Virus record (IMG/VR): IMGVR_UViG_3300019703_000001
Location: 1-64,000 of that record
Length of the DNA stretch: 64,000 nt
From: a virus
Lineage: Duplodnaviria; Caudoviricetes
Direction: 5' to 3' (one strand)
Shown: positions 1 to 64,000 of the stretch, one piece after another
How the letters are laid out: every line of letters starts with the position of its first letter
How positions within the stretch are numbered: the first letter of the stretch is position 1
The notes under the pieces: model-generated
Database searches by the model: none
The model's input: the letters and a program-made list of their open reading frames with translations, nothing else
What the model was told of the DNA's origin: nothing
Translations under genes and position numbers: made by a program

Positions 1-344
1 CCATTGTCTTCTTGAAAATTAAAGATTAAATTATCAATATAACCAAAAGACCCTACATCATAATATTCAGAACTTACCGGTGTAACTTTTTCAAACCAAT
101 CAAGATCAAAACGATTTTGTCTATGTTCAACGAAATCAATATGAAAATATTTTTGTCCACGTTTAAGTAAGGTTAATTTGCCGGGATTATTTATGTTGTC
201 AAACAATAGGAAAATATTTTCAACAGTATAGATTTCCATGTCTTCTTCACTTTTAAATAAAAAATCATTTTCAGATTCATATTTTTCCCGGCCATAATCT
301 GAAAATCGCACTTTATCCCCCGGTTTGATTCTTGTTTCTTTCAT
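1..344 (-). CDS. hypothetical protein, 3'-truncated by window edge (MKETRIKPGDKVRF...)
   Basis: Read manually; GGAGG SD upstream of ATG at 344; frame open to position 1. Confidence 0.7.
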   Translation of the reverse strand, partial: MKETRIKPGDKVRFSDYGREKYESENDFLFKSEEDMEIYTVENIFLLFDNINNPGKLTLLKRGQKYFHIDFVEHRQNRFDLDWFEKVTPVSSEYYDVGSFGYIDNLIFNFQEDN

Positions 345-490
345 ATTAAGCCTCCTTTGAGATATAATTTTATTTTAAAACCATTACACAGGGCTTCTGT
401 ATAGCCTTTAAGTACCGTGAAAATGATTTTTTGAGTCAATTTTTTATTTAAAAGCCCATACAGGCCCTTAAAAACAGCGTTTTTTAGTCT

Positions 491-520
491 AATATGACAT
501 AATTTCCCTTTTGTCCTATT
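491..520 (-). repeat. 12-6-12 dyad site A (dif-like)
   Basis: Minus strand AATAGGACAAAA-GGGAAA-TTATGTCATATT followed by AGACT; arms 10/12 inverted match. Confidence 0.85.
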
Positions 521-526
521 GGGATT

Positions 527-874
527 TTACATTGAATAGTTAATAAAAACAAAATACGCATTGCATGGATATACCCGTACTCCATAAAAAGAGTCTCCCT
601 CAATTCCGGGTGGTTCTTGATTAACATAATATTTTAAAGCTATTTTTGAACATTCTTGACCACTATTCAAAAATGTTTCGTCAGGAGCGCAGTCTTTACA
701 AAAACACATTTCAAGATACACCGGATCATCACATAAATTATCCCACTTTAAAAAAGACATGTCTTCAATATCTTTTTTGCTTATTATTTTAGAAATCATA
801 AAAGAATCAAAAGAATCCTTTATGGTCATAAAACAATTGATTAAATCTTCTAAAGAAATTTTATTCTCTATCAT
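527..874 (-). CDS. hypothetical protein
   Basis: ORF track; GGAGG SD. Confidence 0.7.
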   Translation of the reverse strand: MIENKISLEDLINCFMTIKDSFDSFMISKIISKKDIEDMSFLKWDNLCDDPVYLEMCFCKDCAPDETFLNSGQECSKIALKYYVNQEPPGIEGDSFYGVRVYPCNAYFVFINYSM

Positions 875-888
875 ATCGTACCTCCCTT

Positions 889-1257
889 TTATTTTTTACG
901 AACATAGCTTCTGAACTCATCCCTTGTTTCAGCAGGCCCCAAAGTTTCTCTATATTCTTTCAGGAGTCTTACTATATTTTCAGCCCCTTTTTTAGCTTCT
1001 TGATAAGTGCCTACATTGCTAAAAATATAGTATTTCCATTCATTGAATCCAATAAAAGACACGCAATGCCATAAAGGGCATTCTTCACAACATCGATAAA
1101 ATTCACAACAAGGGCACTGGCTTGTCATATCTTTTATTTTATCCCACATGGACAATTTTTCTTTTCCAATTGGAAAGCGTTCAATAAGTTCAGTCCAAAT
1201 CTCAATGCTTAAATCAATGGTTTCAATTTCAGTCATCTGAGTTCTCCTTTGTTTCAT
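889..1257 (-). CDS. hypothetical Cys-rich protein
   Basis: CPCCEFYRCCEECPLWHC motif. Confidence 0.7.
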   Translation of the reverse strand: MKQRRTQMTEIETIDLSIEIWTELIERFPIGKEKLSMWDKIKDMTSQCPCCEFYRCCEECPLWHCVSFIGFNEWKYYIFSNVGTYQEAKKGAENIVRLLKEYRETLGPAETRDEFRSYVRKK

Positions 1258-1423
1258 TTAAAATTAAAGTAGCATCAGCAGGGATCTTTATTTGTATCGG
1301 TCTGGAAACTGAGGCGGCTGATAATTCCTTTTCAAATATTTTAAGAGCATCAGTGTATCCTTTTTTATATGCTTCATGAGCGACTTTATCACAATTTGGG
1401 CAATGGGTTATTGTACTGGTCAT
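1229..1423 (-). CDS. hypothetical protein
   Basis: ORF with AAGGAG SD; CPNC motif. Confidence 0.65.
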   Translation of the reverse strand: MTSTITHCPNCDKVAHEAYKKGYTDALKIFEKELSAASVSRPIQIKIPADATLILNETKENSDD

Positions 1424-1452
1424 GTGGTTTCTCCTTAAATTTAATTAATTAC

Positions 1453-1481
1453 AATATAATATCTTATCTTGTTTTTGTCAA
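1453..1481 (-). promoter_or_regulatory. sigma70-type promoter with AAGAY repeats in spacer
   Basis: TTGACA-aaaacaagataagatat(17)-TATATT. Confidence 0.8.
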
Positions 1482-1649
1482 CAAAAAAAGTAATTTTATT
1501 TGAATTTTATAAATAAGCCACAGCGGATTAAACCGGCCTAAAGGTCCAATGTCCCATTTAAGAAATTTCCAGTCAACGCTGGACCCTCCGCCGATGCTCC
1601 AGCGTTCCCAACTCTAAAATAAAAAACGTCCTGAATTTTTATTCTTCAT
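1464..1649 (-). pseudogene. small ORF interrupted by in-frame TAG at codon 12
   Basis: AGAGGAG SD, MKNKNSGRFLF*SWERWSIGGGSSVDWKFLKWDIGP...; frame stays open ~50 codons past the TAG. Confidence 0.4.
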
Positions 1650-1815
1650 GCTTTTTCTCCTCTACTGATTTATACCCCACAGGAGGCTTTAATGTCCTGT
1701 CTATATTTGCCCTTATACAAAAAATCATTTGAATGTAAGGGCTATATTTCAAAAAACATTTAAAGCACTCTTCTGAGGTTACATTTTTATTTAGTTTATG
1801 ACAAAAATTTTTCAT
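1639..1815 (-). CDS. 58-aa hypothetical protein (below ORF-track cutoff)
   Basis: ATGA overlap with recombinase stop; MKNFCHKLNKNVTSEECFKC... Confidence 0.5.
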   Translation of the reverse strand: MKNFCHKLNKNVTSEECFKCFLKYSPYIQMIFCIRANIDRTLKPPVGYKSVEEKKHEE

Positions 1816-2711
1816 ATCTTAATATTTGCATTTTCAGGGGCAAGTTTCGTGTCCACATACCTCATTGTTGTTGATATATTTCTATGATGAAGAGATAAGC
1901 TGACCTCTTTAATTGGACGGCCCTCTACATTGATTTTATGCGTAGCGTACAAATGTCTAAGCATATGCGGGTGAACATGTTTGTCAATCGTTCGCTTAAA
2001 GAAGTCAACGATTTCAGCGTAAATATATTTTCTTGAATAATAGCTCCCTTTTTTGGAATAGAAAAGAGTGTCCCGGTCATCTCTATCCGGGAAAACTTCT
2101 TTTATTCTTTCATACAATTCTTTATCAAGATAGACAAAATCTTCAACTTTTCCCTTGCCTCTTGTCGTTATCAATATTTTATCCTTATTGTAATTATCAT
2201 TAATATCTGAGTTTTTAATCCCTATAAGAGATGAGACCCGTAAACCGGTTGCAACAAATGCCTCTATTATTAGCATTATTCGGGCGGTTCGATCAGTGTG
2301 ATGTTTTTTTTGATACCCTCTTTTAAAAGCTTTTTGAACGTCTTTTAATGTTATGGAGATCTTAAATTCTCTTGATGTGCGTCTTTGGATGTTATGAAAT
2401 TCCTTTAAAACTGCCACAGGATTTTGTTCTATCTCGCCTACAGATGCTAAAACTCTGAATAGTTTTGACAAAGAAGCTACTCGCCTATTGATGGTGTTGC
2501 CCTTAAAGCCTTGCGTTTCCATATGCTTAATATATCCGGCAAGGTCATCAGGGGTAACTTGCTCAGGAGGCTTATTGACGAATTTAAAAAATAAGTCATA
2601 ATCTGATTTATAGGCTGATTGTGTCTGTGGTGATAATAAATTCCAAGCGGTTTCTTTTTTATCAATTTCTAAGGGCTGATCTTTTTTAACAGCAATTTCG
2701 TTTTTTTTCAT
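1812..2711 (-). CDS. XerC/D-like tyrosine recombinase
   Basis: TGLRVS, RGKG, HPHMLRH, LHH...TTMRY catalytic set; SAM-like N-domain; 299 aa, no arm-binding domain. Confidence 0.93.
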   Translation of the reverse strand: MKKNEIAVKKDQPLEIDKKETAWNLLSPQTQSAYKSDYDLFFKFVNKPPEQVTPDDLAGYIKHMETQGFKGNTINRRVASLSKLFRVLASVGEIEQNPVAVLKEFHNIQRRTSREFKISITLKDVQKAFKRGYQKKHHTDRTARIMLIIEAFVATGLRVSSLIGIKNSDINDNYNKDKILITTRGKGKVEDFVYLDKELYERIKEVFPDRDDRDTLFYSKKGSYYSRKYIYAEIVDFFKRTIDKHVHPHMLRHLYATHKINVEGRPIKEVSLSLHHRNISTTMRYVDTKLAPENANIKI

Positions 2712-2724
2712 TTTTCTTTCCTTT

Positions 2725-4473
2725 TTAAAAAATTAATTCTGATACATCTTCAATCTCTTCAACTGGTATAATGCTATTGTCAGGTTCATCCGGTTCGTCC
2801 GGAACCTCAAAGGAATAGCCTTTGATTACGGGATATTTTGGATTTATATCAACTGTGATTTTAAAGGGATTTAAGATTTGATCTGATACTTTGTAAACGT
2901 CCTCTGAGGTCTGCAAACCGGCGGCAATATGTTCAGGTAGTCGTAGTTTTAGCCAATTACGAGCATGTGCTGTGCCCCCGCCTCCGTGCTCAATACAAAT
3001 ATAATCACGAAAAATTAGTCCCTCTCCTGTGTAGTAGCTTGCTTTCACAGACCTCGGTTTCCCTTTTTTATAGTGATAACTGTAGTCTGTGTGATCAACT
3101 GTATACTCCTGTAGGGGCTTGATAGTGCTTATAATTTCCCCCGTACTTGCCGTCTCATCATGTTTGACCCCGTCTCCGAACTTGTAACCGCAGGTAGGGC
3201 AGGTTTTAACGGACACATGTAATCCCGGATTACCGCATTCAGGGCAGTCTTTTGTCGGAACCTCAAAGGTTTGTGAGCTTTTAGGCTTTTTAGATTTAAC
3301 CTCTATCTTGTCAATAGGCCCAAAATAGTCTATATTCCCGGCAAAGTCTAAAACTAAACAGTCTAATTTATCCGGGTGTAACCTGCTGCCCCGGCCTATC
3401 ATTTGTATTAACAGAGAGGCGCTTTTTGTGCCTCTTAAAAGCACAATGCAGTCAATTCTTTTTTCGTTAAAACCGGTTGTAAGTTTGTCTACATTAACAA
3501 GACATTTGATCCTGCCTTCTTTAAAATCTGAAATAGCTTTATCATTAGTCTTTTCGCCTCTTTTTGAATGTGTAAAATCAGCCGAAAAACCTTGTCTGAT
3601 TAGCTCCTCTGTGACTTTTTCGCAGTGGTCAATCCCGGCGGTAAAAACAAGAATTTTCTTTCTCTCTGAGGCTTTTTCAACAATTTCAGAGACAGCTTTT
3701 CTGATTAAGTCGTTTTCTAAAAAGACCTCCTGCATTTGCCCTTGATTATATTCCCCCGCCACGTCCCCGACTTTTGACATATCGGCTTGATTTTCCGCAG
3801 GTGTAGAAACTAAATTACAAAGGTACTGTTTATCGTCTAAATTTCGGGGGTCATCAGGATTTATGAGCTCGGTTATTGTTGTCTTGTGACATATGTAGTG
3901 AAACATTCGGTCGTCACCCTCATGAAGCAGACCGGATTTAAGTCTGAATTCTGTGGCCGTCAAGCCTGCTGTAATGCACCGGGGATTTATTTCCTTCATA
4001 TCTGATAAAAAACGCCCGTACATTTTTTTTGCCTTTCGACTGACTCGGTGTGATTCATCAATTATAATCAGATCAAAAAAGCCAAGTTCCCACGCTCTCC
4101 TGTGTACAGATTGAACCCCTGCAAAAAGTACCCTGTTTCTTGTGTCCCGTCTTTTTAACCCGGCTGAATAAATACCAACATCAAAAAATGGGTTCCCCAT
4201 ACAATTATCAAATAATTCATTGTAATTTTGTTTGATAAGTTCACTTTGATGAGTAAGAAGTAAAACCCTCGTATTCGCAAATTGCATCATACGTTTTATT
4301 ATCATAGCCTGTACAAGGGATTTCCCGGCCCCGGTTGGCAGCACAATCAGGGGATTTAAACCATAGTTTTCAGGGTTTGAAATTCCATTGAAAAAACCAT
4401 GATAAGCTTGATTTTGATAATAATAAGGATCATAGTTAAGCCCTAAGAAATTTTTTAAACAAATATTATTCAT
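2725..4473 (-). CDS. SF2 DEAD/H helicase (RadD/YejH-like) with C-terminal Zn finger
   Basis: PTGAGKS, DESH, TAT, QMIGRGSR; CPEC...CPTC. Confidence 0.92.
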   Translation of the reverse strand: MNNICLKNFLGLNYDPYYYQNQAYHGFFNGISNPENYGLNPLIVLPTGAGKSLVQAMIIKRMMQFANTRVLLLTHQSELIKQNYNELFDNCMGNPFFDVGIYSAGLKRRDTRNRVLFAGVQSVHRRAWELGFFDLIIIDESHRVSRKAKKMYGRFLSDMKEINPRCITAGLTATEFRLKSGLLHEGDDRMFHYICHKTTITELINPDDPRNLDDKQYLCNLVSTPAENQADMSKVGDVAGEYNQGQMQEVFLENDLIRKAVSEIVEKASERKKILVFTAGIDHCEKVTEELIRQGFSADFTHSKRGEKTNDKAISDFKEGRIKCLVNVDKLTTGFNEKRIDCIVLLRGTKSASLLIQMIGRGSRLHPDKLDCLVLDFAGNIDYFGPIDKIEVKSKKPKSSQTFEVPTKDCPECGNPGLHVSVKTCPTCGYKFGDGVKHDETASTGEIISTIKPLQEYTVDHTDYSYHYKKGKPRSVKASYYTGEGLIFRDYICIEHGGGGTAHARNWLKLRLPEHIAAGLQTSEDVYKVSDQILNPFKITVDINPKYPVIKGYSFEVPDEPDEPDNSIIPVEEIEDVSELIF

Positions 4474-5752
4474 TTTTTTTAGATTCCTGTAAAAACTCTT
4501 TATCTTTTTCTATTATCTCAGGGTCCACTTCAAGCGCAATTTCATTAAAGCCTTTTAGATAGATTCCCTCAAGTGCTGTGGCCCGTGATAATGCAACATA
4601 GCCCATGTTTTGCACAAACACATCTGTCAAATCAGTATTGACATAATTAAATGTAGCCCCTTGGCTTTTATGAACAGTCAAGGCCCACGCCAGTTTTAAC
4701 GGAAATTGCTCAATCCATGCGATTATCTTTTCGTATCCCCCGGCATTATATTCAGTTAGTTTCCATTTATGTCTGACTACACTGATCGTTTCTCTGGTCT
4801 TTAATGTTTTAATTTCAACATATCCGCCTGAAACTTCATCATGCATTCCGCTTAAATCAGTAACTTCGGCCAATGTCCCATTAACAAGCCCGGTCCGGGG
4901 GTCATTGATAAGATGCATGACCTTCGCCCCTTCTTTTAATAGCAGTGTTTCAGGGGCTAAACATGCTTTTTTTAAGCCATTTATATGAAAAACCTGAGCT
5001 CTTTTGTCGTGTGTCATGTAACTAAAAGAAGGATCGCCTTCGAGTTGATTTAATTCATACAAATTCATTGCATCAACGTCAACGTTTTTACAATACAGAT
5101 TAACAGCATCGTCCGTATGTTTGAAGTTTTGAGACAACCCTTTTAACACTTCTATTTGTTCAGATGTAACCTGATTGCGCCTGATATTGTTTAAAATGTC
5201 AATTAAAACAGTATCATTTTGTCTGTATATTTTTTTTAAATAACAGACTTTAAAGTTAGCTGCGGCCCAACTTTTAGCATAAAAACAATAATCTATTTGA
5301 GGATTTTTAGACTTTTCAACCGGGGGCAATTGAAAAAAGTCTCCACACACAATAACCTGTAATCCCCCGAAAGGCTTGTCTCCTGTTTTTAAGAATCTAC
5401 AGACCTGATCAACAAGATCAAGTCTGCAATTATCCAGCATGGATAATTCATCTATTATTAGAACATTCATACCCGCAATTCTGCGAAAAGAGTATGGATT
5501 ATTTCTTAATGCATGCAAATCGTCTATAATAAGCTTCTCTTTTATCCCTATTCCGGCCCATGAGTGGATTGTTTTTCCGTCAATATGAGTAGCCGCAATG
5601 CCTGTACTTGCCGTCACTGCCACTTTTTTCCCTTTACCTTTTAATTTCTTGATGATCTTATTAAGGGTGTAGCTTTTACCCGTCCCGGCTTTACCGGTTA
5701 TAAATAGGTTATGACCGTCAAGGGCTAATTTAATGGCTTGTTTTTGGTCCAT
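4466..5752 (-). CDS. Pif1/RecD-like SF1B helicase
   Basis: GKAGTGKS, STGIAA, IDELSM, GDFFQLPPV, HKSQGAT, YVALSRA. Confidence 0.93.
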   Translation of the reverse strand: MDQKQAIKLALDGHNLFITGKAGTGKSYTLNKIIKKLKGKGKKVAVTASTGIAATHIDGKTIHSWAGIGIKEKLIIDDLHALRNNPYSFRRIAGMNVLIIDELSMLDNCRLDLVDQVCRFLKTGDKPFGGLQVIVCGDFFQLPPVEKSKNPQIDYCFYAKSWAAANFKVCYLKKIYRQNDTVLIDILNNIRRNQVTSEQIEVLKGLSQNFKHTDDAVNLYCKNVDVDAMNLYELNQLEGDPSFSYMTHDKRAQVFHINGLKKACLAPETLLLKEGAKVMHLINDPRTGLVNGTLAEVTDLSGMHDEVSGGYVEIKTLKTRETISVVRHKWKLTEYNAGGYEKIIAWIEQFPLKLAWALTVHKSQGATFNYVNTDLTDVFVQNMGYVALSRATALEGIYLKGFNEIALEVDPEIIEKDKEFLQESKKNE

Positions 5753-6210
5753 TATGACTCCTTGAAAATTTTTGTATAATTACACCCTTTTACTGGACAT
5801 GTAAAGACATTCTTGACTTTAGTTTTTACAATTAAAACTTTATGTTTAGGGCAAAGCTCAAAGCAACCCGGCCCATTATCTTTAAACTGCAAGGTCAACA
5901 GTTGATTAAATATTTCAAAAAAGACAGAAATTATTTTTTCTTGATCTTTTTTTGGTAGTTTGATTGGCGTTTTGGAAAACCGACAATCAAACTCCTCTAA
6001 ATTTGAACTTCGCAAATTATGTGTTATATTCTCTTTTAAGTCATCATATATAGTTTTTTTAATCTCTTCTAAAGATCCATTGCAAATTAAAAAATCCTCT
6101 AAATCTATATAGCTGCCTAATATTTTGTTATTAAATTCAAACAGAATATAAAATCTCTGAAATCTTCCTGTTTTTGCTGCTAATAATACTTTTTCTTCTG
6201 TTATTTCCAT
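5752..6210 (-). CDS. hypothetical protein with C-terminal Zn ribbon
   Basis: CPKH...CPVKGC; translational coupling. Confidence 0.7.
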   Translation of the reverse strand: MEITEEKVLLAAKTGRFQRFYILFEFNNKILGSYIDLEDFLICNGSLEEIKKTIYDDLKENITHNLRSSNLEEFDCRFSKTPIKLPKKDQEKIISVFFEIFNQLLTLQFKDNGPGCFELCPKHKVLIVKTKVKNVFTCPVKGCNYTKIFKES

Positions 6211-6222
6211 ATTAAGCCACCC

Positions 6223-7239
6223 TTAAAATATTTTGTCCACAATAGACATTACATACCCACTTGTAATTTGAAAGTTAGGGTCTTCCTGCTGCTGCCGCCT
6301 AAACTGTTCAATAAGATTCATAAAATAGATAGAATCCACACCGATTAGCTGATCCTCAAGGGTGTTAATGTCAGTTAAATCAAGTTGACTGATCTGAAAG
6401 CACATTTTTAACAACTGCCCGGCGTTTATGGTCCAGCCCCGTTCTATAAATTTACGAACCCGAAAAATTGAACACACAGGATATAAGCTCCCGCTGTATC
6501 TCAAAGTTTTATTTATAACATGCTCATAAACAATTTTAGGAATATCAAGGGTGTTGTTGTAATTATCATAATACGCCTTTGTGTGTTCAAAATCATAGGT
6601 TTCGTGTATTTTGTCCGGTTCCCCGTAAAACCTGACAACAATTTGAATGCCGTTTGACAGTGTAATTGCATTTGAAGAGATAAAAACCGGGAAATATTTC
6701 TTTTTCTCCTTTTTTATTATATCATCAGCTTTTGTTTCGTCAAGTTCTTCTATTATTGTTTCGGATATTATTTTGGAACTACCCATGCCAAGCTCTTCAT
6801 TAGCATTGACTTCGGCGGGATCTCCAGTTATTCCATCACTGGGGAAAATCATTTTAATACGTTCGGGAGGGCAATTTGACAACATAACTGCCTGACTGTC
6901 TTTTATGTCTGTAACACCAAAGTAACTCAATATTTCTTTTGAGGGGTTGGCTCCATCTAAAACAAATATTTTTGTTTTATAGCCGATTTTATTTTCTTGC
7001 CCTTCGTGCGCCTCATTCCACTTTTTGGCATAATATTCAGCCACAACTAAAATAGATTCCTTTGTCCTGAAATAACAATCAAAATCATTCGGTGTTTCAT
7101 TTTGAATCATAGACGTAAAACATCCGCCTGTGATAATTAGATCCTTTTCAATTGCATATTTGACTTTGTCATCGTCAATAGTTTCAATCCATTGGTTAAT
7201 CTTTTTTTTGATAATTTGTTTCATTGTTTTTTCTAACAT
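6223..7239 (-). CDS. phage nucleotidyltransferase-like protein
   Basis: ITGGCFTS...NDFDCYF (GG..S, DxD) and YDFEH. Confidence 0.7.
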   Translation of the reverse strand: MLEKTMKQIIKKKINQWIETIDDDKVKYAIEKDLIITGGCFTSMIQNETPNDFDCYFRTKESILVVAEYYAKKWNEAHEGQENKIGYKTKIFVLDGANPSKEILSYFGVTDIKDSQAVMLSNCPPERIKMIFPSDGITGDPAEVNANEELGMGSSKIISETIIEELDETKADDIIKKEKKKYFPVFISSNAITLSNGIQIVVRFYGEPDKIHETYDFEHTKAYYDNYNNTLDIPKIVYEHVINKTLRYSGSLYPVCSIFRVRKFIERGWTINAGQLLKMCFQISQLDLTDINTLEDQLIGVDSIYFMNLIEQFRRQQQEDPNFQITSGYVMSIVDKIF

Positions 7240-7244
7240 ACTTT

Positions 7245-8426
7245 TTACTCTCCTTTGTTTTCAAATTCTTTTACTGTTTCCCACCTTTTCGGGATGTCAT
7301 CAACAATAATTTCTCCTGAAAAAGCTTTCTGCACCTGCGCTGTTGCTGAGTTAGCGGGTAAAATTGAGTCAAGTTTTTTAATGTCTTCCCGCAGTTGCTT
7401 TGACGTAAAAAGCTGTAAGCTTTCATCTTTTTTTACAGTAGGAAAACCTGTGGCTGAACAATTTGCAAAGACCGCCCCGTTTTTATTTTTAAAAATAGTA
7501 CACTCCCTTTGTTGTTCTAATATTTCAGCCTGAATTAAAGCCGGGTTATAAACATGGTTGTTGCAGCCTACATTTAACATGTCCTTATCTATAATGCTAT
7601 TGTCATTGAGACATCTACTTTCCCCGTCTTTTATACATTCTCTGTACCGACATGTTTTACAGTGTACAAGCGGAAAGTAGTCAAAATGGCACAAATCTTT
7701 GTAAGCGCACCAACTACACGTTATATACTCGGGTCTTTCACATGTTTTTCCGGGCATAAAGTCAGGGTCAAAAATAATGCCCTGTGCCTTATCTATTAAA
7801 TAATTGGCTGTCTGTGCGCTGTATTCCGTCCGTGTGCTGGAATAATTGCGACCTCCGGGGCTTGTAACTGTAATAAAATGCCGTGTCATTTGACTACAAT
7901 GCATGTAGATTTGCCCCTGACAGTAATATATATAATCCCAGTTTTCAAGAGCGTTTTTGTCGCCATGTGTTTCTTTTGCTTTTAAGAATTTTCCGTATTT
8001 GTTCCCTCCGGTATTATCGCAGCTTTTATGCTCCCATATATGCCATGCTGTAGGGGCCTCTTTTATTCCCGTAATCATGCCGTCACAGTGGCCTAGAAAA
8101 TGCCCAAGAAGCATATTAAACCCTATTTGTGATCCGGGGTCTTTGTTAGGATCTTCTGTCAATAGCTTAATTCCCGGAACCATGCGCAAGCGTTCTGCCA
8201 TGACATCCTCTTGTATATAGCCGTCTTCTGTAGCTCTAACCCCTTTTGCATTCCATACTCTTGTTTCTGCATTGCGAAAAGAGTAAAACAAATGCCGGGA
8301 ACACTCGTGACCTATTTCAGACATCCCAAGATAATGCCGGGGATGTTCTTTGGCTTTTTTTCTTTCAAGGGCCTTGTCAACTTCGGCAAGCGTTTGATCT
8401 GTTAATATGTGATTTATTTCTGCCAT
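7245..8426 (-). CDS. Cas4-like PD-(D/E)XK exonuclease
   Basis: LGMSEIGHEC, GHCDG, WEHK, QGQIYMH, C..CSWCAYKDLC (probable Fe-S ligands). Confidence 0.85.
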   Translation of the reverse strand: MAEINHILTDQTLAEVDKALERKKAKEHPRHYLGMSEIGHECSRHLFYSFRNAETRVWNAKGVRATEDGYIQEDVMAERLRMVPGIKLLTEDPNKDPGSQIGFNMLLGHFLGHCDGMITGIKEAPTAWHIWEHKSCDNTGGNKYGKFLKAKETHGDKNALENWDYIYYCQGQIYMHCSQMTRHFITVTSPGGRNYSSTRTEYSAQTANYLIDKAQGIIFDPDFMPGKTCERPEYITCSWCAYKDLCHFDYFPLVHCKTCRYRECIKDGESRCLNDNSIIDKDMLNVGCNNHVYNPALIQAEILEQQRECTIFKNKNGAVFANCSATGFPTVKKDESLQLFTSKQLREDIKKLDSILPANSATAQVQKAFSGEIIVDDIPKRWETVKEFENKGE

Positions 8427-8593
8427 TATAGCCCCACCCCTGTTCCTATCATTGCGGCATCTATTATCGGATGAGTCGGTTTTAAGTACTCATAAAATTT
8501 TATGCCGAAGTAATGATCCAGTGAAACAGCTATTATTATTAGTAATATCAATATTAACAGCATTAAAAAAGTCTGTTTTGTTTTTTCTGTCAT
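8426..8593 (-). CDS. 55-aa membrane protein
   Basis: Read manually; hydrophobic helix; TAATG coupling to the Cas4-like gene. Confidence 0.6.
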   Translation of the reverse strand: MTEKTKQTFLMLLILILLIIIAVSLDHYFGIKFYEYLKPTHPIIDAAMIGTGVGL

Positions 8594-8614
8594 AATTATT
8601 CTCCTGAGTTGTTT

Positions 8615-8791
8615 TTAAAGCTGAGTCAATAGATAAAATATACCCCAAAGAAAACTAATTGAAAGGCTTTCATAGCCGGGATATATTGTACTTTTTCCAA
8701 CAAAAAAAATAGCAATCTTCATTAATGACCAAATAGTCATAATTAAAGCCAAAAATAAAAATATTGTTTTAAAAAAAATAAGTAGTGTCAT
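8615..8791 (-). CDS. 58-aa membrane protein
   Basis: Read manually; AGGAGG SD; two hydrophobic segments. Confidence 0.6.
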   Translation of the reverse strand: MTLLIFFKTIFLFLALIMTIWSLMKIAIFFVGKSTIYPGYESLSISFLWGIFYLLTQL

Positions 8792-8826
8792 AAATGAGCC
8801 TCCTGTTTTAAATTAATTTCTAATCT

Positions 8827-8862
8827 AATAAGACATAAAGCAAGCGTCTTGTCTTATGTCAA
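8827..8862 (-). repeat. variant dyad site H (8-bp spacer) overlapping a TTGACA box
   Basis: CATAAGACAAGA-CGCTTGCT-TTATGTCTTATT-AGA; TTGACA at 8857-8862. Confidence 0.6.
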
Positions 8863-8871
8863 GATATTTTT

Positions 8872-9090
8872 TTAATGGTATCTTAAATCCTGCCTGAGCC
8901 TGTCATGTTTATGCTCGCTATCATGGCTACAAAAAGTCATAAATCTTTTGTTTTTGTATTCGATTGAATCCCGAACTTTTGTACAACCCTTGCAAGTTAC
9001 TTCATCCCAGTCATCTGTAAGCTGCATCGAAAAGCTTCTTGGAATGTTACACATAGGCTTATTATCTTTATTCTTGTAGTGTATTGTCAT
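8872..9090 (-). CDS. hypothetical Zn-binding protein
   Basis: H...C...CKGC pattern. Confidence 0.6.
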   Translation of the reverse strand: MTIHYKNKDNKPMCNIPRSFSMQLTDDWDEVTCKGCTKVRDSIEYKNKRFMTFCSHDSEHKHDRLRQDLRYH

Positions 9091-9094
9091 AAAT

Positions 9095-9637
9095 TTATTC
9101 TCCTTTTTTTTGCATTATTTTAATAGTGTATTCGGCTTGCCAAATTGCATCAGCAAGAGCATTATGCTTAGTTGCTTCTTTTGGCAGTTCATGGTCTTCA
9201 AGTTTGGGCTGTGTATCTCTGAAAGTCCTGAAATCCCTTTCATTTTTAGACCATGGAAGATCTCTTATTGTTTTTTGAAAAGCTGATCTCAACCATATAA
9301 TATCCATGTATCCATTTGACCAAATTTTCAAATCTTTTTGATTTCCATATCTTTTTAAAAATGAAACAAGGTCATCAATAGCCTGATTGATATGAGTTTT
9401 TATTTTTTTGTTATCGAAAACTTTTCGGGCCTTTTCTGACTGCTGCATCCACCAACTTATGGTGTCACCGTCAATTGTCAGCCCTAAATCAATACATGAT
9501 TGGATATTTATCTCTCTATAGAAAGTGTTATTAAGGTCAATTCCTGTTTCATCAAAGTAAACCGCCCCGATTGACAAAATTACGGCATCATTTTTAAGAC
9601 CTAAAGTCTCAAGGTCTATCATTACATTGTTTTTCAT
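9095..9637 (-). CDS. DEDDh 3'-5' exonuclease (Rv2179c-like)
   Basis: MIDLETLG, SNGYMD, HNALADA. Confidence 0.9.
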   Translation of the reverse strand: MKNNVMIDLETLGLKNDAVILSIGAVYFDETGIDLNNTFYREINIQSCIDLGLTIDGDTISWWMQQSEKARKVFDNKKIKTHINQAIDDLVSFLKRYGNQKDLKIWSNGYMDIIWLRSAFQKTIRDLPWSKNERDFRTFRDTQPKLEDHELPKEATKHNALADAIWQAEYTIKIMQKKGE

Positions 9638-9792
9638 TTTGCTGCCTCCTTGCTTTTCTTATTTGAAGCATGTCTTTTTTATTCTTCTTATGCTTTTTAT
9701 AAATAGGTATAAAATACAAAAACAAACTGATTACGGCTCCAATAATTGCACCTGAAATTGTACCGCATAAAACTGCTGTTATGTTCACTCAG

Positions 9793-10137
9793 TTACCTCC
9801 TTTTTTTTGGAATACTTTTTAAAAATTTTTTACTTGCTGTAACAGGGTCAATTTCTTCAAGAGGGGGCCTTTCTTTTTCCAATTTAATTGATTTATAACT
9901 AAAATCGATTTGATGTAGTTCCATCAAAAAGCCCAAAAGGGCATAATAGGCAAAAGGGCCAACAGGCATATCGAAACAATCCCCTGAGTCGTCGAGAAAA
10001 ACAATCTCATCTAAATTGATGTCAATCGAAAGACAATTATCCTTGTTGAAAGTCCTGTGTTCATCTTTATGTTCAGTGTCCTCAACCCATCCGTTCTCTT
10101 TTAAAAAGTCAATACATCTTTGCATGTGTTTTTTCAC
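9793..10137 (-). CDS. hypothetical protein
   Basis: ORF in operon; GTG start with GGAGG SD. Confidence 0.65.
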   Translation of the reverse strand: MKKHMQRCIDFLKENGWVEDTEHKDEHRTFNKDNCLSIDINLDEIVFLDDSGDCFDMPVGPFAYYALLGFLMELHQIDFSYKSIKLEKERPPLEEIDPVTASKKFLKSIPKKRR

Positions 10138-10151
10138 TTAATACCTCCTTT

Positions 10152-10523
10152 TTAAATTCTATTAACATTAAATCCAGCTGCTTCAATTGCTGCATTCCAA
10201 GAACCAAATACTTTAACTGCCATGTTTTTCCAGGAACAGTCAATCATCCGTGGGGTTTTGCCTAATGCTTGTTGCTTGTTTCTTATCAGCTTAATTATTT
10301 CATCAGGAGACAGACAAAAAACACGTTTGCTTTTATTTGTAGGAACTCCCGCACTTATCAAAGCCCCATTCCAAGACCCGAAAAGATTAACTGCTGTTTG
10401 ACTCCATGAGCAGTCAGTCATCCGTGGAGACCTTCCGAATTTTTCAACTTCTTCCCTTATCAAGTTTACGATCATTTTTTTGTTGTAATCTGGTTTTCTC
10501 ATGTTTTTAATATTTTGCCCCAT
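10152..10523 (-). CDS. homing-endonuclease-associated repeat protein (two repeats)
   Basis: GRSPRMTDCSW..FGSWNGALISAG and GKTPRMIDCSW..FGSWNAAIEAAG. Confidence 0.8.
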   Translation of the reverse strand: MGQNIKNMRKPDYNKKMIVNLIREEVEKFGRSPRMTDCSWSQTAVNLFGSWNGALISAGVPTNKSKRVFCLSPDEIIKLIRNKQQALGKTPRMIDCSWKNMAVKVFGSWNAAIEAAGFNVNRI

Positions 10524-10785
10524 ATTCCCCGGATTCTATTTTTCCTACAACATGCATTAGAGCTTGTTTCTGTTTTCTTTTTTCTTTCCTGAGATCCTGC
10601 ATAAAGGTTAAAACGCTTTTCATTTCTTTTTCTGACAGGCCTCTTGATCCTTCAAATGTAAATTTATCAAAACGTTCGGCTACAGTGCCTAATCTTGCGG
10701 TTTTTCCCGCTGAGTATATATTATAGTCACTTATACAGCTTGTTATTTTCCGTATGACTATATGCTTGTATTTTTTTAGGTCCAT
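10507..10785 (-). CDS. hypothetical protein
   Basis: ORF with AGGAG SD. Confidence 0.65.
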   Translation of the reverse strand: MDLKKYKHIVIRKITSCISDYNIYSAGKTARLGTVAERFDKFTFEGSRGLSEKEMKSVLTFMQDLRKEKRKQKQALMHVVGKIESGEYGAKY

Positions 10786-10812
10786 AATTACTCCTTTAAA
10801 GGTTTTATTATT

Positions 10813-11166
10813 TTATCCGTGTGATCCATCCACTGTTTCTTCTTCAAAATCAATTCCATCAATCAAATCAATAAATTTTTTCATTATTTTTTCTGAAACA
10901 GGATTGCTGAGATTTTCAATTGTCTGATCTTTTCTTAAGATTTCTTTTTCCAAACTCCACACACGCTCTCTCAACCTTAAAACATGATCAAAAATAATTT
11001 TAGTCTCTTTATCAAGTGCAATAGCAAAGAATTCACTTTCTGTTATTTCACCGCCTTCTTGATCCTCTTCAAAAAACCGATATACTTCATCGTCGTTTTT
11101 TTTAGCTGCATGCATGTCTTTACTGCTTCCGGTCTTTATGCAGCATTTTTTGATTTTATTTTCCAT
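10813..11166 (-). CDS. hypothetical coiled-coil protein
   Basis: ORF with AGGAG SD. Confidence 0.65.
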   Translation of the reverse strand: MENKIKKCCIKTGSSKDMHAAKKNDDEVYRFFEEDQEGGEITESEFFAIALDKETKIIFDHVLRLRERVWSLEKEILRKDQTIENLSNPVSEKIMKKFIDLIDGIDFEEETVDGSHG

Positions 11167-11172
11167 AATTTT

Positions 11173-11406
11173 TTATTTCTCCTTATGTTGTATTTTAGAA
11201 AGAAAGTCATTGAATGAATCATTTATTTCAAGTGCTTTATCATTGTAACCTTTTTCGTACGCTTGTAATATTATGGTTGTAATGAAATTAGTAAGCTCGC
11301 CCGTGTGAAGTGTATCATAAACTAATGCTTGACCGTTTATTTCCATATGATCTTGAAAAACTCTTATATCAAAAGATTTTACGTTGTGCTTTGCTATTTC
11401 TTTCAT
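11173..11406 (-). CDS. hypothetical protein
   Basis: ORF with AGGAG SD downstream of site B. Confidence 0.65.
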   Translation of the reverse strand: MKEIAKHNVKSFDIRVFQDHMEINGQALVYDTLHTGELTNFITTIILQAYEKGYNDKALEINDSFNDFLSKIQHKEK

Positions 11407-11444
11407 AAATTATTTTCTCCTTTTAATTTTATTGTTTTCCATCT

Positions 11445-11474
11445 AAAACGATATAACATCCATTTGTCCTATTA
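11445..11474 (-). repeat. dyad site B
   Basis: TAATAGGACAAA-TGGATG-TTATATCGTTTT-AGATGG. Confidence 0.8.
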
Positions 11475-11478
11475 GAGG

Positions 11479-11766
11479 TTATTTTTTAAAACAATACCCC
11501 TCTAAAAAATGTTTACAGGGCATATTACTACAACTTTCACAATTCTTTAAATATTGAAACTGTATATGAGGCGACACTTGAATTTTAAAAAGTTTCATCA
11601 TAAAATCTGAAATCTCATATATTGGACTAAGATCAATGTTTTTCAATTCAGGATTTAAACTTAAATTAGAGTTATAAATTTCACCAACAAAAAAACCTGA
11701 ACTTCTTAAATAACACTTATATTTAAAATTATCTACTTTTTCAAATCTTACAGAGTCTGTTTCCAT
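11479..11766 (-). CDS. hypothetical protein bracketed by sites C and B
   Basis: GGAGG SD; C-terminal CESC..C..C. Confidence 0.7.
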   Translation of the reverse strand: METDSVRFEKVDNFKYKCYLRSSGFFVGEIYNSNLSLNPELKNIDLSPIYEISDFMMKLFKIQVSPHIQFQYLKNCESCSNMPCKHFLEGYCFKK

Positions 11767-11803
11767 ATCGCACCTCCCCCTTTTATTATAAATTTTTACG
11801 TCT

Positions 11804-11833
11804 AATGAGTCATAAACTGCATTTTGTCTTTTT
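11804..11833 (-). repeat. dyad site C
   Basis: AAAAAGACAAAA-TGCAGT-TTATGACTCATT-AGACGTAAAA. Confidence 0.85.
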
Positions 11834-11844
11834 ACAATTCTATT

Positions 11845-12165
11845 CTAAGTCATAAATTTGTCATAAATTTCATAAATGTCACGTTTACAATATTCGTAAA
11901 CCTTATTTAAATCAGGGAATCCGCTTTCAGCAACTATGTTACCTACAAGGGAATCATGATCAATGTGCCTGTACATATAATCAATTAGCATCTCAGCAGC
12001 TTCTTCAAAACTGTTTGCTTCAAAAGATATACCGGCAAAGTTCCCCGCGAAAAATTCACTCGTAACACAATGTGCCCCGTAAAGCGGACAAATATGTATG
12101 TGTTCTTCTGACTTCGGAAGTTTTTTAATTAAATCTAACATTTCTTTTGCTGTTGGTCTTTCCAT
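11845..12165 (-). CDS. hypothetical protein bracketed by sites D and C
   Basis: AGGAG SD; single ORF between two sites. Confidence 0.75.
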   Translation of the reverse strand: MERPTAKEMLDLIKKLPKSEEHIHICPLYGAHCVTSEFFAGNFAGISFEANSFEEAAEMLIDYMYRHIDHDSLVGNIVAESGFPDLNKVYEYCKRDIYEIYDKFMT

Positions 12166-12200
12166 AATATTTTCTCCTTTTAATTTATTATTTTACGTCT

Positions 12201-12230
12201 AATAAGTCATAACATCCATTTTGTCCTATT
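12201..12230 (-). repeat. dyad site D
   Basis: AATAGGACAAAA-TGGATG-TTATGACTTATT-AGACGTAAAA. Confidence 0.88.
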
Positions 12231-12265
12231 GGTTTTTGCCGTTTATTTAAATTAAAATTATTTTT

Positions 12266-13015
12266 TTACATTAACGGTTTAATTGTTTCAAATAAAATTT
12301 TTGCTATGTCAGGGACAATGGAATTTCCCAGTCCCTTAATTCGGTCCACCCTTCGGGGTATCCCATGAGCCATTCTACCCATATCGGGTTCAGTTGGCCA
12401 CCGGTGTAATGGTTTGAACGGAACATCACAACAGCTACGAGATTTTTCTTTTTTAGCATTTTGACAAAACTCTTGCTCCCGTGTGGACCGCACCCCTTGT
12501 AATCCGATGCTAGCGGGGTAGGCCATAATCCAGATTCGTTCTCTTTTGTGCGGCGCACCCACGTCCCTTGCGCGTATATCTTGCCATTCTGCATTATACC
12601 CGATTTCGACAAGCCCTCCCAGGATTTCGCGTAATCCCCGACGAACAAGCTCTCCGACATTTTCCAATATTGCAAATTGCGGTTGTAAATCTCTAATAAG
12701 TCTCCAATATTCAAACCAAAGACCAGACCTTTTTCCATTAATTCCTTCTCCTTTTCCCATTATTGAAATATCCTGACAAGGGAATCCACCTGTCAAAATC
12801 CAATTACTTCCATACTCTTTCAGGAGTTTTTTTGAGTTAATTTTAGAAACATCTCCAAGTTGAATTGATCCTGGAAACCTTTTTCTATATAACTCCTGAC
12901 AATATCTATTAGTGTCAGAACAAAAATGATTTTTGAATTTCATATTAGCCCTGTAGGCTCCTAATGCAAAACCGCCTATTCCGTGAAATAAATCTATATA
13001 ATTATAATTTTCCAA
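12266..13015 (-). CDS. C5 DNA cytosine methyltransferase, alpha polypeptide (motifs I-VIII, X)
   Basis: DLFHGIGG, GGFPCQD, ENV, RERIW, GLGNSIVP; motif IX absent. Confidence 0.9.
   Translation of the reverse strand: MENYNYIDLFHGIGGFALGAYRANMKFKNHFCSDTNRYCQELYRKRFPGSIQLGDVSKINSKKLLKEYGSNWILTGGFPCQDISIMGKGEGINGKRSGLWFEYWRLIRDLQPQFAILENVGELVRRGLREILGGLVEIGYNAEWQDIRARDVGAPHKRERIWIMAYPASIGLQGVRSTREQEFCQNAKKEKSRSCCDVPFKPLHRWPTEPDMGRMAHGIPRRVDRIKGLGNSIVPDIAKILFETIKPLM
12304..12738 (-). CDS. C5 methyltransferase beta polypeptide, overprinted in alternative frame
   Basis: WPTP and LNPIWVEWLMGYPEGWT (motif IX-like); true start may be an internal Met. Confidence 0.75.
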   Translation of the reverse strand: MEKGLVFGLNIGDLLEIYNRNLQYWKMSESLFVGDYAKSWEGLSKSGIMQNGKIYAQGTWVRRTKENESGLWPTPLASDYKGCGPHGSKSFVKMLKKKNLVAVVMFRSNHYTGGQLNPIWVEWLMGYPEGWTELRDWEIPLSLT

Positions 13016-13050
13016 TATACCTCTCTATAAATTTTTATTTTTTTACCCCT

Positions 13051-13081
13051 AATAGGTCATAACATCCATTTTTGTACTATT
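13051..13081 (-). repeat. dyad site E
   Basis: AATAGTACAAAAA-TGGATG-TTATGACCTATT-AGGGGTAAAA; overlaps upstream TAG stop. Confidence 0.82.
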
Positions 13082-13496
13082 CCATACTCAATACTTTTTG
13101 AACTTCTATTTTATTAATTTGTTCGGCCATTCTTTCACACTCAGTAATGCAATAATCTAAAGTTCTTACAACCCCACCGGTAGGGAATTTGATTTCTAAC
13201 TTCAGTACTTCCGGTTTACAATTCAATAGATCTTTCCCATCTCCTGAATGAGCACAATCATACCCAAACCACCACAAATCGGACTTAACAGGATATTTTG
13301 ATTCATTTCCTCCACCTGAGTATGTAAGTCCACCATGAACTTCTATCAAAAAATCTATTTCTCTGTAGTCTTTTTCAAATAGGGGGTTGTCTTTTGGAAC
13401 TCCAACATATCCGCATCTGTGGCCCAAAGTTGTCGATAGAATAACAACACACCTTAATCCATTGTGAATCCAATCTTTTTCAACTTTATAATCCAT
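13077..13496 (-). CDS. conserved phage protein
   Basis: GHRCGYV, VHGGLTY, WWFGYDCAH motifs common in phage hypotheticals. Confidence 0.8.
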   Translation of the reverse strand: MDYKVEKDWIHNGLRCVVILSTTLGHRCGYVGVPKDNPLFEKDYREIDFLIEVHGGLTYSGGGNESKYPVKSDLWWFGYDCAHSGDGKDLLNCKPEVLKLEIKFPTGGVVRTLDYCITECERMAEQINKIEVQKVLSME

Positions 13497-13537
13497 ATTA
13501 TACCTCTCCTTTAAATTTTTATTTTAAAAACTTTTTT

Positions 13538-13756
13538 TTAGGGAAAAAGTCTTTTTAGTTCTTCATTCCTAACTTTTTCGTTTGAGCTATTTAATGGGCT
13601 GTTATCATTCCATTCTCCAATATCCGCTTCTCTGCAGGATATTTGAAAAACATGAGTATGGTTCGGGAACCTTGTTTCATCAATTAGGTTTTCAGCCTGT
13701 TCTATTGATTCAACATCCGAATCACATATTATTACTTCTAATTTATAAACTTTCAT
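13538..13756 (-). CDS. hypothetical protein
   Basis: ORF with AGAGG SD. Confidence 0.65.
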   Translation of the reverse strand: MKVYKLEVIICDSDVESIEQAENLIDETRFPNHTHVFQISCREADIGEWNDNSPLNSSNEKVRNEELKRLFP

Positions 13757-13813
13757 ATATAACCTCTATCTTTTAAACTTTTATTTTAATTTTTTTCTGA
13801 AAAAAATAAAATA

Positions 13814-14005
13814 TTATTCAATATACTTTAATTTATTTTTTAATTTATTATCTTCGTCAAACATGTCGGGAGATACTGTGTGTAAAATCCGCCATAGAGC
13901 AATTCCGTAATCACTACTGTCGTCAAAATATAAAGCATTATTAGCTAAAGTTTCAACTTGTTTTAATAAGTTCTGTAAATCATTTTGTTCTTTTTTTTCA
14001 GTCAT
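13814..14005 (-). CDS. hypothetical protein
   Basis: ORF with AGAGGTG SD. Confidence 0.65.
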   Translation of the reverse strand: MTEKKEQNDLQNLLKQVETLANNALYFDDSSDYGIALWRILHTVSPDMFDEDNKLKNKLKYIE

Positions 14006-14030
14006 GTTTCACCTCTCTTTTAAGTTTAAA

Positions 14031-14234
14031 TTACTCCCAACTATCAAAAAGCATTTGCAGCTTTTCTTTGTCTTTATAAATATGGGATCCTTTCGGATAA
14101 AGCCCCACTCTGAATTCAACGTATTTGTCGTTAACATATAAAAACTCAAATCCTTGCTTATTGCGGGGCGCATACAAAACGCAATCACCGAAGTCGCTTA
14201 CTATGAAACAATATCTGTTTAGTATTTCAATCAT
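14031..14234 (-). CDS. hypothetical protein
   Basis: ORF in operon. Confidence 0.6.
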   Translation of the reverse strand: MIEILNRYCFIVSDFGDCVLYAPRNKQGFEFLYVNDKYVEFRVGLYPKGSHIYKDKEKLQMLFDSWE

Positions 14235-14237
14235 AGT

Positions 14238-14498
14238 TCAACTCTCAATATTTTGCCATGTTCGGATTCTTTCGACGATTTTTGTCAATGCTTCGCTTGC
14301 TTCGGATTCTTTGCTGTAGACCAACTTGCTAGTGAAGCTTTTCTCGTTTTTTAAGGATAATACTATATTGTAACTTTCACGGCTGTCCTGATTTTTTTGG
14401 TATAAAACTATATGGTTTATTTCATCGATGTTTATATAAATTTCTTTAGTCCCTTGTACAGCAGACTGGAAATCCTCTGAAATATCTAAAAGTCTCAT
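14238..14498 (-). CDS. hypothetical protein
   Basis: GGAGG SD; first gene after promoter at 14533-14561. Confidence 0.7.
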   Translation of the reverse strand: MRLLDISEDFQSAVQGTKEIYINIDEINHIVLYQKNQDSRESYNIVLSLKNEKSFTSKLVYSKESEASEALTKIVERIRTWQNIES

Positions 14499-14532
14499 AA
14501 TTTAAGCCTCCTTTGTTATTTTATTTAAAGAC

Positions 14533-14561
14533 AAAATAATACCTTGTCATATCTTTGTCAA
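14533..14561 (-). promoter_or_regulatory. sigma70-type promoter
   Basis: TTGACA-aagatatgacaaggtat(17)-TATTTT. Confidence 0.7.
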
Positions 14562-14594
14562 GTTAAAAGTAAAAAAAATAATTATTTTACGTCT

Positions 14595-14624
14595 AAAACG
14601 GCATAAGTAATCTTTTGTCTTATT
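14595..14624 (-). repeat. dyad site F
   Basis: AATAAGACAAAA-GATTAC-TTATGCCGTTTT-AGACGTAAAA. Confidence 0.85.
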
Positions 14625-14630
14625 AGTATT

Positions 14631-14804
14631 TCATTCATCCGGTTGATACAACCACGGTTTTTCAGTAATGTCACAAAAAGAATTTTTTGGGCAAACTATA
14701 CACCAGTCCCTAATATACACAGGTTCATCTTCACAGCCACAATCAACTGGATTTTCATCCACGTGCAATGTACACTTAAAGCAAATACAATCTTTATAAT
14801 CCAT
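14631..14804 (-). CDS. 57-aa Cys-rich protein (missing from ORF track), paralog of the C-terminus of 15307-15855
   Basis: MDYKDCICFKC...DCGC...DWCIVCPKNSFCDITEKPWLY. Confidence 0.75.
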   Translation of the reverse strand: MDYKDCICFKCTLHVDENPVDCGCEDEPVYIRDWCIVCPKNSFCDITEKPWLYQPDE

Positions 14805-14816
14805 AAACAACCATCC

Positions 14817-15062
14817 TTAATTAATTTTTATACATTCCAAAATATGTCTTAATAATTTTTCATGTTTTATTTCATCATGTTCAATATCCCTTATTTCTAA
14901 TGTAAAAATGTTAATGACTATTTCACCATAACTCATACCGCCCCTTTCATTTAATCTTTTTAACGATTGAGAATGTATTAGTTGAGCATGATATTCATTT
15001 AATAACCTAGTAGGAAATTCTTTTATTCCTTCTGGTAATGGCCCTAATATTTTCATTTTCAA
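14817..15062 (-). CDS. hypothetical protein
   Basis: ORF; HSQSLKRLNERGG motif. Confidence 0.65.
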   Translation of the reverse strand: MKMKILGPLPEGIKEFPTRLLNEYHAQLIHSQSLKRLNERGGMSYGEIVINIFTLEIRDIEHDEIKHEKLLRHILECIKIN

Positions 15063-15262
15063 CCTTCCCCTTTTTTAAGTTTATCTTTATTTTTTTTGAG
15101 TTCTTGAGCGTCCACAAAAATTTCATACCCTTCATTATATACCCATTTGTGAAATTCTTTTGACATTCGACATACAAAAACTCCATTGACAAATTTTGAA
15201 CCGCCCTTTTTTGCGATTATCATTTCAGCTTTCTTCAAAATAAATTTTTCAATTATTTCCAT
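15059..15262 (-). CDS. hypothetical protein
   Basis: ORF downstream of site G with AGGAG SD. Confidence 0.6.
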   Translation of the reverse strand: MEIIEKFILKKAEMIIAKKGGSKFVNGVFVCRMSKEFHKWVYNEGYEIFVDAQELKKNKDKLKKGEG

Positions 15263-15294
15263 TTCTATGGCTCCTTTTTTATTATTTTACGTCT

Positions 15295-15324
15295 AATAGG
15301 TCATAATCAAGCTTTTGTCTTTTT
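15295..15324 (-). repeat. dyad site G
   Basis: AAAAAGACAAAA-GCTTGA-TTATGACCTATT-AGACGTAAAA; spacer contains the TGA stop of the upstream gene. Confidence 0.85.
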
Positions 15325-15855
15325 TGGAATATATCCCCACGGTTGCGCTGTAACCTTACAGTAACGCCTCTTAGGGCATTCCATACACCAATCTTTTATG
15401 TACATAGGATCATTTTTGCAGCCGCACTCAAAAGATGCCTCTTCTGTAAGGTTTTTACATTTAAAACAACAACAATCATAATAGGGTTGATACTCCCATG
15501 TGAATATTATTTCTGTAATATCTGTCTTTTGTTTACGTATTTCAATAATTTTATAGTTGTTTTTTTCCAAAATTTTTATTATATATTGAAAAAATAGATT
15601 TGCTACAGGGCCAATGGGGAAGTTCCCTCTATAGTCTTTAGGTATACCCATGCGAGGCTCTATATTTTGGGAGTTTTCTTCAATCTGAGATAAATCAAAA
15701 AGAGAAATTCTTCCCAGCATTTCTCCATAATAAAAAGTGCCATCTGTTCTTTCTTGAATATAAGCTTTGATTTTCTCATCATATTTTTCAAACTTTTTAT
15801 CATATTTTTTTCTGGCTTCTATTGTTTTATCAAATGCTTCATTTGCTTTAATCAT
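15307..15855 (-). CDS. hypothetical protein with C-terminal Cys-rich domain
   Basis: DCCCFKC...ECGC...DWCMECPKRRYC...PWGY. Confidence 0.75.
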   Translation of the reverse strand: MIKANEAFDKTIEARKKYDKKFEKYDEKIKAYIQERTDGTFYYGEMLGRISLFDLSQIEENSQNIEPRMGIPKDYRGNFPIGPVANLFFQYIIKILEKNNYKIIEIRKQKTDITEIIFTWEYQPYYDCCCFKCKNLTEEASFECGCKNDPMYIKDWCMECPKRRYCKVTAQPWGYIPKKTKA

Positions 15856-16211
15856 TCCCCTGCCTCCACTTCCTGTTCAATCATTAAATCTATTTCCCTT
15901 AATTTCTTAGCCGATTGGAGTTCTACTTCGTTTCGCATCGCTTTAAGGGCTAATAATTTCGTTGAATATTGCTCTATGGGCTCTTGAGCTGTTGTTTCGT
16001 CCCACCCGTGACGATTGTGATATATTGAAGAAGAGCAGGATTTTCCAATTCTTAAATTATATGCATTGTATGAATACCCATTTACAATTTTACGAAAATC
16101 ATCAGAAGTATTTGGCGGCATTAAATCACGCTCAACCGGTTCTGTAAATCTTAAAGCCAGTTTTGTTTTAAGATCTTCAAGCTCTTTTTTCTCTTTTTTG
16201 TTCATTGCCAT
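15852..16211 (-). CDS. hypothetical protein
   Basis: AGGAG SD; coupled to next gene. Confidence 0.7.
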   Translation of the reverse strand: MAMNKKEKKELEDLKTKLALRFTEPVERDLMPPNTSDDFRKIVNGYSYNAYNLRIGKSCSSSIYHNRHGWDETTAQEPIEQYSTKLLALKAMRNEVELQSAKKLREIDLMIEQEVEAGE

Positions 16212-16237
16212 AATAATTTTCTCCTTTTATTTAAATT

Positions 16238-16441
16238 TTAAACACTTTTGGTTAAGAAAGTTAAAATAGTAAGAATGACACTGTAAACTAAAGATATCAC
16301 CAGAAGAAACACAATATATTTTTTAGTGCTGTACTTTTCAAACCATTTCGATAAAACTATTGTTGCTAATCCACAACAAATAAAACAGAGAAGCCATAAT
16401 GCAAAAAAAATGTGAAAATAAGCTTTGATTGAATATTCCAT
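16238..16441 (-). CDS. two-TM membrane protein
   Basis: Two hydrophobic helices; first gene of the leftward unit. Confidence 0.65.
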   Translation of the reverse strand: MEYSIKAYFHIFFALWLLCFICCGLATIVLSKWFEKYSTKKYIVFLLVISLVYSVILTILTFLTKSV

Positions 16442-16476
16442 AACAATTACCTTTTTTTTGTTTAAATTTTAAAGTC

Positions 16477-16506
16477 AATATACAAACAACACCCTTGTCT
16501 TGTCAA
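16477..16506 (-). promoter_or_regulatory. sigma70-type promoter, divergent from the RHH operon
   Basis: TTGACA-agacaagggtgttgtttg(18)-TATATT. Confidence 0.65.
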
Positions 16507-16625
16507 ATGTTTTTCATAAAAATATTAAAAAATATTGAAAAAGTTAAAAAAAAATAAAAAAATATTGACAATAAACAGGCCCGGTTTTTGTATGTGTCAC
16601 AACAAATAACAAACAGGAGGTACAA

Positions 16626-16811
16626 ATGAGCAGAGGCAGAGCGACAATTTTCCCTAACGGCTCCAAGGGTGTTAATGTTTCGACTGAACATCACGAAAGA
16701 CTAACCGAGCTCGCTTCGGAAAAAAGGGAAACAATCGGTCAATTTGTGGCAAATCTAATTGACGATTATTTAAGTAAACATGAGGAGGTGACTCAAAAAA
16801 ACAATGGATAA
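16626..16811 (+). CDS. ribbon-helix-helix (CopG/Arc-like) regulator
   Basis: GVNVS strand, then EHHERLTELA and IGQFVANLIDDYL helices; AGGAGG SD. Confidence 0.65.
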   Translation: MSRGRATIFPNGSKGVNVSTEHHERLTELASEKRETIGQFVANLIDDYLSKHEEVTQKNNG

Positions 16812-17223
16812 TGAAGAAAAGAAAAAACTACATTCTGAATGGCTGAAATGCAAAAATGCTGAATCTAGGGCCAAGGCAAAAAGGCAGGAAGTTGAAGATC
16901 AGCTAAGTGCTTTATATCCTGATTTTGATACAAGTTCAAAGACCTTTAAAGATGAGGAGCTGGGTTTTTCTACAAATATCAAAAAAAATCCTAATTGGAA
17001 GCTTAATCAAGAAGGATATAAGTCAATAAGGGATTCGATCCCAGCAGATTTACGGCCCGAAAAGATTGTATTCGAGTTGGACAAAAAAGGATATGAGTAT
17101 TTAAAGAAGAATTATCCTGATATTTACAAAATTGTATCCGAACATGTAGAATTCAAATACAATCGGCCTACAATAGCAGTTGAAAAATTAAAAAAAACAG
17201 GAGGTACTAATGGGAATTCTTGA
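16804..17223 (+). CDS. phage protein of Sak4/DUF669 recombination operon
   Basis: Coiled-coil N-terminus; operon position. Confidence 0.7.
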   Translation: MDNEEKKKLHSEWLKCKNAESRAKAKRQEVEDQLSALYPDFDTSSKTFKDEELGFSTNIKKNPNWKLNQEGYKSIRDSIPADLRPEKIVFELDKKGYEYLKKNYPDIYKIVSEHVEFKYNRPTIAVEKLKKTGGTNGNS

Positions 17224-18016
17224 CAATGTCGAAACAGGGGTGAAACAAAGCGCAAGAAAGCTGATCATTTATGGCCCTGCTAAAATAGGAAAATCTACAT
17301 TTTGCGCAGCGGCTCCAAAGCCACTATTGGTGCGGCTTGAAGATCGTGTCGATGACATCGCTTGTGCTAAAACACCATTATTAACAAAATATCAAGAGGT
17401 GGCTGATTTAATAAAGGAGCTTGCCGAAGGTGCGCATGACTATAAAACTCTTATAATCGACCCGATCGGAGATCTTGAGAGGCTAATACATTCTCATTTA
17501 TGCCAAAAATATGGATGGGAGTCTATAAATAGTGACAAGCATAAAGCCACGGCATTTCACAACGGATATAAGGTTGAAGCTCCGAAGGGCTGGAGAACAT
17601 TCTGTTCTAATTTAGATTATTTAAGAAAAAAACGCAATATGAATGTTGTTTTAATTGCTCACGAAGAAAAAGTAACTGAAAGACCTACTGACAAGGACCC
17701 GTATGACAAATTAGTTCCTGCAATTGATATTCATTCGGTTAAGGTAATTGAAAGGTGGGCGGATATAATAGGGCATTATGGACCGGATTATCTGGTTGAC
17801 AAAGACGCAAAAACTAAAAGGGGCCGTGCAATAGGGTTAGATTCACGGAGTTTAGAGCTTGACGGCAGGAACCCGGCAATTTTATCAGGGAACAGTTACC
17901 ACTTTGGCAACATTACCCCTGTGAATCTTGGTAACTTAAAAGACATTATGAAATTTTTACTGGAAGACAATCTAACTCCCGGTAGAGATGAAACAAAAAC
18001 AAAAGGTAAAAAATAA
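17210..18016 (+). CDS. Sak4-like AAA ATPase (single-strand annealing/recombination)
   Basis: IYGPAKIGKST, LIIDP, LIAHE. Confidence 0.85.
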   Translation: MGILDNVETGVKQSARKLIIYGPAKIGKSTFCAAAPKPLLVRLEDRVDDIACAKTPLLTKYQEVADLIKELAEGAHDYKTLIIDPIGDLERLIHSHLCQKYGWESINSDKHKATAFHNGYKVEAPKGWRTFCSNLDYLRKKRNMNVVLIAHEEKVTERPTDKDPYDKLVPAIDIHSVKVIERWADIIGHYGPDYLVDKDAKTKRGRAIGLDSRSLELDGRNPAILSGNSYHFGNITPVNLGNLKDIMKFLLEDNLTPGRDETKTKGKK

Positions 18017-18027
18017 GGAGGCCAAAT

Positions 18028-18645
18028 ATGGCAGTAATAAATCATGTTATAAGAGACGACATACCAAATGAAAAACCAAAACCAGTTCCAGAGGGTGACT
18101 ATCTTGCAATGATTGTAAAATCAGACGCAGGTAGGAACAAAAGTGGTACGGGTGACTTTATCAGTTTGAATTTTAAAATCATTGACGGACAATTTAAGGG
18201 GCGGCAAATTTTTGATTACATAAATCACAAATTTGATGCTTATGGGACAGATGAAGGCAAAACAAAAGCGCAACATATTGGCCAAAGACATTTTAACGAA
18301 ATATGTAGGGCTCTGGGATATACAACCCAAGTCGCAGACACTATGTTGCTCCATGACAAACCATTAAAAATAACTGTTGGCGTAAAACACGATCCCGGCT
18401 ATGACCCAAAAAATGAAGTTAAAAAAGCTGTGCCTATATCAGGAGCGGCCCCGGTTGTCCCTCAACAAGGGGCAAATATGGCAGCAGGGAATCAGCCTCA
18501 AGCACCTAGTGCCCCCCCTCAGCAACAGGGGGAGGCTTTGCCTCAGTTTCTTCAACAAGGGGCCGGGACCGAAGTCCCACAGCAAACAGATCAACCTGCT
18601 CCGAAAGCATGGGAGCAAGGTCAAGGAGGTATACAAGACTTGTAA
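18028..18645 (+). CDS. DUF669-like single-stranded DNA-binding protein
   Basis: PVPEGDYLAMIVKS...ISLNFKIIDGQFKGRQIFD; Q/P/A-rich tail. Confidence 0.8.
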   Translation: MAVINHVIRDDIPNEKPKPVPEGDYLAMIVKSDAGRNKSGTGDFISLNFKIIDGQFKGRQIFDYINHKFDAYGTDEGKTKAQHIGQRHFNEICRALGYTTQVADTMLLHDKPLKITVGVKHDPGYDPKNEVKKAVPISGAAPVVPQQGANMAAGNQPQAPSAPPQQQGEALPQFLQQGAGTEVPQQTDQPAPKAWEQGQGGIQDL

Positions 18646-18652
18646 ATTAAAC

Positions 18653-18684
18653 AAAAAAGACCCTTTTTAAAGGGTCTTTTTTTT
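18653..18684. terminator. bidirectional intrinsic terminator
   Basis: aaaaaagacccttt-tt-aaagggtctttttttt between convergent genes. Confidence 0.9.
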
Positions 18685-18688
18685 GGCA

Positions 18689-21451
18689 TTATCTGCTAAT
18701 TGCTAAACTTCCGGAGTTTCCTACGGCTACATGTAACCCTGCGCCAAATGCAAGGTTTGTCATTAAATTTGTACCCATGTTGGCAGTTTGAAGCTCCCAA
18801 TTAATGCCGTCAATACTCGTGCCTATTAGGCCATTCCCGGACACTGCAACAAAAAGCCCATTTGCATAAACAATGTCTGCTATATTATTTAAACCAAAAC
18901 TTGTACCCTGTGTCTGCCATGTCACACCGTCGGTACTAATCGCAAGTGCGCCAATATTTCCTGTTAAAACATAAATTCCATTTCCATAGGTTACGCCTCT
19001 TAGCACAATACTAGCCCCAAATCCACTTGTCTGTTGTGTCCAGTTAACCCCGTCGGAACTTGTGGCGACTTTTCCATTTGCCCCAACTGTTATAAATTGG
19101 TTTTTACCATAAATAATATTAGATATATTATCAGTGCCAAAACTTGAGGTTCTTTGTGTCCATGTCACACCATCTGAACTTGTGGCTAATTTTCCAGAAT
19201 TTCCCACAGCTACAAATTTTCCGGATCCATATGCCGCATTTTTAATTATGTCAGTTCCGAAACTGCTTGTCTGCTGCGTCCAGTTAATCCCGTCCAAGCT
19301 TGTGGCAAGCTTCCCGTCTTCTCCGCTTGCAATGCAGATATTGTTTGCGCATACTAGGCCCCTTATATCTGTAGCCCCGAAACTTGAGGTTTGTTGTGTC
19401 CATGTAATACCATCAGGGCTTGTAAAAAGTTTACCGGCATTTCCCCCGATTATGTACTTATTGTGCGCAAAAGTCGCTGCGTTTATGTTATCAGCCCCGA
19501 AACCGGAGTCTTGAGAAATCCAGTCTGTACCGGGTAAGGGCTGGTAATATCCGTTTGTGGCTATTTTACCAATCTGATTACCAATCAAAAATAAGCCGTC
19601 TCCATATGCTATTGTGTTTAATGAATCAGTCCCCAAATTTGAACTTTGTTGAAACCAATTTATCCCATCGGTGCTTCTCGCTATTTTCCCGTTTACTCCA
19701 ACAGCAACAAAAACCCCGTTACCATAATATACTTTTTCAATGTTATCAGTTCCAAAACTTGAGGTCCGGGGAGTCCATGTTATACCATCCGGACTTGTTT
19801 CTAATCCTCCTGTGTCACCTACGATGACATATAAGTCCAGCTCGGGGCTATACGCTACCCCTTGTGGTGCTATTGATATAGTCCTTTGTGTCCATGTTAT
19901 CCCATCGGAGCTTGTTATTAAACCAGCTCCAACAACAATAAATAAGTTATTCCCGAATGTCGCATCTCTAAAAATTCCAGAGAGAGCAGATGTTTGAGCA
20001 GTCCAATTAATCCCATCCGGACTTGTTGCAAGTTCTCCGCTTGATCCTGCAACAAGGTACAATTCATTTCCGTATGCGCACCCCCTATTAGCCCCGGAAG
20101 TCGGGTTTGTTTGTTGTGTCCATGTAATGCTATCGGGACTTGTTGCTATTGTCCCGGACGATCCACAGGCAATGTGCTTACCGTTTCCATAGGTGCACCC
20201 CAAAATAGAATCCCCACCCGCAAAACTTGAGGTTTGTTGTGTCCATGTAATACCATCAGGGCTTGTAAAAAGTTTACCAAGTGCCCCAACAGCGACAAAA
20301 ACCCTATTTCCATAATTAATATCGTAAATAATTGTTCCGAAACTTTCGTCTTTAATAGTCCAATTTATACCATCAGCATTATATTTTACATTTCTGAACT
20401 TCATATCTGTCAAATCGGCTTGAATTAAATTCAATAATTCATTTATTTGGCTTGTTTCATACTGTCGGGTTTGGTTTTCATCATAAATTTTATTTTGTAC
20501 TAAAATTGTGTCTGATTCACTTGTCCATTCTGTTTTTCGGTCCACGTTATAGATTAAGCTGTCTGTAATAAACGTTGTTGATGCGCCTACTGAAATCTCA
20601 GCAAGTTTAAACCATTCGGTAGTGCCGGTATACGTGTATTTATACCCCTTTGTTAAAATAGATAATCCGAATATAACCTCAAGAGCATCTTTTTCAGAAT
20701 CAGAGGTGGGGGCTTTAATTGAAAAAGTGCTTGCTGCGCCGGTCCCATCACCGGTAAAAACGATCACATTTCCGCCGCCTACACTTGCGGCTGTCCTTGA
20801 AAGTGCGCTGTTTATATTTGTCAATATTTCGGCCTTTGTTGTTGCGCTTGGGACTGCTCCCCGACAATCTATCTCAATAAAACTCCCGTCTTCTTTATCT
20901 GAAACATTTATTAAATACTTTGTACTGAGGTCTATTGTAGATGCAATTGCAACAGTTCCGGTCAAAACGCCCGCTGTGGCTGCTGTAGTATCTGTAGTGT
21001 CTGTTTGTTTCCGAATATTCAAGAAATATTTAACATCTCGTTTTATTGGTGTGTTGGATATAGTCACCTTGAGACCATTGTCTGTGGCTACTTGTGACAC
21101 GTCGTCTTTGTCTTCTGCTGTTTGTATCTGAGCTTCTATTATATCAACCCGTGCGCTTCCGGTTGCAGCGTCAATTGTGATTGTTGTATCTAATGTATTT
21201 ATTATAGGGGTAATGTCTCCGGATTCCTGTATCCTTTGTTCTCCTGTTCCTGCGGTCACCGTGACTGTCATTCCTGAATTCTCATAAACTCTTAACCCGG
21301 AGGTTATGAGAGCCTTTCCCTGATCAAACATTTGTATTTTATCATTTACGCCTATGTCCCGGACAGATATATCACCGATTCGTTTGAAGACTTCTATAGA
21401 GTCCCCAAGTTGTCCTTTTTGGCCGTTTACTGTTCTTAAATCTCTTGTCAT
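18689..21451 (-). CDS. tail fibre/receptor-binding protein with 14 beta-propeller blades
   Basis: Repeats GNGxFVAVGxxGKLATSxDGIxWT; N-terminal GLRV...TVTVTAG attachment-like domain. Confidence 0.8.
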   Translation of the reverse strand: MTRDLRTVNGQKGQLGDSIEVFKRIGDISVRDIGVNDKIQMFDQGKALITSGLRVYENSGMTVTVTAGTGEQRIQESGDITPIINTLDTTITIDAATGSARVDIIEAQIQTAEDKDDVSQVATDNGLKVTISNTPIKRDVKYFLNIRKQTDTTDTTAATAGVLTGTVAIASTIDLSTKYLINVSDKEDGSFIEIDCRGAVPSATTKAEILTNINSALSRTAASVGGGNVIVFTGDGTGAASTFSIKAPTSDSEKDALEVIFGLSILTKGYKYTYTGTTEWFKLAEISVGASTTFITDSLIYNVDRKTEWTSESDTILVQNKIYDENQTRQYETSQINELLNLIQADLTDMKFRNVKYNADGINWTIKDESFGTIIYDINYGNRVFVAVGALGKLFTSPDGITWTQQTSSFAGGDSILGCTYGNGKHIACGSSGTIATSPDSITWTQQTNPTSGANRGCAYGNELYLVAGSSGELATSPDGINWTAQTSALSGIFRDATFGNNLFIVVGAGLITSSDGITWTQRTISIAPQGVAYSPELDLYVIVGDTGGLETSPDGITWTPRTSSFGTDNIEKVYYGNGVFVAVGVNGKIARSTDGINWFQQSSNLGTDSLNTIAYGDGLFLIGNQIGKIATNGYYQPLPGTDWISQDSGFGADNINAATFAHNKYIIGGNAGKLFTSPDGITWTQQTSSFGATDIRGLVCANNICIASGEDGKLATSLDGINWTQQTSSFGTDIIKNAAYGSGKFVAVGNSGKLATSSDGVTWTQRTSSFGTDNISNIIYGKNQFITVGANGKVATSSDGVNWTQQTSGFGASIVLRGVTYGNGIYVLTGNIGALAISTDGVTWQTQGTSFGLNNIADIVYANGLFVAVSGNGLIGTSIDGINWELQTANMGTNLMTNLAFGAGLHVAVGNSGSLAISR

Positions 21452-21469
21452 TTTTTATCACCTTTTTTT

Positions 21470-24400
21470 TTAAGTCGTTGCTATGGTTAAAAGATATTCA
21501 ATTCCGTCCGCTACAGTTCTGTCAAGAATGTTTCTGACAGTTGTTAGTTGACTGGATGGTGTGTCATAAAGTATTACCCTTATTGTAAATAATGGGGATG
21601 AGGTTTCTTCCATTATTGCCGGTAAAACAAAAATAATTTCCCCGCCGCCCACATCAACCTCATCTTGTAGTGGAATATCCATATAAGAATAATCCATGAA
21701 AAAAGCTTCGAGTTGCGGTCTTTCCACTTCCGGTTCCTGACTGCTGTACGGCCTCATTGAATATATAATGGCTGCTCTTGATAGTTTAGGGTTTAAAACA
21801 ATAGCCTGCGTCCGGAAAACCCAGTCTGCCTCCGTTTCCCCCTCAAGCTTAAAACTGCCAAAAAAATTTTCCAGCTGATATTTGAGAAGATCTCCGCTTG
21901 CCGTTGAAATAGACAATTGTTTTAATAACTCCAAACCCATATTTTTTAGCCACTCTTGTTGACTCGCAAGTGCCCCGATTTCAAGATCCCACGGTTTGAA
22001 AAACTCTGGGTTTTTCTCTCCTGTGCTTATCGCCGTAACTGCCCCACCTGCTAAAAATAGACTGCCACTTGATGTTATTTCTTCAACTAAATTATCTGAA
22101 AATTTACCGGTTCTTTGTTCCCAAGTTTTGCCGTCGAAACTTATTGCTGTTTTTCCATTGCCTCCCCCTGCAATGAATGTATTTAATCCAAAATGAACCG
22201 ATTCAATCCCGCTTGTACCAAAATTATTATCTTGCAATTGCCACCTAGTGCCATCTGGACTTGTTGCTATTTTACTTTCCAGTATGACTGGTAAAAAAGC
22301 AACTATTTCATAGGTATATCCAACAAGGACAAATATATCAAAACCGAAAGTTATAGCCCTGAAAATTTTAAGATTAGTTCCTTCTTCAAAATCAATGTTT
22401 TGTTGAGTCCACGTTGAGAGATCCAAGCTAATAAATATTTCTTGCCCAGCTCTTACCATATAAGTTTTATTTCCATAAACAATTTCAGATATAGACGCCG
22501 CTCCTGAGATTGTCTGTTGTGTCCAATTTACACCATCAACACTTATTGCCAGCTTCCCAGCTGTAGATCCTGCAAAAAAAATGCCGTTTTCATATCCTAG
22601 TATTGTTATTGTTGAAAGCTTGAACCCGGCATCTCGTGAAGTCCAATTTATTCTGTCAGGGCTTGTCACAACACGTCCATTATTGCCTCCCACAATGTAT
22701 AAATTATTTCCAAAATTTAAGGCGGAAATTGATTGAGCTTCAAATTGTGAGACACGGACCTGCCAAAAGCTCGTATCACTCGCCGGAGCCTGCGTCAAAA
22801 TGCCATTTTCCCCAGTTAAAATATATTTTTGACCGCCCGAAGCATAATAAAAAATGCTTTCTATGTTTTTAAGAACAAAATTTGAATCCCTGTCCGTCCA
22901 CGTTATCAAGTCATTGCTTTCAGACAATTTCCCCTCATCGCCTGCGATTACATACGCAAAACCATAAGTCACAGTGTTAATATTTGTTGTTCCAAAAGTT
23001 GTTGTCTGCTGTGTCCATGTTATACCGTCGGGGCTTGTGGCTAACTTGCCAGAATTCCCGACGGCTACAAACTGAGCATCTGTGGGCTGATAAATTACAG
23101 CGTTAATATTATCAACCCCAAAACTTGAAGTTCGGGCGGTCCATGTTGCTCCGTCCGGGCTTGTTGAAAGTTTGCCATTGTTTCCAACTGCTACAAAAAT
23201 ACTATTCCCGAAGGTTATTCCATTTATATTATCAGTTCCGAATTGAGGATCCTGTAATGTCCAGTCGTCACCCAGTCCCGAAGTGGTGGCCAATAGACCC
23301 CCTTGTCCTCCGATTATTATTGTTAAAACTAAAGAAACGTAGCTTGACCCTATTGCTAAAATTGAGTTAACCCCGAATGGTGTTGCTTTTGAGGTCCATG
23401 TAATGCCGTCTGAGCTTGAAGCAAATTTGCCGTCTGCCCCGGCTATTAGTGTGTCAACTATCTGTTGTGTTTCAGAGCAAAAAATGCCTGAAACACCAAA
23501 TCCCGGATCTCTGGAAGTCCAAGTCAAGCCGTCTGTACTTGTAGCGAGCCTGCCGTCTGCCCCTGCGATAATTGCCGTGTTTCCAAGCGTCACGGATCCA
23601 GTATATATGGTTTCTCCCGGACCAAGCGGCTGAATCGAATCACTCCAATTGATACCGTCGGGGCTATATTTTAAATCTCTCCCATTGGTAATCAAAAATA
23701 AGTTGTCTCTATCGCTATATGCAACATTAGCTACTTTTTTACCAAGCGGGGATCTGGTTAATCTAAAAACCCAGTTAACAAGATCTTCTGTTATTGATAT
23801 TGGCTCGCCCCGTCCGGATGTTACATAGAGGCCCTCTCCCACGGCGAGCCCTGTGACAATCGTTGAAGGCGAATGATTATTATTTATTTGTGTCCAAGTA
23901 ATCCCGTCGGGACTTGTTGCGACTTGACCTCCTGCCCCGGTTGCGATAAAGGTATTGTTTATAAACTTGACTGAATAAATGTCACTTGTACCAAAACTTG
24001 AAGTTCGACCGGTCCAATTTACTGTGTCCGGGCTTGTTGAAAGGCTTCCATTGTCTCCGACTGTGACATAAAGTCCATTGCCAAAAGTTATATCCCGGAC
24101 CCAGTCTGACCCGCCAAAACCATCCATAGATTGATAAGCGGTCCAGTTTATTCCATCGGGACTTGTGGAAATATCCCCGTTGTTATTACCTATCAAAAAA
24201 AGGCCATTTTCAAAAGAAGCAGAATAAATGCTCGTTTCATTCGGGGCCGTTCTTGCCGTCCAGTTAACCCCATCTGGACTTGTTGCAATGTTGCCAAGTC
24301 TTGCTGTTAGCACATAAACTCCATTTCCATATGCTATAGCATGGGATGTTCGACCGAATACAGCAAAGCCGGGAGGCAAATTAAGAGTTTGGCGCGTCCA

Positions 24401-24787
24401 AGTAATCCCGTCGGGACTTGTGGCAAGTTCGGCAGCCAAAAACCAACCACAAGCTAAAAATTGACCTCCCCCAAAAATTACACGTTCAAAAGTAGTGCTG
24501 AAAGGGACTCCAAAGGGATCAGGGGGGCTGTAAACATCAATATATGTCCAATCGATCCCGTCAGGGCTAACTAAAATCTGAGCCGTTTCTCCGACCATTA
24601 CAAAGTTGCCATTACCGTAGGCGACATCCTGAAAATTACCGCTCTCAAATCCCGTGAAAACATTTTCCCACGTCAAGGGCGGATCCGGTTCAAATCCGGA
24701 TTCATCAGCAATAACAGATTTATATATTTCATTATCTTTATTTAATACAACTTGAAGATTATTATTGATTCTATCAGGTATTGACAT
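21470..24787 (-). CDS. baseplate wedge (P2 gpI-like) protein with ~21 inserted propeller blades
   Basis: Same repeats; C-terminal TASGDLL...FFG..KLEGETEADW..R domain; follows baseplate J-like gene. Confidence 0.75.
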   Translation of the reverse strand: MSIPDRINNNLQVVLNKDNEIYKSVIADESGFEPDPPLTWENVFTGFESGNFQDVAYGNGNFVMVGETAQILVSPDGIDWTYIDVYSPPDPFGVPFSTTFERVIFGGGQFLACGWFLAAELATSPDGITWTRQTLNLPPGFAVFGRTSHAIAYGNGVYVLTARLGNIATSPDGVNWTARTAPNETSIYSASFENGLFLIGNNNGDISTSPDGINWTAYQSMDGFGGSDWVRDITFGNGLYVTVGDNGSLSTSPDTVNWTGRTSSFGTSDIYSVKFINNTFIATGAGGQVATSPDGITWTQINNNHSPSTIVTGLAVGEGLYVTSGRGEPISITEDLVNWVFRLTRSPLGKKVANVAYSDRDNLFLITNGRDLKYSPDGINWSDSIQPLGPGETIYTGSVTLGNTAIIAGADGRLATSTDGLTWTSRDPGFGVSGIFCSETQQIVDTLIAGADGKFASSSDGITWTSKATPFGVNSILAIGSSYVSLVLTIIIGGQGGLLATTSGLGDDWTLQDPQFGTDNINGITFGNSIFVAVGNNGKLSTSPDGATWTARTSSFGVDNINAVIYQPTDAQFVAVGNSGKLATSPDGITWTQQTTTFGTTNINTVTYGFAYVIAGDEGKLSESNDLITWTDRDSNFVLKNIESIFYYASGGQKYILTGENGILTQAPASDTSFWQVRVSQFEAQSISALNFGNNLYIVGGNNGRVVTSPDRINWTSRDAGFKLSTITILGYENGIFFAGSTAGKLAISVDGVNWTQQTISGAASISEIVYGNKTYMVRAGQEIFISLDLSTWTQQNIDFEEGTNLKIFRAITFGFDIFVLVGYTYEIVAFLPVILESKIATSPDGTRWQLQDNNFGTSGIESVHFGLNTFIAGGGNGKTAISFDGKTWEQRTGKFSDNLVEEITSSGSLFLAGGAVTAISTGEKNPEFFKPWDLEIGALASQQEWLKNMGLELLKQLSISTASGDLLKYQLENFFGSFKLEGETEADWVFRTQAIVLNPKLSRAAIIYSMRPYSSQEPEVERPQLEAFFMDYSYMDIPLQDEVDVGGGEIIFVLPAIMEETSSPLFTIRVILYDTPSSQLTTVRNILDRTVADGIEYLLTIATT

Positions 24788-24799
24788 TTTTTTTAATCC

Positions 24800-26215
24800 T
24801 TAAATACTTGTTGCTATTGATGCAGTCACGGAAACCGTGCCCCCGGTTCCAACTCCGGTTTGAGCTCGCTCCGATCCGGCAATAGAAATTGTATCAGAAG
24901 GGGTGTTTACTGTAATATCGTACACCGCAGCATTACTGTTTTTTGATACTCGTATTATTTCAGAGACCAAAACATCAGCCCCTATTTTCTGAGTATTTAT
25001 ATATTGTTCAATTGCAGATTGAACATCAATTTTTATCTCATCAAGATCAACGTCAATTGTTGGGAGTCGAGTAATAGCAACACCTATGTTGACATCAATT
25101 AATGTCGGTACAGTAATTGGATAATCCATGCCGTAAGCTTCTTTTCCGGGATAATTAACAATGTCGTCAGGGTCACCCTCAAGAATTTTTTCTATTTCGG
25201 CTTGTAATTCAGCACTTAAAAAACCTGTACCGTCATCGACTAAAATAGTATTGGTCCCTTTTGTGGGAGTGGCAGGAAGTAGATCGGCTGATCTGACATC
25301 AGGAATGGCCTTTATTGCGGATATAATGCCCAACCTTGTCCCGGCGTTTAAACCGTTTATGGTTTCAACAAATCTTTGAGCTCTCTCAATTTCAGTTTCT
25401 TCCAGTCTTCCGCCCGAAAAAGACGAATCGTTTATGGCATATGATATGCCTTCGATGACTGAATTAATATAACCCTTTCCTTCAAAAGTGTCAATTGCAT
25501 TCACTTTTAAATTCCCGTCCAACCCCGGAAGCACTACCCGTGCCGCACACTGTACTCCTGTTTCTCCGGCAAGGAGTGTATTTTCAGAGGTTGTTAAAAC
25601 TTCTATGTCATCGATGGTAACCGAATACCCTTCGGGGATAATTATTTCTGTATCACTTGTTAAGGCAATATCCAAACCATCTTGATATTTATAATTTTTT
25701 GATCCAATTATTTCTTTTGATGTATACTGAAATATTTCAACTGTACTCGCATTATTTATAACCGCAGCGGTCCAATTAGTCAAAGTGTTAATCGCTTCAA
25801 CTAAATTATTTGTTGTAGGATATGAAGTATAATCAAAACTGAAATTGTCAGAAACCGCCCCGGTAACAGAGGCCGAAAAAGTCGAAGCATCGCTATTAAT
25901 TACAGCACTTGTCCCGGCTCCGGTATAATTTACAGTCATAACCGGCAATCTGTAAGGACGAATAAAACCAATCGCAGAGGCAGCCGGTTTTTTTGAAAAA
26001 CCAAGCCCTTCATACAGTGCCGTAGGGATTGCTTTAACCAAACCCTCCTTGAAGTCCATTGCGATACTGGAAACAATTTCAGAATTGGAGTCAATTATAG
26101 ATTGCGTTTTGCTTCCTTCATTGAAATCTGTCAATCCAACGTTATCAGAAATTATTTTATTTCTGTAAAAATTTGAAAGTTGTTCTGCTGTGTAATTTTT
26201 TATTATATCAGGCAT
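24800..26215 (-). CDS. baseplate J-like wedge protein
   Basis: LTDFNEGS, GGRLEETEIERAQRF, GTRLGIISAI...DDGTG. Confidence 0.88.
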   Translation of the reverse strand: MPDIIKNYTAEQLSNFYRNKIISDNVGLTDFNEGSKTQSIIDSNSEIVSSIAMDFKEGLVKAIPTALYEGLGFSKKPAASAIGFIRPYRLPVMTVNYTGAGTSAVINSDASTFSASVTGAVSDNFSFDYTSYPTTNNLVEAINTLTNWTAAVINNASTVEIFQYTSKEIIGSKNYKYQDGLDIALTSDTEIIIPEGYSVTIDDIEVLTTSENTLLAGETGVQCAARVVLPGLDGNLKVNAIDTFEGKGYINSVIEGISYAINDSSFSGGRLEETEIERAQRFVETINGLNAGTRLGIISAIKAIPDVRSADLLPATPTKGTNTILVDDGTGFLSAELQAEIEKILEGDPDDIVNYPGKEAYGMDYPITVPTLIDVNIGVAITRLPTIDVDLDEIKIDVQSAIEQYINTQKIGADVLVSEIIRVSKNSNAAVYDITVNTPSDTISIAGSERAQTGVGTGGTVSVTASIATSI

Positions 26216-27989
26216 TTGTTGTTACCTCTCGTGTTTCGTCTGTTCCAATAAAAGATATATCTGCCGATAATGACAGCACTTCCCCGCTCCAATTAATTTC
26301 ATCTGTTTTTAGATCCACGGATTCTACTCTCGGTTCGGATTGTATTTGATATATAAAATCATTTATATACTTATTTATATTAACCAATACAGGGGCGTTT
26401 GAATTGTTTAACGGTGATACTCCAAAGTTTGGCCGCAATACGTTCAAAGTTCCTTTTTCATTTTGTATTCTGTTTTCTACATTTTGAAAGGCATTTTCTA
26501 AACCAGTTTGGCCCCTAAGATCCCCTGTTGTAGACAGGAGTAAGTTTTTATTTTCATCAACTGCTAAGTCTGTCCCATATAAAAATTTTATCGGGTCTGT
26601 TGTCTCAGCTTCAAAAACAAAGTTGTCAGCCCCCCGGCTTAAAGTTTCAAGAGTGGCGGGAATTTTTATATTTTGACCTATTAAATTTCCATCTGTGAAA
26701 TCATTATCAGAAATATTGTTTATTCTTAAAATATCAATAAATTTTTCGCTGTCTTGCAATGTTTTTTGTGCCACACTTCGGGCCGTGTCACCATCGACAA
26801 CGGTATAATAAGTGAAAAATGTATTATTTTCAACTCGATTACTATCATCTTCAAACTGCTCTGTTGTCAGTCTGTAGTCATCTGCATTTTGATAATATTG
26901 AGTCTCTCCCTGATTTATGCTTGATCTCAAAATACCATTGAGCCCCTGAGCCTGTAGTTTGACTTTTTGCAGCGCATTATAAAAAAACAAAAGATCGAAC
27001 GATAAAATTTCATCAAGTGTCAAATCTCCGGACTGATAAGAATTGACTTGAAATTCAGTTAAAAAGGTTTGGACTAAAGAATCAAGAGCGGAGTTTGTTG
27101 ATGTCAGCAATGTTTGTGTCAAGTCCACAATCGGGCCTGTGAACGTAGTTTGACCTGACTGAATGCTCGTGCTTTCTTCATTTATTTCATCTATGGTGTC
27201 CGATATGGCTAAACACTGAGATAAGAAATCGGTATTTGACGAAATTTCTCCCTGAACACTGTCCAATCTATCTGAGAAATTTATTTCCTGTAATTGTGTG
27301 TTTGTTAGATCAAGGCGTTCATTAGTTGTTTTTTTAATTTCAGGGCTTGTTAATTTTTGTCTGAGGTCCGGCTCATAGCATTCAAGTTCTATGCTGTAGT
27401 CTATCGCATAAAGTTTTGAATCCGTTTGTGTTGCGCTGAGGTTGGCAACTCTGCAATAAAAATGATCTTCCATGTCGTAGTCATGGAAAATAACCTTTAT
27501 TTCATCATACAAGGCCCCTGTTTTTTCCTTAACAAGTTTAGATACTTTTTTGTATAGTGTTTTTATTTGAGAGCTTAATCCTGTCAAACTTGAAGGGATT
27601 GACACCTCAGCATTACGTGTCATTGTGTAGTCCCTGTATCTTACAAGCATCCATCTAAGGGCTAAAAACCCGTTTAAACCGTCAATTGTATTTTCAAAGT
27701 TTTCAGGGTTCGGGGCTACCGGATTATCGGGACTTTCTTCCTTTATAAACCACAATTCACCGGATAGGGTAAAAGGCTTAATTGAGTTTCCGGCATCTAA
27801 TAAAAAATTGCTCCCGGCTGTTGCGGTAATGCTTGAGCGTGTACCTTCGGTGTTATTCTTGCTTTTCGGGGGAGCAAAAAGGAATATTTCCGTTATGGTT
27901 TCCCTGTCTTTGTCTACAAATTCAAAGGAGTATAGACCGGAAAACTCAAAAGTTCCATAAATTTGTTTAAATAATGTAGGCAGATTCAT
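26208..27989 (-). CDS. baseplate protein: tube-initiator-like + LysM + gp25-like domains
   Basis: YTVVDGDTARSVA LysM; YGTDL...GDL..gp25-like C-terminus. Confidence 0.75.
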   Translation of the reverse strand: MNLPTLFKQIYGTFEFSGLYSFEFVDKDRETITEIFLFAPPKSKNNTEGTRSSITATAGSNFLLDAGNSIKPFTLSGELWFIKEESPDNPVAPNPENFENTIDGLNGFLALRWMLVRYRDYTMTRNAEVSIPSSLTGLSSQIKTLYKKVSKLVKEKTGALYDEIKVIFHDYDMEDHFYCRVANLSATQTDSKLYAIDYSIELECYEPDLRQKLTSPEIKKTTNERLDLTNTQLQEINFSDRLDSVQGEISSNTDFLSQCLAISDTIDEINEESTSIQSGQTTFTGPIVDLTQTLLTSTNSALDSLVQTFLTEFQVNSYQSGDLTLDEILSFDLLFFYNALQKVKLQAQGLNGILRSSINQGETQYYQNADDYRLTTEQFEDDSNRVENNTFFTYYTVVDGDTARSVAQKTLQDSEKFIDILRINNISDNDFTDGNLIGQNIKIPATLETLSRGADNFVFEAETTDPIKFLYGTDLAVDENKNLLLSTTGDLRGQTGLENAFQNVENRIQNEKGTLNVLRPNFGVSPLNNSNAPVLVNINKYINDFIYQIQSEPRVESVDLKTDEINWSGEVLSLSADISFIGTDETREVTTNA

Positions 27990-28042
27990 TTATTATTTGC
28001 TCCTCATCATATTGAAAAAGACTGTTCTATTTTTGTCAAGTT

Positions 28043-28888
28043 TTAAAATAAAACAGTCGGATTTTGTGCCGATGTCATGTCCGCAATTGATGGAATCGCC
28101 GTTGAAACTGTGGGGGATATTATTCCAGGCACTGCGCTTGCTCCCACGGTAGCCGTTGTAATATGAATATGTGTATTATATGCAGTTACCAAATTATTCA
28201 AATCAGTCCTGAGCGTGTCAAATGCGGTCTTCATTGCTGTATATTTAATTGCAAAGTCTGTACTCCCGTTTAACTGTATGTTTGTAGTTCCGGTTATTTT
28301 GACAACCGTGCTTTCAATTTCCGCTGCTGCAATAGATTTTAATGAAATCCGAGTGCTGCTTTCCATTTCTAAATCCGTAATGGATTTAATGGTTACACTT
28401 CCCGGCAATTTGGTTGAAGGGGCGACACCGGTATTAAGGCTTATATATGAGCCTGAAAAATGGCCCATTAAGACATCAGTAGAATGAAATAAATTTTTAG
28501 TCAGCGGAGTTGTAAATTTTTCTTCAAAAAGAGTATTGCCCCGGCCCTGATAAGGATACCGGTTTACGACAAAAGGAGTGCTCTGGTTACCATTTTCAAA
28601 TCCAACAACCACCTGTTGACCGGGTATAGGCCCCTCATAGGCCCCGTGTAAATTGCCTGAAACAGGATCAAAAAACGCCCCTGGATAGGCCACACTTGTT
28701 ATTGATCCACCTCTTGACGGCTTGACAGTAACCATGTTTTGACGAAAAAGGGGCTCAGGCTGAGTTAGGGATATTTCACCACTAATCATTTGTAAAGAAT
28801 CATAAGAACCGCTTCTGAATTTATTATTATCAGCATTTCGGGTGTGGGTATCCATACCCCTGTTTTTATTGTATTTTCGTTGTCTCAT
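28043..28888 (-). CDS. baseplate central spike (gpV/gp45-like)
   Basis: OB-like GPIPGQQVVVGF, beta-helix region, YNTHIH tip motif. Confidence 0.8.
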   Translation of the reverse strand: MRQRKYNKNRGMDTHTRNADNNKFRSGSYDSLQMISGEISLTQPEPLFRQNMVTVKPSRGGSITSVAYPGAFFDPVSGNLHGAYEGPIPGQQVVVGFENGNQSTPFVVNRYPYQGRGNTLFEEKFTTPLTKNLFHSTDVLMGHFSGSYISLNTGVAPSTKLPGSVTIKSITDLEMESSTRISLKSIAAAEIESTVVKITGTTNIQLNGSTDFAIKYTAMKTAFDTLRTDLNNLVTAYNTHIHITTATVGASAVPGIISPTVSTAIPSIADMTSAQNPTVLF

Positions 28889-30642
28889 ATTAAGCTTATT
28901 GCATCCCTTGCAGCCTTTAAAATTTTATATTCACCGTCTGCCAATCCGGACTCAGGAGGCAATATTTCAAAGTCAAATAGTAAAAGGGCCGATTGTGCCA
29001 AAGTCGCCGGTAATGGCACACCTCGAATCAAATTTAATGTTGTTGTTGCCGTAACCGCTTTATCCTCAATACTTCGGTCCTGAGATAACGAGTCAATATA
29101 ATAAATTCCTATGTCTCTTAGGTTTTCAACTTTTTTCCCGGATAGTGACGGTAAATATAAACAGTACATCCCCGGACGTGCCCACGGTTTTTGTTTAGCA
29201 AGGACCACCGTTCCCTCCCGGAACCGGGATTGATTGCGGAACCATACAGCAAGTAAATTACTTAATGCATTTTTAGCCATTATTTGTGTAGGCAGTCCAA
29301 GTTTATTTTTTGCAATTCTTTCGGAGTAACTTAAAGCCGTTCCAAGACCTGTTAGACTCGTGCAGTCAATTGACTGAAACATTTCTCTGATTCCAAAAGT
29401 GCCGATCCCCCCGCTTGCAAAGGGGTTAAGAGGCCCTACACTCTTAATGCCCTTGTCGGTTAAATCCTGCGCCCCTGACATTCCCTTACTTGCATAACGG
29501 GTATGGAACACGGTTGACTGGTTGCTTGAGTCATATCCTAACTGCTTATCGGATATATCATCGTCGGTAATTATAACAAAATCCCCGCCTAAAAGCATTT
29601 GTATTGCGGTCAAATCAAAGGCCAGAATTGACGGCAGATGAACAGGATTGACAGTCCCTATCAAAGGGTTTGAGTAAGGGACTGATCGGGCTATGAGGTA
29701 ATTAAACCCCGGCAACATTACAGTAGGGGCTCCGATTGCTTCCGTTACAATTGTCCGGCCTCCGGACTCGGTGTACATTTCCATCCAAGGATTAGGAATT
29801 AAATTTTTTAAAAAGTCCCAAAACGAGTCACCGCCTGAGAGTTGAAACATGCTTGAATCAAAAATCATATTTCGGGCATAGGAAAGGCTAGCAATTCCGC
29901 CCAAAGGGTTTGGGGCGGTTATAAGTCTTAAAAAAAGCGGGAATCCATCTGATAATGTCATCCTTTGAGCTAAGGTTGTGACCTTGAATGCTTCAATAAG
30001 CATTTGGATTCCTGTGGCAACTGACACACCTTTTATTTGTGATACAAGGTCAAAGGCTGTCTTTATCGCATCAGCAATTTGTTTTTGCATCCCATCAGCG
30101 ACAATTGTGTCTAAAGATAAAATGTTTTGTGTATAAATACTGCCAAGCTCATCAATCACAATATCATAACTGACCATTTTACTTTTGTCATCGACTGACA
30201 TCCCCCGCTTGCATGATCTCACGGTCCCAGTCATGACATGGTACCCGTCAATCCATAATTGACAAAGTGTCATAGGTTTGAAAAGGTCTTCCAAGTCTAC
30301 GCCTAAAGATCCCCAAATTTTACTATATAAATTACCCGTAAACCGGTCTATTATTTTGACAATATCTTTTATTACTGTTGCATCGGGGGTAATACTTACA
30401 GACAAAAAACCGCCGGGGTTGTTGCGGTCTTTTGTCCATGTCATATCTGTTATAATATCCCCTACATCAGATCCTAAAACCTCTATGGGGACAAAGGGCA
30501 GACCGAAGGGGGAAAATAATAATTGAACAGTGTTTGTTTTCTCTGTTGTAGGCTCTGCATAGTCAATAGAGGATTCCACGCCTGCGTTATATACTATCTT
30601 TTTTTTGTATCTTAATGTGTCTAGTGAGATTAAAGATTCCAT
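28885..30642 (-). CDS. baseplate hub protein
   Basis: TWTKDRNNPGG, RPGMYC, YYIDSLSQ, TLNLIRG; follows tape measure. Confidence 0.78.
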   Translation of the reverse strand: MESLISLDTLRYKKKIVYNAGVESSIDYAEPTTEKTNTVQLLFSPFGLPFVPIEVLGSDVGDIITDMTWTKDRNNPGGFLSVSITPDATVIKDIVKIIDRFTGNLYSKIWGSLGVDLEDLFKPMTLCQLWIDGYHVMTGTVRSCKRGMSVDDKSKMVSYDIVIDELGSIYTQNILSLDTIVADGMQKQIADAIKTAFDLVSQIKGVSVATGIQMLIEAFKVTTLAQRMTLSDGFPLFLRLITAPNPLGGIASLSYARNMIFDSSMFQLSGGDSFWDFLKNLIPNPWMEMYTESGGRTIVTEAIGAPTVMLPGFNYLIARSVPYSNPLIGTVNPVHLPSILAFDLTAIQMLLGGDFVIITDDDISDKQLGYDSSNQSTVFHTRYASKGMSGAQDLTDKGIKSVGPLNPFASGGIGTFGIREMFQSIDCTSLTGLGTALSYSERIAKNKLGLPTQIMAKNALSNLLAVWFRNQSRFREGTVVLAKQKPWARPGMYCLYLPSLSGKKVENLRDIGIYYIDSLSQDRSIEDKAVTATTTLNLIRGVPLPATLAQSALLLFDFEILPPESGLADGEYKILKAARDAISLI

Positions 30643-30643
30643 A

Positions 30644-32440
30644 TTATTCCGTTAAGTTTTCAGTTTTTTTCTTTTTAGGTGTACCGCCCATCCATGCAGG
30701 TAGTGTGTCTTTTATGGCTTGACCTATCGCAGTTCCAATATAGCCTCCGACCCCGCCTTCTTTGCTTACTTCTTTTGAAAGCTTGACAAGTTCTCCCATT
30801 CCTTTTGCCAATTCACCGGTAACAGTTCCAAGGGTTTTTATTCCCTCATTTGCGAAGGGCAAGGTCGTTTTTGCCAAATTTATCATTGCTACTTCCATAT
30901 TTTCAGCACTTCTTGCGAAAGAATCGCCATAAGTCATTACCAAATCCTCCCGTCTGATCTGTCTACGACGGGCCATTCCTGCGGCTGATTTTTTTACCCC
31001 TTTTGCCCTTTCGGATATTATTTTACGGCCTACGCCTTCGACGTCTTTAGGCTCTCCCCTGAGCCCTGTCTGCCATACGGCCCGTAATTGTTCAACATTC
31101 CCCGACCATCCCATTTGATCAGCCACAGCAGAAAACCTTTGAAAGCCCTCTGGAGTTGCTCCGTATGTTTTTTGTACCTGCTGAATTGTGCGCCGCATCA
31201 TTGTTGCCGGGTTTGCTTCAAGGGCTTGCTTTTTGAAAAGAGTCAAGGCCCCGGCTCCGCCAATTGTGCGCTGAATATCTTCAAATGTCGCACCCGGTCC
31301 AAGGTTCAACATTTTTTCCCTTTGCGCCTTACTGATCACACCCTCTTTTTGCAATCGGCTTAAATACCGCTCCCTTCCGGTTGTCTCGCCTATTCTTTTA
31401 CCTTCTTTGTCCAAAATATCGACTTTGGATATATCAGTGACCCGCTCCATTAACATCTCTCGGGTTGCTTTTGCTGCAAACATACCCTCAAGGCTTCCAA
31501 GTTTCCCCCGGCCTAATTGAGTTTTGACCCCCTTGAACCCTCTTATTATGTTCATGGCAGCATCTACAGACTTTGTATTTGTTGCAAGGGTTAAGCTTGC
31601 CACTTCCCGGCCCATGTCGTTTGCAATACTTGATGAATTGACACCGTTTTTAACAGCTTCTTCAAGTTGTCCGGCTACTGCCCCCATGAGTGTCGGGAGT
31701 TCGGTTTGAATACCCATTCCCGCCGCCTGTTCTACGGTCCGGGTGTAGCCCCTTTCAGCTCCAGCCCTTTTAAACAGCCCTCTTTGTCCTAGTGCCTGTT
31801 CGGGAGAAAGTCCGAAAATAGTAGTATAATCAAGGGTAGGTTTTAAAGCCACCTGTTCTTTTTTTCGCTCTTTTTTACTCTTTTTTGAAAGGTCTAAAAA
31901 TTCCCCGGTTGCCATAGAGAAAGCTTTCATCCCTGCGCCAAGTTCAGCCCCGGTAAACATGCCACGCCCCCCCCTAAAGCCTCCGACTCCCACAGATTTA
32001 AGCTGCTGACCGGCAAGTTCAATATATGCGTTTCCTATCTGATTTACTTTTTGAATGGTAAAACCAAGGGCTGCAATTCCTGCGCCTATAACGGGAATAC
32101 TTGCGCCCATGCGACCAAATCCTGCCGCACCTCCAAATAGACGGCTTGCACCTCTCGGAGCTCCACGCCTGAGTGGTCCGGGTCTAATAGGCCCACCGCC
32201 CCCTCCACTCTGTGATCGAATTGCATTCTCAAGTTTTCTATTGGAGACAATAAGCTTATCTATACTTGTGGTAAGAGTTTTCATTTGACGGACGGATTGC
32301 TGCGCAACTGTGCCCCGTTGCTGCCCTGCTTTTCCCGGTCCACGTTGTGCGGCTTTCTGCGCTGCTTTTACGGCTTGTTGCCGTACCCCTGCGGCCCTTT
32401 TACCGGTCTGTTCATATTTTACTTTTATGTTATAATCCAT
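30644..32440 (-). CDS. tape measure protein (598 aa)
   Basis: Ala/Gly-rich helical protein after tail chaperones. Confidence 0.8.
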   Translation of the reverse strand: MDYNIKVKYEQTGKRAAGVRQQAVKAAQKAAQRGPGKAGQQRGTVAQQSVRQMKTLTTSIDKLIVSNRKLENAIRSQSGGGGGPIRPGPLRRGAPRGASRLFGGAAGFGRMGASIPVIGAGIAALGFTIQKVNQIGNAYIELAGQQLKSVGVGGFRGGRGMFTGAELGAGMKAFSMATGEFLDLSKKSKKERKKEQVALKPTLDYTTIFGLSPEQALGQRGLFKRAGAERGYTRTVEQAAGMGIQTELPTLMGAVAGQLEEAVKNGVNSSSIANDMGREVASLTLATNTKSVDAAMNIIRGFKGVKTQLGRGKLGSLEGMFAAKATREMLMERVTDISKVDILDKEGKRIGETTGRERYLSRLQKEGVISKAQREKMLNLGPGATFEDIQRTIGGAGALTLFKKQALEANPATMMRRTIQQVQKTYGATPEGFQRFSAVADQMGWSGNVEQLRAVWQTGLRGEPKDVEGVGRKIISERAKGVKKSAAGMARRRQIRREDLVMTYGDSFARSAENMEVAMINLAKTTLPFANEGIKTLGTVTGELAKGMGELVKLSKEVSKEGGVGGYIGTAIGQAIKDTLPAWMGGTPKKKKTENLTE

Positions 32441-32452
32441 AAAAAATTATCC

Positions 32453-32869
32453 TTAAACCGGTCTATTCCCGTTAAGCATATTCAAAACATTCTGTCTTTG
32501 TTTCATTTGCTCATTTATATCGGGATCTGCTGTTTCCGGTTCTGGCTCTTTTGGCTCATCAGTTTCAATCCCGTATTTTTTATTTAGCTTTCTGAGTTCT
32601 TTTTGTTTTGCTTCTTTTAAGCGTTTTTGTTTAATTTCGTCAATCTCTTTGCCCTGAAGTTTAGCAAGGTCAATGTCAGATTTTGAAATTTCAATGTCAT
32701 TTGGACTCATCGAGTTAATTTTTTTAGACTCTACTTCATAGTCAACTTGTACTGACCATTGATCCATATTCGGGATCGCCCCCATGAGGTAAATCAAAAA
32801 GATTTTCTGTTCGCCAAGTAAATCATTTTTATCTACCCCATCGGGCCAAATCCCAAAATGTTTCAGCAT
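32453..32869 (-). CDS. tail assembly chaperone, frameshift extension (GT-like)
   Basis: No SD; frame open upstream to an A9 run in the previous gene. Confidence 0.7.
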   Translation of the reverse strand: MLKHFGIWPDGVDKNDLLGEQKIFLIYLMGAIPNMDQWSVQVDYEVESKKINSMSPNDIEISKSDIDLAKLQGKEIDEIKQKRLKEAKQKELRKLNKKYGIETDEPKEPEPETADPDINEQMKQRQNVLNMLNGNRPV

Positions 32870-32888
32870 GAAGCCGTCAACAAAATAT

Positions 32889-33251
32889 TTACTGTCCGTT
32901 GCTTCCTGTACTAAGTCTATTTTTTTTTAACCGGCTTTTCATGTCGGTTGCAAATTTGTAAATTTCTTTTGAGAGCTCAAAGATTAAGTCCTCATCGTCC
33001 CAATCTTCACAGCTCGATTGTGGAAACCCTTCGGGCCATTTTAAATTGTCTGAGCAGATGTCAACTGTTGCAATGGCATTATACAGATCAAAATCTGATT
33101 GAGTCAAGGCATCGATTGATATACCTCCCTGTAACTGAGCCCTCCTGTTTGAAATTAATATTTGTCTTTTAGGGGATATAAAATCAATTACGAATTTAAG
33201 TCCCTGCACTATTACAGTCTTTTGCCTCTCTTCTGGAGTTAGTAGATTCAT
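32889..33251 (-). CDS. tail assembly chaperone (G-like)
   Basis: Position between tube and tape measure; A9 slippery run near end. Confidence 0.75.
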   Translation of the reverse strand: MNLLTPEERQKTVIVQGLKFVIDFISPKRQILISNRRAQLQGGISIDALTQSDFDLYNAIATVDICSDNLKWPEGFPQSSCEDWDDEDLIFELSKEIYKFATDMKSRLKKNRLSTGSNGQ

Positions 33252-33517
33252 TTTGTCTTTAGTTCCTTTTTTTGTGTTATAGTTTTAATATCAATCGGTC
33301 CATTCAAAACACATACTTCAATGTTTTTGTTTTCAAAAAAAGATTGAAATATAGTTGAAAAATCTTCTGAAAAATCTTCTAATTGTCCAACAGTATAAAC
33401 CTCTTGACTTGATAAAGAAAAAATTAACAATGTTTTATTTTCTTTATCAATTTTAATCTCATAAAGTCTTGTCTTAATTTTAAAAATAAAAAATAGTAAT
33501 GATTTAATTAATTTCAT
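33248..33517 (-). CDS. hypothetical protein
   Basis: GGAGGTG SD; AT-rich. Confidence 0.55.
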   Translation of the reverse strand: MKLIKSLLFFIFKIKTRLYEIKIDKENKTLLIFSLSSQEVYTVGQLEDFSEDFSTIFQSFFENKNIEVCVLNGPIDIKTITQKKELKTK

Positions 33518-33544
33518 GGTGTTTGCACCTTCCTTAATATTTAT

Positions 33545-34003
33545 CTAACTTGTTGCAAGGCCGGGAACGACCATCCGGGCTCTCCAACGCGTCTGCCTGT
33601 TGTTAATTGCACCCTGCGCAATGGTCAAGTCTCCGCCGCCGTATTGAGCACCCATAACGGTCAGCAACACAGTTAACGTGTGTACGTCTAAAATTGTAAA
33701 TGTATACCGACCTGCATTATTTATATTGATAGTCCCGTCCGGCTGCCAACCGGGGAGGGACAAATTACCTGCGACATTTGCACCTCGAAGTAGAAATGTA
33801 CCCATTGTCATATTAGCATCATATCCCAGAGAAAGGATTTCCCTAAAACCGTAATATCCTAAAGTCTGGATACCTTCAAGCATATAGTCCTCTGAAATAG
33901 AGAGGTCTGTGGTATATGCAAGAATTGTGTTATCCTGCATCAAAAAACTATCTATGCCCGATCCTATCGGGCCTTGTGGTTCACCGCCTGTCCTAAAAGC
34001 CAT
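33545..34003 (-). CDS. tail tube protein
   Basis: Directly after sheath; EDYMLEGIQTLG...EILSLGY. Confidence 0.85.
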   Translation of the reverse strand: MAFRTGGEPQGPIGSGIDSFLMQDNTILAYTTDLSISEDYMLEGIQTLGYYGFREILSLGYDANMTMGTFLLRGANVAGNLSLPGWQPDGTININNAGRYTFTILDVHTLTVLLTVMGAQYGGGDLTIAQGAINNRQTRWRARMVVPGLATS

Positions 34004-34016
34004 TTTTTAGACCTCC

Positions 34017-35777
34017 TTATATATTTTGTCCCGGTGTTATAAAAGTCAAGAAATTAAACACAAATCTCGGAGTGGTTGACATTGTCAGTGTGGCTGTAAC
34101 AGTAAAAACCTCTCCCTTTTGTGTAAACGAAACATTATCGAATGCTTTTTGACCATCTGGTCCATCAGTGATCCATCCAAAATCATCTCTATACCTCGGA
34201 AAAAGTATAGTAGTTATCCAGTTTTGAATGGTTGATATTATTACACTGTTAGCGACTGTGTCAAGCTGCCTGATCTGCTGTTCAACTTGCTCCTCAAAGT
34301 CTTTTGTAAGTACGTTTATTTCATAGACAACCGCCGGATTTGTCCGTGTTGGCTGACTGCCTTGAAATGTAGTGTTATTAGACTGGATTTGAAAGTTTGA
34401 AATATTGCTTGAGTTAACTTTTTTAAGCAGATAAGTTCCCCCGGCAATACTATAATCGTCTCGGTCTTGTCTATCCAAGACATCGATTTTAGACACATTC
34501 AAATATTTAAAAAGCAGATCCATTCCAACATTATTTGAATACCTGAACCCTGCAATAAGAGCATAAAGATAATAAGGTTCAAAATATTTACTTTCTACCT
34601 TATTGACATAATCCCGTCTCTCAAATCCCGTAACACAGTATTCAAAATAAGCAGAATTTAAGGCTTTGATCTCTGCAAGTCTTGCGGCCTTTGTAGTTGT
34701 TGCGCTTCCCGCACCTGCTCCGGCCTGCCTGTATTGCTTAACCTGTAAGTCGTTCATGCGCCTTAAATGATCCTCAACTAGTAGTTGAATTGTTGAAGAT
34801 CCTGACATGACAACTATATCATTGAGGTTGAAATCCTCTAATTTTTTAAGCGCATCAGTCCAGTCTTGAGTTGTTGCGGCTGCGACACTTCCGCCTGTAA
34901 AAAACTGATAATCTGTAAGGTTATCCGGGATAAGTCGGGCTGATCCGGTGTGCAATGTGGCAGTTAAATCAGGAATACTATTGATTTGTCTGATTATAGC
35001 CTCTACAATCGCTAACGCTTCATATGCGCTTGTTTTTATATCCTGTGCGGTTACGGCATCAAAAATAGTTGTAAATTCGTCACTTTTGCCGGTTAGTGTA
35101 CAGGTGTATGTGGGTTGGGTGTTTATAAAATTTATTAGACTGCCAAGATCAGAAAAGTCAGCAAGTGTTAATGCTAAATCCTCCCCGGTCGTTCCTGTGA
35201 CTGTTGTTGACAGGGTTGTGGCATCAATTGTCATCGTTGCCGCCGATCCTGCCCCGGTGTATTGTATTTCAAATAGTGACAGGTTGACATCGTCTTTGTC
35301 AAGGATTGAGGCCCCTCTGTATATAATATCAAGTTTTCGGCCCACATTAGTTCCGGAACTTATTTTTATACCTGTGGTATTCCCGTCAACACCCCAAATA
35401 TTGTTTTTTATATCTATAATAGAAGTTGTAGAGTTTTTTAACTCTGTTTTAGCCTGTTCCATTTGGTTAACAATAAGAACACGGGCTACACTGGGAGTCC
35501 CAAAGTCCTCTTTTGTTGGAGTTAAATAAAACTCGGTTCCATAATAAGCATCGCCTCCGCCCAAAATACTTAAAGCCTGATTTTGATCGTTAAAAATATT
35601 TATGCAATCATTTACGTCTTCAAAGGCATCAAAAGGGACACCGCCCCTTGCCGCCTCTCCCATAATGACAGCAATACCCGTGACCGCCCCTGCTCCCTGA
35701 TCAGAGGGAAAGAGTCTTTTTGTGTATACTCCGGGCTCTGCTATTCTGCGCCCAGCAAAATCATATATAACAGCCAT
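34017..35777 (-). CDS. contractile tail sheath protein
   Basis: IAEPGVY, GEAARG, FTGGS...WTDALKKL; 586 aa. Confidence 0.92.
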   Translation of the reverse strand: MAVIYDFAGRRIAEPGVYTKRLFPSDQGAGAVTGIAVIMGEAARGGVPFDAFEDVNDCINIFNDQNQALSILGGGDAYYGTEFYLTPTKEDFGTPSVARVLIVNQMEQAKTELKNSTTSIIDIKNNIWGVDGNTTGIKISSGTNVGRKLDIIYRGASILDKDDVNLSLFEIQYTGAGSAATMTIDATTLSTTVTGTTGEDLALTLADFSDLGSLINFINTQPTYTCTLTGKSDEFTTIFDAVTAQDIKTSAYEALAIVEAIIRQINSIPDLTATLHTGSARLIPDNLTDYQFFTGGSVAAATTQDWTDALKKLEDFNLNDIVVMSGSSTIQLLVEDHLRRMNDLQVKQYRQAGAGAGSATTTKAARLAEIKALNSAYFEYCVTGFERRDYVNKVESKYFEPYYLYALIAGFRYSNNVGMDLLFKYLNVSKIDVLDRQDRDDYSIAGGTYLLKKVNSSNISNFQIQSNNTTFQGSQPTRTNPAVVYEINVLTKDFEEQVEQQIRQLDTVANSVIISTIQNWITTILFPRYRDDFGWITDGPDGQKAFDNVSFTQKGEVFTVTATLTMSTTPRFVFNFLTFITPGQNI

Positions 35778-35780
35778 TTT

Positions 35781-36098
35781 TTATGCCTCCGTTTTTATTT
35801 TTGAATTTGGTTTATTTTCTTTGAGCTTTTCTTTTATCATTTTGTTTTCTTTTGGGTTTTCTTCCTTTATAATGGTTTTTTTAGGGGCATCCTGCCTATC
35901 CTTTTCGGTTTCACCAAAAAAATTGCTGATAATCCCGTCCCACTCTTCTTTTGACTTTTGGTCATTATTCATTTTCTTGTTATCGCCCTGACAGTACCAA
36001 TTGATTATAATGCTGTCAAGATTTTTAGCTGGTGAATGGTTGGCTAAATATAATTTAATGTTCATTGTCGTCTCCCGGTGTTCTAAAGGTAAAATCAT
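35781..36098 (-). CDS. hypothetical Lys-rich protein
   Basis: ORF in operon; true start probably at MNIK (36063). Confidence 0.55.
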   Translation of the reverse strand: MILPLEHRETTMNIKLYLANHSPAKNLDSIIINWYCQGDNKKMNNDQKSKEEWDGIISNFFGETEKDRQDAPKKTIIKEENPKENKMIKEKLKENKPNSKIKTEA

Positions 36099-36828
36099 GT
36101 TCTACGTCTGTTACTCTCGGATCTAATTTGACTACATAATTAACAAATGTATTTAAAAAGGTCAAGGAGAATTCTGTGCCGTGCAGAGTTCTTCCAAATC
36201 TTATATTATTCAGTCCTCTGTGGACCTTAATGGACATTTTTTTTATTGCTGAATTGTCTCCTGGATCTCCGATCTGTATTTCGGTTAAAACAGAGTCAAT
36301 CAAAATTGTCAACAGATTTGTTATATCTGCGCTTTCTGCCCATACTGAAATATTTATTTCTTCATCTCTGTGATATTCTTTTGTCTCAAGGAGCATGCCC
36401 TTTTCAGGGGCTCGCTTGTATGCCGATAAAATCAACTCTATTTGTTTTTTTGTAATTAACCCCTGTTGCTGTATTTCTTTATCTGACAAATCTAAAAGGG
36501 CCTTGAGTTCGTTTATATATTCATCCTCAATTATTTCAGTTTTGGGGCTTTTTGAAAAGGTAAAGCCGTCAGGGGGCATATTGCCGGGAAGTACCGCAAT
36601 GCTCGGCAAAACTCCGGATTCACGATCGGAAGCACTTCGGGTCTGATTATTAACTACTTTTTGAGTCAAGACAACTAAAGGATGTTCTTTTAAAACAGGA
36701 ACAATTTCAACTCGACCATGTGTTAAATTTGGCAGATCCCTGATAATCATTTCATCTTTGATTTTTTGAATAAAAAATTCAATCGATTGAATCGCATAAT
36801 CAGAGTATTTTGTTATTATCTCAGCCAT
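36055..36828 (-). CDS. tail terminator/completion-like protein
   Basis: Upstream of sheath; LPSIAV, EEINISVWAES. Confidence 0.65.
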   Translation of the reverse strand: MAEIITKYSDYAIQSIEFFIQKIKDEMIIRDLPNLTHGRVEIVPVLKEHPLVVLTQKVVNNQTRSASDRESGVLPSIAVLPGNMPPDGFTFSKSPKTEIIEDEYINELKALLDLSDKEIQQQGLITKKQIELILSAYKRAPEKGMLLETKEYHRDEEINISVWAESADITNLLTILIDSVLTEIQIGDPGDNSAIKKMSIKVHRGLNNIRFGRTLHGTEFSLTFLNTFVNYVVKLDPRVTDVEHDFTFRTPGDDNEH

Positions 36829-37994
36829 TAGTTTATCAAGTCCGTAATATTTTTTTTGTCTGTCTTTGTCCAGCTTTTCGCAAGTACCGTTTTAGGGTAT
36901 GCCTTGTTTTCAAGATTATTTGGTTCGGGGTTATCCTCAAAAATAATATATGAAGGCTTATACCCGTACCTGATTGATATTGTTGTGTCTAAGTTGGGCT
37001 TATTGTCTGAGATCCATTTAATATTTCGGTCCTGTAAGATATAGTCAACCCCTATGTTGTATACTGTCCCATCTGATCCCAAAATTACATCATTTAATTC
37101 AAAAATTTCAATTTCAAATAACCGGTCCAAATCCCCTCTATGTGTTAAAGATTCGTTTCTCCAGAGAGTGGACCCGGTTAAAATTATAATATCCCCTATC
37201 GTGACATCCCAAAAGGGGTAAAGAGACATTTTTACTTGACCGGATTGAAGAGCATGTGTCCAGTCCTCTGAGTCGTTTTTATTGGCAATATCCCCCGCTA
37301 TTATTTGTGTCAAATCTGCGTAATAATATTCAGCGTACATTTTATCAGGTTCTATTGTTTCGCTTGTCTGTATTGTACGTCCGTCAAATGTATAATTAGT
37401 GATTTCCTGTTCGGTGTCTATATTCCAAATTTTTACTACTCGGGTAATATCAGCATAAGCGTTTAGAGGGTTACTGCTTTGATAACCTGCGTCAAAAACA
37501 TTTTGATTTGTGTACATCAGGCCGTTGTCTGCGTCAACTGTCAATTTATCTGATTCAACATATGTCCAACCATCAAAATAATATGTAACTCGTTTTTTAA
37601 ATATATCGCTCACTTCTTCTGTCAGGATTATTTCAGTATCAGTAAACGAGTCAACTTCAATGTCACGGATTCCACACTGGCTCTCAGCCCCTACGACCTG
37701 AACTTTTTCAACTCCAAGGATCGGAGTTCTGAAAGGATAAATCTTATCCCCGCAAGAGGGGCTATTTTCATCAGTTACCAAAAAACGCCGTTGTGGTCGA
37801 TAGACATAGCCGTCTCCTTTGCATATTTTACAAAAATAATCAACAGATCCCGAATTGTCCGCCGCACAAGGACAAATCATAGCTTGTTTTATTTTTGACA
37901 GAACGCCGTGGTTTGTAATCAGCTTAATAAAAGATTCAGGATTCCCAAAAACTGTAACCGCCGCCTGTTGTCCTATGTTAGCATTCTGGCCCAT
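36828..37994 (-). CDS. neck/head-closure protein (SPO1/Herelleviridae-like)
   Basis: ICPC...CKICKGDG N-terminal motif; IGDIIIL. Confidence 0.75.
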   Translation of the reverse strand: MGQNANIGQQAAVTVFGNPESFIKLITNHGVLSKIKQAMICPCAADNSGSVDYFCKICKGDGYVYRPQRRFLVTDENSPSCGDKIYPFRTPILGVEKVQVVGAESQCGIRDIEVDSFTDTEIILTEEVSDIFKKRVTYYFDGWTYVESDKLTVDADNGLMYTNQNVFDAGYQSSNPLNAYADITRVVKIWNIDTEQEITNYTFDGRTIQTSETIEPDKMYAEYYYADLTQIIAGDIANKNDSEDWTHALQSGQVKMSLYPFWDVTIGDIIILTGSTLWRNESLTHRGDLDRLFEIEIFELNDVILGSDGTVYNIGVDYILQDRNIKWISDNKPNLDTTISIRYGYKPSYIIFEDNPEPNNLENKAYPKTVLAKSWTKTDKKNITDLIN

Positions 37995-38359
37995 TACTCA
38001 ACGATCCTTACGCCGGTTATATCGGTTTTTGTTGTTATATCATTTATGCCCTTTAAAAAATCGTTAGGGTTAATATTAGCCTTTGTTTCTCTTTGGATAC
38101 GGTTTAAAAATTCTCTGGTCTGAGTTTTTTGATTTTCGATTAATTTCTGTCTGTGGTCGATTAAATTTTCAGGAATAAATGTCTCTTTATTTTTTTGAGT
38201 CTCTGTGACGATAAACTTAACAAGGTCTTGATAACTCGGGACTTGTTTTCCATTTACAAAAAAACAGGTTTGAGGCTGACCGTTTTTCATTTCTTCTATT
38301 GATTCAGCGGTTTCGATCCGGATTTTATTTTTTCCCTGAGAAAATTCTTGTTTTATCAT
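37994..38359 (-). CDS. hypothetical protein
   Basis: Coupled ORF in neck region. Confidence 0.6.
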   Translation of the reverse strand: MIKQEFSQGKNKIRIETAESIEEMKNGQPQTCFFVNGKQVPSYQDLVKFIVTETQKNKETFIPENLIDHRQKLIENQKTQTREFLNRIQRETKANINPNDFLKGINDITTKTDITGVRIVE

Positions 38360-39300
38360 CCCAACCGCCCGATTAGAGTTCTGCTGTATTTTTGAGTATT
38401 TACGTCAAACCACTCTTTAATCTCTTTTCTGTATTGCATTATCCTTGCGCCGAATGTGGCACTTGTTGCGGACAATGTTGTATTGATAGACTCAGAGACG
38501 TTGTTCAAGTTAACTGACCGGCTGGCAATTGCGGCAAGTTTTCCGTCGCCGTAAATATTCATCAGGGTTACTGCTGCCAATTTTTTAACAATATTTCGGA
38601 ACTCATCAGGGACAGTTTGACAATTTTCATAGCCTGTTTCGTAATCAATTCTAATTATATCTCTTAAATTTTTAAAATAAGGCATTACCAAAAAATTGTT
38701 CCATATATATAAAAACCGACTGCTTCCGGTTGTTGAGTGTCTCGGTCTAAAATTACACACAGAAGAAAATCCTTTTCGTTCCATTCTGTACGGCATTAAA
38801 TCAATGATTGTAGAGCCTCGGTATGGGTCAACAAAGTTTACATTTAATACATTTCTCAGAGGCCGCCTGCGTAACTTTATACGCATTTCCTGACGGGCTT
38901 GTGTAAGTAAATAAGGATAGCCCTCTTCACGGATATATAAATCACCTTTTTGTTTTACGGTCATTTGAGATGTGTAGGCTGCGTCTTCATTAGCTATATC
39001 AAGTCTGGGGATCTCATTTCCATCCTCTCCAATAGGATCCTGAAAGCGTATTCGTCGGGGTAAAATATCAATATTAAGTCTTTCTTCCAAATATGCAATT
39101 GCAACTCTTGCATAATCTAAAAGCTGATCGTCTGTAATTACCTGACTATCAGATTCGGCGATCAAAGCGTTTCCGAACATTTCGTCAAACCGCAATTCGT
39201 CGTAAGATACCAAAAGCCCCCATCTGGGGGCATGGTAATCACTTGTAGTGTCGGGGTTGTTAAAAGCAAATCCGACTCTTGTTTCTTGACAAATACTCAT
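38356..39300 (-). CDS. head-tail adaptor protein
   Basis: IRIDYETGY...VPDEFRNIVKKLAA...SESI adaptor pattern. Confidence 0.78.
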   Translation of the reverse strand: MSICQETRVGFAFNNPDTTSDYHAPRWGLLVSYDELRFDEMFGNALIAESDSQVITDDQLLDYARVAIAYLEERLNIDILPRRIRFQDPIGEDGNEIPRLDIANEDAAYTSQMTVKQKGDLYIREEGYPYLLTQARQEMRIKLRRRPLRNVLNVNFVDPYRGSTIIDLMPYRMERKGFSSVCNFRPRHSTTGSSRFLYIWNNFLVMPYFKNLRDIIRIDYETGYENCQTVPDEFRNIVKKLAAVTLMNIYGDGKLAAIASRSVNLNNVSESINTTLSATSATFGARIMQYRKEIKEWFDVNTQKYSRTLIGRLG

Positions 39301-39306
39301 GTGGTT

Positions 39307-39726
39307 TTATACCTTGTATTCGATTAGGATAATCCCTCGATCATCTGCGCCGTTTGAAATAACCTGTAATCCGTCTACGCCTACAGTCGTTACAGCATCG
39401 TCAATCGTACCGGCATAAACTACAACCTTGTCAACTGCGCAAATCATTGCATCAGTTATCGCGACCGGTGTTGTTGCATTCGTTCTGAGTTGCAATGTTC
39501 CGCTTGCATTTGCAGCGGTACAAATTACTCTTGCGCCGATTATTCGTGCATTCAGCGGAACGCCTGTAATTTCCAGAGCTCCGGTTGCGTCCGCCGTGAC
39601 AGCGAATTCTTTTGTATATGTTATTTCTGCAACCTTTTCAGGGGGCAGATTCTCCTGGAACCATTGCAAGACCTGTAAACCGGGGTTGCCAAAACTTGTG
39701 TCAAAAGGGCCTTTTGGTTTAGCCAT
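39307..39726 (-). CDS. virion protein (possible capsid decoration)
   Basis: Beta-rich, downstream of MCP. Confidence 0.5.
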   Translation of the reverse strand: MAKPKGPFDTSFGNPGLQVLQWFQENLPPEKVAEITYTKEFAVTADATGALEITGVPLNARIIGARVICTAANASGTLQLRTNATTPVAITDAMICAVDKVVVYAGTIDDAVTTVGVDGLQVISNGADDRGIILIEYKV

Positions 39727-40036
39727 TGTTTTCCTCCATTATTTGAGTTGAAACCTGACTTTCAATTTCTTTTATTTTCAGGATAAGATCAAGAGAAGCA
39801 AAAGGCAATTGCCTTGTGCTATCTCTTAAATTAATTTCCTGTAAAAGGAATTTAATTTCATCCTGTGAAAATTCAATCTTAATCAAATCAGGATTATTTA
39901 TAGACACAACATCACTTTCTGATAGTTGTGTCTTGATTAAAATACTCCGCACAAGCATCAGTTCTGAAAGCGATGCCTGCGCAGGTAGTAACTGAGCAAA
40001 TTGTGCCTTTTCCTGTTGCGTTAATTCCAAAATCAT
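39719..40036 (-). CDS. hypothetical protein
   Basis: Coupled ORF. Confidence 0.6.
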   Translation of the reverse strand: MILELTQQEKAQFAQLLPAQASLSELMLVRSILIKTQLSESDVVSINNPDLIKIEFSQDEIKFLLQEINLRDSTRQLPFASLDLILKIKEIESQVSTQIMEENNG

Positions 40037-40344
40037 ATCAGCACTCCGGGAACTTCAAACCCTTTCGCAATCTCTACGTTTCCGGTTATAGTCAAGCCCT
40101 TTTCACATTTCATGGGTGAATGCTCTTGACTGAAACCGGTCAAACCGCTGATCATTGCCCTTCCTGTTCCGTCTGTCAATGTGACTGTTTCTCCGGAAGG
40201 AACCACAATCAATTCAAGCATAAAAAAACCGCTTTCTACTTTAATCGATTGATCGGTCCCGCTAAAGATAACCTGATTAACATGCCGCCTGACATCCGGA
40301 TTTATTTCAAAAGGGGATTGATTTTCTGCTCTATATACTGCCAT
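40033..40344 (-). CDS. virion protein (possible decoration)
   Basis: Beta-rich, immediately after MCP. Confidence 0.5.
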   Translation of the reverse strand: MAVYRAENQSPFEINPDVRRHVNQVIFSGTDQSIKVESGFFMLELIVVPSGETVTLTDGTGRAMISGLTGFSQEHSPMKCEKGLTITGNVEIAKGFEVPGVLI

Positions 40345-40357
40345 GATTTTTTATACC

Positions 40358-41890
40358 TTATACAATATTATAAATATTCTGTCTGGCTTGTTCAATTCCA
40401 ATGTTTCGTATCTCAATTAATACATTCGGCCTATAGTAAATCGGAGCGACATAAAGATTGATTAAACCCTGTTCAAATCGTCCGATTTTTGCCAAGTTTA
40501 CATTGTGTATAGGAAGAAGCTGAGACATTGCCATACAGCGACTTTCTCCGGCTGTTGTCTGATCCACAATGAACATCCTTGCAGTGCCGGGTATATAGTC
40601 GTTTTTATCCTGATACGTTACAGCAGTTAAAGAGTTTGAACTGTTTGCCGGAACCGTATACAGATATTTAAAGTCCCCTGAGCCTGAAACTTTTTCTGAA
40701 TAAATTTCAAAACAAGTAGGAAGCTTAGACCCTGCGTCAAGTTGATTTGGTGTGATGGTTAGGGTTATCGCCCCACCTGCTGCCACAGCCGCTGAGGATT
40801 CCACCGATACACTTGCAACAGAGCGACCATACTCGTTCATTGCCGCAACCCTGTAGTTGTATTTCACACCGGAGGGTCTTGTGGTTGACGCACTAAAATT
40901 AGATCCGGTAACGCCGGTATTATTAGCAAGGGTCACAGTAGGAATGCTCGGAGCCTTTTCGCTTGTAGCTCCCTCTTTACTTGTTCCAGTGTTTCTGTCG
41001 TAGTATACCGGTACACCTCGGGCCTCATAACTCAGGCCAAGAAGCTTGTCAATTCTCGGAGTCATCGAACCAAAACTTGTCATGATTCTGCCGATGTTAC
41101 CACCGATTGTCTGACCGGCTGCTCCCATAGTGGTGTTTTTACGTACCAATTGGCCTTCTGCGGACTGTTCGATGATGTTATGCAAGTTTGTCACAGCTGC
41201 GGGACTCATATAAACTCTACTGTTGTCAGGCTGTCCATTTCCTTCCATTATGAGCTGTGCCGATGTATTGAAAACGCTCATGGTCAAGTTTCCGCCTCTC
41301 AGGTCTCTTACCTGATCGGACGATTGACCGGCAATAGTGGCCTCAAGGCCGTCGAACGCTTTAGGGACCCATGCAGAATTTGATCTATACATAGCCATGT
41401 CCACGTTACGCATAAGCCTCAGCATTGCGGCTTTTTGAGCAAATGCCTTTCGTTCGATAATAGATGCAACATTCATTTCTACATCTCCGACGGTCCAACC
41501 CTCTGACAGATACTTCATAATTACAATTTTCTTCTCAAAATCGGGGTCTCTGAATTCAGGATTCTCCATTTGATTAACAAACCCTCCGTCACTTATGCCG
41601 GAACCGGTCTCTTGATCGAACTCATGCACAGAACTACTTGCGTTTGTTTTGTTGACATCCTGCCAAAAAGTAAAGTCATTTGCATTTAGAGTCAGACTGG
41701 CAAGGGTATTCTCAAGACTTTGCTTGGCAATAACACCGCCTGCATCTTGATATAATGCGTTTACGGACTCAGGGGCCAAAAGAGCTTTTGAAAGTTCCTG
41801 AACTTGAGATAAAGACATTGAGTCTATACCATTTTGACTGTCAGACAGACCGCCTGTTCCTTGTAAAAGAGCCAAAATTTCTTCATTCAT
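40358..41890 (-). CDS. major capsid protein (SPO1/Herelleviridae-like)
   Basis: QSLENTL..LT...DFTFW..V.K..ASSSVHEF; 510 aa; after scaffold. Confidence 0.9.
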   Translation of the reverse strand: MNEEILALLQGTGGLSDSQNGIDSMSLSQVQELSKALLAPESVNALYQDAGGVIAKQSLENTLASLTLNANDFTFWQDVNKTNASSSVHEFDQETGSGISDGGFVNQMENPEFRDPDFEKKIVIMKYLSEGWTVGDVEMNVASIIERKAFAQKAAMLRLMRNVDMAMYRSNSAWVPKAFDGLEATIAGQSSDQVRDLRGGNLTMSVFNTSAQLIMEGNGQPDNSRVYMSPAAVTNLHNIIEQSAEGQLVRKNTTMGAAGQTIGGNIGRIMTSFGSMTPRIDKLLGLSYEARGVPVYYDRNTGTSKEGATSEKAPSIPTVTLANNTGVTGSNFSASTTRPSGVKYNYRVAAMNEYGRSVASVSVESSAAVAAGGAITLTITPNQLDAGSKLPTCFEIYSEKVSGSGDFKYLYTVPANSSNSLTAVTYQDKNDYIPGTARMFIVDQTTAGESRCMAMSQLLPIHNVNLAKIGRFEQGLINLYVAPIYYRPNVLIEIRNIGIEQARQNIYNIV

Positions 41891-42690
41891 TATTTGGCCT
41901 CCAGTTGTTCTATAATATTTGCTATTTTTTGTCGAGTATCTGGAGGTATTTTATTCACATCTTTACCTCTGGACTCAAAAACTACAACCATGTCATCAGC
42001 TCCGGGAATTCCTTGCTTTACAGCCTTCATCAAGGATGTAAGAACCTGCTTATTAGCTTCTGGGGTAATCGTCCCTTGTGGTGTTGCGGCCTTTTGTAGA
42101 GGGGCCTGCATTCCTGTTATGCCTTTCCTGCCGTTAGACTTAGACATGGCTTGATTAAGGTTCTGAAAAATTTCAGCTTGATCCGCTGTAACACTTGCGG
42201 CCTTTTGCATGAGGTCAAATGTTTTTTCGTTTTGACCTTTGACCATAGTAAGCTCCTCATTAATATTGACGATTGCCTTTACCATGCCTTCCAGTACCGG
42301 TGTTATTCCTGTAAAGGTCTCCATGAAGGGGGCAAGATTTTTTGTTTCAAGAAGATAGTCGCCATCTTCGTCAAAATCTTCAAGAGCTTTTTTCATGTCC
42401 TCTGAATAATCGCCCATTTCTTTCATCATTTTAGCACAGGCTTTCTTGTTTTCTTTCATATAACGCCGCATGTTTTTTTCCATATACTCCGGGTTATAAT
42501 CGTCGTCCTTTCCTTCCTTATCCGGTTCGTCATCCCCTTCCGAAGCCTTGGCCTTAGAGAGGTCCAGCTCCTTTTTTAGAGCAAGAAGGGGATTTTCGGG
42601 CTCATTGTTCGCTTGAGCGTCTAAGGCTTGTGCTACTTTTTCCGCCTCTTCCGGAGAAAATCCTTTTTGTAACAGTTCTTCTTTTGTCAT
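41890..42690 (-). CDS. capsid scaffolding protein
   Basis: Acidic helical protein between protease and MCP; many [ML]xKA motifs. Confidence 0.75.
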   Translation of the reverse strand: MTKEELLQKGFSPEEAEKVAQALDAQANNEPENPLLALKKELDLSKAKASEGDDEPDKEGKDDDYNPEYMEKNMRRYMKENKKACAKMMKEMGDYSEDMKKALEDFDEDGDYLLETKNLAPFMETFTGITPVLEGMVKAIVNINEELTMVKGQNEKTFDLMQKAASVTADQAEIFQNLNQAMSKSNGRKGITGMQAPLQKAATPQGTITPEANKQVLTSLMKAVKQGIPGADDMVVVFESRGKDVNKIPPDTRQKIANIIEQLEAK

Positions 42691-42691
42691 G

Positions 42692-43570
42692 TTACATGCT
42701 CCTTTTATTGTTGTATTGTGTTATAAGGGAATAAATTTTATCCCCCGTACTACGCTTGTTTATTTTTTCAAACAGATTTAAGAATTGATCCTTATCTGTT
42801 GGAATTTCATTTTTATTTAGACGCATTAATGTTTCTATCAGTAACAATGTTTCATCTTCATTTAACGTTAATTTTGAAACTGATTTCTCAAGGTCTTGTT
42901 TGGCAATTACACCGCTGGGGGATTCGTAAAGATCCGATACTGATTCAGGAGCAAGGAGAGCCTTGTGTAATGCCTCTTCTTTTTGCATAAGTGCCGGAGC
43001 GTTAGAAATAAATGTGTCCATGTTATCAAATTCAAGGCACAAATCGTTTGCCTTCCTTAATAGCTTTACATTTACGCCAGGCTCTCTGTTTATTACAGAG
43101 TTTCGGGGGGCAATAGCAAGGTGATCAAATTTTATTTGAGGGATAACTCGTTTTTTTTGTCCTTCGGGGCTTGCCACTTCAAGGACCATTTTGGACCCTC
43201 CGACACTTGCCGCATACAATGGGTTATTTGCCTCAAGGTGAGGTAACATCTCTTGTACTCGGGGATGGCTTTTTGTTAGCTCTGCGGTAACTATGGGTTT
43301 TCCGCCTTCCCACCGATAACTTACAGGCTTGCCCATCAGAGCTTGGTTTTTTTCTTCTTTTGTAAGTCGGGGATTTCTGGATTCATGCCAATATTCTATG
43401 ACACCCACATCAATAAATTTTTTCATTGTGGGATCATCAAAGGCTTCTTTCAGGATTATTTCACCCTCTTCATCTTCTGTCAGATGATTGGCGACAATAT
43501 CGACAAAAACAGTTTTGTCATTTGCTTTTTGTAGTGGTTTTATGTCCAATCCGTAAACGTGGAAAAGCAT
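42692..43570 (-). CDS. prohead protease
   Basis: DEEGEII, YWH, ASVGG (HK97-type His/Ser), HLAIAP..VIN. Confidence 0.85.
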   Translation of the reverse strand: MLFHVYGLDIKPLQKANDKTVFVDIVANHLTEDEEGEIILKEAFDDPTMKKFIDVGVIEYWHESRNPRLTKEEKNQALMGKPVSYRWEGGKPIVTAELTKSHPRVQEMLPHLEANNPLYAASVGGSKMVLEVASPEGQKKRVIPQIKFDHLAIAPRNSVINREPGVNVKLLRKANDLCLEFDNMDTFISNAPALMQKEEALHKALLAPESVSDLYESPSGVIAKQDLEKSVSKLTLNEDETLLLIETLMRLNKNEIPTDKDQFLNLFEKINKRSTGDKIYSLITQYNNKRSM

Positions 43571-43629
43571 GTATTATTACCTCAAATTTTTTAAACATGT
43601 TTTCCGTAGATAAGACGTGGATTATTTAC

Positions 43630-43658
43630 ATATTATTTTTTTTAAAAAATTATGTCAA
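43630..43658 (-). promoter_or_regulatory. sigma70-type promoter for the protease-capsid operon
   Basis: TTGACA-17-TAATAT; AGATAAGAC box at 43608-43616 on the opposite strand. Confidence 0.6.
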
Positions 43659-43891
43659 GCTATATTTATAACTTTGTCACAGCTGCGACATTTGGCTGTT
43701 ATCGTTTGCCCATTCGGGGTATTTTTTATGTGTACATTGTAAACATTTATAAATAGATATTCAGTATCATTCTTTATACAAATAGTTTTATTATATTTAC
43801 AATGCGGACACTTGATTTCTATACCGTTTTCAATCTTTATTTTTTGGCTCAATTTTCTTCTTCCTTTTGATATTTTCTCCGGTCTGTTCAA
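43655..43891 (-). CDS. Zn-ribbon protein
   Basis: CPHC...CRSC. Confidence 0.65.
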   Translation of the reverse strand: MNRPEKISKGRRKLSQKIKIENGIEIKCPHCKYNKTICIKNDTEYLFINVYNVHIKNTPNGQTITAKCRSCDKVINIA

Positions 43892-44222
43892 TTGCCTGAC
43901 CGGCTGGAGTTACTGTGTCTTTTCCTGACATTGCGTCAGCAAGCATTTCTGCTATTTTCTTGAAAATCCCTCTCAGTTGAGTTTTTTGTTTATCAGGGAT
44001 TGTTTTCTTGTCTTTATCTTTAGAGTCTTTGGTTTTTTCGGGCTTTTTGTCTTTTGATTCAGTTACGGGAACCCATTTCCCTTCGGCGACTTTCTTCCTT
44101 TTAATACCGTCTTTACCGGTTCTGACTTCTCCGATCCCTGCCCTTTTGCCCTTTTGCATGTCGTCAAGTTTCAAAAAGATTGTTCGTCCATCTTCTTCTT
44201 TGTATAGTTTTAATAATTGCAT
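43830..44222 (-). CDS. basic hypothetical protein, possibly virion-internal
   Basis: MQKGKRAGIGEVRTGKDG..KKVAEGKW; Lys-rich. Confidence 0.6.
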   Translation of the reverse strand: MQLLKLYKEEDGRTIFLKLDDMQKGKRAGIGEVRTGKDGIKRKKVAEGKWVPVTESKDKKPEKTKDSKDKDKKTIPDKQKTQLRGIFKKIAEMLADAMSGKDTVTPAGQAIEQTGENIKRKKKIEPKNKD

Positions 44223-44326
44223 TTACAATGCCTCATTTTTCGTTATATAAACATAAATAAGAACAAAGGTTTATTTTTGTCAAGGATAAAAAAAAATGAT
44301 TTTTTTTAAAAAAAGTGAGAAAAGAC

Positions 44327-44355
44327 TTGACAAAGATAAGACAAGTTGTTATATT
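44327..44355 (+). promoter_or_regulatory. cassette promoter 1
   Basis: TTGACA-aagataagacaagttgt(17)-TATATT, extended TG; divergent TTGACA at 44278-44283. Confidence 0.88.
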
Positions 44356-44401
44356 GTATGTATAAATAAGGCGGCGGCCATAAAACGCAAGGAGAACAAT
44401 T

Positions 44402-44635
44402 ATGGAAAAAAGAATAACAAAAAAAAAGATTTCACTTGGTGTTGTAGTGGAAAGAAAAGGTTTTAGTGATTACTATTACAGTTATTGTCATGAGGGAACT
44501 TGGATGTATGCGGACAGTTTCGGCGGCCCTGTAGTTTGTATTTCTAATGCGGTTTTCCCCGGCATAGAAAATGATAAAGTATGGTGTAAAAACGACTTTG
44601 TAAATGCAATACAAAAATATTTGTCTAAGTTTTAA
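44402..44635 (+). CDS. hypothetical protein (cassette 1, gene 1)
   Basis: AGGAG SD; TAA stop lies inside the hairpin element. Confidence 0.75.
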   Translation: MEKRITKKKISLGVVVERKGFSDYYYSYCHEGTWMYADSFGGPVVCISNAVFPGIENDKVWCKNDFVNAIQKYLSKF

Positions 44636-44679
44636 CCCCTACACTCGGCCCCTTCGGGGGCTTTATGTAAGCGTTAAAA
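44630..44679 (+). repeat. 50-nt attC-like/RNA hairpin element 1
   Basis: TTTTAAC-ccc-TACA-ctcg-GCCCC-ttcg-GGGGC-ttta-TGTA-agc-GTTAAAA. Confidence 0.85.
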
Positions 44680-44700
44680 TTAAATTAAAATTTCAGGAGA

Positions 44701-45270
44701 ATGATTATGAATATCAAAGTTGAACAAAAAGAAGAAAAACTACAAATCTACACCCCTTACAATAAAAATTTTGTATCTGACTTAAAACAGTCAGTTTCTA
44801 CAGCAAAATGGTCAGGGTCCTGTTGGGAAGTTTCTATCGAAGCAAAAGAGCTCATTGACGGTCTATTAAAAGAACACTATGGATATAATCCGGGACAACC
44901 TAAAGTCAAAATTGAGATTACTGCGAAAGAAGAAATTGAAGAAATGACAGGTTCCGTAAACTTTGCAGGGTGTCCGGTAGCATATGCAAGAGGTCGGGAC
45001 ACGGGGGCTAAAGTTTGTGACGGTATCATTAAAATGTCAGGGAATATCAGATCAGGAGGATCGGCCCGATATTATAAAACAATTGTTGAAAAGGGAGCTA
45101 CTTTTCGTCTTGAAACATATAAAAACATTATCGACGAAAAAACATATGATGAAAGCATATGGGATGTCAAGACATTAAGTGAGTCCATAGATAGGGAGGC
45201 CCTTCTTTCAGAAAAAGAACAGCTTTTAAAAAGGTTAAATGAAATTGAAAAACAGTTGCAAAGTAATTAG
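44701..45270 (+). CDS. phage protein with HARP-like N-terminus and C-terminal coiled coil
   Basis: TPYNKNFVSDLK...AKWSGSCWEV; start probably 44707. Confidence 0.6.
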   Translation: MIMNIKVEQKEEKLQIYTPYNKNFVSDLKQSVSTAKWSGSCWEVSIEAKELIDGLLKEHYGYNPGQPKVKIEITAKEEIEEMTGSVNFAGCPVAYARGRDTGAKVCDGIIKMSGNIRSGGSARYYKTIVEKGATFRLETYKNIIDEKTYDESIWDVKTLSESIDREALLSEKEQLLKRLNEIEKQLQSN

Positions 45271-45278
45271 TTTTTAAA

Positions 45279-45292
45279 GCCCCTTCGGGGGC
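45279..45292 (+). terminator. short GCCCC-TTCG-GGGGC intercistronic hairpin
   Basis: Inner stem of the 50-nt element, followed by CTTTA. Confidence 0.6.
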
Positions 45293-45326
45293 CTTTACTT
45301 TTAAACCAATAAAGGAGAATAATTTT

Positions 45327-45530
45327 TTGAAAACATTTGAAATAAAATTTAAAACCGGTGTTGTCATTTTGTTTAAAGGGGCCTCTTTACTTTCGGCCCT
45401 CAAAGAGCTCGAAGGGCTAAAATGGACAATGGAGGATATTATAGAAGCAAAAGAGATAAATATTGACGACAGAATAAATGAGCTCAAAAAAGAAATTGAT
45501 AGACTGGAAAATGATAAAATAAATTTATAA
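45327..45530 (+). CDS. hypothetical protein
   Basis: TTG start with AGGAG SD. Confidence 0.6.
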   Translation: MKTFEIKFKTGVVILFKGASLLSALKELEGLKWTMEDIIEAKEINIDDRINELKKEIDRLENDKINL

Positions 45531-45534
45531 TATT

Positions 45535-45564
45535 AAAGCCCCCTAAGCAGGGGCTTTGTTTTTT
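45535..45564. terminator. intrinsic terminator between convergent units
   Basis: aaagcccc-ctaagca-ggggcttt-gtttttt. Confidence 0.8.
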
Positions 45565-48500
45565 ATTATATATTTTTTCCCGCCTATTTTTACCACTCGG
45601 GCTTTGCCTTCTTTGTTTTCGCAAAAAAATGCTTTGAGCATACTGTCCCGTTCTTTTAAAAATTGTTCACACAATGGATAAATTTCTTTCATAAAAGTTT
45701 GATGGTTTACATAAATTCCAAATTTATTTTGAGTTTCATATAAAACATTATCAGTTCCCTGCTTTATAGCATAATATTGCTCCATTGCTCTTGCAAAGGT
45801 TTCACATGTCCTTAAATAATAATTCTGAGAGCCTTCTTTGATCTCACTACTGAGTTTCAATCTGTTTCTAAAACTTGAAGCAATTTTATTTTCAATTGAA
45901 CCATCTTTATCAGATGCATAATTATAGCCAGTTTTTTCTCCAAGGTACGAATCCATAAAGTGTGTAAATTCATGTGCAAAAGTAAACCCACGTCCTTCTA
46001 TCCCGTCATCAGAAATAGCTATTGTTTTATACTTGGGAACGTAAAGCCCGACTGATTTAGAAGCATGCATTTTTTTCTTGCCTGCATACGAAACTTTAAG
46101 ATTCGATTTTTTGGCCATCTCTTTTCTGTTTCCAAATACAGAATAAAGATCTTCTATCAATAAGCCTATTTTTGTAACATCCTGTTCATCTATTTCAGAA
46201 CCATTTTGTCTTTTGACTTTAACTCCAAAAGATTCTATTAAATCATTTTTAGTCCCGCCTTCTCCATATGCAGTTTCTTTGCCTTTTTGATATGTATCTG
46301 ATTCAATATCGAACTCTTTTTGTATCCTTAAATCATTTATTTTATAATTTAATTCTTTGAGCATTGTCTGGTAATTTTCAAAAAATTGCCTGTTTGCTTC
46401 TGTAGCTCCCTCAAGTTCTTTAATCGTAAATGGCTTTTTTGTAAAATCTTGAATCATAAACGCCTGAGAGAAAGACATGAATTGAGATTTAGGTTGTACT
46501 TTTTTTTGTCGAAAAGCCTTTCTTTTAAATGGCGCATATGTCCACTTTTCCCCTTTTTCCTCGGTTTTCTTTTTTTGTTTATTATACCATTCCTCTTCTC
46601 TATCTTGATCCTGCTCATGCAATTCTTGCTGTTTTGCTCTATATAATTTACGATAATAATCCCATGTAGCAGCGAGTGTTTCGGCATTCATCAAATAATA
46701 ATTTATTTTTTCAGTTTCCTTGTCGGTATCAAGCTCTCTTTTATCTCTTGCTAGTCCTTGTCTTTGAATGGGATACCTTTTTTCTGATATTATATATTGA
46801 TTATTGTCTAATCTGACTATATCAAATTTCTGTTCCCTCCCCTTGTATCCAGCGAAAGCTGTAAGATCCATATCTGGAATATATGATGGTCTTGGAACTT
46901 GCAATATTGTATCTTCATCTGAAAGATACACGTCTTTAGGGTGAACTTTTGAATAATCTGAAATATTAAAAGTTCGAGTCGTTTCACCGGATGGAAGTTC
47001 GGATCCTCCACCAAGTATTATTTTTTGTTTAAATGACTTGGGTTTGTAATTTGGATCGGGAATGTTCATTTTTTTCACATCTTCTTTCATTATATCAGGA
47101 TAATCGGTTAGCACATTTGCAGGAATCACCTTACCATCTTTAATAGCTTTTTTTATTAAACGTTCATGTTCCTTTTTTAACTTGTTTTCACGAATAGATA
47201 ATTTTCTTTTTAAAGATTTAGCTTCTTTTGAATTTTTGTTTTCTATTTCATTATATTGTTTTTGAATATAATCCCATGATGGATTAGGTTTTAATTTATT
47301 ATCTATTTTACCATCAATATAATCTTTTAAAACGGTTTTGTATTCTTTCAATTTTTTTTCAACCCATGATCCGTAACTCACCCCTCTTTTGTTTTCGCTT
47401 TTATCTTTTGCCGCCAACTCTTCAAATGTTTTAGTATAATGGTTAACCCAATCATTTAATTGTTTAATTATAGATTCATCTCTAAAATTCATTGTTTTAT
47501 TCTTAAATTCATCAAAAGTCATCCCCCAAGATTCTTTTTTGTCCCCCATTACCTCCATGCTTTTATCTGCTCTATTTTCAGGGGTTGAATCATTTAATAT
47601 TTTAGTTGTCTTTTTGTCTTTTTTTATTCCTGCTGTAGTTTGCTGTTTTTCTTCAACTTTGGCCTCTTTTTTTACCTCTTCTTGCTTTCCATATAACCCA
47701 TGTATAAGACGCATAACAGAAAGGTTGACCTTGCTATCCTTTTTGACGACAAGTTTCTTTTCCTTCTCTTTTTTAGGTTTTTTATCAATAGGTTTTTTGT
47801 CTTTTTTTTCTGTTTTTTGTTCAAAAAATTTAGTCCATTTTTCTTTATTTTTAAAATATTCAGACAAATGATTTTTCCAGCCGTCCCATGATAGGTTGAA
47901 TTTTGAGTCAATTTTATTCTTTTTGTAATCGGCTTCAATTCGTCGCATTGCTTCACCACGACTTTTAAAAGAAAAAATATCCATTAAATTCTCTACCCAA
48001 GATGCGCCTTTTTTATCTGCTTTCTTGTCATCCGGATATGTATAATCATAACCTCCCCCCGGTTTAAGCGTTCTTTTTGTGTATTTATGCTGTTTCGCCT
48101 TCACTAAGAATTTATTCGGGGCTATTTTCAAAAGCCATTTCTTGTTGGATGTCATGTCCTGCGCCTCCTGAGCTTTTTGCAATTCGTTATTTAATCTCAA
48201 TTGTTCAAAAAAATTATCAAATAATTCATTTAATCTTTTGCGGTCTGATCCTTGAGGATATAATATTTTACCGTGGGCCTCAAGAGTCTTTTTTGGTGTT
48301 ACCAAATATGAGTTTTTTCTCTTTGCGGCTAACATTTTATCCGTTACATAAGCCTCAAAGGACCGGGCAAAGGTTTCGGCAATGTCACTAATGTCGGGAT
48401 CTTTTTCCAAGGTACTCCTGACATCTTCATTATCTATCTGACTAATCTGACTGTTGAAATTCCTTTTACTCAAATCAGCAATGCGCCGGGCTAACCGCTT

Positions 48501-49160
48501 ATATTCAGGCTCATTGTCCATGTCAATTGCCGTATGGGACAGCTCATCCCGCCCCATACCCGTAAGGGCATTGTCGATAAAATGTGCCCATTCGTGGGCA
48601 AGTGAAGCCTTTCCCTGCTTAATTAAATTTATTGTCTTTTCATTTCTATCGTACCATTTTTCTTTATGACCATATCGAAAAGCAAGCTTACCATTGCCTG
48701 ACACCTCCTGAATGGGCAGCTTTAAAATATCTGCAAGGTCTGACATCCCTGCAATTGTGCACTTTATATGGTAATCTACTTCTTTAGGCCCCAAAGAGAC
48801 ATCATGGTCAATATTCCTGATCTTAAAATCACATTGTAATTTTTCTTTCATCTGTGGGATTGTTAAATTATCAAAACTCATTCCCCCTACACGCTCAAAT
48901 TCAGGCTTTATTATTTCTTTTTTTTGCTTCTTTTTGTCATTATCATAGAAATAATTCCACTTGCCATTTGCGCCCCGGCTTCTCCGCTTATATTTTGTAA
49001 AAAAGGCTTTATTCATGGGAATTAAATTGTCATAATAATGGGGGTCTTTTTTTAGGTTTCTGAGGGCTATTCCTGCGGCAAGCATTCCGTTAGGGTTTCT
49101 TTCTAACTCTTTTTCTATGGCATCCCGTAAGAGCTGAGGGGTGAATGTATCAAATTTCAT
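45543..49160 (-). CDS. large polyvalent protein: DUF5661-like N-terminus and two LPD1-like zincin domains
   Basis: IALRNLKKDPHYY; AHEWAH...ETFARSFEAY; AHEFTH...ETFARAMEQY; start moved to MKFDTF (AGGAG SD). Confidence 0.75.
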   Translation of the reverse strand: MKFDTFTPQLLRDAIEKELERNPNGMLAAGIALRNLKKDPHYYDNLIPMNKAFFTKYKRRSRGANGKWNYFYDNDKKKQKKEIIKPEFERVGGMSFDNLTIPQMKEKLQCDFKIRNIDHDVSLGPKEVDYHIKCTIAGMSDLADILKLPIQEVSGNGKLAFRYGHKEKWYDRNEKTINLIKQGKASLAHEWAHFIDNALTGMGRDELSHTAIDMDNEPEYKRLARRIADLSKRNFNSQISQIDNEDVRSTLEKDPDISDIAETFARSFEAYVTDKMLAAKRKNSYLVTPKKTLEAHGKILYPQGSDRKRLNELFDNFFEQLRLNNELQKAQEAQDMTSNKKWLLKIAPNKFLVKAKQHKYTKRTLKPGGGYDYTYPDDKKADKKGASWVENLMDIFSFKSRGEAMRRIEADYKKNKIDSKFNLSWDGWKNHLSEYFKNKEKWTKFFEQKTEKKDKKPIDKKPKKEKEKKLVVKKDSKVNLSVMRLIHGLYGKQEEVKKEAKVEEKQQTTAGIKKDKKTTKILNDSTPENRADKSMEVMGDKKESWGMTFDEFKNKTMNFRDESIIKQLNDWVNHYTKTFEELAAKDKSENKRGVSYGSWVEKKLKEYKTVLKDYIDGKIDNKLKPNPSWDYIQKQYNEIENKNSKEAKSLKRKLSIRENKLKKEHERLIKKAIKDGKVIPANVLTDYPDIMKEDVKKMNIPDPNYKPKSFKQKIILGGGSELPSGETTRTFNISDYSKVHPKDVYLSDEDTILQVPRPSYIPDMDLTAFAGYKGREQKFDIVRLDNNQYIISEKRYPIQRQGLARDKRELDTDKETEKINYYLMNAETLAATWDYYRKLYRAKQQELHEQDQDREEEWYNKQKKKTEEKGEKWTYAPFKRKAFRQKKVQPKSQFMSFSQAFMIQDFTKKPFTIKELEGATEANRQFFENYQTMLKELNYKINDLRIQKEFDIESDTYQKGKETAYGEGGTKNDLIESFGVKVKRQNGSEIDEQDVTKIGLLIEDLYSVFGNRKEMAKKSNLKVSYAGKKKMHASKSVGLYVPKYKTIAISDDGIEGRGFTFAHEFTHFMDSYLGEKTGYNYASDKDGSIENKIASSFRNRLKLSSEIKEGSQNYYLRTCETFARAMEQYYAIKQGTDNVLYETQNKFGIYVNHQTFMKEIYPLCEQFLKERDSMLKAFFCENKEGKARVVKIGGKKYIIKNKAPA

Positions 49161-49230
49161 GTAGAGGCTCCTGATATGTATTTTTTTTATTCTGATACAC
49201 ATATTTTTTTTGTCAATAACAAATTTATTG

Positions 49231-49259
49231 TTGACAAGGATATGACAAGAATATATATT
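49231..49259 (+). promoter_or_regulatory. cassette promoter 2a
   Basis: TTGACA-aggatatgacaagaata(17)-TATATT; divergent TTGACA at 49211-49216. Confidence 0.8.
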
Positions 49260-49287
49260 GTTTTTATATTAAACAAGGGGAAAAACT

Positions 49288-49740
49288 ATGCAAACATATT
49301 TTACTGACCTTAATGTAGTCTATTCATTTAAAAATTTGGACAACAAAAGACTTGCGGGGCAGCGCCGGGAATTATGCCAATTGGTTAATTATTTGCTATT
49401 ACACCCGGATAGAACCGGCAGTTATGCAAATCACACAGTCGTCCGCATGTGGCGGGGATATGAGTCATATCTGGTAAAGGTTTATATGAAACAAATAATA
49501 ACCGAATGGGAGAACAGGGGATATAATAATATCAAGATTTTAGAGTATTACAATGATTGCATTAAATTAGTCAAAAACAAACCTGTAATTCGTCCTGAGT
49601 GGTTAGATGAAGAAATGATTACAATGTTCAAATCAAAACTCATTAGCAAGAATCCTGAATATTATCAAAAGTTATGGCCCGACGTTCCATCAGATATTGA
49701 GTTCATTTGGCCGGTTGCTGAATTAAGCAAAAAAAATTGA
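49288..49740 (+). CDS. pyrimidine-dimer DNA glycosylase-like protein (MSMEG_6728/T4 endonuclease V-like)
   Basis: MQTYF...LDNKRLAGQRRE...NHTVVRMWRGY...EWENRGY. Confidence 0.8.
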   Translation: MQTYFTDLNVVYSFKNLDNKRLAGQRRELCQLVNYLLLHPDRTGSYANHTVVRMWRGYESYLVKVYMKQIITEWENRGYNNIKILEYYNDCIKLVKNKPVIRPEWLDEEMITMFKSKLISKNPEYYQKLWPDVPSDIEFIWPVAELSKKN

Positions 49741-49768
49741 TTTTTTTTAAAAAAAATAGAGAAAAGAC

Positions 49769-49797
49769 TTGACAATGGCAAGATAAGTTGTTATATT
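49769..49797 (+). promoter_or_regulatory. cassette promoter 2b
   Basis: TTGACA-atggcaagataagttgt(17)-TATATT. Confidence 0.88.
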
Positions 49798-49837
49798 GTT
49801 AGTATACTTAATAACAAAAACAAACAGGAGACTAATT

Positions 49838-50026
49838 ATGAACGCAAATTTAACTCAATCACAAAAATTCGTAAAAGATCAACTAAGACATTCAGCCTCA
49901 ATTGATGCTCCGATAGAATTTCATAGAAACGCCATGAAATGGAGTGAAAATTATTTAAGAGAAGTATCAAAAAAATTAGGCGGATTTTTTTATGTGAAAA
50001 AAGATAAAGCTTATTTTTCAATATAA
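49838..50026 (+). CDS. hypothetical protein (MNANLTQSQK...)
   Basis: AGGAG SD before ATG at 49838; track start lies inside the promoter. Confidence 0.7.
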   Translation: MNANLTQSQKFVKDQLRHSASIDAPIEFHRNAMKWSENYLREVSKKLGGFFYVKKDKAYFSI

Positions 50027-50027
50027 T

Positions 50028-50078
50028 TTTTAACCCCTACACACGGCCCCTTCCGGGGGCCTTATGTAAGCGTTAAAA
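50028..50078 (+). repeat. hairpin element 2
   Basis: TTTTAACCCCTACACACGGCCCCTTCCGGGGGCCTTATGTAAGCGTTAAAA. Confidence 0.85.
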
Positions 50079-50100
50079 ATTAATTTAAAATAAAAGGAGA

Positions 50101-50298
50101 ATGCATATGACATCGGAAATACTACAGACAATAGTTGAACATTGGGAAAAAGCCTCAAAAGAAACTTTGATTATTTCAGTTGTTGCCTATGGAGAATTTT
50201 TAAGATTAAAAGGACTCAATGAAGAGTTTGTGGAATTTTTTCGAGGCATAAATGAGGAAGCCAAAACTCTAAAAGCTCAAGAGACGAAAAAACACTAA
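50101..50298 (+). CDS. hypothetical protein
   Basis: AAGGAG SD. Confidence 0.65.
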   Translation: MHMTSEILQTIVEHWEKASKETLIISVVAYGEFLRLKGLNEEFVEFFRGINEEAKTLKAQETKKH

Positions 50299-50458
50299 TC
50301 CCTTCTAAGTGCCCGGCTAAACCGGGTATTTAAAAGGGATTAACCCTTTATGCCACGGCAGACCTTTGGCTCACGTGGTAACATCAAACAGATATAGCAG
50401 GGCGGTGAACTTCTTTGCTAGTTCTTCGCCGCCCTGCGATTTTTTCAGGAGGTTAATT

Positions 50459-50743
50459 ATGCAAAATGCACATATACAAAATTTGACCCGTGAAGAAAAG
50501 ATCGAAAAAGCCGCAAAAAGAGCAAGATTGGTTTTGAACAAACACCATAACGGCAAAATAACAGGCATGGATTGTGTCATTGTGGAAACCCGAATAAATG
50601 GAAGAAAGCCCTTTTTCCATATGCGCTTTTTTAGGCCAAATAACTACAGACTAAAAATATGGGACAAAAACCTATATGAATGTGAAAGTCAAAATTTGTT
50701 CAGATTAGAAGATTATGAAGAAAAAAATATTGACAAAAGATAA
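50459..50743 (+). CDS. hypothetical protein (MQNAHIQNL...)
   Basis: AGGAGG SD before ATG at 50459. Confidence 0.65.
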   Translation: MQNAHIQNLTREEKIEKAAKRARLVLNKHHNGKITGMDCVIVETRINGRKPFFHMRFFRPNNYRLKIWDKNLYECESQNLFRLEDYEEKNIDKR

Positions 50744-50809
50744 GATTGAAACAACTATGTCTTATGTTTTTGCATAATTTAACCTCCTTTAAAATTTAAG
50801 TTTCATTAC

Positions 50810-50850
50810 AAAAAAGGGAGGCAGGTTATAGGTTCCTGTCTCCCTTTTTG
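50810..50850. terminator. bidirectional intrinsic terminator
   Basis: aaaaagggaggcagg-ttataggtt-cctgtctcccttttt. Confidence 0.85.
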
Positions 50851-50852
50851 CT

Positions 50853-52844
50853 TTAAAAAGCAATTTGCGTACTGCCTTCTTTTAACCATTTTCTGAGCTT
50901 CTTTGTGTTGGTCTGTTTTATTGCCCCCAAACCTTTCCAACCTTTTTGATAATTTGCCAAATATGCCGCCCTCGCTTCTTCAATATCTTTAAATCCAAGC
51001 ATTATTTTATGCTCACCAAATAGTCCCGAAACAGGATTATTCTGATTTACTACAAAGGCAAGACTTCCGTTTGTGTCACCTATAAAACAGTCAATAGGAT
51101 CAAAATCAGCCCCTTCGGTCCCGGTAATATATCCGTAATGATGTTTCATTCTGGTAATCCACTTTTTACCGTTTTCATCAAATCCGAACCTTAAAGACCC
51201 TTTCGGGTTTTCTATCCTTATATCAAGACCCTTGAAGACAATTTTACCCTTTTTATAATTGCCTGACTCTTTTTGGGCTTCGGTCGGTTCCGTATTGACT
51301 TTTATTTTATCAAGCTGTGTTTTTAAATCTTTTTCAGGATTAAAGGCTTCTTCTATTGTCTTTAATATTTTAGAGTTTTTGAGGCTTGAATTGATTGCCG
51401 TTCCGCCTGCTTCGGCCCAAGGCTTTAAATTGTAGCCCATATCGTCGATTAAAATACTTTTGTCGTCAATAACATGCTTATATTTGTCATGACAGAATAT
51501 TACATCATAAACTCCGAAATTGTCAAGAATCCAATTGATTTTATCCCGTCTACATTCGGGGATCTCATCCATAGGACTGGTTAAAAATACAATATTATAG
51601 TCATCCTTTAAAGCTTCGACAAGCTCCGCCCCTTTTTCAAGTACAGGGAGGTTATAAAAGAAATGTGGGACTGTTGAAACAAATTGTTTTATAGTAAATG
51701 GGTCATCCTTGTCAGCACTTCGATCAAATGCCTGTTTATACCCTGCTCTAAAATCAGCGACAACCCCGTCCATGTCTACATATACAATAGGTTTTGACGC
51801 AGCTTTCTGCATAGGGGTTTCAAGCATTATTTTATTATTTTTGACCGGGATAATAAAATCTTTGCCGCCTTGTCTATATTCGACACCTTTTTCCAATTTA
51901 ACTATTTTTGCACTATCCGGGACTATTGTATTTTTTACAACCTCTGAGTCTTCTGCGGACCTGACAAACCTACCTGTCGAAACATCCTGTCGGGGGTGAA
52001 AATAATTTTTTATAGCCTTTTGGTTTATTTCCCATGTAGCATTTAAGATCCTGTCTTTTGAAATTCGGTCTAAAATTTCTTTGAAAAGCGCAAACCCTTT
52101 TGGCTCTTCATGCTCTAAAATATTCATAAAGGCATTATTTATAAAAAGGCTTTTCATGTACCATTTGTAGATAGTACAGAAAAACTCTTCAACGTCTGAC
52201 CGCTCCCACTCGTATTCATAAATAGCAGACATTTTTAGGTTTTCAAATATACCCTGAAAAGCCTCTTTTTCGTCCGCCCTGACACAAGTACGCCAAAATA
52301 AGTGGCCTATTTCATGGAATACATTGTCAAGGAATCTATCAGGGGAATACATTTCAATGTTAACTCCTGCCAATGCAGAAACAATTTTTTCTTTTTTCTC
52401 CTTTTCGGTTTGCTCCATTAAATTAAGAATTACAGAGTGAGGGGGTAAAAAAGGCTCTCCCACAAAAAGTTTTTGAAGTATGGGCATTTCAGCAGGGACC
52501 GCTTGCCATTTGTCCTGCCCCATTATAATAAATGGATCTCTTTGCTGCTGAACAGGTTCAGGGGATGTTTTGTTTTCTGATTCAACAATTATTGCATCAG
52601 TGGGTCTTTGCAATCTTACCTCATTTCCTTCATCACTTGAAAAAATATCATTTCCTTTATAACCGACGATAAAATGACCGGGAATAAAAAAAGGTTTTTT
52701 GTCATTTATTAAGGCTTTTTTTAAATCTGAAACTTCATATTTTCCGAAGCTTATTTCAAAATTTTCAAGTTTTCCTTTGGTCTCTGATAAATTTTTGGAG
52801 TGGATTTTCTGGTCAGAAATTTTTTTTATTGTGGTCTTTTCCAT
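50853..52844 (-). CDS. polyvalent protein: HExxH zincin + HAD 5'(3')-deoxyribonucleotidase + InPase-like domain
   Basis: FHEIGH; VYVDMDGVVADF...LIDD; IRIENPKGS..MKHHYGYI.GTEGADFDPIDCFIG. Confidence 0.8.
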   Translation of the reverse strand: MEKTTIKKISDQKIHSKNLSETKGKLENFEISFGKYEVSDLKKALINDKKPFFIPGHFIVGYKGNDIFSSDEGNEVRLQRPTDAIIVESENKTSPEPVQQQRDPFIIMGQDKWQAVPAEMPILQKLFVGEPFLPPHSVILNLMEQTEKEKKEKIVSALAGVNIEMYSPDRFLDNVFHEIGHLFWRTCVRADEKEAFQGIFENLKMSAIYEYEWERSDVEEFFCTIYKWYMKSLFINNAFMNILEHEEPKGFALFKEILDRISKDRILNATWEINQKAIKNYFHPRQDVSTGRFVRSAEDSEVVKNTIVPDSAKIVKLEKGVEYRQGGKDFIIPVKNNKIMLETPMQKAASKPIVYVDMDGVVADFRAGYKQAFDRSADKDDPFTIKQFVSTVPHFFYNLPVLEKGAELVEALKDDYNIVFLTSPMDEIPECRRDKINWILDNFGVYDVIFCHDKYKHVIDDKSILIDDMGYNLKPWAEAGGTAINSSLKNSKILKTIEEAFNPEKDLKTQLDKIKVNTEPTEAQKESGNYKKGKIVFKGLDIRIENPKGSLRFGFDENGKKWITRMKHHYGYITGTEGADFDPIDCFIGDTNGSLAFVVNQNNPVSGLFGEHKIMLGFKDIEEARAAYLANYQKGWKGLGAIKQTNTKKLRKWLKEGSTQIAF

Positions 52845-52948
52845 TTTTTTTTGCCTTTATAAGGGATATTTTTTTTATTTTCGTAAAGATATTTTTTTTG
52901 TCAAGGATAAAAAAAATTGATTTTTTTTAAAAAAAAGTGAGAAAAGAC

Positions 52949-52977
52949 TTGACAAAGACAAGATAAGTTTGTATATT
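52949..52977 (+). promoter_or_regulatory. cassette promoter 3
   Basis: TTGACA-aagacaagataagtttg(17)-TATATT; divergent TTGACA at 52899-52904. Confidence 0.88.
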
Positions 52978-53011
52978 GTATGTATAACTAAAACAAAACA
53001 GGAGACTGATT

Positions 53012-53287
53012 ATGAACGCAACAACAAAAGAAATAAGCTTAGAAGAAATCCAGAAAAGGTATAGTAACTGGGTAACTGTACAAAGTGCCGAAACAGTTCT
53101 TTTTTTAGAAAAGAACTCAACAAGACCCGAACATATGAGGGTTTTAAAGATAGAAATTACTGATGGACATATAACACAAATTTGGTATTCAGTAGAATCT
53201 AAAAGGGATGAAAATCCTCACTGGGTAGCCATGAAAGAATATAAAACAGATAAAGAAGCTGTTTTGGATTGTGTCAATTGGTATTAA
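53012..53287 (+). CDS. hypothetical protein
   Basis: AGGAG SD. Confidence 0.75.
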   Translation: MNATTKEISLEEIQKRYSNWVTVQSAETVLFLEKNSTRPEHMRVLKIEITDGHITQIWYSVESKRDENPHWVAMKEYKTDKEAVLDCVNWY

Positions 53288-53289
53288 GA

Positions 53290-53339
53290 TTTTAACCCCT
53301 ACATTCGGCCCCTCCGGGGGTCTTGTGCAAGCGTTAAAA
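53290..53339 (+). repeat. hairpin element 3
   Basis: TTTTAACCCCTACATTCGGCCCCTCCGGGGGTCTTGTGCAAGCGTTAAAA. Confidence 0.85.
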
Positions 53340-53366
53340 TTAAAATTAAATTTCAGGAGAATCATT

Positions 53367-53513
53367 ATGACACTACAACAAAAAGCAAACTTGCGACAAC
53401 TGGAAATCAGGGAAAATGAAAGGTTACTCAGGGACCTTCCCTATCAAATCAGAATTCGGCCAAAAAGGAAAAAAATAAACAGCCTTGAACGTCGAATCAT
53501 AGCAGCAAAGTAA
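53367..53513 (+). CDS. small basic protein (MTLQQKANLR...)
   Basis: AGGAG SD before ATG at 53367; longer track ORF runs through the hairpin. Confidence 0.55.
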   Translation: MTLQQKANLRQLEIRENERLLRDLPYQIRIRPKRKKINSLERRIIAAK

Positions 53514-53521
53514 CACAATAG

Positions 53522-53557
53522 GCCCGGACCATAAAAAGTTCGGGCTTTATTTTTTTG
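53522..53557 (+). terminator. intrinsic terminator
   Basis: gcccgga...ttcgggc followed by T tract. Confidence 0.7.
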
Positions 53558-54326
53558 AAAAATCCTTCACAACTTCCTTTGCAAAATCCCCTATTATCTC
53601 ACCTATCCGCTTGTTGACATATTTAAGAACCGAAGGGAAAACGGGTTGAGGTGATTTATTCGGATACTCCCACCCTTCACTGTTTTCCGTAACAACTCTA
53701 AATATACCATACTGAGCTTGAAATTTTTTTGTATTATATTTAGTTAGCCCTGAAACATCCTCTCCGGTTGGCAGTGTTCCCGCTTTTAATCGGCCCCCTG
53801 ATTTGACAATTTTATGCATCTCTGTGGTCATTTCTCTTTTACCAAAGTGGCGCGCCATTTTTCCAGAGTCTTCATTTCGAGGAGTGGCAACAGGGAAAGG
53901 AACTATTATATATTTGGTCCCGTCTTTTGAGGTTTTCGCTTTGTCACTTGCTAAAAGAGCGTCCCTGATAGACCATGTATCAACACCCTTTTCAACCATC
54001 ATTGCAAACATTTCAAAAGGCTTTTTACTTCCTTTAGAATCAATTTTAGATTCATCAAGGTAAACCTCCCCCTCAATTCCTGCATATTCGTAGGCTATAG
54101 CCTGAGCGTATTTACGGCCCCATCCCCCGGAGTTATGAGCATCTGTGCGCCATTTGTCAGCAGCTTCACGGGTAATTAGCCCTACAATGCTAGGCATAGA
54201 CTTGTCAACCACTTCAACAAGTTCAGCGTAAAGGGCCTCAGAAGCAACCATCCCTGCGGCCTCCAGACCATCAAGAATTGACTCTAAAATTGTTTCATCT
54301 TCTATATCAAAAATCATAATAATCAT
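53547..54326 (-). CDS. virion neck/tail-completion-like protein
   Basis: AMMVEKG, KYIIVPF..ATP, FRVV..NSEGWEYP pattern of SPO1-like virion proteins; start probably 54317. Confidence 0.55.
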   Translation of the reverse strand: MIIMIFDIEDETILESILDGLEAAGMVASEALYAELVEVVDKSMPSIVGLITREAADKWRTDAHNSGGWGRKYAQAIAYEYAGIEGEVYLDESKIDSKGSKKPFEMFAMMVEKGVDTWSIRDALLASDKAKTSKDGTKYIIVPFPVATPRNEDSGKMARHFGKREMTTEMHKIVKSGGRLKAGTLPTGEDVSGLTKYNTKKFQAQYGIFRVVTENSEGWEYPNKSPQPVFPSVLKYVNKRIGEIIGDFAKEVVKDFSKK

Positions 54327-54355
54327 ACTTTAAAAAAGTGAAAAAAATTTGTCAA
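54327..54355 (-). promoter_or_regulatory. leftward promoter of back-to-back module
   Basis: TTGACA-17-TAAAGT. Confidence 0.7.
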
Positions 54356-54379
54356 ATACAAAAAAAATGCAGAAAAGAC

Positions 54380-54408
54380 TTGACAAAGACAAGACAAGTT
54401 GTTATATT
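54380..54408 (+). promoter_or_regulatory. cassette promoter 4
   Basis: TTGACA-aagacaagacaagttgt(17)-TATATT. Confidence 0.88.
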
Positions 54409-54434
54409 GTATGTATAACTAAAACAAAAGGAGA

Positions 54435-54692
54435 ATGATTATGAGCGCAAATAACACTGTTACTGAAATCAATAAAGCTCAAAGGGCGGGAGTAAAAGCT
54501 TTTAATAATGGCAAGGATCGTGCACCTGCTTTGAATCAAGCTTTTTTAAAAGAGGCTTGTTCTTCTAAAATTAATACAATAGCATTATTAGATGCATATC
54601 TTCACGGATGGGACATTGCCAACTTGGCTAATGGAGAAACAAATCAAGACTTGCCAAGTGTTATTGAGCTTAAAAGAATATTAAGTTTTTAA
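54435..54692 (+). CDS. hypothetical protein
   Basis: AGGAG SD; TAA stop inside truncated hairpin element. Confidence 0.75.
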   Translation: MIMSANNTVTEINKAQRAGVKAFNNGKDRAPALNQAFLKEACSSKINTIALLDAYLHGWDIANLANGETNQDLPSVIELKRILSF

Positions 54693-54721
54693 CCCCTACA
54701 CCCGGCCCCTCCGGGGGCCTC
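54687..54721 (+). repeat. truncated hairpin element 4 (right outer arm missing)
   Basis: TTTTAACCCCTACACCCGGCCCCTCCGGGGGCCTC. Confidence 0.75.
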
Positions 54722-54755
54722 TAAATTACAAAAAAACAATTTCAGGAGAAATAAA

Positions 54756-55415
54756 ATGACACAAACAAATCAAGATAATACTTACAAAAAATATTGCCCA
54801 AACGTCTTTGTTGCACAATGCCCCGAAAAACACGAAAAGGGTGACTTGATTATCCTTAAAACCAAATATGGAAAAGAGAATGAGTGTGAAGTACATAACT
54901 TAGTAGCTGAAAAGAATGGCTTTTATTACTATTCTATCACCCGAACCGATGGTTTTAATAGTCAGGAGAGAGCAAAAAGAAGGGCTGAACGACTAAACGG
55001 TTGGGCTGATTCTGCTGACAAAAGAAGTGCCGAATGGATGGAAAAGAGTCAAGAAGGAAAAGACTTTTTATCCCTTGCTGAACCTATTAAAGTCGGTCAT
55101 CATAGCGAAAAAAGACACCGGGCTTTAATTGATCGCAATTGGAACAGGATGGGCAATGCTGTAAAAGAACAGGATAAGGCGGAAGCCTACAGGGACCGGA
55201 TGGAATATTGGGAAAGCATGGCAAAAAAGATTGACTTATCAATGCCTGAAAGTCTGGAATTTTTCCAAATTCAGCTTGAAGAAGCTATCGAATACCACAA
55301 GGGATTAAAAGACGGCAGCATTAAACGTGAACACTCTTACTCCCTTACTTATGCAAAAAAAAGAGTAAACGAACTCAAGAAAAAATGTAAAACAGCTGAG
55401 ATTCTATGGGCGTAA
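54756..55415 (+). CDS. DUF3560-like protein
   Basis: EPIKVGHHSEKRHRA. Confidence 0.8.
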   Translation: MTQTNQDNTYKKYCPNVFVAQCPEKHEKGDLIILKTKYGKENECEVHNLVAEKNGFYYYSITRTDGFNSQERAKRRAERLNGWADSADKRSAEWMEKSQEGKDFLSLAEPIKVGHHSEKRHRALIDRNWNRMGNAVKEQDKAEAYRDRMEYWESMAKKIDLSMPESLEFFQIQLEEAIEYHKGLKDGSIKREHSYSLTYAKKRVNELKKKCKTAEILWA

Positions 55416-55422
55416 TCAATTA

Positions 55423-55440
55423 GCCCCTTCGGGGGCTTTT
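55423..55440 (+). terminator. short GCCCC-TTCG-GGGGC hairpin with T tract
   Basis: gccccttcgggggctttt. Confidence 0.6.
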
Positions 55441-55467
55441 ACTTAAAATAAAATAAAAGGACACAAA

Positions 55468-55722
55468 ATGAACAAAATATCACAAACAACATTAAAAGAA
55501 GTCGTAACCGAACTTGAAAAATCTTTTGAGAAATGGCCTTTCAGAGAAAATATTTTCAAACAATTGGCCGTATTGACAGAAGAAGCCGGAGAATTATCAC
55601 AAGCCATTTTACAGTATCAGGATGAGGGCCTCGCCCCCGAACACGCAAGATTTGAGGCTATTCAAACAGCTGCAATGGCTTTAAAAATGATAATGTATAT
55701 TGATAAAAAAGGACTGGAATAA
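55468..55722 (+). CDS. MazG-like nucleotide pyrophosphohydrolase domain protein
   Basis: LTEEAGELSQAI...EAIQTAA. Confidence 0.75.
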   Translation: MNKISQTTLKEVVTELEKSFEKWPFRENIFKQLAVLTEEAGELSQAILQYQDEGLAPEHARFEAIQTAAMALKMIMYIDKKGLE

Positions 55723-55723
55723 A

Positions 55724-55966
55724 ATGGAACCCAATAAAGAAGCAGTAAAACAGATAGTACAACAAAGATTATTGACTGAAATGAAGTTTAATACACCGTT
55801 AGAATTTTTACTAAATGTCCAAACCGCTGTAAGAATTCACGGTGAAATAATATTTCAACAAAATGAACTTCTTTGGTCTTGTCAGTATTTACAAAGACTG
55901 TCAAAAAAGTATCACTATTTAAGTATAAATAAAATACCAAAAACTAATAAAATTCGTTTTTGGTAA
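55724..55966 (+). CDS. hypothetical protein
   Basis: Likely start MEPNKE at 55724. Confidence 0.55.
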   Translation: MEPNKEAVKQIVQQRLLTEMKFNTPLEFLLNVQTAVRIHGEIIFQQNELLWSCQYLQRLSKKYHYLSINKIPKTNKIRFW

Positions 55967-55987
55967 TAAAATAAAAGGAGAATAATT

Positions 55988-56392
55988 ATGGTAATACCAA
56001 AAGAAGGGACTTATAAGGTTGTACCGGTGTTTTATGCTTTTCAAGACGGTCTTAGAGGTAGGGGGTTAATCGATTCAACCATTTTGATCCCATTAAAAGA
56101 TTTTGAAAGGTATATAAAAGCAGGTGATTTGTGGCTTGTCGTAAAAGATGAACTTGATTTTTTCTTAAATCTGCCTATTATGACAAGAAATTACAAAGAT
56201 TTTGATCTTAAGGATGACATGACCGATATGTTTAAAAAGCTAATTGAAATATCAGGTATTGAGTTTGGAGAAGACGCCGGGGGATGGGATGAGCTTTTTG
56301 AGGCATTGAATGGAAAGATTTTTGAATTGATTGTGACCTATAAAGAGATAGGGACATTTATTGAAGTTGAATATGATATTAACAAAATTTAA
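55988..56392 (+). CDS. hypothetical acidic protein
   Basis: AAGGAG SD. Confidence 0.65.
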   Translation: MVIPKEGTYKVVPVFYAFQDGLRGRGLIDSTILIPLKDFERYIKAGDLWLVVKDELDFFLNLPIMTRNYKDFDLKDDMTDMFKKLIEISGIEFGEDAGGWDELFEALNGKIFELIVTYKEIGTFIEVEYDINKI

Positions 56393-56409
56393 ACAGAGGG
56401 GGTTAGGTT

Positions 56410-56643
56410 ATGGCAACAAAAACAGATGAAAAGGGACACGCCGCTTGCACTTTTTGCAGGGGATTCCTTGAATATTTCGACCGTATAGAGTCAGGTAAAA
56501 AATATTATTATTGTTTTCACAATTGTTCAGGATCAGGATGCGGCGGTTTTTCTTTTTCGATAAAACACGCCGATGAAAATGTTCTACACAAACGCATTAA
56601 AGTAGATTGGGACAAGATGCATACTGAATACTTAAAATCTTAA
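56410..56643 (+). CDS. hypothetical Zn-finger protein
   Basis: CTFC...CFHNCSGSGC. Confidence 0.6.
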   Translation: MATKTDEKGHAACTFCRGFLEYFDRIESGKKYYYCFHNCSGSGCGGFSFSIKHADENVLHKRIKVDWDKMHTEYLKS

Positions 56644-58070
56644 ACCCGCTTAGCATTTCCAAAAATAGCCTTATAATCAGTGCTGTTTTTGTCAACAGGG
56701 ATAGGAAGTTGTGGATTGTTTAACCATTCTTCCTTTTTCTGTTTATATTGCTGAGGCTCCACTGCTTCATAAATATTGTTATTATATCTCACAAGGCCCG
56801 ACTCCAAATAAACCGGTTTACGGTCCTCGACTTCCTGCGGTGATTTAAAGCTATAATCAACCTGCTGAGGGATGTATTTTTCTTTTTTCTGCCTTTCTTC
56901 AACCCGGTCAGTTTTTGGATTATACACCTGAGTTTCTAAATTTATGGGGGATAGTGTGGCGACATTGTAGGGATGTGCCGGAGTACACACCCGCCATTCG
57001 TGAACATTTTTTGTTTCCTTAAATCCTATATTATTCTTGCCGGGCCATACGGCTATATCGGTGTTGGGATCTTTTATCCCCATGCTTTTCAGACTGTCCC
57101 TTGTTGTGTCCGTAACTATTTCAGCCGGGACTAACCGAACCAAAGATCCCTGATGAGCCAAGCACCATTTACACGAACCGCCTGTAAATACAAAATACTG
57201 AGCTCTTGAGGGATCTTTCAGGCTTTCCATAGCCTCATCGATATAACCAGATAATAAACCGGCCTCATAAACACTTGCTGTTTCAGTTGTGGATATTCTA
57301 TACCAATTTTTCCGTAATGCCTCAGAGGTATATTTATTGACTAAATTTTGATTCTTTTGAACTTCCCAGTATAAATCACTCGCTATTTGAACACTTGTTT
57401 TGTTGTTATCAATGCCGGTTTGGATCTGCTGCCTTATAGCTTCTTTAATCTCATTATTTGTTTTAGTAACCTCTGTGGCTATGTTTGAAAATGAAGTATT
57501 TAAAGCTCTTTTTTCTGCGGTCTTGAAGTCATACTGTTTATATACCTGACTGAGAGACTCGGGCATTTTGCCGCCGTATTGATCGAACTCCACTTGATAC
57601 AATGATTTGTTCTTGTAGGGCTTCTTTTCCCGTCTGTAATCAGTCGTCTCTTTGCCTAAAAAGAACCCCTTGACCGCCATGTCTTCTGTAATTTTTTCAG
57701 TGTTTTTCTTCCAATAATCGTCAATTGTTTTATTGAATTTATCCCACTGCTTAGGGGTTAATGGTTCACCTTTATTATATAGTTTCTTTTCAATTCTAAA
57801 CTTTGGAATTTTATAATTAAATACTTTTTTAAACTTATCAAAGACGCTTGAAAAAAAGTCTGCTTTCTCTAATTTTCCGGGTTTATTTTTAGCCAGCCGG
57901 TAAGCTTCTTTTGAGGTCAGCCCTAAGTTTATACCTATGCCCACATATATCTCGTTAATGAGTGCGAACATGTAGGCGTCCCAAAACTCGTTTAATTCCC
58001 TGATATATTTGACGTCCTGAACTTCGCCTTTTTGGTGTTTTTCTTCAAATTCTTTGTCTATTGTAGCCAT
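56640..58070 (-). CDS. MuF/SPP1 gp7-like minor head protein
   Basis: IRQQIQTGI...WYRISTTETA...CKWC...PAHPY. Confidence 0.75.
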   Translation of the reverse strand: MATIDKEFEEKHQKGEVQDVKYIRELNEFWDAYMFALINEIYVGIGINLGLTSKEAYRLAKNKPGKLEKADFFSSVFDKFKKVFNYKIPKFRIEKKLYNKGEPLTPKQWDKFNKTIDDYWKKNTEKITEDMAVKGFFLGKETTDYRREKKPYKNKSLYQVEFDQYGGKMPESLSQVYKQYDFKTAEKRALNTSFSNIATEVTKTNNEIKEAIRQQIQTGIDNNKTSVQIASDLYWEVQKNQNLVNKYTSEALRKNWYRISTTETASVYEAGLLSGYIDEAMESLKDPSRAQYFVFTGGSCKWCLAHQGSLVRLVPAEIVTDTTRDSLKSMGIKDPNTDIAVWPGKNNIGFKETKNVHEWRVCTPAHPYNVATLSPINLETQVYNPKTDRVEERQKKEKYIPQQVDYSFKSPQEVEDRKPVYLESGLVRYNNNIYEAVEPQQYKQKKEEWLNNPQLPIPVDKNSTDYKAIFGNAKRV

Positions 58071-58076
58071 GAGATT

Positions 58077-58105
58077 ACTTTAAAAAAGTGAAAAAAATTT
58101 GTCAA
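58077..58105 (-). promoter_or_regulatory. leftward promoter, probably giving leaderless mRNA
   Basis: TTGACA-17-TAAAGT, 6 nt before ATG. Confidence 0.7.
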
Positions 58106-58129
58106 ATACAAAAAAAATGCAGAAAAGAC

Positions 58130-58158
58130 TTGACAAAGATAAGATAAGTTTGTATATT
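58130..58158 (+). promoter_or_regulatory. cassette promoter 5
   Basis: TTGACA-aagataagataagtttg(17)-TATATT. Confidence 0.88.
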
Positions 58159-58194
58159 GTATGTATAACTAAAACAAATTAAAGGAGACTTGCT

Positions 58195-58398
58195 ATGGCT
58201 TTACTAACAGTAAAATGCGATTCTTGTGAAACAGGAACCATTGTTTTAAGAGCGAAAGATATTTCTTTCAAAGAAGAAGAACAAACATACATTTCTACCT
58301 ATGAATGCCTATGTGATACCTGTGGGAAATCAAAAGAGGATTATGTACTAAAACAAAAAATGCAAAAAATACAAGTTAAAAAGGAGAATAACCCATGA
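58195..58398 (+). CDS. Zn-ribbon protein
   Basis: CDSC...CDTC. Confidence 0.7.
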   Translation: MALLTVKCDSCETGTIVLRAKDISFKEEEQTYISTYECLCDTCGKSKEDYVLKQKMQKIQVKKENNP

Positions 58399-58667
58399 GC
58401 AATAATAATTTAATAATTGAAATTGACGGAAAAGAAAAACGTGTAAACCCTATGTTGCAAAGGGTTATAACAGAACCGGTCCCACTAAATAGCGGAGACT
58501 ACAACTCTATCGCTGTTAAATTTGATTATTTTGGCAATCCGGAAATTTTGAACGGCTGCGATATAGATAAAAATATATTAAAATTAAGTGAAGAAAATAA
58601 ACTCAAAGTCGCTGAGTTTATGACCCAAAGATGGTCTGAGTATGCAAATAAATTAAAAGGAGAGTGA
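58395..58667 (+). CDS. hypothetical protein
   Basis: Coupled ORF with AGGAG SD. Confidence 0.65.
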   Translation: MSNNNLIIEIDGKEKRVNPMLQRVITEPVPLNSGDYNSIAVKFDYFGNPEILNGCDIDKNILKLSEENKLKVAEFMTQRWSEYANKLKGE

Positions 58668-58671
58668 TATT

Positions 58672-58992
58672 ATGGACAATTTCGCAACTGCAACAGTAGA
58701 GGGATTTGTGGCCTTCTATGATGAGGAAGTAAGAACCACAAAAACAGATAAGAAGATTTTTAATTTCACCCTGATCGTAGAACACCGACCGGGTGAAGGA
58801 ATGCCGCCCCAAACGTCTTACATTGATATTGAGGCATGGGAAAAGCTGGCTGAAATAGCCTATGAGAGGATCAGAGAAAAAATGCCCCTTATGGTTATAG
58901 GCCGATTAACACAGGAAAGGTGGGAGGATAAACATGGCGAACCCTGCCAAAGGATTAAAGTAATTGCCCATGACATAAGACTCAAAAAATAA
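58672..58992 (+). CDS. ssb: single-stranded DNA-binding protein (OB fold, no acidic tail)
   Basis: FNFTL...YIDIEAWEKLAE...VIGRLTQERWEDK. Confidence 0.8.
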   Translation: MDNFATATVEGFVAFYDEEVRTTKTDKKIFNFTLIVEHRPGEGMPPQTSYIDIEAWEKLAEIAYERIREKMPLMVIGRLTQERWEDKHGEPCQRIKVIAHDIRLKK

Positions 58993-59000
58993 TCAAAAAA

Positions 59001-59027
59001 AAGCCCTTCTTAACCGGAGGGCTTTTT
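59001..59027 (+). terminator. intrinsic terminator
   Basis: aagcccttc-ttaacc-ggagggctt-ttt. Confidence 0.8.
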
Positions 59028-59036
59028 AAATTGTAC

Positions 59037-59065
59037 TTGAAAAAAATCTCTTGTTAGTGCATATT
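59037..59065 (+). promoter_or_regulatory. weaker sigma70-type promoter for the second SSB-like gene
   Basis: TTGAAA-17-CATATT with TG. Confidence 0.5.
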
Positions 59066-59087
59066 TACATTAACAGGAGTAAATAAA

Positions 59088-59417
59088 ATGAATATCTTTT
59101 CAAACATAGTTATTCAAGGATTTGCTGCAAACACTCCACAAGAACAAAATCATAATAATAAAAAATATTACACATTCTCTTTAGTCTTACGCATTCAATC
59201 TGTTTATAACAATCAATCTTATATAGATGTTGAAACATGGGACAATGATATAGTTAACGACATTCAAATAGGGTCTAAGCTATGTATAACAGGCAATGTG
59301 TCAATTGACAGCATGAAGGGACAAAGCGGGATCGAATATCAGAGAATAAAAATTGTAGCTCATTCAATAAGAAAGGCCCTCCATGTCAAAGAGGACCTTT
59401 TTACTATTCCGGTTTAA
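59088..59417 (+). CDS. second SSB-like OB-fold paralog
   Basis: IVIQG...YTFSL...YIDVETW...ITGNV...YQRIKIVA. Confidence 0.7.
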   Translation: MNIFSNIVIQGFAANTPQEQNHNNKKYYTFSLVLRIQSVYNNQSYIDVETWDNDIVNDIQIGSKLCITGNVSIDSMKGQSGIEYQRIKIVAHSIRKALHVKEDLFTIPV

Positions 59418-59423
59418 GTCATT

Positions 59424-59882
59424 TTAAAGCGGTATCGGTTTAGAGAAGGACGAAAACGCCCAACCTCCCGAACCTTTCACGGTTTCACTGTTTTGGCTGA
59501 TTGTATTTAGATTTAATACTGAGCCTATAATAACGTTATATTTTAATTTTGCCGTTCCGGCCTTTTTAACAGTCATCTTTGCTGTTAAATTTTTTAGCCC
59601 CTCAATTGCCGGGATTTTGGGTTTGTTAAAACAATAAATGTCGAATCCGGGATCGTAAGGTTTTGAGTCAAAAAAGTTAAATCTAGGTCTTATTGGTGCT
59701 GATTCAATCCCTGACACAATGCCACTGTCACAAGTGATAACCCCCTCAGTAAAAGAGAAATCGACTGTTTGAATAATTTTGATTTGACTTTCAGGCACTA
59801 CATGAACCGCAAAAAGAGACGCGGCAAACGCAGCAAAAAAGACGAAAATCAAGAGAACGATAGAAAATATTTTTATTCTCAT
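59424..59882 (-). CDS. secreted or membrane-anchored hypothetical protein
   Basis: Signal-peptide-like N-terminus MRIKIFSIVLLIFVFFAAFAASLFA. Confidence 0.6.
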   Translation of the reverse strand: MRIKIFSIVLLIFVFFAAFAASLFAVHVVPESQIKIIQTVDFSFTEGVITCDSGIVSGIESAPIRPRFNFFDSKPYDPGFDIYCFNKPKIPAIEGLKNLTAKMTVKKAGTAKLKYNVIIGSVLNLNTISQNSETVKGSGGWAFSSFSKPIPL

Positions 59883-60056
59883 TAGTACCTCCGTTTAATT
59901 GTTTTTGTTGTTATTAAATAGTCCTTATTATTTTATTATTTTGGTTGCATTTAGCTTCAAACGATTTTACAGTCATAAAAGAAACATAAATCAATAAAAC
60001 AAAAAGCACTACAAAAAAGACTCCTTTCATTAAACATCTCCATTTAATTGTTTTAA

Positions 60057-60230
60057 TTAATCTTCAACATAATCCAATATTTTAGGTATGTTCATGATAC
60101 CCTCTACCAACTCTATACTTGTTGATGTAACAATTGCGGACATATGAGGGTGACCATTTTCGTTTAAATATTTAATTAAAGGCATTGCAGCCTCTTTTAA
60201 CATATCCAAACGTTCCTGTTCTTTTGGCAT
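60057..60230 (-). CDS. 57-aa phage protein (missing from track)
   Basis: MPKEQERLDMLKEAAMPLIKYLNENGHPH...; AGGA SD. Confidence 0.7.
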   Translation of the reverse strand: MPKEQERLDMLKEAAMPLIKYLNENGHPHMSAIVTSTSIELVEGIMNIPKILDYVED

Positions 60231-60276
60231 TTACTATCCTCCATTTGGTGTGTATTATTTTGTTCTTAACAAATAC

Positions 60277-60305
60277 AAGATAAGATTAAAGGTGGTTTAT
60301 GTCAA
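60277..60305 (-). promoter_or_regulatory. sigma70-type promoter
   Basis: TTGACA-17-TATCTT; CAAGATAAGA box on the opposite strand overlaps the -10. Confidence 0.6.
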
Positions 60306-60313
60306 GAAAAAAA

Positions 60314-60574
60314 TCATTTTTTTCTAAAAATATTTCTAATTACTTCTATTTTTGAGGGCTTACAAAATACTGATGTAACATACTCGTCTGAGCGGCTTGT
60401 TAATACATAAACTTTCCTATTTTGTCTATGACATTCAGAAATTCTTTTCTCTACAATATTATCAGGTATCGCAGGGGATGGCTCCGGGATAAGCGGTTTT
60501 AAAGAATATAAAACATATCCCAGAGTGAAACAGATTACAACTATTTTGAAAAAACTTATAACTTCTTTAATCAT
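60314..60574 (-). CDS. single-TM protein
   Basis: N-terminal TM, two Cys. Confidence 0.6.
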   Translation of the reverse strand: MIKEVISFFKIVVICFTLGYVLYSLKPLIPEPSPAIPDNIVEKRISECHRQNRKVYVLTSRSDEYVTSVFCKPSKIEVIRNIFRKK

Positions 60575-60677
60575 TTTTTATTTATCCTTTTGTGGTCTTT
60601 TTTGGGATCTGAAAAATAATATGTTGAAACAAGTGCGGAGATCAAGAGAGCTATTATAATGTATAATATTAAGCTTA

Positions 60678-60914
60678 TCATTTTTCACCTCCCTTTAATT
60701 CAACCGGATCGGCTTTTATTTCAATCCCCTGTTTTGTCGTTACGGAAAATGAAAGGTTTAATATTAGCCACATCAAAAAACCGAATACAAGAATCACAGC
60801 AATAAATTTAATGGTATGATTCATTGCAGCCCATGCAACATAGGCGTACCAGCTCTGATTTACAGGCAGTTCGGGGGGCTCGATGCATTCGGTTTTTTTC
60901 TTTTTTCGTGGCAT
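60678..60914 (-). CDS. single-TM protein (lysis-associated?)
   Basis: Basic N-terminus, central TM. Confidence 0.55.
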   Translation of the reverse strand: MPRKKKKTECIEPPELPVNQSWYAYVAWAAMNHTIKFIAVILVFGFLMWLILNLSFSVTTKQGIEIKADPVELKGGEK

Positions 60915-60930
60915 ATTTTTTAATCCTTTT

Positions 60931-61245
60931 TTAACCCCTTGAAACTGTCATTGTCTGCATGGGGTTAGTTGTATTGTCATCTTCTCTGACAAATTCTCTG
61001 ACAAAAATAGGGGGTTTTTTGTCAGGAGCAAAGTTTGAGGTGGCCTTTGCGGTCCATGTAATGCCTAACCCGGCCATAGCAGAACCCAAAACGGTAGTTG
61101 TCATGGGGTGTATCTTACCTGTCCTAACATATTCAATAATGACCAATACGGTTAAAACAAAAACAACAAACATGCATAGTCTTGACCATTCAAGGCCAAT
61201 CTTCTTCCCTGTAGTTAAGGGTTTCATTTCTTCTTTGGTGTCCAT
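60931..61245 (-). CDS. putative holin (2 TM)
   Basis: Two hydrophobic helices, directly after the peptidase gene. Confidence 0.5.
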   Translation of the reverse strand: MDTKEEMKPLTTGKKIGLEWSRLCMFVVFVLTVLVIIEYVRTGKIHPMTTTVLGSAMAGLGITWTAKATSNFAPDKKPPIFVREFVREDDNTTNPMQTMTVSRG

Positions 61246-61913
61246 TCTTCTGCTCCCTTTAGTGGTTTAAAAAACAGTGCGCTTATATGATTGGGCTTTG
61301 CCTTCCGTCCGAAAATAGTTTCCTGATAACGAACCATAGCAGCCTTGACCATATTCTGTTCATAAAAAACATTATTCCCGCTGTCAATAGTTCGATTTTT
61401 GTAGTTTCGGTTAGCATCACCCCGAGGATCTAAAACCCTAAAGTGTTCATGCTCCCACCCGGCAATGTTTATAAAATGACCGCCTTTAAGTGTTGCCAAT
61501 TTATAGACATTAGTCATGACCGGCCCTTTTTGCAGTTGGATCAAAAAATCCTCCCAACTCATTTGGAGGTCAAGCTCAAATCGTCCGGGAACATTGTGGA
61601 TTTGCATTAAATGGTTTAGACCGTTTTGCAAAACAACCCACCATTGGCTCGTATAGCCCTTAACCCACGGCATTTTATTAATAATTTCAAGTGCCCATTC
61701 AGCCCTCGGATTTATTTTTATTTCAACCTGCTTCAATACCCATTCAAGCTGCTGATCATTAGACCCGTCTAATCTATCACTGTAATGGCCACCTATTGAC
61801 ATCATGGCTGTTACATTGCACTGAGCATATTCTCTGTATTTCCCTTTGAATGTAGGATTATCATCTTGCCAGTTGTATTCTGTCATATGATGATCGAATT
61901 GATTTTGATACAT
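61224..61913 (-). CDS. C39-like cysteine peptidase, putative endolysin
   Basis: QCNVTA, GGHFINIAGW, VLDPRG (Cys-His-Asp). Confidence 0.65.
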   Translation of the reverse strand: MYQNQFDHHMTEYNWQDDNPTFKGKYREYAQCNVTAMMSIGGHYSDRLDGSNDQQLEWVLKQVEIKINPRAEWALEIINKMPWVKGYTSQWWVVLQNGLNHLMQIHNVPGRFELDLQMSWEDFLIQLQKGPVMTNVYKLATLKGGHFINIAGWEHEHFRVLDPRGDANRNYKNRTIDSGNNVFYEQNMVKAAMVRYQETIFGRKAKPNHISALFFKPLKGAEEWTPKKK

Positions 61914-61930
61914 TTTTCTCTCCTTGCCTT

Positions 61931-62347
61931 TTATTTTATGGCGTCATAGGCTATTTTGGTCAAAAGTGTTATGACTATCCCCACAAACGGTTTTGCGAAG
62001 GATTTCCACATTTGCGCTTTTATTTGATTTTCCAGAGTAAACAAGGCGTTTTTCATAGAATCTATTGTCACATATTCTTTTTGAATGCCTACAACCATTC
62101 CCTCTGTTTTGTCAAATCTTCTTGACATGTCCTCTTTGTCGTCTTTTATTTCTCGCTGCAAAGTCGTTATGGAGTTTTGCATTATACCGATCCTCTCCTG
62201 GTGTTTTGCTTGATTTCCTTCTATTGATGTGATTCTGTCTTCAATTTTTTTCATGCTTGATTTAACTTCCGTTATGTCATTACGGATGAAGCCTTGATTC
62301 TCTAAGACCCGATCCATAAACATATTTAACCGTTCTGCTGATTCCAT
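61931..62347 (-). CDS. coiled-coil protein with C-terminal TM (holin-associated type)
   Basis: Heptad repeats, then FVGIVITLLT. Confidence 0.6.
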   Translation of the reverse strand: MESAERLNMFMDRVLENQGFIRNDITEVKSSMKKIEDRITSIEGNQAKHQERIGIMQNSITTLQREIKDDKEDMSRRFDKTEGMVVGIQKEYVTIDSMKNALFTLENQIKAQMWKSFAKPFVGIVITLLTKIAYDAIK

Positions 62348-62415
62348 GTCTCATCTCTCTTATCTCTTATTTTTTTTGTGTTTCTATATGTATGTGATAT
62401 ATTTGCTTCTAAAGT

Positions 62416-63264
62416 TCATCCGCGCGGCCTATAAATATAGCCATTAACTTTTACTTTAAGACGCTTAATGCCGCGAGCCGCAAGAGTTAAATTGTCCTGG
62501 ATGTGCAATTCAAATGCATCATTAGTCCGGGCCAGCAGTTCAAGAGAAATGCCCGACTTCTCAGCCCCGTTTATAGTCTTTCTGACTCTGATACCCCAGT
62601 CAGTAGCAGGGGTTTGTCTTTCCGCATAAGTTAAGTCGTACGCACTATCAGCAAGCTCTCCATTATCAATTATATTTACTTGATATTCACTCGTGGTGTC
62701 ACTTTTTACGCCGAAAAATATTCCATTGGTTAAGGGATCGCCTGCGCCGAACAACCCATCGGTAGGTTTTGAGTTTACAATAAATGTAATCAATATCCTG
62801 TTAATTCTCCAAATCAAATTATCAGGGGGAAATGTCGAAAAAACTTGTTTTATTGTTGACCCGTCCACAGCCATGTTTGTGTCAACTCTATAAGCGTAAG
62901 TGATGAAACTTGGATTTGAAATAGCGAAAGGAATGTCAATTCCTACTGTTATTGTATCATCAGTAACACTTGTAACTCGTGTTTGAAAATACCTTGGGAA
63001 GTCTGTTCCATCATCATAATGTATAACAAGAAAATCCTCAATAAAATCAGCTCTATTGGGATTTGTAAAACCGTGCCCCGGAGCAAGGTTTAATGTCCTG
63101 CTATATTGAGGCACAGGATCCAAAACGGTAAATGCGTTTTGTTCTTTATATAAATAATTTTCAACGGGAAAACCGGTCAGGTCTTCTCTTTTTGCAAAGA
63201 TTTCACCATCTTCTTTAAGTCCCGCCGGTTGGTTTCCAATTACAACAGATTTTTCATTAGTCAT
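62416..63264 (-). CDS. putative virion structural protein
   Basis: Beta-rich, coupled in a leftward operon. Confidence 0.5.
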   Translation of the reverse strand: MTNEKSVVIGNQPAGLKEDGEIFAKREDLTGFPVENYLYKEQNAFTVLDPVPQYSRTLNLAPGHGFTNPNRADFIEDFLVIHYDDGTDFPRYFQTRVTSVTDDTITVGIDIPFAISNPSFITYAYRVDTNMAVDGSTIKQVFSTFPPDNLIWRINRILITFIVNSKPTDGLFGAGDPLTNGIFFGVKSDTTSEYQVNIIDNGELADSAYDLTYAERQTPATDWGIRVRKTINGAEKSGISLELLARTNDAFELHIQDNLTLAARGIKRLKVKVNGYIYRPRG

Positions 63265-63536
63265 GAAACAACCCCCAGTAAGCCGTCATTATTAACAGGC
63301 TTAACATAAACATCCATAGCGGCATCATTATCAAATATAACCGTATCCGAAAAGACCTCTCCGCCGATATAGTTTACATCGGGAGCAGGATCGCCCGTGT
63401 CAACATATGTGACCAGATATTCTGTTGGTTCGTTATCCTGTTCAATTACATGAATTTTGCCTTTGTTTATAACATTAGACAAAACCAATGTCCAAACGTC
63501 TTTAGTTAAAACTGTAGGTGTTGGTTTTCCACTCAT
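63261..63536 (-). CDS. putative virion protein
   Basis: Coupled ORF. Confidence 0.5.
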   Translation of the reverse strand: MSGKPTPTVLTKDVWTLVLSNVINKGKIHVIEQDNEPTEYLVTYVDTGDPAPDVNYIGGEVFSDTVIFDNDAAMDVYVKPVNNDGLLGVVS

Positions 63537-63539
63537 TTT

Positions 63540-64000
63540 TTATACTCCAAAACTTGTTTTTTGTACCCTCTGGATTTGTGGAGTCGCGCTTCCTTGTTCA
63601 ACTATGATTCTTCCGACCAATATTGATGATTCTTTTATCTCATCAGGGAGGTCGGTTTCTGCTGCGCTTTCTTTTGCACTGCTTACATCTGCAAATTTAT
63701 TTGATAATTTAACAAATAGTAGTTGTTTTGATCCATCAATTACCCTGTAAATACTATTTACCACAAATTCACCGGCCCCAAGCGTGGTAAGACCGCTCGC
63801 TGATTGATACTGTAAATTATCTATTTGGGCAATTTTTGTTGTCTGCCAAACACTCGAATTATCCCTGTAATACAAATACATGTCATTGTCTACAAAGGCG
63901 GTGTCTATTGCCTCCGTAGTTGTCTCATTAACCCCATTAGACACGATTAGCTCAGACAATACAACATAGTTAACGTTTGTTGTCAGGGTGAAGGGATCAA
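63540..64000 (-). CDS. putative virion/tail protein, 5'-truncated by window edge
   Basis: Frame open to position 64000 (DPFTLTTNVNYVVLSELIV...). Confidence 0.6.
   Translation of the reverse strand, partial: DPFTLTTNVNYVVLSELIVSNGVNETTTEAIDTAFVDNDMYLYYRDNSSVWQTTKIAQIDNLQYQSASGLTTLGAGEFVVNSIYRVIDGSKQLLFVKLSNKFADVSSAKESAAETDLPDEIKESSILVGRIIVEQGSATPQIQRVQKTSFGV

Follow-up and report, generated by a model that had tools for sequence, protein, structure and literature searches.

Short two-armed sites between the accessory genes of a sediment phage as probable crossover sites of its own Xer-like recombinase

In a sediment phage with a whole genome of 85,078 bp, accessory genes were found to be separated by short DNA sites made of two arms and a six-base centre particular to each site, and such sites occur almost only in phages which encode one family of Xer-like recombinases. 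Judged from sequence, the Xer-like recombinase encoded by the phage probably binds these dyads and carries out crossover at them, with matching cores swapping genes between relatives. The following features were identified in the window (the whole 64,000-nucleotide stretch analysed).

491–520, minus strand: site A, intact, core GGGAAA
1812–2711, minus strand: Xer-like tyrosine recombinase, 299 aa (Pfam; PDB matches XerA, XerD and XerH)
8827–8856, minus strand: variant site with intact right arm and degenerate left arm, overlapping a TTGACA box; 11.6 bits
11445–11474, minus strand: site B, core TGGATG; one A missing from the left arm, predicted to be inactive
11479–11766, minus strand: ORF of 95 aa, function not assigned, alone between C and B; not on the contig of the close relative G001
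11804–11833, minus strand: site C, intact, core TGCAGT
11845–12165, minus strand: ORF of 106 aa, function not assigned, alone between D and C; not on the G001 contig
12201–12230, minus strand: site D, intact, core TGGATG
12266–13015, minus strand: C5 cytosine DNA methyltransferase cassette (PF00145), between E and D
13051–13080, minus strand: site E, core TGGATG; a G>T change and one additional A in the left arm, predicted to be inactive
14595–14624, minus strand: site F, intact, core GATTAC
14625–15294, minus strand: block S, three to four ORFs, between GCTTGA and GATTAC
15295–15324, minus strand: site G, intact, core GCTTGA
17210–18645, plus strand: Sak4-like annealing protein and SSB (phrog_124, phrog_6015)

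When the complete 85,078-bp genome was scanned with a profile, exactly seven sites were returned (31–50 bits), all in the same orientation on the minus strand, as an earlier note on this DNA had described at these positions, and the cores read there (GGGAAA, TGGATG three times, TGCAGT, GATTAC and GCTTGA) were correct. A consensus search allowing up to three mismatches matched five loci, compared with none in 100 shuffles. The runner-up in the profile scan was the 8827 variant, which had been listed as a further copy; its right arm is good but its left arm has decayed. A gene-content break relative to G001 comes after this variant. A candidate at genome position 72638 was rejected, as it lies in a coding region and is without the invariant motif. 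The tRNA and Rfam scans returned nothing.

The arms had been described as an imperfect dyad, which holds, although the invariant portion is limited to GACAAAA-N6-TTATG; the dyad spreads loosely to ~15 bp per arm in the lineage of this phage only. Five of the sites are intact and two (B and E) have left arms damaged by indels, which leaves D as the sole intact TGGATG site. The G>T of the site E left arm is also present in the copy carried by phage G002. Each site is located at the upstream stop codon or within ~20 bp of it (~40 bp for D), in agreement with the placement reported earlier. Downstream, a start codon and its ribosome-binding site come ~40 bp after five of the sites, and a longer non-coding stretch comes after sites A and F. 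It was likewise correct that E and D enclose the methyltransferase only, with a single ORF in each of the intervals D–C and C–B.

With a core-binding and a catalytic domain, the residues R-K-H-R-H-Y and a length of ~300 aa, the protein encoded at 1812–2711 belongs to the Xer-like tyrosine recombinases; the catalytic residues are intact in the clade alignment and there is no arm-binding domain. Its best structural matches are XerA and XerH, and its clade is ~25–30% identical to Xer. In a midpoint-rooted tree the clade is well supported and stands apart from XerC-named and related cellular sequences, and assignment to chromosomal XerC, XerD or XerA proper, which would require grouping with cellular Xer, was therefore rejected. 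A match to IntI4 was weak and C-terminal (E 7e-5).

The distribution of the motif points to this recombinase as the probable cognate enzyme of the sites. At 17 loci around clade enzymes (514 kb) the exact motif occurs in 27 copies compared with 0.45 expected, and it was also seen near clade enzymes in four unrelated phage backgrounds; none was found in ~454 kb around recombinases which are 22–36% identical. The motif is present in all seven largely complete genomes with a clade enzyme and absent from both family genomes without one (G073 and G007, the two negative controls in all, found via other genes, as was G074, which has a clade enzyme and six sites). Among ORFs detectable by tblastn, the recombinase is the only one which all genomes with sites share and which G007 lacks. 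Identical sequences within the set (G064 and G047; G059, G060 and G006) are not independent. Some clade fragments of ~20 kb are siteless (L008, G009), three family fragments have sites with the recombinase not on the recovered fragment, and a de novo search of G007, L008 and G009 for another repeated dyad gave nothing convincing.

The lineage pattern matched only two of 185,579 species genomes, in a single copy each, and among 46 records with a pattern match a clade enzyme was found only in the one with two matches. The matches in ANME-1, Peptoniphilus and single-match viral contigs look like chance. The spacing is strict, with 35 matches at a spacer of 6 and at most two at any other. Clade phages carry one to seven sites with differing cores; several genomes have just one or two, some of them intragenic, and antisense and intragenic copies occur in relatives. 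This co-occurrence of motif and enzyme across loci and family genomes bears out the earlier Xer-type reading of the sites, which are tied to the recombinase clade of 1812–2711.

Core identity within genomes was 0.27 (chance 0.29), compared with 0.6–0.8 in the flanks, and none of the 66 pairs of intact sites within a genome shares a core. The first two core positions show a bias within genomes, with identities of 0.62 and 0.52 compared with 0.18–0.27 at positions 3–6. Between strains, cores differ at 1 of 42 positions, compared with 12 of 42 at variable arm positions (p=0.0008). When site pairs were matched by core, so that order is the sole independent check, all five intact cores recurred in G001 in the same order, four of them with non-homologous flanks on both sides. 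The core of site A has a different upstream gene in G001, those of D and F have unrelated flanks on both sides there, and unrelated flanks were also found for the core of C (in G001 and G002) and of G (in G001 and L022). One core is kept at 70% genome identity, and conserved cores were seen in further lineages too. Left-arm alleles often go with the core and not with the upstream gene, and AAAA is found next to the core in the left arm of 36 out of 36 sites.

The proposed mobility of the E–D methyltransferase unit was upheld by a copy of 96.5% identity (over 890 bp, to L005) between two such sites in the otherwise unrelated phage G002. Block S lies in G001 between TGGATG and TGCAGT, and homology stops at both sites. 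A fixed rule whereby the core always travels with the downstream gene was rejected, block S and the element that follows site A being exceptions to it. Gene-content breakpoints between relatives, which had been expected to coincide with the sites, do so in part: the sites mark breakpoints, but many others lie away from them. In a hand tally, site junctions were broken in five of five cases and other junctions in seven of 20 (p=0.015; p=0.07 with accessory genes only).

In the mechanism proposed here, one recombinase would act on both arms and cut at the edges of the 6-bp core. One or two sites may originally have served circularisation or dimer resolution, and in some lineages would have multiplied between accessory genes. 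Full strand exchange would require matching cores, so that unlike cores in one genome would leave the intervening genes in place, and duplicate cores (B and E) would have been disabled. During co-infection by relatives, the genes between two cores common to both genomes would be swapped through crossover at one of them and resolution at the other, which would leave core order intact. New sites and genes would be acquired in rarer events, either one-sided exchange between cores that are alike only in the first two bases or microhomology joins at arms and ribosome-binding sites. The mechanism is supported by the strict spacing, the co-occurrence with the enzyme clade, the core differences within genomes, the conservation of cores and their order between relatives and the breakpoints at sites. 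It has been reported that pdif sites recombine between plasmids only when their central regions match (10.1101/2024.04.09.588662). The conserved core order points to exchange between genomes and not to shuffling within one. Excision or reordering among B, D and E through their shared TGGATG, as suggested previously, is unlikely, because one copy alone is intact and intact pairs do not share cores. Block S, both flanking cores of which have changed, is not accounted for by strict core matching, and Sak4 could use matched sites of 30–45 bp, which is a point against site-specific crossover.

Some integron-like insertion between unlike cores is possible. That such a mode dominates, with cassettes moving between unlike cores by exchange of one strand pair, the first two core bases matched and replication resolving the product, is unlikely. 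The bias at core positions 1 and 2 would fit it, as would the movement of TGGATG together with the methyltransferase, the change of slot by block S, and a comparison of L173 with L176, in which the same upstream gene is joined to TAACTG and TAGGGA, respectively, with an extra 950 bp before TAGGGA and the junction within ~11 shared bases. However, free shuffling would scramble the core order, which is conserved between mostly gene-divergent strains, and block S keeps its core at neither end. It is also rather improbable that the sites serve only circularisation or multimer resolution, or are bound uncut, with gene turnover left to Sak4-type homologous or microhomology recombination at the site plus leader. 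The phage does encode Sak4 and SSB, many breakpoints lie at ribosome-binding sites, a 25-bp duplicate of a ribosome-binding region flanks the insert in G002, several genomes have one or two sites only, some inside genes, and there is a precedent in the PeSL of T4-type phages (PMC2839356). This would poorly explain cores that are better conserved between strains than tolerated arm positions, the core retained at 70% genome identity, and junctions where the lineage arms offer only ~11 bp.

There is little likelihood that the sites are operators of a transcription regulator other than the recombinase, for which their dyad symmetry, free spacer, location just upstream of ribosome-binding sites and the recurrence of GACAA words in real promoters of the phage could be cited. 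Intact sites do not coincide with strong sigma70-type promoters, no HTH_3 repressor was found in the phage, the recombinase is the one tblastn-detectable ORF common to genomes with sites but lacking in G007, the motif accompanies the enzyme in unrelated elements, and a neutral spacer would not stay conserved between strains. The chance that these are host XerCD sites of pdif type is equally slight: the TTATG inner arm and 6-bp core are as in dif, and no tyrosine recombinase was found in 83% of the genome of the unrelated G002, which has two sites, but the left arm reads AAAA and not ATAA beside every core, whereas ATAA-core-TTAT is described as required for XerCD in the pdif literature. Furthermore, the two species-genome matches are single copies and the motif goes with the phage enzyme. 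Phage-specific promoters, which the earlier note had raised, and RNA hairpins are extremely improbable. Sites are co-oriented with genes in this lineage, but the proposed -10 is without its final T, several copies read TTTTAG, the -10 in L042 would overlap the ribosome-binding site, and relatives have antisense and intragenic copies, on which grounds the promoter was rejected. For a hairpin, there is no covariation, an A-A mismatch is invariant, folds are weak and inconsistent, and Rfam gave no match.

Heterospecific lox and FRT sites have the same arms and different spacers, such that like spacers recombine, unlike ones do not, and a double crossover swaps a cassette; these are engineered and use Cre or Flp, whereas the phage system would be natural and its enzyme Xer-like. 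In the pdif (xrs)/dif modules of Acinetobacter plasmids, several dif-like sites occur per replicon, the 6-bp central regions differ within a molecule and the genes between sites vary (10.1101/2024.04.09.588662), all as observed here, and the model for exchange there has cointegration through one matching pair of sites and resolution through a different pair (10.1101/2024.04.09.588662). The present sites likewise have two arms around a 6-bp region which differs within one replicon. They differ from pdif in that a phage carries them and that all sites of the array are in direct orientation (pdif flanking sites being mostly opposite), with a single, element-encoded candidate enzyme in place of host XerC/XerD and FtsK, a left arm without ATAA, no ATAA-core-TTAT inner motif with distinct XerC and XerD arms, and a core order conserved between genomes. 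XerA/dif, XerH/difH and XerS/difSL share the ~300-aa two-domain tyrosine recombinase with R-K-H-R-H-Y and imperfect inverted arms around a 6-bp centre (PMC5357621). These single-enzyme systems have one chromosomal site for dimer resolution (PMC5357621), in contrast to the one to seven sites with different cores in the phage clade.

The PeSL cassettes of T4-type phages are similar in that small accessory genes are separated by repeats at which insertions, deletions and replacements have occurred (PMC2839356, PMC4122927). However, PeSL are promoter and terminator units (PMC2839356, PMC4122927), and the sites examined here have neither a strong sigma70 promoter nor a terminator stem-loop, showing instead a strict dyad whose core varies and which co-occurs with a recombinase. 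Integrons, including those in phages (PMC9892861), also have promoterless genes between sites and stop codons often within a site arm. In contrast to these, no attC-type folded site (bottom-strand hairpins of variable length) and no attI beside the enzyme were found; folds are weak, covariation is absent, the 6-bp spacing is fixed and order is conserved. The phage also differs from IMEX, which have no recombinase of their own and an attP mimicking host dif, in that it encodes the enzyme; no chromosomal site family matching the phage sites was found in the 185,579 species genomes.

The capsid protein of the phage has <30% identity to those of cultured phages. Neither a ParA-type ATPase nor an HTH_3 repressor was found in the phage, and there was no provirus among the clade matches. 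A literature search of incomplete coverage turned up no account of a phage system of this kind. On the present sequence comparisons, the chances are about even that this is a natural, phage-encoded, single-enzyme form of cassette exchange, in which ordered heterospecific cores would act as addresses and the array would grow via two-base core matches. The exchange of unrelated genes between phages with joints exactly at gene boundaries has long called for an explanation, and illegitimate or short-homology recombination is the usual answer. As the enzyme and an 18-bp minimal site are both defined here and occur together in many phages, dedicated, labelled crossover points become testable. If true, phage mosaicism would have a mechanism dedicated to it, and orthogonal sites would be ready for use, together with a compact recombinase having >30 natural core variants for genome engineering.

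The stretch analyzed here (1-64,000) is part of an 85,078 bp virus record, the two ends of which are bridged by another contig with 9 bases in between, so the record is essentially complete. The phage is a myophage, with genes for the sheath, baseplate and major capsid present, and the samples containing it were freshwater sediments. The sites lie in a leftward early region which runs from small accessory genes to a Cas4-type exonuclease, two helicases and the tyrosine recombinase, beside a divergent unit encoding a Sak4-like annealing protein and an SSB. The early region has TTGACA boxes at 1470, 8857, 14556, and 16501, after which GACAA or GATAA words are repeated; these may be a motif for an activator or repressor.

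The site array is a real feature. All seven minus-strand dyads (A to G, at 491, 11445, 11804, 12201, 13051, 14595, and 15295) are present as described in an earlier note, and a whole-genome scan found no comparable sites elsewhere. They are located at stop codons or just past them, the stop often falling within the left arm, with a start codon usually ~40 bp beyond the site. Five of the seven are intact. The left arm is one A short in B, and in E it has a G>T substitution and one A too many, and thus the three copies with the 6 bp core TGGATG (B, D, and E) are not equivalent. Three near-tandem TCATAAAT words at 11840-11880, at the end of a 106-aa ORF, resemble partial right arms. After site A there is a ~145 bp conserved non-coding element with long inverted segments (335-490; 2052-2190 in contig L026), of which the close relative G001 has two copies (2332-2476 and 5741-5896), behind different cores and each ahead of a different gene.

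The candidate enzyme is encoded as follows:

1812-2711, minus strand: Xer-like tyrosine recombinase with core-binding and catalytic domains, without an arm-binding domain

All six catalytic residues are kept, and the best matches to its structure model were XerA and XerH. The protein falls in a phage clade whose members are 35-47% identical, separate from cellular Xer proteins, the gene usually being found directly after a helicase gene.

The motif tracks this clade. Seventeen clade loci held 27 exact copies (0.45 expected), and GACAAAA-N6-TTATG was also present with distant clade members. The spacing is strict, with 35 matches at 6 bp and at most two at any other. No motif was found around 22-36% identical recombinases in ~454 kb. 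A 16 bp pattern matched 46 viral records, with the clade enzyme only in the one record having two matches. Motif and enzyme also occur together in other backgrounds, namely a smaller phage, an element with a sigma factor and SNF2 helicase, a Thy1/YopX phage and a 1.8 kb contig. Among largely complete family genomes, sites were found in 7/7 with the clade enzyme (the window, G005, G006, G008, G047, G062, and G074) versus 0/2 without it (G007 and G073, which have capsid and replication genes in common with the family), giving p=1/36 by hand. The exceptions come from fragments: no site accompanies the enzyme in L008 and G009, while G075, G084, and G095 have sites with no enzyme in the recovered sequence. 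One site was also found in a complete 41 kb phage whose enzyme is more distant. From this co-occurrence, the dyad is very probably the target of the clade recombinase.

Contig L008 (a clade member, no dyad in 21 kb) has a different repeat at 17709-18936, an 18 bp conserved leader ending in a ribosome-binding site, ahead of four small genes. One G062 site (65518-65535) lies antisense within the recombinase gene itself, and its second site overlaps the start of a coding sequence resembling a signal peptide. Several relatives have one opposite-orientation site downstream of the primase-polymerase gene (G006 67028, G047 60898, G008 25737, and G010 22264), a possible ancestral site position.

Intact sites within one genome never shared a core (0/66 pairs), and G074 has six sites with six different cores. 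Core identity among copies in the window lineage is 0.27 (chance level), compared with 0.6-0.8 for arms and leader. G001 (about 95% identical; 13% at fourfold sites) has each of the five intact window cores, in unchanged order, and at four of them the flanks on both sides are non-homologous. Seven matched site pairs differed at 1/42 core positions versus 12/42 variable arm positions; these pairs were matched by core, the independent check being the order. The same island pattern is seen between contigs L135 and L120, and one core is unchanged in a pair of phages with only about 70% identity.

Other readings of the dyads account less well for these observations. Operators would leave both the core conservation and the link to the recombinase unexplained, and the invariant AAAA arm, together with the absence of chromosomal matches, speaks against host XerCD sites. 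Promoter and RNA readings were ruled out by orientation, ribosome-binding-site spacing, absence of covariation and folding; the promoter alternative in the earlier note fails on site orientation and distance to the ribosome-binding site. Exchange may instead be driven by Sak4 at dyads which themselves have another job.

By a hand tally, gene junctions were broken at 5/5 sites versus 7/20 elsewhere (p=0.015; 0.07 among accessory genes only), and many other breakpoints between relatives are at ribosome-binding sites with no dyad at the break. Block S (14625-15294) is site-bounded in the window and in G001, but between different cores; its 57-aa last gene (14631-14804) has 47% identity to part of a 182-aa gene before site G (15307-15855). 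G002, a phage unrelated to this one, has the methyltransferase unit (12266-13015) at 96.5% identity; there it is bracketed by a TGGATG site with similar damage and by a TGCAGT site, and no tyrosine recombinase was found in this 83% complete record. In contigs L173 and L176, one upstream gene is joined to different cores with only the first two bases in common, and L173 has an extra 950 bp unit.

The G002 methyltransferase insert is flanked by a 25 bp direct duplicate of a ribosome-binding region (contig L005, 3100-3135 and 4030-4056). G002 also has (40381-40507; L005 about 1830-1950) a copy of a hairpin repeat present four times in the window phage head region (44630, 50026, 53290, and 54670), with 81-86% identity over about 80 bp to three of the four, which suggests that the two phages have a host in common and that there is a second mobile unit. 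In L026 (5324-5610) a 103-aa gene is found behind a site, but in G002 (37010-37296) it has no site, a case of ORF-only exchange.

Tyrosine recombinases perform strand exchange across a 6-8 bp centre. In Acinetobacter, recombination of pdif sites on different plasmids requires matching centres, and their cassette exchange via cointegration and resolution has been proposed, not observed (10.1101/2024.04.09.588662). On tested features the array failed membership of the pdif, integron, IMEX and PeSL systems; in its proposed working it would resemble pdif module exchange and engineered heterospecific lox exchange. Unlike cores within a genome would keep the array stable, duplicate cores being disabled copies, while like cores on co-infecting relatives would allow ordered gene swaps. 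Changes of slot and new cores would require another mechanism, which could be short-homology joining or a one-sided exchange like that of IMEX elements. Some relatives have one or two sites per genome, sometimes antisense or intragenic, which suggests that the ancestral role did not depend on site position and may have been, for example, circularisation or dimer resolution. The main role of the sites is, on balance, likely to be core-matched gene exchange.

Follow-up and report, generated by a model that had tools for sequence, protein, structure and literature searches.

Four small rightward early operons of an uncultured sediment phage carry, between their first and second genes, copies of one unit in which a stop codon, a hairpin, an AT-rich spacer and a ribosome site follow one another. 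Our preferred reading, to which we assign a probability of about one half, is that this unit is a portable linker that acts in the sense mRNA and serves in addition as a crossover patch. The phage is represented by a record of 85,078 bp (IMGVR_UViG_3300019703_000001), of which positions 1 to 64,000 form the window analysed here. As a phage feature the element is of an ordinary kind; its layout is what is unusual.

A repeated unit between the first two genes

The hairpin occurs four times, in each case on the plus strand (44630-44679, 50028-50078, 53290-53339 and 54687-~54722). A 17-nt core pattern recovers these four copies with none expected by chance (100 shuffles), in agreement with the original prediction, which had listed the same four starts and called the last copy truncated; a search of the whole 85,078-bp record gave no fifth copy. 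All copies lie behind gene 1 and ahead of gene 2, in the same orientation relative to transcription, and 224-306 nt 3' of a near-identical early promoter. The promoter (TTGACA-N17-TATATT) is embedded in a conserved module of ~90 nt that is near-identical across operons; it spans 44327-44355 (+) in cassette 1, and sequence matches place the same module at 49769-49797, 52949-52977, 54380-54408 and 58130-58158 (all +). The leftward promoters differ in appearance from this rightward module.

Gene 1 of cassette 1 (44402-44635, +) encodes 77 residues; the gene 1s of the other cassettes (49838-50026, 53012-53287 and 54435-54692, all +) are related neither to it nor among themselves. Gene 2 of cassette 1 (44701-45270, +) corresponds to phrog_18108; its counterparts lie at 50101-50298, 53367-53513 and 54756-55415 (all +), the last with a DUF3560 assignment. 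The gene 1s and most of the gene 2s belong to no named family. The stop codon of gene 1 falls within the 5' arm of the hairpin in copies 1 (44633-44635) and 4 (54690-54692), confirming that in two copies the stop is part of TTTTAAC, and lies 1-2 nt 5' of the arm in copies 2 and 3. On the other side of the hairpin the predicted AT-rich stretch and Shine-Dalgarno sequence are also borne out: the spacer is followed by a GGAG ribosome site in 4/4 copies, and this strong site lies 16-17 nt beyond each hairpin. Spacer, ribosome site and gene 2 start codon occupy 44680-44709 (+) behind copy 1, with equivalent units at 50079-50109, 53340-53369 and 54723-54758 (all +), copies 1-3 share the conserved unit, and copy 4 has it in part.

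Genes 2 and 3 have other hairpins behind them, or none. At the junction of genes 2 and 3 in cassette 1 a simple GC hairpin (45279-45292, +) combines the same core and a UUCG loop with a U-rich tail and a ribosome site, and a second hairpin of this kind lies at 55422-55437 (+). UNCG-capped GC hairpins occur only in the rightward cassettes and always in the sense orientation. The hairpin after gene 2 of cassette 2 (50289-50344) is unrelated, with ~21 layers and without a U tract.

Some other ideas about this arrangement were rejected. A promoter inside the AT-rich spacer was discarded because the spacer holds no -35/-10 pair resembling the phage's own promoters, and the gene 1 products were discarded as hairpin-binding partners because they are mutually unrelated. 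Ribosome bypass of the T4 gene 60 type is countered by the codon preceding the copy 1 stop, which has no in-frame landing match, and by gene 2 having its own ribosome site and start codon.

Fold of the hairpin and the strand it favors

The full hairpin is built from three stems: an outer stem of 7 bp (TTTTAAC/GTTAAAA) followed by one isolated C-G pair, a middle stem of 4 bp (TACA/TGTA) and an inner GC stem of 6 bp whose loop is UUCG, UCCG or a 5-nt variant. Together these form 23 stacked layers with 16-19 Watson-Crick pairs, interrupted by internal loops (1x1, 1x1 and 3x3) that are symmetric in each full copy and on both strands, so that folding upholds both the stems and the loop symmetry of the original prediction. 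Copy 1 has a UUCG loop, copy 2 a loop with one extra base, and copy 3 a UCCG loop and four substitutions; copy 4 retains the 5' arms and the GC hairpin only, the middle and outer 3' arms being missing. The sense RNA folds of copies 1, 2 and 3 have energies of -18.9, -20.7 and -16.8 kcal/mol and z-scores of -4.1, -5.4 and -2.5. Substitutions among the copies affect 3/36 paired as against 5/15 unpaired columns (P = 0.04), and two of the three paired-column changes convert G-C to G-U on the sense strand.

As RNA the opposite strand is predicted to be more stable than the sense strand in all three full copies (-24.6, -30.3 and -20.3 kcal/mol), and the antisense strand is also predicted to be more stable as DNA. 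It folds better because two fixed C-A oppositions turn into G-U there. Copy 3 had been described as forming G-U pairs on the mRNA strand only. This holds for its changes in layers 15 and 19, but the T-to-C change at 53328 leaves an A-C opposition on the mRNA strand and creates a G-U pair on the other. Assignment of a strand from the G-U pairs was dropped as ambiguous; in the outer stems the test is ambiguous or points to the antisense strand. The proposal of an RNA element is supported by the UNCG loops of the sense strand and by the steadier paired columns, but not by the strand test of the outer stems.

If the antisense strand were the functional one, it would act in read-through RNA from the leftward (late, head-module) genes or as minus-strand ssDNA. 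The minus strand folds better by 3.5-9.6 kcal/mol as RNA and by 4-6 kcal/mol as DNA (z-scores of -4.1 and -6.6), and the T-to-C change of copy 3 retains pairing on that strand alone. However, the bidirectional terminators at the convergent gene ends (45534, 50809 and 53520), which have long U tracts, should halt leftward transcripts before the hairpins are reached. In addition, UNCG loops form on the plus strand only, and G-U pairs in the GC stem are confined to the plus strand both here and in a relative at 77% protein identity, a feature that supports the sense strand. We consider an antisense function very unlikely.

The inner GC hairpin with its short U-rich tail could instead exert transcriptional control as a partial intrinsic terminator. 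Mainly a gene 1 message of ~270-350 nt (immediate early) would then be made, and gene 2 onward would depend on read-through, caused either by a ribosome that halts within the 5' arm or by a phage antiterminator loaded at the hairpin in a nut/put-like manner. The gene 1 stop lies inside the 5' arm or at most 5 nt from it in every copy, so that a terminating ribosome would overlap the hairpin. Copies 1 and 2 have a moderate U content in the tail 3' of the GC stem, and a rough terminator score, whose value depends on how the stem is delimited, rates their inner hairpins as borderline, level with the simple hairpins. A canonical terminator occupies the equivalent position in a distant relative (L028), and further down cassettes 1 and 4 there are terminator-like simple hairpins, which an antiterminator would have to pass. 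Against termination, the compound hairpin has no proper U tract. The tails of copies 3 and 4 offer only a poor U tract, as do those of the 77% relative, where A runs come after all four hairpins. Pairing between the 3' and 5' arms plays no part in termination, and no antiterminator gene was identified. Nor did we see a mutually exclusive alternative structure, and a classical attenuator was rejected on that ground. Partial termination, which the score does not distinguish from a role in the mRNA, is a possible role for the element but, in our judgment, an unlikely one.

Relatives, age of the outer stems and gene exchange

The element is restricted to the present phage and one relative that is 95-98% identical to it, and its carriers constitute one rare sediment phage lineage. 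Viral contigs scanned for the hairpin core or for the promoter module yielded only this close relative. A pattern scan of metagenomes returned the known relative and four further matches, all to one unrelated GC-rich coding sequence and attributable to chance; among cultured phages the region has no near match and the 93-nt module only chance partial matches. Rfam produced no match to the window at gathering score and only chance-level matches in a permissive search of 49.7-50.9 kb. No RNA run is listed among the public runs that contain the phage.

In the close relative, copy 3 is absent: cassette 3 has another gene 1 and no hairpin, with only the spacer and ribosome site remaining. The truncated form of copy 4 is present there as well, and a replacement gene 1 of this relative also has its stop in the hairpin 5' arm or at most 5 nt from it. 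The promoter module is retained in the relative at 77% protein identity. Three of its cassettes carry, behind gene 1, different GC hairpins that again have no U tract and lead into an A-rich spacer and a ribosome site; two of these hairpins contain sense-strand U-G pairs. Distant relatives are without four of the five islands, and in more distant relatives a single antisense island also has a hairpin 3' of gene 1. A stable hairpin of different sequence is a recurrent feature of the gene 1/gene 2 position in relatives at 45-77% identity.

Five full copies were used to build a covariance model, which found no match in relatives at 23-77% protein identity, and the outer stems are absent in all relatives at ≤77%. 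Since the 77% relative has simple GC hairpins only, the outer stems are young, and recent duplication or gene conversion, not selection, may explain why the copies conserve them. The original prediction had named, as the outcome that would count against it, simple and complete termination at the inner hairpin with no conserved outer stem in relatives. The outer stem is indeed unconserved beyond the closest relative; complete termination is unsupported, there being no proper U tracts. The truncation of copy 4 and the hairpin-free cassette 3 of the relative indicate that not every site needs the full rod.

These observations also bear on the idea that the hairpin is a passenger with no function of its own, carried as part of a duplicated operon scaffold or as a gene-converted palindromic repeat, its regular position reflecting common descent of the cassettes. 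Such an origin would fit its confinement to one narrow lineage, the 85-100% identity of the copies, which extends to unpaired bases, and its loss from one cassette and truncation in another with no visible consequence. It would account less well for the recurrence of stable hairpins of other sequence at this position in relatives at 45-77% identity and for paired positions being less variable than unpaired ones, and we regard it as improbable.

In an alignment of the window with the 95-98% identical relative, the repeated modules account for 5.7% of the region but for 8 of 20 mosaic block ends (P = 8e-6). Compound-hairpin modules contribute three of the eight (50110, 53338 and 54683; P = 0.005), both simple GC hairpins coincide with breakpoints, and the same breakpoints are seen in contigs from other sediment samples. 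Judged from these alignments, related phages have exchanged genes at the element in the manner of the PeSL cassettes discussed below, and the proposal that the repeat is tied to variable genes is well supported. Promoter modules and simple hairpins are no less prone to breakpoints, and in the compound element these occur at one end or the other, a spread that fits homologous exchange and not a fixed crossover point. It is highly improbable, in our estimate, that the element is a dedicated crossover signal in which the folded single-stranded bottom DNA strand is read by the phage's own recombination machinery. Were it so, this would be an independently evolved attC analogue in a lytic-type myovirus, with accessory-gene insertion targeted behind early promoters.

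The hairpin had first been likened to integron attC sites. On that reading a tyrosine recombinase would recognise one folded DNA strand and insert or remove gene cassettes there. Both are imperfect palindromes behind a gene, often over its stop codon, and both are associated with variable genes; the arms TTTTAAC and GTTAAAA agree with the core sites RYYYAAC and GTTRRRY at 6/7 positions each, the outermost being wrong on both arms. From base to tip, the element's two stems with an internal loop between them and its variable end are reminiscent of the attC R box, spacer, L box and terminal structure; the bottom strand gives the best DNA fold, gene swaps break at the element, and the phage has a tyrosine recombinase. 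This sole recombinase (1812-2711), however, is a generic Phage_integrase match and not an integron integrase, the model TIGR02249 giving 28 bits against a cut-off of 265. Typical attC sites measure about 57-141 bp and end promoterless cassettes in a co-oriented array. The present element has a length of 50 nt, symmetric loops and no extrahelical bases in its full copies on either strand, in line with the shortness and missing extrahelical bases already held against attC. It follows gene 1 only, not each gene, in operons with their own promoters, and is accompanied by neither IntI nor attI. The dif-like sites of the phage (11.4-15.3 kb) share no sequence with the hairpin, and breakpoints fall equally at other modules and at either end of the element. 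The comparison with attC fails on these grounds, and we consider an attC-like site extremely unlikely.

Proposed role in the mRNA and known counterparts

In the mRNA-level reading that we prefer, the linker would separate cistrons 1 and 2 of early accessory operons transcribed by host RNA polymerase (sigma-70 type). The element is probably transcribed through, its role is probably played at the RNA level, and a nuclease is probably involved. The UNCG-capped GC stem would form a very stable hairpin in the sense mRNA with no proper U tract, and its likeliest action would be post-transcriptional, as a barrier against 3'-to-5' decay by which the relative amounts of gene 1 and gene 2 message are set. 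The two added helices would extend this stem to a rod of ~23 layers, about two turns of dsRNA, a plausible RNase III-type processing site comparable to those between early genes of T7 and SP82. The ~85-nt unit would at the same time serve as a passive homology patch, because it is repeated nearly identically, and either of the two genes would be swapped there between related phages.

RNase III processing sites lie between the early genes of T7 and have asymmetric internal loops. Early mRNA of the Bacillus phage SP82 also carries RNase III-type processing sites (Panganiban and Whiteley 1983, as cited in PMC4838370). In both cases, as proposed for the present phage, a number of irregular hairpins that resemble one another and span about two helical turns are intercistronic in host-transcribed early polycistronic mRNA, 5' of strong ribosome sites. 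The capsid protein of the present phage is distantly related to the SPO1 group, of which SP82 is a member. The present hairpins differ from the T7 sites in their symmetric loops and from both in sharing no sequence similarity with them, and one copy is without the lower stems. The layout of such a site, a repeated intercistronic irregular helix of ~two turns, is found in four operons with sigma-70-type promoters, and host RNase III may cleave there.

According to what Tuerk et al. reportedly described in 1988, C(UUCG)G hairpins occur in intercistronic regions of T4 mRNA and are linked to mRNA stability and termination. Both phages have between cistrons a GC stem that ends in a UUCG or UCCG tetraloop, but here it stands within a longer conserved module with two more helices.

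The closest precedent for the gene exchange is the PeSL (promoter-early stem-loop), a repeated motif of T4-type phages that combines an early promoter with a stem-loop (Arbiol et al. 2010, PMC2839356; Comeau et al. 2014, PMC4122927). PeSLs share with the present modules a repeated sigma-70-like early promoter with an AT-rich upstream region, a repeated stem-loop with G/C runs, flanking small genes of unknown function in variable regions, and breakpoints of insertion, deletion or replacement between close relatives inside the motifs. They differ in that promoter and stem-loop form one composite intergenic unit, whereas gene 1 lies between them here, and in that the present hairpin is a three-stem, 50-nt rod with no U tract, fused to a ribosome site; the PeSL stem-loop has been shown to terminate transcription, and mini-circles are reported to arise between PeSL motifs (PMC2839356; PMC4122927). 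To call the element uncharacterised, as originally proposed, overstates the case, since its behavior matches published PeSL cassettes and classic intercistronic hairpins of phage early mRNA.

The phage offers a case outside the T4-like phages of short repeated regulatory modules used as joints for accessory-gene swaps. Its design is split, with a promoter module ahead of gene 1 and a module of stop codon, hairpin and ribosome site behind it, so that gene 1 or gene 2 can be replaced singly. If the RNA role is correct, the linker would be a compact, portable intercistronic element that sets relative expression within an operon, and a simple GC hairpin would have grown into a two-turn rod over a short evolutionary distance. 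The phage itself is not T4-like, its capsid protein showing a distant SPO1-like affinity, and there is a weak hint that its host belongs to the Spirochaetota.

Cassette layout and fold of the compound hairpin

The phage, whose 85,078-bp record (99% complete by CheckV) has the window as its first 64 kb, is a myovirus encoding a tail sheath, baseplate and major head protein. Most of its genes are oriented leftward, and the head module is broken up by five short rightward islands (43.8-59.5 kb). Every rightward island is headed by a conserved module of ~90 nt containing a perfect -35 element, a conserved 17-nt spacer and TATATT (plus strand, 44327, 49769, 52949, 54380 and 58130); a looser version lies at 49231. 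Within the cassettes this promoter module is followed by gene 1, the hairpin module and gene 2, with 224-306 nt between promoter and hairpin. The four gene 1 products show no kinship with one another or with two replacement gene 1s of the close relative (a 53-kb phage contig with a 95-98% identical backbone), and no named family was found for any of the four. The 17-nt spacer of these early promoters (44333-44349, 49775-49791, 52955-52971, 54386-54402 and 58136-58152) has a conserved AAGAYAAGAYAAGT-like core, partly retained in L025, a JGI contig with 77% protein identity, and also occurs on the minus strand at 1453-1481 of the window and at genome position 72098-72126; it may be a regulator binding site.

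The four hairpin copies of the original prediction are real, and were confirmed in the window sequence at 44630, 50028, 53290 and 54687 (plus strand). A 17-nt core pattern matches these four and one simpler hairpin, with no match in 100 shuffles, and the whole genome holds no further copy of the compound form. The fold of a full copy consists of an outer stem of 7 bp, a single isolated C-G pair, a middle stem of 4 bp and a GC stem of 6 bp. The internal loops between the stems are symmetric, and the cap is UUCG, UCCG or a 5-nt variant; copy 4 retains just the GC hairpin and the 5' arms. In copies 1 and 4 the 5' arm includes the gene 1 stop codon, which in copies 2 and 3 precedes the arm by 1-2 nt; the AT-rich spacer and GGAG ribosome site downstream of each hairpin are likewise conserved. 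Cassettes 1 and 4 each contain, between genes 2 and 3, a simpler hairpin (45279-45292 and 55422-55437) that shares the GC core and UUCG loop and has a U-rich tail.

Strand and function of the hairpin

Of the two possibilities originally raised, an integron attC site or an RNA element, the first is rejected. The hairpin has 0 extrahelical bases, a length of 50 nt and 6 of 7 core-site positions matched, and there is one hairpin per operon, each operon having its own promoter. The sole tyrosine recombinase of the phage scores far below the integron-integrase cut-off, and no sequence is shared between the compound hairpin and the dif-like sites at 11.4-15.3 kb.

Among distinct full copies, which hold few variants, 3 of 36 paired columns vary versus 5 of 15 unpaired columns (one-sided Fisher P = 0.04), and two of the three paired changes convert G-C to G-U on the sense strand. 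UNCG-type tetraloops occur on the sense strand only, and GC hairpins with such caps are confined to the rightward cassettes. Predicted stability, by contrast, is higher for the antisense strand both as RNA and as DNA, where two fixed C-A oppositions become G-U pairs. In copy 3 one change retains pairing on the antisense strand only, whereas two others do so on the sense strand only. Sense mRNA is provisionally taken as the likelier functional form.

On this reading, plausible but unproven, the compound hairpin would act on the sense mRNA as a portable intercistronic linker in which the GC/UNCG hairpin forms a barrier to decay. RNase III-type processing sites are known from T7 early RNA. The extended form of ~23 layers would likely be such a site, comparable to those in the early RNAs of T7 and SP82. 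For SP82, processing of this type is cited in PMC4838370. The main rival is partial termination coupled to gene 1 translation, which on sequence alone is inseparable from the linker reading. U tracts are strong in the convergent-end terminators of the islands, whereas the compound hairpin lacks such tracts. An unrelated second hairpin of ~21 layers without a U tract follows gene 2 of cassette 2 and fits the linker and processing idea.

This second hairpin (50289-50344, -29 kcal/mol) is the first part of a 160-nt non-coding stretch (50289-50458) between cassette 2 gene 2 and a 94-aa gene starting at 50459. It is followed by a segment conserved in L025 and then, immediately upstream of the ribosome site, by a terminator-like hairpin with a T run. 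The stretch, which has no match in Rfam, may be a cis-regulatory leader.

Mosaic junctions at the repeated modules

Mosaic block ends were mapped in an alignment of the window with the close relative. The cassette 2 replacement covers gene 2, beginning at its start codon after the hairpin module (50110) and ending at 50296. That of cassette 3 takes in both gene 1 and the hairpin, between the promoter leader (52991) and the hairpin 3' end (53338); the relative carries another gene there and no hairpin, leaving the spacer and ribosome site alone. For cassette 4 the replaced segment is gene 1, bounded by the promoter leader (54428) and the hairpin 5' end (54683). The two simple hairpins are sites of additional replacements and of a 600-nt insertion (45324 and 55443/55458). 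Together the modules make up 5.7% of the region yet hold 8 of the 20 block ends (P = 8e-6), three of which fall in compound-hairpin modules (P = 0.005), and identical joints are present in contigs of two other sediment samples. The proposed tie to variable genes is therefore supported.

Since breakpoints lie at either hairpin end and equally at promoter modules, their spread fits homologous exchange over a fixed crossover point. The recombination role would be a by-product of the repetition. The junction pattern is that of the promoter-early stem-loops (PeSLs) of T4-type phages, where small genes are shuffled by recombination between repeated promoter/stem-loop motifs (PMC2839356, PMC4122927), and the link to variable genes is best classed with the PeSL-like shuffling cassettes, as a variant in which the modules are split. 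A DUF3560 gene following hairpin 4 in cassette 4 (54756-55415) occupies a different cassette in L025 (2691-3332), where it adjoins an SSB gene in the cassette on the far side of the 477-aa gene, a move between cassettes. A mosaic joint also falls inside coding sequence: the 1219-aa polyvalent protein (45543-49202, minus strand), with an LPD1 domain and two HExxH-like motifs, is replaced over 45606-47644 in the close relative, where it has 1871 aa.

Relatives and host

Searching viral and metagenome contigs for the hairpin core recovered only one other phage, the 53-kb close relative, which was also the sole hit of a promoter-module scan of viral contigs; remaining metagenome matches to the core are chance matches within unrelated coding sequence. 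A covariance model of the five full copies found no match in relatives with 23-77% identity in their neighbouring proteins. L025, the most useful relative, shares the promoter module and likewise has interleaved cassettes. Its simple GC hairpins differ from one another and stand behind gene 1 in three cassettes and behind the DUF3560 gene; all lack a U tract and lead into an A-rich spacer and ribosome site, and two contain a sense-strand U-G pair. At ~45-56% identity, relatives carry just one antisense island, again with a hairpin after gene 1, which is a canonical terminator in one and a compound hairpin of different sequence in two. The old trait is thus a stable hairpin at this position, and the 50-nt three-stem form is this lineage's recent elaboration.

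The phage is present in public freshwater-sediment metagenome runs. Its capsid protein shares only 25-29% identity with the capsid proteins of SPO1-like phages and a few others, with Leptospira phages among the distant matches, and a neighbouring head-module protein (259 aa) has homologues of 35-43% identity in two Spirochaetota metagenome bins (L036 and L038), one on a contig of 157 kb. Together these matches give a weak hint of a Spirochaetota host.

Antisense accessory islands in the head module number one in the 45-56% relatives (L009, L018, L027-L029) and up to five in this phage (43830-59417) and its two nearer relatives, each headed by a copy of the same back-to-back promoter module; the islands seem to have multiplied through duplication of this module.
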